12,911 nucleotides of DNA from Vulcanimicrobiota bacterium (GTDB taxonomy: Bacteria > Vulcanimicrobiota > Vulcanimicrobiia > Vulcanimicrobiales > Vulcanimicrobiaceae), in contig PKZK01000196.1 of assembly GCA_003133025.1 (NCBI GenBank), positions 11,276 to 24,186 of the forward strand, in the 5' to 3' direction. The translations under genes were made by a program, and so were the position numbers. Within the stretch, counting starts at the first letter, position 1. Each line of letters starts with the position of its first letter. The notes under the pieces were generated by a model. The model was not told the origin of the DNA. It saw only the letters and a program-made list of their open reading frames with translations, and did not search any database. Of this stretch, positions 1-12,911 are shown piece after piece.

Positions 1-77
1 ATGGGATGCGCGCTCTGGGCGAGCGTCGGCGCGCTTGCGAACGCCAGGAGCAACGAACAGGCGAAGAGCCTCTTCAC
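1..77 (-). CDS. Secreted protein, N-terminal part only (runs off the left edge)
   Basis: Manual translation of the reverse complement from GTG at 77 gives MKRLFACSLLLAFASAPTLAQSAHP..., a typical Sec signal peptide (KR, hydrophobic core, TLA cleavage site). GGAG (CTCC at 89-92) lies upstream. Not in the ORF track. Confidence 0.75.
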   Translation of the reverse strand, partial: MKRLFACSLLLAFASAPTLAQSAHP

Positions 78-154
78 GAAGAGCGGTTCTCCAATCAGAT
101 GCCGGCTGCGAGGTATACCGTACATCGAGCCCGTGGCGGCGCGCTCCTTCACGG

Positions 155-170
155 CGTAAGGCGCCTTACC
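155..170. promoter_or_regulatory. Putative Crp/Fnr-family operator CGTAA-N6-TTACC upstream of crp
   Basis: Perfect 14-bp palindrome GTAAGGCGCCTTAC (156-169) with CRP-type 5-6-5 geometry, centred 42.5 nt upstream of ATG 205. A second copy lies at 1452-1469. Confidence 0.7.
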
Positions 171-192
171 GCACCGCCGGACCGGCCTCGGG

Positions 193-198
193 CATGAT
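193..198 (+). promoter_or_regulatory. -10-like hexamer CATGAT of a probable leaderless crp promoter
   Basis: CATGAT-gcacgt-ATG: hexamer ends 6 nt before ATG 205, no SD sequence; same layout as the redoxin gene. Confidence 0.5.
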
Positions 199-204
199 GC
201 ACGT

Positions 205-957
205 ATGGAATCGGAGATCGGCGGCCGGGCACCCGGCGGGCAGGCTTACGCGGGAGGCCCGCAAACGGACAGTTTCATGAACGACGGGCCTGAGCCGGGC
301 GAGTCGAACAAGGTCTGGTATCTCAAACAGAACCGCTTATTCGAAGACGTGCCCGAGGACGAGGTCGAGCAGAACGAAGGCCTCTTCACCATGAAGACCT
401 TCGCGCGCAAAGCCTTCATCTTCGACGAGTCCGACCCGTCGCGAACGGTCTACATGGTCAAGCGCGGCGCCGTGCGCCTGGCCCGGCTCACCGAAGACGG
501 CAAGGAAGTCACCGTGGCCGTGCTCGGCCGCGGCGACCTCTTCGGGGAAGAATCGATCTTCAGCGACCGGCCGCGCAGCACGTTTGCGGTGGCGCTCGAC
601 GACACGCTGATCTGCATGGCCCGCGCCGAGGACCTCTTCGCGCTGCTCGAATCGCAACCGAAAGTCGCTCTCAACGTCGCCAAGGTGATGAGCGAACGGC
701 TCGTCGAGTTGCAATCCACGGTCGAAGATCTGGCGTACGCACGCTTGAGCGAACGTCTGATCAATCTCTTCAACCGGCTCGCGATCGAACACGGCCGGCC
801 CGTAGAGGGCGGTGTGGAGATTACGATCCGGCTCACGCACGCCGACCTCGCCTCGCTCGTAGGCAGCACGCGCGAGACGGTCTCGCTCGAACTGGCCCGC
901 CTGATGCGCAGCGGCCGCTTGCGCCAGCGCGGCCACGCGGTGATCGTTCCGGCCTAG
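205..957 (+). CDS. Crp/Fnr family transcriptional regulator
   Basis: cNMP-binding barrel (VYMVKRGAVRL...GKEVTVAVLGRGDLFGEE...PRSTFAVA) and Crp HTH (LTHADLASLVGSTRETVS). Alternative start ATG 277 is possible. Confidence 0.95.
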   Translation: MESEIGGRAPGGQAYAGGPQTDSFMNDGPEPGESNKVWYLKQNRLFEDVPEDEVEQNEGLFTMKTFARKAFIFDESDPSRTVYMVKRGAVRLARLTEDGKEVTVAVLGRGDLFGEESIFSDRPRSTFAVALDDTLICMARAEDLFALLESQPKVALNVAKVMSERLVELQSTVEDLAYARLSERLINLFNRLAIEHGRPVEGGVEITIRLTHADLASLVGSTRETVSLELARLMRSGRLRQRGHAVIVPA

Positions 958-1418
958 GAACGTTCGGCGACGAGCGCCCGGACGGTGCGCTCGAGCTCGG
1001 CGTCGTTGCCCTCGCCGACGTACGTGGCGCGCAGCTTTCCATGGCGATCGAAGACGAGTTGCGTGGGCCAGGCGTCGACGCCGTATGCCTTCCAGATGGC
1101 GAAGTCGTTGTCGATCACCACGGGCCAGGTGATGTTCTGTTCGTGCAAGGCCGCACGCACGTTGGCGCCGTCGCGTTCGTAGGGCGTCTCGGGCGCGTGA
1201 ACGCCCACGATCGTGAGATCGGCCTCGGGGATCGCCGCTCGAAGCCGGCGCAGTTCCGGCGCGACGTGCTTGCAGTTGATGCAACCGAACGTGAAGACGT
1301 CGACGACGGCGACCCGGCCGGCGGTCGCCGGTGCGTGCGTGGCGTTGAGCCAGCCCGCGGTCGAGGAGATGACCGGCGCCAGCGTGGTCGCCGCGGCCAG
1401 CAATAAAGCGTGCAACAT
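954..1418 (-). CDS. Exported thioredoxin-fold redoxin (TlpA/DipZ C-terminal-like)
   Basis: N-terminal hydrophobic signal; DVFTFGCINC (CxxC); IVGVHAPE; WKAYGVDAWPT cis-Pro loop; GEG ending typical of DipZ-like redoxin domains. Confidence 0.9.
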   Translation of the reverse strand: MLHALLLAAATTLAPVISSTAGWLNATHAPATAGRVAVVDVFTFGCINCKHVAPELRRLRAAIPEADLTIVGVHAPETPYERDGANVRAALHEQNITWPVVIDNDFAIWKAYGVDAWPTQLVFDRHGKLRATYVGEGNDAELERTVRALVAERS

Positions 1419-1424
1419 ACGGCG

Positions 1425-1430
1425 ATCATA
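1425..1430 (-). promoter_or_regulatory. -10 hexamer TATGAT of a probable leaderless redoxin promoter
   Basis: Minus strand reads TATGAT-cgccgt-ATG(1418); 5/6 match to TATAAT; no SD sequence. Confidence 0.6.
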
Positions 1431-1451
1431 AACGAATCGAGGCGGCCCCGC

Positions 1452-1469
1452 CCGTAAGCCGCATTACGG
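1452..1469. promoter_or_regulatory. Putative Crp/Fnr-family operator CCGTAA-N6-TTACGG upstream of the redoxin gene
   Basis: Perfect 6-bp inverted repeat with 6-nt spacer (CCGTAA GCCGCA TTACGG), centred at 1460.5, i.e. 42.5 nt upstream of ATG 1418. Confidence 0.72.
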
Positions 1470-1516
1470 ACCGGGCGCCCTGAAGGCGGCGACGGGCTGC
1501 CAACGAAGCACTCGCC

Positions 1517-1894
1517 GTGAACAAAATCGGCGTTTCCGTTCTGTGCCTGACGACGCTTCTGCTCGGCGCGTGCCACGGCAGCACGACATCGTCGACGCCG
1601 CAGACGAACCCGGCGTCGACGACGGTGCTCTTCGAGACGCCGACCGGCACACCGGCCGCCGGGCTCGTGGTGACGCTCTCGACGGGCATCGCCGGAGGCA
1701 ACACGCCCACGGGCGTGATCACCACCAACACAACCGACTCGTCGGGCCAGGTTACGTTCAGCGGCTTGCCCGCGTCGGACACGCTCTGCGTCAGCGCGAC
1801 GTTGAGCGTGCCGCCGAGCGGCTCGCTGTTCAAGGGCGATTGTTTCTTTCCGTTCCCCTCGACGCTTACACTCGAATTTCAAGCGACGCAATAA
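1517..1894 (+). CDS. Hypothetical lipoprotein, probable small beta-sandwich (prealbumin/Ig-like) domain
   Basis: GTG start; MNKIGVSVLCLTTLLLGAC lipobox; Ser/Thr linker; TTDSSGQVTFSGL resembles the TTDxxG-x-F motif of prealbumin-like folds; two further Cys. Confidence 0.8.
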   Translation: MNKIGVSVLCLTTLLLGACHGSTTSSTPQTNPASTTVLFETPTGTPAAGLVVTLSTGIAGGNTPTGVITTNTTDSSGQVTFSGLPASDTLCVSATLSVPPSGSLFKGDCFFPFPSTLTLEFQATQ

Positions 1895-2076
1895 CGTCTC
1901 TTGAAATAATTACATACTTGAAGCACCGCGCGTTTGCGTAGCGCTATTGTGCGATGCAAAATGCCGAGTGAGTTCGCGCACGGAAAATCACGGACCCAAT
2001 CCAGCAATCTACCATCGTCGTTTCGCGGTTAGACCCTCTAAGGGCACTCTAATCTCTCCAAGGACGGAGGCGAATC

Positions 2077-2550
2077 ATGCGTCCCATCCCCTCGTCAGTG
2101 AAGCTACTCTCTTCTCTCGTCGTAGCGTCCATGTTGGCCGCGTGTAGCGGCGCCGGAGGCAGTAACCAAGCCGGCGGCGTCATGCCGAACGGCGTCAGCC
2201 AGAGTTCCGTTTCGCACGTCGCGCCGCCGAGCGAGCCCGTGCAAGCGCAAGACGAAATCCGCGACGCGAGCTGCAAGTCGAACGGAAAAATGTCGGTCAC
2301 TCCCTGCGCCGTGACCTTCACGCTTCTCGATTTCAACGCAGTCACGGTGTACGTCAAGGCGCCCAATAAGCAAGACATCAACGAGAGCAACAATTGCACG
2401 TCCGCCGGAATCGCTTCGATCAGCGGTGGCGACGGCGTGTTTACCGTGACGCCGGGCTTGCTCCCGGGCACCTGCACGGTACGGTTCACCGAGAAGAACA
2501 AAAAGGGCAAACAAGAGTCGGCGACGCTCAGCGTCACCAACGATAACTAG
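2077..2550 (+). CDS. Hypothetical lipoprotein
   Basis: GGAGG SD 6 nt before ATG; lipobox LAAC followed by Gly/Ser linker; beta-rich C-terminal domain with four Cys. Confidence 0.85.
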   Translation: MRPIPSSVKLLSSLVVASMLAACSGAGGSNQAGGVMPNGVSQSSVSHVAPPSEPVQAQDEIRDASCKSNGKMSVTPCAVTFTLLDFNAVTVYVKAPNKQDINESNNCTSAGIASISGGDGVFTVTPGLLPGTCTVRFTEKNKKGKQESATLSVTNDN

Positions 2551-2568
2551 GAGTCAACTCCGGCTTGG

Positions 2569-2609
2569 ATACGCGGGCGAGATCGCGCTGGGGCGATCCG
2601 CCCGCGTAT
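2569..2609. terminator. Long GC-rich hairpin after the lipoprotein gene (terminator-like or processing stem)
   Basis: ATACGCGGGCG-A-GATCGC [GCTGGG] GCGATC-CGCCCGCGTAT: 17-bp stem with one bulge; no U-tract, so terminator function is uncertain. Confidence 0.45.
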
Positions 2610-2692
2610 GAGCGTCGAACGGGGATAGCCGTTCGTCTCGGCGTAGTCTGAAGGGCTAGCAGACCCTCGGCCGACTCGAACGGAGCCACCCC

Positions 2693-3952
2693 TTGCATAG
2701 TCGTCGGGACTTACCACGAACGGCACGCCTCGATCTCGCGGTCGGGGCCCTTGCATTCTCCCTGGCGGCCGTTTTGTCTGCGAGCCGGCCGCTGCCCGCG
2801 CAAGCTTCGAGCACCGGGTTGCTCACCCGTCCTCTGAAATCGTCGATGGGCATTACCGTCCTGTATTCGTTTGCCGGCCAGCCCGATGGGTCGACGCCGT
2901 ATTCCGGCGTAACGTTGGATAAGAAAGGCGACATATTCGGGACGACGTTCGCGGGCGGTCAGAATTCGGTCGGCACCGTCTTCGAATTGACCCGCGCGGG
3001 ATCGGGATATTCAGAGCGGCTGGTTCATAGTTTTACCGGGACCGACGGAAGCAGCCCCGTCGCCAACCCGCTGATCGCAAGCGACGGACGCATCTACGTC
3101 ACCAGCATCGCGGGCGGACAGTACGGCGCTGGAACGGCCATCGAATTGGCGCCGTCCGGCGGACAGTATTCCGAGATGACGGCATATTCGTTCGGCAGCG
3201 GCTCCGACGGTGCTTCGCCCAATTCCGGTTTTCTGCAAGTGGGCTCGACCCTTTACGCGACGACCGCCTCAGGCGGGAAGTACGGATATGGGGCGATCGT
3301 CGCGATGGACACGACAAATTTTGCCGAGAGCGACGTCTACGATTTCAAAGACGGCAGCGACGGCGCGTTTCCGCTCTCGGGTCTGATCCCGGATTCGAGC
3401 GGCGCCTTGTACGGAACGACGGTCGGCGGCGGATCTGCAGGCAAGGGGACCGTGTACAAGTTCGTTCCCGCAAAGGGCGGAGGCGCGGAGACCGTGCTCT
3501 GGAGCTTCCAAGGCTCGAGCGACGGCACCGGCCCGAACGGCGGGGTTGTGATCGACTCGAGCGGCGATATCTACGGCACCACGCCGACGGGCGGGAACAG
3601 CAATAGCGGCGTGGTCTTCGAACTCAAGCCCGGCAAGGGCGGCTACCAAGAGACCATCCTGCACGCGTTCGCGGGCGGTGCGGACGGTGCCCAGCCCGTC
3701 GCCGGGCTCACCTTGAGCGGCAAGCTCTTGTACGGCGCCACCTCTTCGGGAAGCGGGAGCCTCTGCGTCGGTTGCGGCACGCTCTTTCGAATGAAAACTG
3801 CCGGCACGGGTTACGAAGTTTTGCACACGTTCCAAGGTGCCGAAGGAGCTAACCCGCTCGGTAATCTCTACGTCACGGGCTCGTCGATCTACGGCACCAC
3901 GTCTACCGGCGGGGCGAATAATGTGGGTGTCGTCTTCAAGTTCGAGATCTAG
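2693..3952 (+). CDS. Secreted tandem-repeat (GloVer / choice-of-anchor type) beta-propeller protein
   Basis: TTG start with GGAG 7 nt upstream; signal peptide ending AQA; seven roughly 55-aa repeats of consensus (E)TVLxSFxGxxDGxxPxxGLxxxxxGxLYGTTxxGGxxxxGxVF(E/K)L. Confidence 0.9.
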   Translation: MHSRRDLPRTARLDLAVGALAFSLAAVLSASRPLPAQASSTGLLTRPLKSSMGITVLYSFAGQPDGSTPYSGVTLDKKGDIFGTTFAGGQNSVGTVFELTRAGSGYSERLVHSFTGTDGSSPVANPLIASDGRIYVTSIAGGQYGAGTAIELAPSGGQYSEMTAYSFGSGSDGASPNSGFLQVGSTLYATTASGGKYGYGAIVAMDTTNFAESDVYDFKDGSDGAFPLSGLIPDSSGALYGTTVGGGSAGKGTVYKFVPAKGGGAETVLWSFQGSSDGTGPNGGVVIDSSGDIYGTTPTGGNSNSGVVFELKPGKGGYQETILHAFAGGADGAQPVAGLTLSGKLLYGATSSGSGSLCVGCGTLFRMKTAGTGYEVLHTFQGAEGANPLGNLYVTGSSIYGTTSTGGANNVGVVFKFEI

Positions 3953-3961
3953 CCGGACCCG

Positions 3962-6070
3962 ATGAGCCGGGCGATTCGGGACGGGAAGCACCATCGGGCC
4001 TGCAATCTGTGCGAGGCTATTTGCGGCTTGACGATCACCGTCGAAGACGGGCGCGTGACCGACCTGCGCGGCGATCCGCTCGATCCGCTCTCGCGCGGCG
4101 CGATCTGCCCGAAGGGCACGGCGCTGCTCGATCTCTATGCCGACCCCGACCGCTTGCGCACGCCGATCCGCCGCGACGGCGCGGCGTGGGCGCCGATCGA
4201 GTGGGATGCCGCCTTCGATCTCGCGGTCGATCGGTTGCGCGAGATCGCGCGCGTGCACGGTAACGATGCGATCGCGGTGTATCTCGGCAATCCGACGGCG
4301 CATAACAGCGGCACGCTGCTGAGCATGGGCGGTTTTCTCAACGCGCTGCAAACCAAGAACCGGTACAGCGCGACGAGCGTCGATCAGCTTCCGAGCCACG
4401 TCGCCGCGCTCGAAATGTTCGGACACCCGGCGCTCATTCCGGTGCCCGACGTCGATCGAACCGACTACTTTCTGATCATGGGCGCCAACCCGCTGGTCTC
4501 CAACGGAAGCCTGATGACCGCGCCCGGCATGCGCACGCGCTTGCGCGAAATTCGCGAGCGCGGCGGCCGCGTCGTCGTGCTCGACCCGCGCCGGACGGAA
4601 ACCGCCGCGGTCGCCGACGAGCACGTCTTCGTGCGCCCGGGCAGCGACGCAGCGTTGCTCTTAGCATTGCTCGACACGATCTTTTCGGAGGATCTCGTCC
4701 GGCTCGGCCGGCTCGAGCCGGTTTTCCGAAAACTGGACGTGCTCCGCGAAGCGGCGCGCGCTTTTCCCGCCGAGCGCGTCGCCGCGTTCACCGGCGTTGC
4801 CGCCGATACGATCAGGCGCATCGCGCGTGAGTTCGCCGCCGCGCGCCGGCCCGTCGCCTACGGTCGAATCGGCCTCTCCACACAAGCCTTCGGCGGCCTC
4901 TGTCAGTGGCTGGTGCTCGCGCTCAACGCCGTCTGCGGACGGCTCGACGCCGAAGGCGGCATGATGTGGCCGCAGCCCGCATTCGATCTGATCCTCGGCG
5001 CGAAAGCCGGCGAAGCGCACTCGGGCCGCTGGCACTCGCGCGTTCGCGGCCTACCCGAAATTTACAACGAGCTTCCCGTCGCCGCGTTGATCGAAGAGAT
5101 GCAAACCCCGGGCGAGGGCCAGATCCGCGCGCTGGTCACGGTGGCCGGGAATCCGGTGCTCTCCACGCCCAACGGCGGCCTGCTGGATCGCGTGTTGCCC
5201 GGCCTCGACTTCATGCTCTGCATCGATCCGTACGTCAACGAGACGACGCGCCATGCCGACCTCATTCTGCCGCCGGCGCACGGGTTGGAGACCGAGCATT
5301 ACGACGTCATCTTCCACCAGTTCGCCGTGCGGAATACGGCGCGGTACAGCGAGCCGGTGTTCGCCATCGACGAATCCCAGCGGTTCGACTGGCAGATTTT
5401 CGGCGCCCTGCGCGAACGGCTGACGGGAAAACGCGGCGCGACCCCGCGCGAACGGCTCGACACCGGTTTGCGCTACGGTGCGTATCGCACGAGCCTCGAG
5501 GCGGTGCGCGCGCACGAGCACGGCGTCGATTTCGGACCGCTCGCGCCGTGCATGCCCGAGCGTTTGCTCACCGGGGATGCCCGCATCGATCTCGCGCCCG
5601 CAACGTTCGTCGCCGACTTGAAGCGCCTCGATGCAGCGCTCGCGGAGCCCGTGCCCGAACTCGCCTTGATCGGGCGGCGTCAGTTGCGCGGCAACAATTC
5701 TTGGATGCACAATGCCCCGCGACTCATGCGCGGCCCCGATCGCTGCACGTTGCAGATCGGCATCGCCGACGCCGCGGCGCGCGGCATCTCGAGCGGCGAC
5801 GTGGTCGAGGTGGCGAGCGACGCTGGAGAGATCGCGGTGCTCGCCGAGGTCACCCCGGATCTGATGCCCGGGGTCGTCAGCCTACCGCACGGCTTCGGCC
5901 ACGGCAACGCGGCCGTGCTCTTGAGCGTCGCCCACGATCGGCCCGGCGCGAGCTACAACGACCTGACCGACTCCACGCGCATCGACGAACTGACCGGCAA
6001 CGCGGCTCTCTGCGGCGTGCCGGTCAGCGTGCGACTGCGCCGCGAAGCCGAGGTCGCGGCGGTTTCCTGA
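3962..6070 (+). CDS. Molybdopterin-dependent oxidoreductase (DMSO reductase/MopB superfamily) catalytic subunit
   Basis: N-terminal 4Fe-4S motif C14-x2-C17-x3-C21...C49PKG; DPDRLRTP; GANPLVSNGS; DPRRTETA; NETTRHADLILP; C-terminal dinucleotide-binding domain (NNSWMHN...PGVVSLPHGFG). No Tat signal. Confidence 0.95.
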   Translation: MSRAIRDGKHHRACNLCEAICGLTITVEDGRVTDLRGDPLDPLSRGAICPKGTALLDLYADPDRLRTPIRRDGAAWAPIEWDAAFDLAVDRLREIARVHGNDAIAVYLGNPTAHNSGTLLSMGGFLNALQTKNRYSATSVDQLPSHVAALEMFGHPALIPVPDVDRTDYFLIMGANPLVSNGSLMTAPGMRTRLREIRERGGRVVVLDPRRTETAAVADEHVFVRPGSDAALLLALLDTIFSEDLVRLGRLEPVFRKLDVLREAARAFPAERVAAFTGVAADTIRRIAREFAAARRPVAYGRIGLSTQAFGGLCQWLVLALNAVCGRLDAEGGMMWPQPAFDLILGAKAGEAHSGRWHSRVRGLPEIYNELPVAALIEEMQTPGEGQIRALVTVAGNPVLSTPNGGLLDRVLPGLDFMLCIDPYVNETTRHADLILPPAHGLETEHYDVIFHQFAVRNTARYSEPVFAIDESQRFDWQIFGALRERLTGKRGATPRERLDTGLRYGAYRTSLEAVRAHEHGVDFGPLAPCMPERLLTGDARIDLAPATFVADLKRLDAALAEPVPELALIGRRQLRGNNSWMHNAPRLMRGPDRCTLQIGIADAAARGISSGDVVEVASDAGEIAVLAEVTPDLMPGVVSLPHGFGHGNAAVLLSVAHDRPGASYNDLTDSTRIDELTGNAALCGVPVSVRLRREAEVAAVS

Positions 6071-6646
6071 TTATTGTCCCGGCGGCTTGATGTGCGCCGG
6101 GAGCGAGTCCGGTGCGGGCGCGCCGGAATAGTGCGCGACGATGGCATTGATCAGCGCGATCGCATCGCGATTGATGCGGCCGGCGTCGGTGCGATATTGC
6201 GAGGGCTGGCCGCTGGCCCGGTACGTGCCGCGCTGATACGTGAACTTTACCAAGTCGGCGCCCCAGTTTTTGGCGTGGGTCGCGTCGCGCAACGCGGGCG
6301 CGGGGGGTTCGTGGCGCGCCGCGAGCAAGGCCGCTGCGGCGGCGCCGAACACGGCGGTGTTCCAGAGTGCTTGATGCGATTGCGCGTACGACGAATTGGC
6401 GCAGTCGACGATGTTGGCTCTCATAATGCCGTGCAGCGTCTTGGGATCGGTCGTGGGATTGACGCGCATTTCACGCGCGGCCTGCCCCGACGCGCCGCAC
6501 CAATTGGGATAGTTCGGCGCATAGATGAAGCGCTGCAATTCCTCGTTGGAAACGCCGTGCGGCGCCGAGATGAAGGTGGCGGCGATGGTGAGCGAGGGTA
6601 TCGCCATGACGAGCGCCGCGACCGCGGTACGCAGAAAAGTCTTCAA
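6071..6646 (-). CDS. Secreted hypothetical protein
   Basis: TTG start with GGAGG SD upstream; signal peptide MKTFLRTAVAALVMAIPSLTIA; balanced composition; two Cys; stop codon directly abuts the oxidoreductase stop. Confidence 0.8.
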   Translation of the reverse strand: MKTFLRTAVAALVMAIPSLTIAATFISAPHGVSNEELQRFIYAPNYPNWCGASGQAAREMRVNPTTDPKTLHGIMRANIVDCANSSYAQSHQALWNTAVFGAAAAALLAARHEPPAPALRDATHAKNWGADLVKFTYQRGTYRASGQPSQYRTDAGRINRDAIALINAIVAHYSGAPAPDSLPAHIKPPGQ

Positions 6647-6670
6647 ACTGATCGTCCTCCCTGTGCGCTG

Positions 6671-7303
6671 CTAGTTGGACGCCCGCGGCCGGCCCACCCG
6701 GTAGACCGAGAGTATGCGGACCGCCGGATGAAGTCGCTGACCCTTCGCCGGGGCGTTCTGAATCCTCCGCACCACATCCATGCCTCCGATGACGTGCCCG
6801 AACGCGGCGTACCCATAGCGATCCGGACTGCGCTCGGCGTCGAGCACGCCGTTCGTGTTCCCGATGGAGATGAAGAACTCGGAGCCGCCGGTCCCGGGGT
6901 CTTTGTCGCGGGCGATCCCGAGCGTGCCGTCGCCAAAGTGTAGACCGCTCGTCAGCGTCGTTTCGAGCGGGATCCTTCCGAAGGGATAGGGCGCGGCGTC
7001 GGGCAGGTCGAGCCCGCCCTGGATCACTTGGATCGGCCGGTGGGGAGCCTGATTTCCCGGCCGCACCGTACGATAGAAAGCGCTGCCGGCATACTTGTGA
7101 GTATCGACGTAGCGCAGGAAGTTGGCGACGGTCACCGGTGCTCGCGCCGCGTCGAGCCGCAGCACGATCGTGCCGAGCGTCGTCCGCATTGCGACATCGA
7201 CGAAACGCGGCGCTGCCGAACCCGCCGCCGGGAAAGCGCACAGTGCGGCCAGCACCGCCGCGATTGCCGAGCGGCGCGCAGTCATCCGCAACGTACCGAG
7301 CAT
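6671..7303 (-). CDS. Exported cyclophilin-type peptidyl-prolyl cis-trans isomerase
   Basis: TTLGTIVLRLD..RAPVTVANFLRYVD; FYRT; VIQGG; GTLGIAR; SEFFI; GYAAFGHVIGGMDVVRRI. Signal peptide present. Real start is ATG 7303 (TATTGT 6 nt upstream) or ATG 7285, not 7501. Confidence 0.92.
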   Translation of the reverse strand: MLGTLRMTARRSAIAAVLAALCAFPAAGSAAPRFVDVAMRTTLGTIVLRLDAARAPVTVANFLRYVDTHKYAGSAFYRTVRPGNQAPHRPIQVIQGGLDLPDAAPYPFGRIPLETTLTSGLHFGDGTLGIARDKDPGTGGSEFFISIGNTNGVLDAERSPDRYGYAAFGHVIGGMDVVRRIQNAPAKGQRLHPAVRILSVYRVGRPRASN

Positions 7304-7418
7304 TGCGGCACAATATGCCGGAATTGCTCGCGACCCTGCGCTCCTCGTCGCGCCCGCTCGAGCGTTCCAGGAGATTGCACGGGCGCGCATAAGCGCTCGA
7401 ACCCATGCGGATGGCGCG

Positions 7419-8330
7419 GTGAAGCACCTCGAGCGTACGCAGACGCACGGCGTCTGGGACAACGCGATCGCGCCTGTGCTCCACGTCGCACCGGGCGACA
7501 CGATCGAGGTCGAACTCGAAAACGCTTCGGGCGGTCAACTCGCGGCCGACTCCGCTGCGAGCGCGTTGTCTACCCTGGATTTTGCGCGCATCAATCCCGT
7601 GACCGGCCCCATCTTCGTCGAGGGCGCGAAGCCCGGCGACGCGCTCGTGGTCGAGATCCTGCATCTCGAGGTCGACGCCTGGGGCTGGACGGCCAACATC
7701 CCAGGCTTCGGGCTGCTGGCCGACCGCTTCACCGAACCCGCGCTGCGCATCTCGCGCATCGCCGGCGGCACGATCGAACTCTTTACGGGCATGCGTCTGC
7801 CGAGCGTCCCGATGATCGGAACGATCGGCGTGGCGCCCGCCGAACCCGGCGCGTTCTCGGTGGTGCCGCCGACGCGGTACGGCGGCAACATGGACATCCG
7901 TCACGTCGGCGCGGGCGCGACGCTGTATCTTCCGGTGGGCGTCGACGGCGCGCTGCTCTCGCTCGGCGACGGGCACGCCGCGCAAGGCGACGGCGAGGTC
8001 TGCGGCACCGCGATCGAAACGACCGCCGTCGCGACGCTACGCATCTCGCTCGACCGCGACCGGCACCTGCCCGCGCCGATGCTGCTGACCGACGAGCGCT
8101 CCCAGCGCCGCGGCCGCGCGTTTGCGACCACCGGCGTCGGGCCCGACCTCTTCGCCGCCGCGCGCGACGCGACGAGCGCGCTGGTCGCGGAGATCGTGCG
8201 CCGCACGTCGCTCTCCGACATCGATGCGTATCTGGTGGCGAGCGTCGCCGCCGATCTGAAAATCAGCGAAATCGTCGACGTGCCCAACTGGGTCGTCTCG
8301 CTGCACATCGACGCCGCCCTCCTCGACTGA
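7419..8330 (+). CDS. Acetamidase/formamidase family protein
   Basis: HGVWDNAIAPVL; NPVTGPIFVEGAKPGD; PMIGTIGVAP; GGNMD; LSLGDGHAAQGDGEVCGTAIE; DAYLVASVAADLKISEIVDVPNW. GTG start at 7419 chosen because the upstream in-frame part overlaps the cyclophilin gene. Confidence 0.93.
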   Translation: MKHLERTQTHGVWDNAIAPVLHVAPGDTIEVELENASGGQLAADSAASALSTLDFARINPVTGPIFVEGAKPGDALVVEILHLEVDAWGWTANIPGFGLLADRFTEPALRISRIAGGTIELFTGMRLPSVPMIGTIGVAPAEPGAFSVVPPTRYGGNMDIRHVGAGATLYLPVGVDGALLSLGDGHAAQGDGEVCGTAIETTAVATLRISLDRDRHLPAPMLLTDERSQRRGRAFATTGVGPDLFAAARDATSALVAEIVRRTSLSDIDAYLVASVAADLKISEIVDVPNWVVSLHIDAALLD

Positions 8331-8353
8331 ACGCAGCGGCCTCCGGCGGTGTC
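8328..8353 (+). promoter_or_regulatory. Putative ECF sigma-dependent (autoregulatory) promoter
   Basis: TGAAC (8328-8332) - 17 nt - TGTC (8350-8353) just upstream of the ECF sigma gene; matches the general ECF pattern of AAC at -35 and (C/T)GTC at -10. Confidence 0.55.
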
Positions 8354-8371
8354 ACCGTCCGTGAGAACCTA

Positions 8372-8869
8372 GTGGCACAATCTGCTTTCGACGACTTCGA
8401 GCGGCTCGTGCGGGAGAATCAGCGCGTGGTGTACCAGATCGCATTCGGCATGCTCGGCAACGCTTCGGACGCCCAAGACGTCACCCAAGACGCCTTCGTT
8501 CGAGCGTACGCCAAACGACACGAACTGCGCGACCCCGAGCGCTTTCGCGCTTGGGTCTGCAGCATCGCCCGGCGGCTGGCCCTCAATTACCGGCGCGCCC
8601 ATATCCGGGCGCGCAATCGGGAAGAGCGGGCCTCGAGCGTCCCGGCAGCCCGGGACGTGGAAGCCGAAGCCGAGGATCGCGCGTTTCTGCAAAGCGTCCG
8701 GCACGCCATCGACGCGCTGCCGCCCAAATTGCGTGAGACGCTCGTCTTGTGCGCCGTCGAGGGTTTGGAACCCGCGGACGTGGCCACGATGATCGGCATT
8801 CCACAAGGCACGGTACGCTCGCGACTGCATCTCGCGCGGAAGGCGCTGCTCAGGGCGCTCTCCTCATGA
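8372..8869 (+). CDS. ECF RNA polymerase sigma-70 factor
   Basis: Region 2 (FERLVRENQRVVYQIAFGMLGNASDAQDVTQDAFVRAY...FRAWVCSIARRLALN) and region 4 (AIDALPPKLRETLVL...VATMIGIPQGTVRSRLHLARKAL). GTG start inferred. Confidence 0.95.
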   Translation: MAQSAFDDFERLVRENQRVVYQIAFGMLGNASDAQDVTQDAFVRAYAKRHELRDPERFRAWVCSIARRLALNYRRAHIRARNREERASSVPAARDVEAEAEDRAFLQSVRHAIDALPPKLRETLVLCAVEGLEPADVATMIGIPQGTVRSRLHLARKALLRALSS

Positions 8870-9357
8870 GCGAATGCCGCGTCCATGCACAGGAAATAAG
8901 CGACGTGGCGCTCGGCTCGGCAGCGAGCCCGCAGTTCGGCGCGCATCTCGAAACGTGCGCGGCATGCTCGCAGGCACTCGAGAGCCGGCGCGCGTTGGCG
9001 CGACGCCTCGGTGCGGCCGTCGATGCACTCGTCCGGCGGGATCCGCCGGCCGACTTGGCCGCAACGGTCGCGGCGCGCATGCGCACATCGACGCAATCGA
9101 CGCGACGCTCGTTCGTACCGGCGTTGCGCGCCGGCCTCGCACTCGTCGCGGCCGTCGTCGCAACGTTCTTCATCGTCCGCGCGGTCGTGCCGCCGCCCAC
9201 GCCCGCGACCTCGGTCGAAGCGCTCGACCACTGGCGTTCGCCGACGGCGTCGCTGCTCGAACCGCCGGCCGGCGTGCGCGTTCCGCCTCGCGGGTCCCGC
9301 GGGGAAACTCCACCATCCCATGCAGTCATACCGATTGGAGCACAGCATGTCTCGTAA
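8866..9357 (+). CDS. Membrane-anchored zinc-binding anti-sigma factor (ZAS / zf-HC2)
   Basis: ATGA overlap with the sigma stop; N-terminal Cys plus HLETCAAC (HxxxCxxC); one TM helix (AGLALVAAVVATFFIV); short extracytoplasmic tail with WRSPTASLL. Confidence 0.88.
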   Translation: MSECRVHAQEISDVALGSAASPQFGAHLETCAACSQALESRRALARRLGAAVDALVRRDPPADLAATVAARMRTSTQSTRRSFVPALRAGLALVAAVVATFFIVRAVVPPPTPATSVEALDHWRSPTASLLEPPAGVRVPPRGSRGETPPSHAVIPIGAQHVS

Positions 9358-9775
9358 CATTGCAGGCGCCGTCCTGGCCATCGTCCTGCTCGGCTCGCCC
9401 GCGCACGCGCAAACCGCGCCGGAACCCGATCCGATCCACGACGCGCTCGTCTCACCCGACGTCGCGATGAAACACGCTCAAGAACTCGGCCTGAGTGAAG
9501 GTCAGATCAAGACGATCCAGACCGACGCCGTCGATGCGCAACAACACTTCGTGCACCTGCAGTACCAATTGCGGGACGCGCGCGACAAACTGGTGGGCCT
9601 GCTCAAGGCGAGCAGGGTCGACGAGACGCGTTCGCTCGAGCAGCTCGACACCATCCTCCACGTCGAGCGCGACGTCAAGCGCACCCAGTTGGGCCTGATG
9701 ATCAAGATCAAGAACGTGCTGACGCCCGAGCAGCAGGCGCTCGCGCGTAAGTTCGCCGCCGACGACGGGAAGTGA
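9347..9775 (+). CDS. Periplasmic Spy/CpxP-like (heavy-metal sensor family) helical protein
   Basis: GGAG SD; signal peptide ending AHA; LTxxQ-type motifs at both ends (ELGLSEGQ and VLTPEQQ); helical hairpin composition; overlaps the anti-sigma 3' end by 11 nt. Confidence 0.85.
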   Translation: MSRNIAGAVLAIVLLGSPAHAQTAPEPDPIHDALVSPDVAMKHAQELGLSEGQIKTIQTDAVDAQQHFVHLQYQLRDARDKLVGLLKASRVDETRSLEQLDTILHVERDVKRTQLGLMIKIKNVLTPEQQALARKFAADDGK

Positions 9776-9780
9776 GCCGG

Positions 9781-9808
9781 CCGCCGCTTAGGCGAGCGGC
9801 GGTGCTTT
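9781..9808. terminator. Hairpin between convergent genes, possible intrinsic terminator
   Basis: CCGCCGCT [TAGGCG] AGCGGCGG followed by TGCTTT, 5 nt after the stop at 9775; weak U-tract. Confidence 0.4.
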
Positions 9809-10312
9809 GACCCCGGCCGACGCGTAGAGGGCGCGCGTGTCGTACAGCACGCCGCCCTTGATCGTGGTGCCCGCACGGCGCAGCGCGGAGATGTCGGCGA
9901 GCGGGTTCCCGTGGATGACGACCGCATCGGCGATCTTCCCCGGCGCGAGCGAACCGAATTGATCGGCGACCTTCATGACGCGCGCAGGTACGATCGTCGC
10001 CGCCTGAAGCGCGGCCGCCGGCGTGAAACCGGCCTTGACGTAGAGTTCGAGCTCGCGCACGGTGTCGAAGCCGGGGAGCACGTTGTCGGTGCCCGCAACG
10101 ATCCGAATGCCGCGCTCGTGCATGATCCCCAGCAACTTCAGGAACGCGTCGCCGGAGGCACGATACGCCGCATCCTTGTCCGGCGGTACCGGGAACGCCG
10201 CCGAGAGCAAACCGCGCCGAACCTGCGGCGGCAACCAGTCCGCAACCTCGGCGAAGCCGCTCGATGCGAGGTCGCCCGAGCGCTGATACGCCGATTGATG
10301 AAATAACGCGAC
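9788..10312 (-). pseudogene. 5'-truncated metal-dependent amidohydrolase (C-terminal part only)
   Basis: GIRIVAGTD...RELELYVKAGFTPAAALQAATIVPA...GSLAPGKIADAVVIHGNPL is the amidohydrolase C-terminus. The frame stays open upstream of TTG 10234 (VALFHQSAYQRSGDLASSGFAEVADWLPPQVRR) up to an in-frame TGA at 10315-10313. No N-terminal HxH motif. Confidence 0.75.
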
Positions 10313-10365
10313 TCACGGCGAGCGGTAACGGGAAGTCGCCGCATCCACACCGAGAAGACCGTGAA

Positions 10366-10926
10366 ATGGGACAAATCGTCATCCTGTCGGGCCCCGTCGG
10401 CGCGGGGAAGAGTACGGTGGCGCGGGAGTTGATCGCCGCATCGGGCGAAGGCACCGCCTATATCGAGGGCGATACGTTCTGGTCGTTCATTGCGAAACCG
10501 GCGACGGGTCAGAGCTACCCGAAGGCCTTCACGATGATCATGCGCGCGATGACCGCGACCGCCCGGCACTTCGAACGCGACGGCTATGAGGTGTTGCTCG
10601 ATTTTTCGATACCGCCGTGGTACCTGGAGGCTATAGGCAAACTTCTTCAGGGCAAGAGCTTCTCGTACGTCGTGCTGCGACCGAGCGAGGAGGTCTGCGC
10701 GGCGCGCGCGGCCGCACGCCCCGAGGGTACGATCGCCGACTACGAGCCGTACGCGGAACTGTACCGGGCCTTCGACGGAATGGAGCGCCATACGCTCGCC
10801 GACGATGCGGCGACGCCCGCGGCGATGGCCGCACGCATGAGAGAAGGGCTCCGGGCGGGCGCGTTCGTGATCGACCCGGCGGCCGCAGGCGGATCGACAG
10901 CCGCGGTTTCCATCGAGCAACCGTGA
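10366..10926 (+). CDS. P-loop NTPase, small-molecule kinase-like (AAA_33 / NMP kinase fold)
   Basis: MGQIVILSGPVGAGKSTVAREL Walker A at the N-terminus; YIEGD; EVLLD; VVLRPSEEVCAARAAAR lid motif. Start ATG 10366 rather than 10264. Confidence 0.88.
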   Translation: MGQIVILSGPVGAGKSTVARELIAASGEGTAYIEGDTFWSFIAKPATGQSYPKAFTMIMRAMTATARHFERDGYEVLLDFSIPPWYLEAIGKLLQGKSFSYVVLRPSEEVCAARAAARPEGTIADYEPYAELYRAFDGMERHTLADDAATPAAMAARMREGLRAGAFVIDPAAAGGSTAAVSIEQP

Positions 10927-11047
10927 CTTCGATTGAAGAAGCGACGCATCACGCACCGGAAACCTCGTGCCCATGTCGACGGGCCTGCGCTCGGGTGCGA
11001 TCGCTCGACTCATCGAAGCGGCGACGCGCTAACGGCGCGCGGCCAGT

Positions 11048-12403
11048 CTAATAGCGAGCGCGGAGGGCGGGCAGCTTGAGCGCGCAGAGCGTGTAGCAAC
11101 CGGCGTAGATCGCGCCGTTGACGATCACCGGCGTCGCCGGTGCGGCGCCGTTGCCGAACGAACTCGCCCAGAGGAGCGCGCCATTTTTCTCGTTGAGCGC
11201 GGTGAGCCCATCATTGCCGTTGTTGCCGCCTCCACCGTCGGTGAAGACGATGCCGTCGGCCACGGAGAGCACGCCGCCGTTCGTGTAGTTGGCGTTAGCC
11301 GAATAGTTCCACAACTGCTTGCCGTTGCCGGTCGAGAGCGCGTACACGCCGGCCAGTCCGTCGTTCACGAAGAGACGGCTCCCGGCCAAGGCCAGCGAAT
11401 CCACCGTTCGAGGCAGCGTCGTCGTCCATTCCTGGGCGCCCGTCTTTGCGTCGAACGCGACCACCTGGCCGTCGCTGCCCGCGTTTTCCGCAACGTATAG
11501 CATTCCGCCGCCGGCTATCAAGCCCTGAACGTAGACGCTTTCCGAGGCCGCGCACCACACGGACGCGCCCGATTTTGCGGACAGAGCGCAGATGTAGGTG
11601 CTGCCGGAGGGACCCTGACAGCCGAGTACTGCGAAGACGAGCCCGTTCGCGCCGGGCAACGGATTGCCGCTCGTATCGCCCGCATCCGGACAATGGTACT
11701 CGCCCGGGACATCCCAGAGTAGCGCGCCGGTCTTGGGATTGAGCGCCTCGGTATCCGGTTGCTCGTTGACGCCTTCGGTGGTCTGGAAGACGATGCGGCT
11801 ATCGTAGAAGGTCGGCGACGTTCCGTTGACGATGCCCTCACATCCGCCACCTTGATATTGCGAGCATAGGTGCGTCCAGACGATCGCACCCGTCTTGCTG
11901 TCGACGCCGCAGAGCCCGGTGAGGAAACCGCTGCTCTGCCCGTTGCTGCACGGAGTAACGACGACGTTGCCGGCAACTGCGGCAACCGGATGAACGAAGT
12001 TTCCCCAAGAACCGTTGAGGTTGACTTGCGCGAACCACTTCTGCGCGCCGGTCGTCGTGTCGAGCGCGTACAGGCCCGCATTCGACTGACCCTGGTCGTC
12101 AACGTAGGCGATGCTCCCATCCACCACGATGCCGCCGGGTTGGACGATGCTCGAATCGTTCCAGAGAATCTGAAGCTTCGATACGTTCTTCGTCGTTATC
12201 GTCGTTTCCAAGGGATTATACGCGGTCTGGCCGGGGTCATACCCGAACTGCGGCCACTTTGCCGTGCCGTCCGTACCAGCGAACTGTTGCGGGTTGAGCA
12301 CTTGCACGCCGGCGGCCGACGAGGGGGCCGCGACGGCAAAGGACGCGATGAACAGCAGAGCGCCGGCGGCGGCCGAAGCGCGACGAGAGTTTGGCACGGG
12401 CAT
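11048..12403 (-). CDS. Secreted PQQ-binding-like beta-propeller repeat protein
   Basis: AAGGAG SD 4 nt before ATG 12403; signal peptide; WPQFGYDPGQTAYNP..ITTKNVSKL N-terminal motif; repeated Trp-docking motifs (ALDTTTGAQKW, ALNPKTGALLW, AFDAKTGAQEW, ALNEKNGALLW). Confidence 0.92.
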   Translation of the reverse strand: MPVPNSRRASAAAGALLFIASFAVAAPSSAAGVQVLNPQQFAGTDGTAKWPQFGYDPGQTAYNPLETTITTKNVSKLQILWNDSSIVQPGGIVVDGSIAYVDDQGQSNAGLYALDTTTGAQKWFAQVNLNGSWGNFVHPVAAVAGNVVVTPCSNGQSSGFLTGLCGVDSKTGAIVWTHLCSQYQGGGCEGIVNGTSPTFYDSRIVFQTTEGVNEQPDTEALNPKTGALLWDVPGEYHCPDAGDTSGNPLPGANGLVFAVLGCQGPSGSTYICALSAKSGASVWCAASESVYVQGLIAGGGMLYVAENAGSDGQVVAFDAKTGAQEWTTTLPRTVDSLALAGSRLFVNDGLAGVYALSTGNGKQLWNYSANANYTNGGVLSVADGIVFTDGGGGNNGNDGLTALNEKNGALLWASSFGNGAAPATPVIVNGAIYAGCYTLCALKLPALRARY

Positions 12404-12447
12404 GACACTCCTTGGTGGCGGTGCGCCCGGTACGGGCGAACGTCCGG

Positions 12448-12494
12448 AGTGTAGCGCCCGCCGCCGCACGTCACCATGGGGGGCGAAACCCCAC
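12448..12494 (-). promoter_or_regulatory. Putative activator-dependent promoter of the PQQ-propeller gene with LuxR-type box
   Basis: -10 TACACT (12453-12448), poor -35, and inverted repeat TGGGG-N7-CCCCA (12477-12493) centred near -44. Confidence 0.55.
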
Positions 12495-12511
12495 CTTCGG
12501 GTAGGGGTTGG

Positions 12512-12911
12512 CTATCGAAGGGCGCCGGGCAACTCGCCGGCGGACGCGCGAAGCTCGCGGCGCGAGCGCATGTCGAGTTTTCGATACGCGGCAGTGAGGT
12601 GTTTCTCGACCGTCTTGTACGTGATGCCGAGCTGCTTGGCGATTTCGAGGTTCGATAACCCTCCCGCGGCCATGGCCACCACCTCCCGTTCGCGCGACGA
12701 CAGCGGCGAGGTCTCCGGCTGCGCGCCGAGGCGACGCGCGTGCCAGGTGGCGCCGCAGCGCTCGTACAGGGCGGCCGCCGAGGCAATCTCGCCGGCGAGT
12801 TCCCTCGCCTCCGCCTCGAGGAGGGGATAGCGCAGCCGGTGGAATCCTTCGGCGGCAGCGCGCGCATGCTGAGCGGCCTCGGCGTCACGGCCGGCGCGGC
12901 GTTGTTCGAAC
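12512..12911 (-). CDS. LuxR-family (probably large MalT/LAL-type) regulator, C-terminal part only
   Basis: Manual translation: ...AAEGFHRLRYPLLEAEARELAG...AAALYERCGA...LSSREREVVAMAAGGLSNLEIAKQLGITYKTVEKHLTAAYRKLDMRSRREL...stop at 12514-12512. LuxR HTH preceded by TPR-like helices rather than a receiver domain. Not in the ORF track. Confidence 0.93.
   Translation of the reverse strand, partial: FEQRRAGRDAEAAQHARAAAEGFHRLRYPLLEAEARELAGEIASAAALYERCGATWHARRLGAQPETSPLSSREREVVAMAAGGLSNLEIAKQLGITYKTVEKHLTAAYRKLDMRSRRELRASAGELPGALR

Follow-up and report, generated by a model that had tools for sequence, protein, structure and literature searches.

A putative Crp-type regulator and its conserved operator at promoters of methionine-repair genes in Vulcanimicrobiota

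A Crp/Fnr-family protein encoded at positions 205-957 of the stretch of Vulcanimicrobiota DNA analysed here (12,911 nucleotides, hereafter the window) is likely to be a class II activator of its own gene, of a convergent redoxin gene and of a set of envelope methionine-repair genes, acting via the operator GTAAG-N4-CTTAC. The methionine-repair set would comprise an exported MsrB, an MsrQP-like pair, Met-rich secreted proteins and, in some relatives, MsrA. All the parts of this system are of known kinds; what is new is their combination and the apparent swap of Crp for a sigma factor at the same targets. The features of the window are as follows:

155..170, plus strand: crp operator (palindrome; core GTAAG-N4-CTTAC at 156-169), centred at 162.5, the inferred Crp site, kept before orthologues
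193..198, plus strand: -10 box CATGAT of the crp promoter, read from the sequence; its first-position C is also found in the closest relatives
205..957, plus strand: Crp/Fnr-family regulator (Pfam, Foldseek), 250 aa from ATG 205, with an alternative start at ATG 277 and a single cysteine, Cys137
871..891, plus strand: recognition helix RETVSLE (alignments), in which the equivalents of CRP R180/E181 are kept and that of R185 is Leu
954..957, no strand: overlapping stop codons (CTAG) of crp and redoxin, with no room for a terminator
954..1418, minus strand: redoxin, 154 aa, CINC active site (PF08534, PF00578), with a short hydrophobic N-terminus
1272..1283, minus strand: CxxC motif C46-I-N-C49 of the redoxin (translation; alignment with SOQ1)
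1425..1430, minus strand: redoxin -10 box TATGAT, 6 nt before ATG 1418, with the same geometry in loci L164, L165, L166 and L183
1453..1468, minus strand: redoxin operator (palindrome; core 1454-1467), a candidate Crp site with one departure from GTAAG-N4-CTTAC

Promoter geometry and its conservation

Both promoters had the same layout. On the plus strand, CGTAAGGCGCCTTACC (155-170) was followed by 22 nt, CATGAT (193-198), 6 nt and ATG 205; on the minus strand, CGTAATGCGGCTTACG (1468-1453) was followed by 22 nt, TATGAT (1430-1425), 6 nt and ATG 1418. With the A of the ATG taken as +1, both operators are centred at -42.5. No Shine-Dalgarno sequence was visible before ATG 205 or ATG 1418, the latter being the earliest start of the redoxin frame, with none further upstream. 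A search of the whole window for GTAA-N6-TTAC with at most one mismatch gave two matches, the crp and redoxin operators, and an additional use of either operator for a divergent neighbour was rejected, since the other side has no -10 box at 22-23 nt in either case. The preliminary description of this DNA had reported the geometry, the lack of Shine-Dalgarno sequences and the lack of any other palindrome; the coordinates agree with it in all three respects, the last even with one mismatch allowed, and correct it in one detail, the second site ending at 1468 and not at 1469. Two palindromes per window are unremarkable by count (shuffle mean 0.63; 27 of 200 shuffles reached at least two), and the exact motif occurred 7 times in the genome, against 9 for the reversed control. 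Enrichment by bare-palindrome counts was consequently rejected, and the observation rises above chance because of position and conservation.

Conservation was analysed in 80 loci of named genomes: 58 of the family of this Crp and 22 with more distant Crp proteins. Loci were filtered for an operator with at most two mismatches followed by YAnnnT at 22-23 nt; the filter itself thus fixes part of the -10 letters and of the GTAA/TTAC arms, but not G5 and C10 of the core, the distance to the start codon or the -35 score. Operator and -10 box were found upstream of crp at 31 of the 58 family loci, versus 1 of the 22 distant ones. In these 31 family promoters, G5 and C10 were invariant (31/31), giving the refined motif GTAAG-N4-CTTAC; the spacer between operator and -10 box was 22 nt (16 promoters) or 23 nt (15 promoters); the -35 match was at most 3/6 in all; and an in-frame ATG or GTG lay 5-9 nt after the -10 box in 29. 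The distance from operator centre to start codon was 41.5-42.5 in 25 of 30. For comparison, TAnnnT stands 6-7 nt before the start in just 28 of 773 crudely called genes of this genome. The arrangement of a class II promoter, GT-N10-AC near -41.5 over a poor -35, was therefore present, with an inferred +1, and leaderless starts at the family crp promoters are probable. The comparison of orthologous upstream regions had been proposed in the preliminary description, together with an operator common to crp and redoxin at the class II position and with autoregulation of Crp. The palindrome proved to be conserved, which argues for both proposals, the operator standing on crp's own promoter. The “variant operator” of that description is likewise conserved, but the true motif is GTAAG-N4-CTTAC, and both the SdrP consensus and the NtcA box cover its core GTAA-N6-TTAC.

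An operator of their own was absent at 27 of the 58 family loci, three of which had less than 130 nt of upstream DNA; L119, L123 and L128 showed a perfect palindrome with no -10 box at 22-23 nt. Many of the operator-less loci were paralogues in separate tree branches, some of them inside operons, and the four loci with a fused Crp that were checked each lay behind an operator-led gene. Nearly all the named relatives were labelled Vulcanimicrobiota, Eremiobacterota or WPS-2. The group carrying this Crp consists mostly of uncultured soil and peat bacteria.

The association of motif and gene was examined in 201 genomes of the class, of which 46 carry the Crp family and 155 do not, using the composite pattern GTAA-N6-TTAC-N22/23-YAnnnT and its reversed control. 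There were 120 matches against 25 for the control in the Crp-carrying genomes and 77 against 173 in the others (116/23 and 75/171 respectively without the unpublished G018, G020 and G194; the unpublished G036, G059, G073 and G165, with zero matches each, were kept in the negative set), and at least two matches were found in 33 of 46 versus 19 of 155 genomes, counts which come from related genomes, are not independent trials and have no probability attached. Seven Crp-positive genomes had no strict match: on inspection, G167, G152 and G003 showed sites with one or two mismatches, and G052 and G097 no site in the stretch inspected. G044 (97% complete) is a counter-example, with three composite sites and no Crp orthologue found. 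The 22 sites of G023 were rejected as evidence of a large regulon: one spacer is common to 15 of them, and the 10 of these that were inspected have identical flanks, indicating a repeat, with no -10 box at 22-23 nt. In a phylum-wide sample, the Crp family was found in 14 of 121 genomes, belonging to two families only.

The twin arrangement was examined in 25 metagenome loci, two of them identical in sequence to the window. Four loci about 91% identical (L164, L165, L166 and L183) had a convergent redoxin with its own operator, -10 box and ATG 6 nt on, with two genes between crp and redoxin in L166, and the crp promoter was also kept in both of the ~91% loci that reach the crp upstream region. 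The crp -10 box reads CATGAT in L164 and L166, and CATACT in L167-L171. In more distant relatives, a single operator usually precedes crp and, downstream of it in the same orientation, the redoxin gene. The convergent pair of the preliminary description, present in the window and its ~91% relatives, is therefore a local layout of a conserved regulatory link, the redoxin often being co-transcribed with crp elsewhere.

The leaderless ATG of L164 and L166 opens an out-of-frame ORF of 24 or 19 codons, whose TGA overlaps the GTG starting crp, at the spot matching ATG 277 of the window; five loci at ~70% identity have a short leader before crp, with a GAGGA/GAGAA-type sequence ahead of the ATG in four of the five. 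Because of these loci, 205 and 277 are both candidate starts of crp. In the window, the 205-277 stretch is in frame with crp and would add 24 residues predicted to be disordered; residues 1-32 from ATG 205 are disordered in the structure model. A leaderless crp, as first described, accords with the 29 family promoters mentioned above, but start 277 is still a candidate.

Target genes and their promoters in relatives

A matrix trained solely on the crp promoters of other genomes was run over this genome. The top five matches preceded genes for a Met-rich secreted protein, the redoxin, a cytochrome b561-molybdoenzyme pair, Crp and MsrB, with scores of 24.7-18.6 against 14.8 for the next match and peaks of 17.0-19.8 for wrong-spacing controls. 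The preliminary description had postulated a compact two-gene regulon, which is not supported: in this genome, the same promoter also stands before msrB, an msrQP-like pair and the gene of a Met-rich secreted protein. This Met-rich target contains 13% Met (genome mean 1.3%), has a signal peptide as judged by eye, and gave a weak CopM/DUF305 match below cut-off. In the cytochrome b561-molybdoenzyme pair, the start lies 6 nt after the -10 box; MsrP was the best model for the molybdenum subunit, but with 102 and 92 bits in two orthologues versus a cut-off of 207, the window genome's own copy being 66% identical to one of the two. The MsrB carries an N-terminal export-type extension. The closest solved relatives of the redoxin are the thioredoxin domains of SOQ1, DipZ and NHLRC2, and the longer signal peptides of its orthologues suggest that it is exported.

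The fetched family loci contained 126 distinct composite sites; these loci were picked around crp or around sites, and the counts are not genome-wide frequencies. Genes were called downstream of 90 sites. They encode Crp proteins (38), redoxins (10), Met-rich secreted proteins that form several clusters without relationship to each other (about 14), MsrB (2), MsrA (1), cytochrome b pairs (2) and an AhpC-like protein (1); the remainder is mixed, with glucose dehydrogenases (4) and aquaporins (2) among them. The 36 sites with no called gene include chance matches and locus ends. Most Met-rich targets were short, with no Pfam match, and several targets were His/Met-rich. Some operators stood before genes with no link to methionine, namely those for glucose dehydrogenase, glucosidase, GMC oxidoreductase and aquaporin.

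Since the score of msrB, the fifth match (18.6), lies inside the range of the best wrong-spacing controls, its standing as a target needs an orthologue test, in which the best match was used in 30 of 34 matching genomes for msrB, and 26 of 30 matching genomes for the redoxin (four weak or partial matches left out). Operator and -10 box were found 41-78 nt upstream of msrB in 6 of 6 Crp-positive versus 0 of 24 Crp-negative genomes; for the redoxin, the corresponding counts were 7 of 7 and 0 of 19. Of the redoxin's seven operators, three would act directly, three via crp and one via a Met-rich gene.

The Crp-negative genomes showed a different motif, [AC]ATCC-N15-17-CGT, for which the counts are descriptive, being taken from the same sequences in which it was noticed: it preceded msrB in 21 of 24 genomes (19 of 22 without the unpublished G018 and G036), often ~500 nt up and ahead of msrA in the five loci viewed, and the redoxin in 13 clear and 2 doubtful cases of 19, and occurred at 1 of 13 Crp-positive loci, 710 nt away. 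A genome-wide count of this CATCC-type motif was rejected as a test of the swap, as it was noisy and high in all 201 genomes. The Crp-negative relatives have a SigK-like sigma factor with an anti-sigma factor, one directly upstream of the redoxin orthologue (sigma 103 bits versus the SigK cut-off of 226; anti-sigma model 75 versus 100). In a tree of the best match per genome, the ten closest relatives of this sigma formed one branch (support 88/82, unstarred) of solely Crp-negative genomes, one row coming from the unpublished G018, and eight of the ten had TCATCC-N16/17-CGTW on their own promoter; the best matches of Crp-positive genomes fell outside the branch, one of them (G004) with a similar motif. 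The dipZ gene is a SigK target, and the -35 element of SigK reads CCATCC. In Crp-negative relatives, a SigK/RskA-like ECF sigma factor apparently drives the same targets from a promoter that is likely of the ECF type, so it is likely that one regulator, Crp or the SigK-like sigma, replaced the other.

The Crp protein, its signal and alternative readings

The domains of the window Crp, a cNMP-type beta-barrel at the N-terminus (PF00027, 75 bits) and a Crp HTH at the C-terminus (PF13545, 45 bits), place it in the CRP/FNR superfamily; none of the named NCBIfam families reached its cut-off. The best NCBIfam score was that of the NtcA model (84.7 versus 245 bits), and an NtcA identity was rejected on this score and on the helix, RETVSLE and not R-V-T-x-T-R. 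SdrP, DdrI and LdrP were rejected by equivalog score: 58 versus 274 bits for PRK13918, which we take to be the SdrP-type model, and 50 versus 300 for the LdrP model. A cAMP receptor protein of the CRP/GlxR type was also rejected, T127/S128, L73 and R185 being replaced (L169/Q170, E116 and L228) and PRK11753 scoring 73 bits versus a cut-off of 266, as was FNR, the N-terminal Cys cluster for the Fe-S centre being absent. Cys137, the sole Cys of the window Crp, presumably at the position of FNR Cys122, is 98% conserved in the family. In the helix, R223 and E224 correspond to CRP R180 and E181, the R185 column (L228 here) is L, V or A in the family, and the Glu right after it is 97% conserved. The CRP-like RETVS previously described is kept, but the Arg of CRP's RETVGR is lost. 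Given the contacts that CRP makes with DNA, this loss could plausibly explain why the half-site has A where that of CRP has G.

Of the CRP pocket positions, E72 (97%), R82 (99%), S/T83 (91%) and R123 (79%) were kept in the family. Among 177 family sequences, the L73 position was Glu in 93% (E116 in the window Crp) and the T127 position Ala, Met or Leu (Ala in 70%; L169 in the window Crp); the S128 position was variable (Q170). Cyclic-AMP-independent DdrI has Glu66 and Ala112 at the L73 and T127 positions (passages of PMC11253593), a pattern that the family follows with Glu and mostly Ala, the window Crp itself having Leu at T127. Because of this pattern and the variable S128, the signal of Crp is most likely not cAMP.

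The same regulator and sites might instead be switched by a cyclic nucleotide (cAMP or cGMP) as part of a general stress or stationary-phase programme that includes methionine repair. The phosphoribose-contact residues E72, R82, S/T83 and R123 are indeed kept, the genome has two nucleotide-cyclase domains, the best folds of the Crp model were cAMP-binding GlxR (Foldseek E 2e-19, TM 0.76) and the CRP of Mycobacterium, and the genes unrelated to methionine listed above follow operators in some relatives. However, the adenine-contact T127/S128 are not kept, L73 is Glu as in DdrI, pocket conservation failed to predict cAMP binding in the top sequence match, Gardnerella CRP (PMC11445507), and redox or methionine genes make up all of the top five targets in this genome, which makes this reading unlikely. 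The signal is probably an oxidant or redox change perceived via Cys137 or a partner, the weakest step of the proposed mechanism; it is favoured because Cys137 is conserved and because one Crp clade carries a fused N-terminal domain with weak thioredoxin/glutaredoxin matches below cut-off.

With Crp as a class II activator of methionine repair, its dimer would bind GTAAG-N4-CTTAC and recruit the housekeeping polymerase from the class II position, its own promoter included, giving leaderless transcripts and a positive feedback loop at crp. Activation seems more probable than repression, since the operator lies over the -35 position and no good TTGACA is present there. The Met-rich proteins would soak up oxidant, the Msr enzymes would restore them, and the DipZ-like redoxin would feed electrons to MsrB. 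Ten RNA runs contained small shares of such sequence; the contigs from the four compared with the window were short and mostly of relatives, runs X1 and X2 yielding the same pieces, and none lay over the promoters.

The Met-rich secreted proteins could alternatively bind copper, the regulon being a copper or metal-stress response instead of one of oxidant scavenging: the CopM/DUF305 match and the several His/Met-rich targets point this way, as do an SCO1 gene and a heavy-metal ATPase with a CsoR-like gene near fused-Crp loci. This is very unlikely: at the core of the target set stand MsrB, MsrA, an MsrP-like enzyme and thioredoxin folds, a copper exporter is missing from the genes behind this genome's best operators, and most Met-rich targets are short and match no Pfam model. 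It is highly improbable that another factor binds the palindrome, or that Crp represses by blocking the -35 region, for while binding is a prediction, G044 keeps its sites with no Crp orthologue found and the operator overlaps the -35 position, the GT-N10-AC spacing is a CRP-family signature (passages of PMC8465061), the operator tracks this crp across the 201 genomes and sits on its own promoter, and a -35 with at most 3/6 matches would leave little to repress. A reading of the sites as ECF16 promoters (GTAAC-N17-CGAA in passages of PMC8315932) was rejected: none of 31 matched, and the NrsF anti-sigma factor (PF06532) was not found in this 80%-complete genome.

Relation to known systems and significance

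The SdrP consensus AWTGTRA-N6-TYACAWT admits the core GTAA-N6-TTAC, and SdrP (TTHA1359) of Thermus thermophilus has the CRP/FNR fold of the window Crp, together with the class II activation, oxidative-stress role and lack of a cAMP cofactor that are predicted for the latter (passages of PMC8465061); the system described here differs in the missing AWT flanks, the invariant inner G/C, the helix (RETVSLE versus RETVTK) and the targets. The NtcA box of cyanobacteria, GTA-N8-TAC, also contains this core and occupies the class II position (passages of PMC11850224), but NtcA has Val and Arg where the window helix has Glu224 and Leu228, and its nitrogen regulon and 2-oxoglutarate signal were not seen in the window system. 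Escherichia coli CRP, GlxR and Mycobacterium CRP share the fold, R180/E181 and the pocket residues E72/R82/S83, and differ in the half-site (GTGA, not GTAA), in R185, T127, S128 and L73, all replaced here, and in sequence (~30% identity).

Precedents for Met-rich peptides with Msr enzymes are MrpX/YedY and BcrXQP: SigF/NrsF-MrpX-YedY1Z1 of Azospira and BcrS/AbcS-BcrXQP of Brucella are likewise small regulons with a secreted Met-rich peptide and a cytochrome-molybdoenzyme pair, there a methionine sulfoxide reductase, and are driven by ECF16 sigma factors with a demonstrated hypochlorite response (passages of PMC4436054 and PMC8315932). In contrast, the regulator here would be a Crp, with MsrB and a DipZ-like redoxin among its putative targets and an oxidant or redox change as the probable inducer. 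SigK-RskA of actinobacteria (passages of PMC7509140) has a parallel in the sigma and anti-sigma factors of the Crp-negative relatives and in the DipZ-like redoxin, but that sigma stays below the SigK cut-off, as given above, and the targets of the window lineage carry the Crp operator instead. In a literature search covering few subscription journals and few databases of predicted regulons, neither the motif strings, nor a Crp/Fnr protein tied to msrPQ, msrB or Met-rich peptides, nor Crp/Fnr regulation tied to this phylum were found; passages of PMC9751292 make no mention of Crp.

A more far-reaching reading can be put forward tentatively, and is somewhat more doubtful than not: this lineage-specific Crp subfamily may have displaced an ECF sigma/anti-sigma pair from a whole envelope regulon of methionine repair and oxidant scavenging, all the target promoters changing from CATCC-N16-CGTW to GTAAG-N4-CTTAC with a housekeeping -10 box, and may sense oxidant without a cyclic nucleotide, via its conserved Cys or, in one clade, via a fused thioredoxin-like domain, which would make it the first Crp-type regulator of Msr/Met-rich peptide defence. 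The known comparable systems, among those compared, use ECF sigma factors. For a phylum in which hardly any regulatory biology has been described, the analysis names a regulator, an operator and targets of oxidative envelope repair that can be put to the test. The operator, with a helix that lacks R185, adds a natural example to the question of what makes CRP-family proteins prefer GTAA to GTGA, and Crp replacing a sigma factor at orthologous promoters within one family would be a clean case of regulon rewiring.

Fused and additional Crp proteins

The Crp proteins with a fused N-terminal thioredoxin/glutaredoxin-like domain formed one well-supported clade of the Crp family, with members at the following loci:

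L054:9265-10272, fused Crp
L055:4860-5846, fused Crp
L056:4593-5603, fused Crp
L124-L133, fused Crp

The fused domain carried CPFS, CAFS or CxxC-type motifs, and its matches to thioredoxin/glutaredoxin fell below the Pfam cut-offs. Genes for Met-rich secreted proteins preceded several of the fused genes in the same operons. A second Crp paralogue had no operator of its own and adjoined an operator-led cluster (glucose dehydrogenase, glucosidase, GMC oxidoreductase, debranching enzyme and aquaporin genes) at two loci:

L047:14963-19526, second paralogue and cluster
L050:5921-13934, second paralogue and cluster

Irregular distribution of sites and proteins

Genome G044 had three composite sites (operator plus -10 box), two of them matching sites of G188, a Crp-positive genome of the same genus; no Crp orthologue was found in the 97%-complete G044 assembly, reflecting either recent loss or an assembly gap. 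Three family members (L095, L102, L111) came from records titled Limnocylindrales/Limnocylindria and Armatimonadota and were nested among Vulcanimicrobiota sequences, which may reflect either transfer or mislabelling of bins.

Operator-like palindromes were also seen at these positions:

G000:C63:6576-6589 (L081), exact GTAA-N6-TTAC with CG flanks, upstream of a glycosyltransferase operon
L154:1620 and L161:3918, perfect GTAA-N6-TTAC in records from Calditrichota and Gemmatimonadota, ahead of genes for distant Crp proteins

The -10 box at L081 was poor (GTTAAT), and the glycosyltransferase operon is a possible weak member of the regulon. No -10 box was found 22-23 nt from the L154 and L161 palindromes, which may reflect chance or related specificity. 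In G023, a repeated element present in at least ten, probably 15, near-identical copies (L032-L035, L041-L046) includes a perfect operator-like palindrome by coincidence, and the -10 box is absent.

Neighbouring genes and the crp leader

The genes around crp and the redoxin gene in the window included:

1-77, minus strand, divergent secreted peptidase-like gene continuing into locus L001; GTG start at 77, GGAGA upstream
1517-1894 and 2077-2550, lipoprotein-like ORFs
2693-3952, repeat-rich secreted protein

The peptidase-like gene, which has a paralogue in tandem, is outside operator control; its GGPG and GESYG motifs are typical of S10 carboxypeptidases. The other three ORFs had no Pfam match at E 0.001, and the adjacency of 1517-1894 to the redoxin gene was kept in L183. 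A long G+C-rich intergenic inverted repeat (2568-2610), spotted by eye, follows ORF 2077-2550.

Two loci had a short out-of-frame ORF, starting at the leaderless ATG and homologous to window 205-279:

L164:2421-2495, leader ORF
L166:2436-2495, leader ORF

Its stop overlaps the GTG of crp, an arrangement that suggests translational coupling of the two at these loci; the window counterpart (205-279) is an in-frame fusion to crp.
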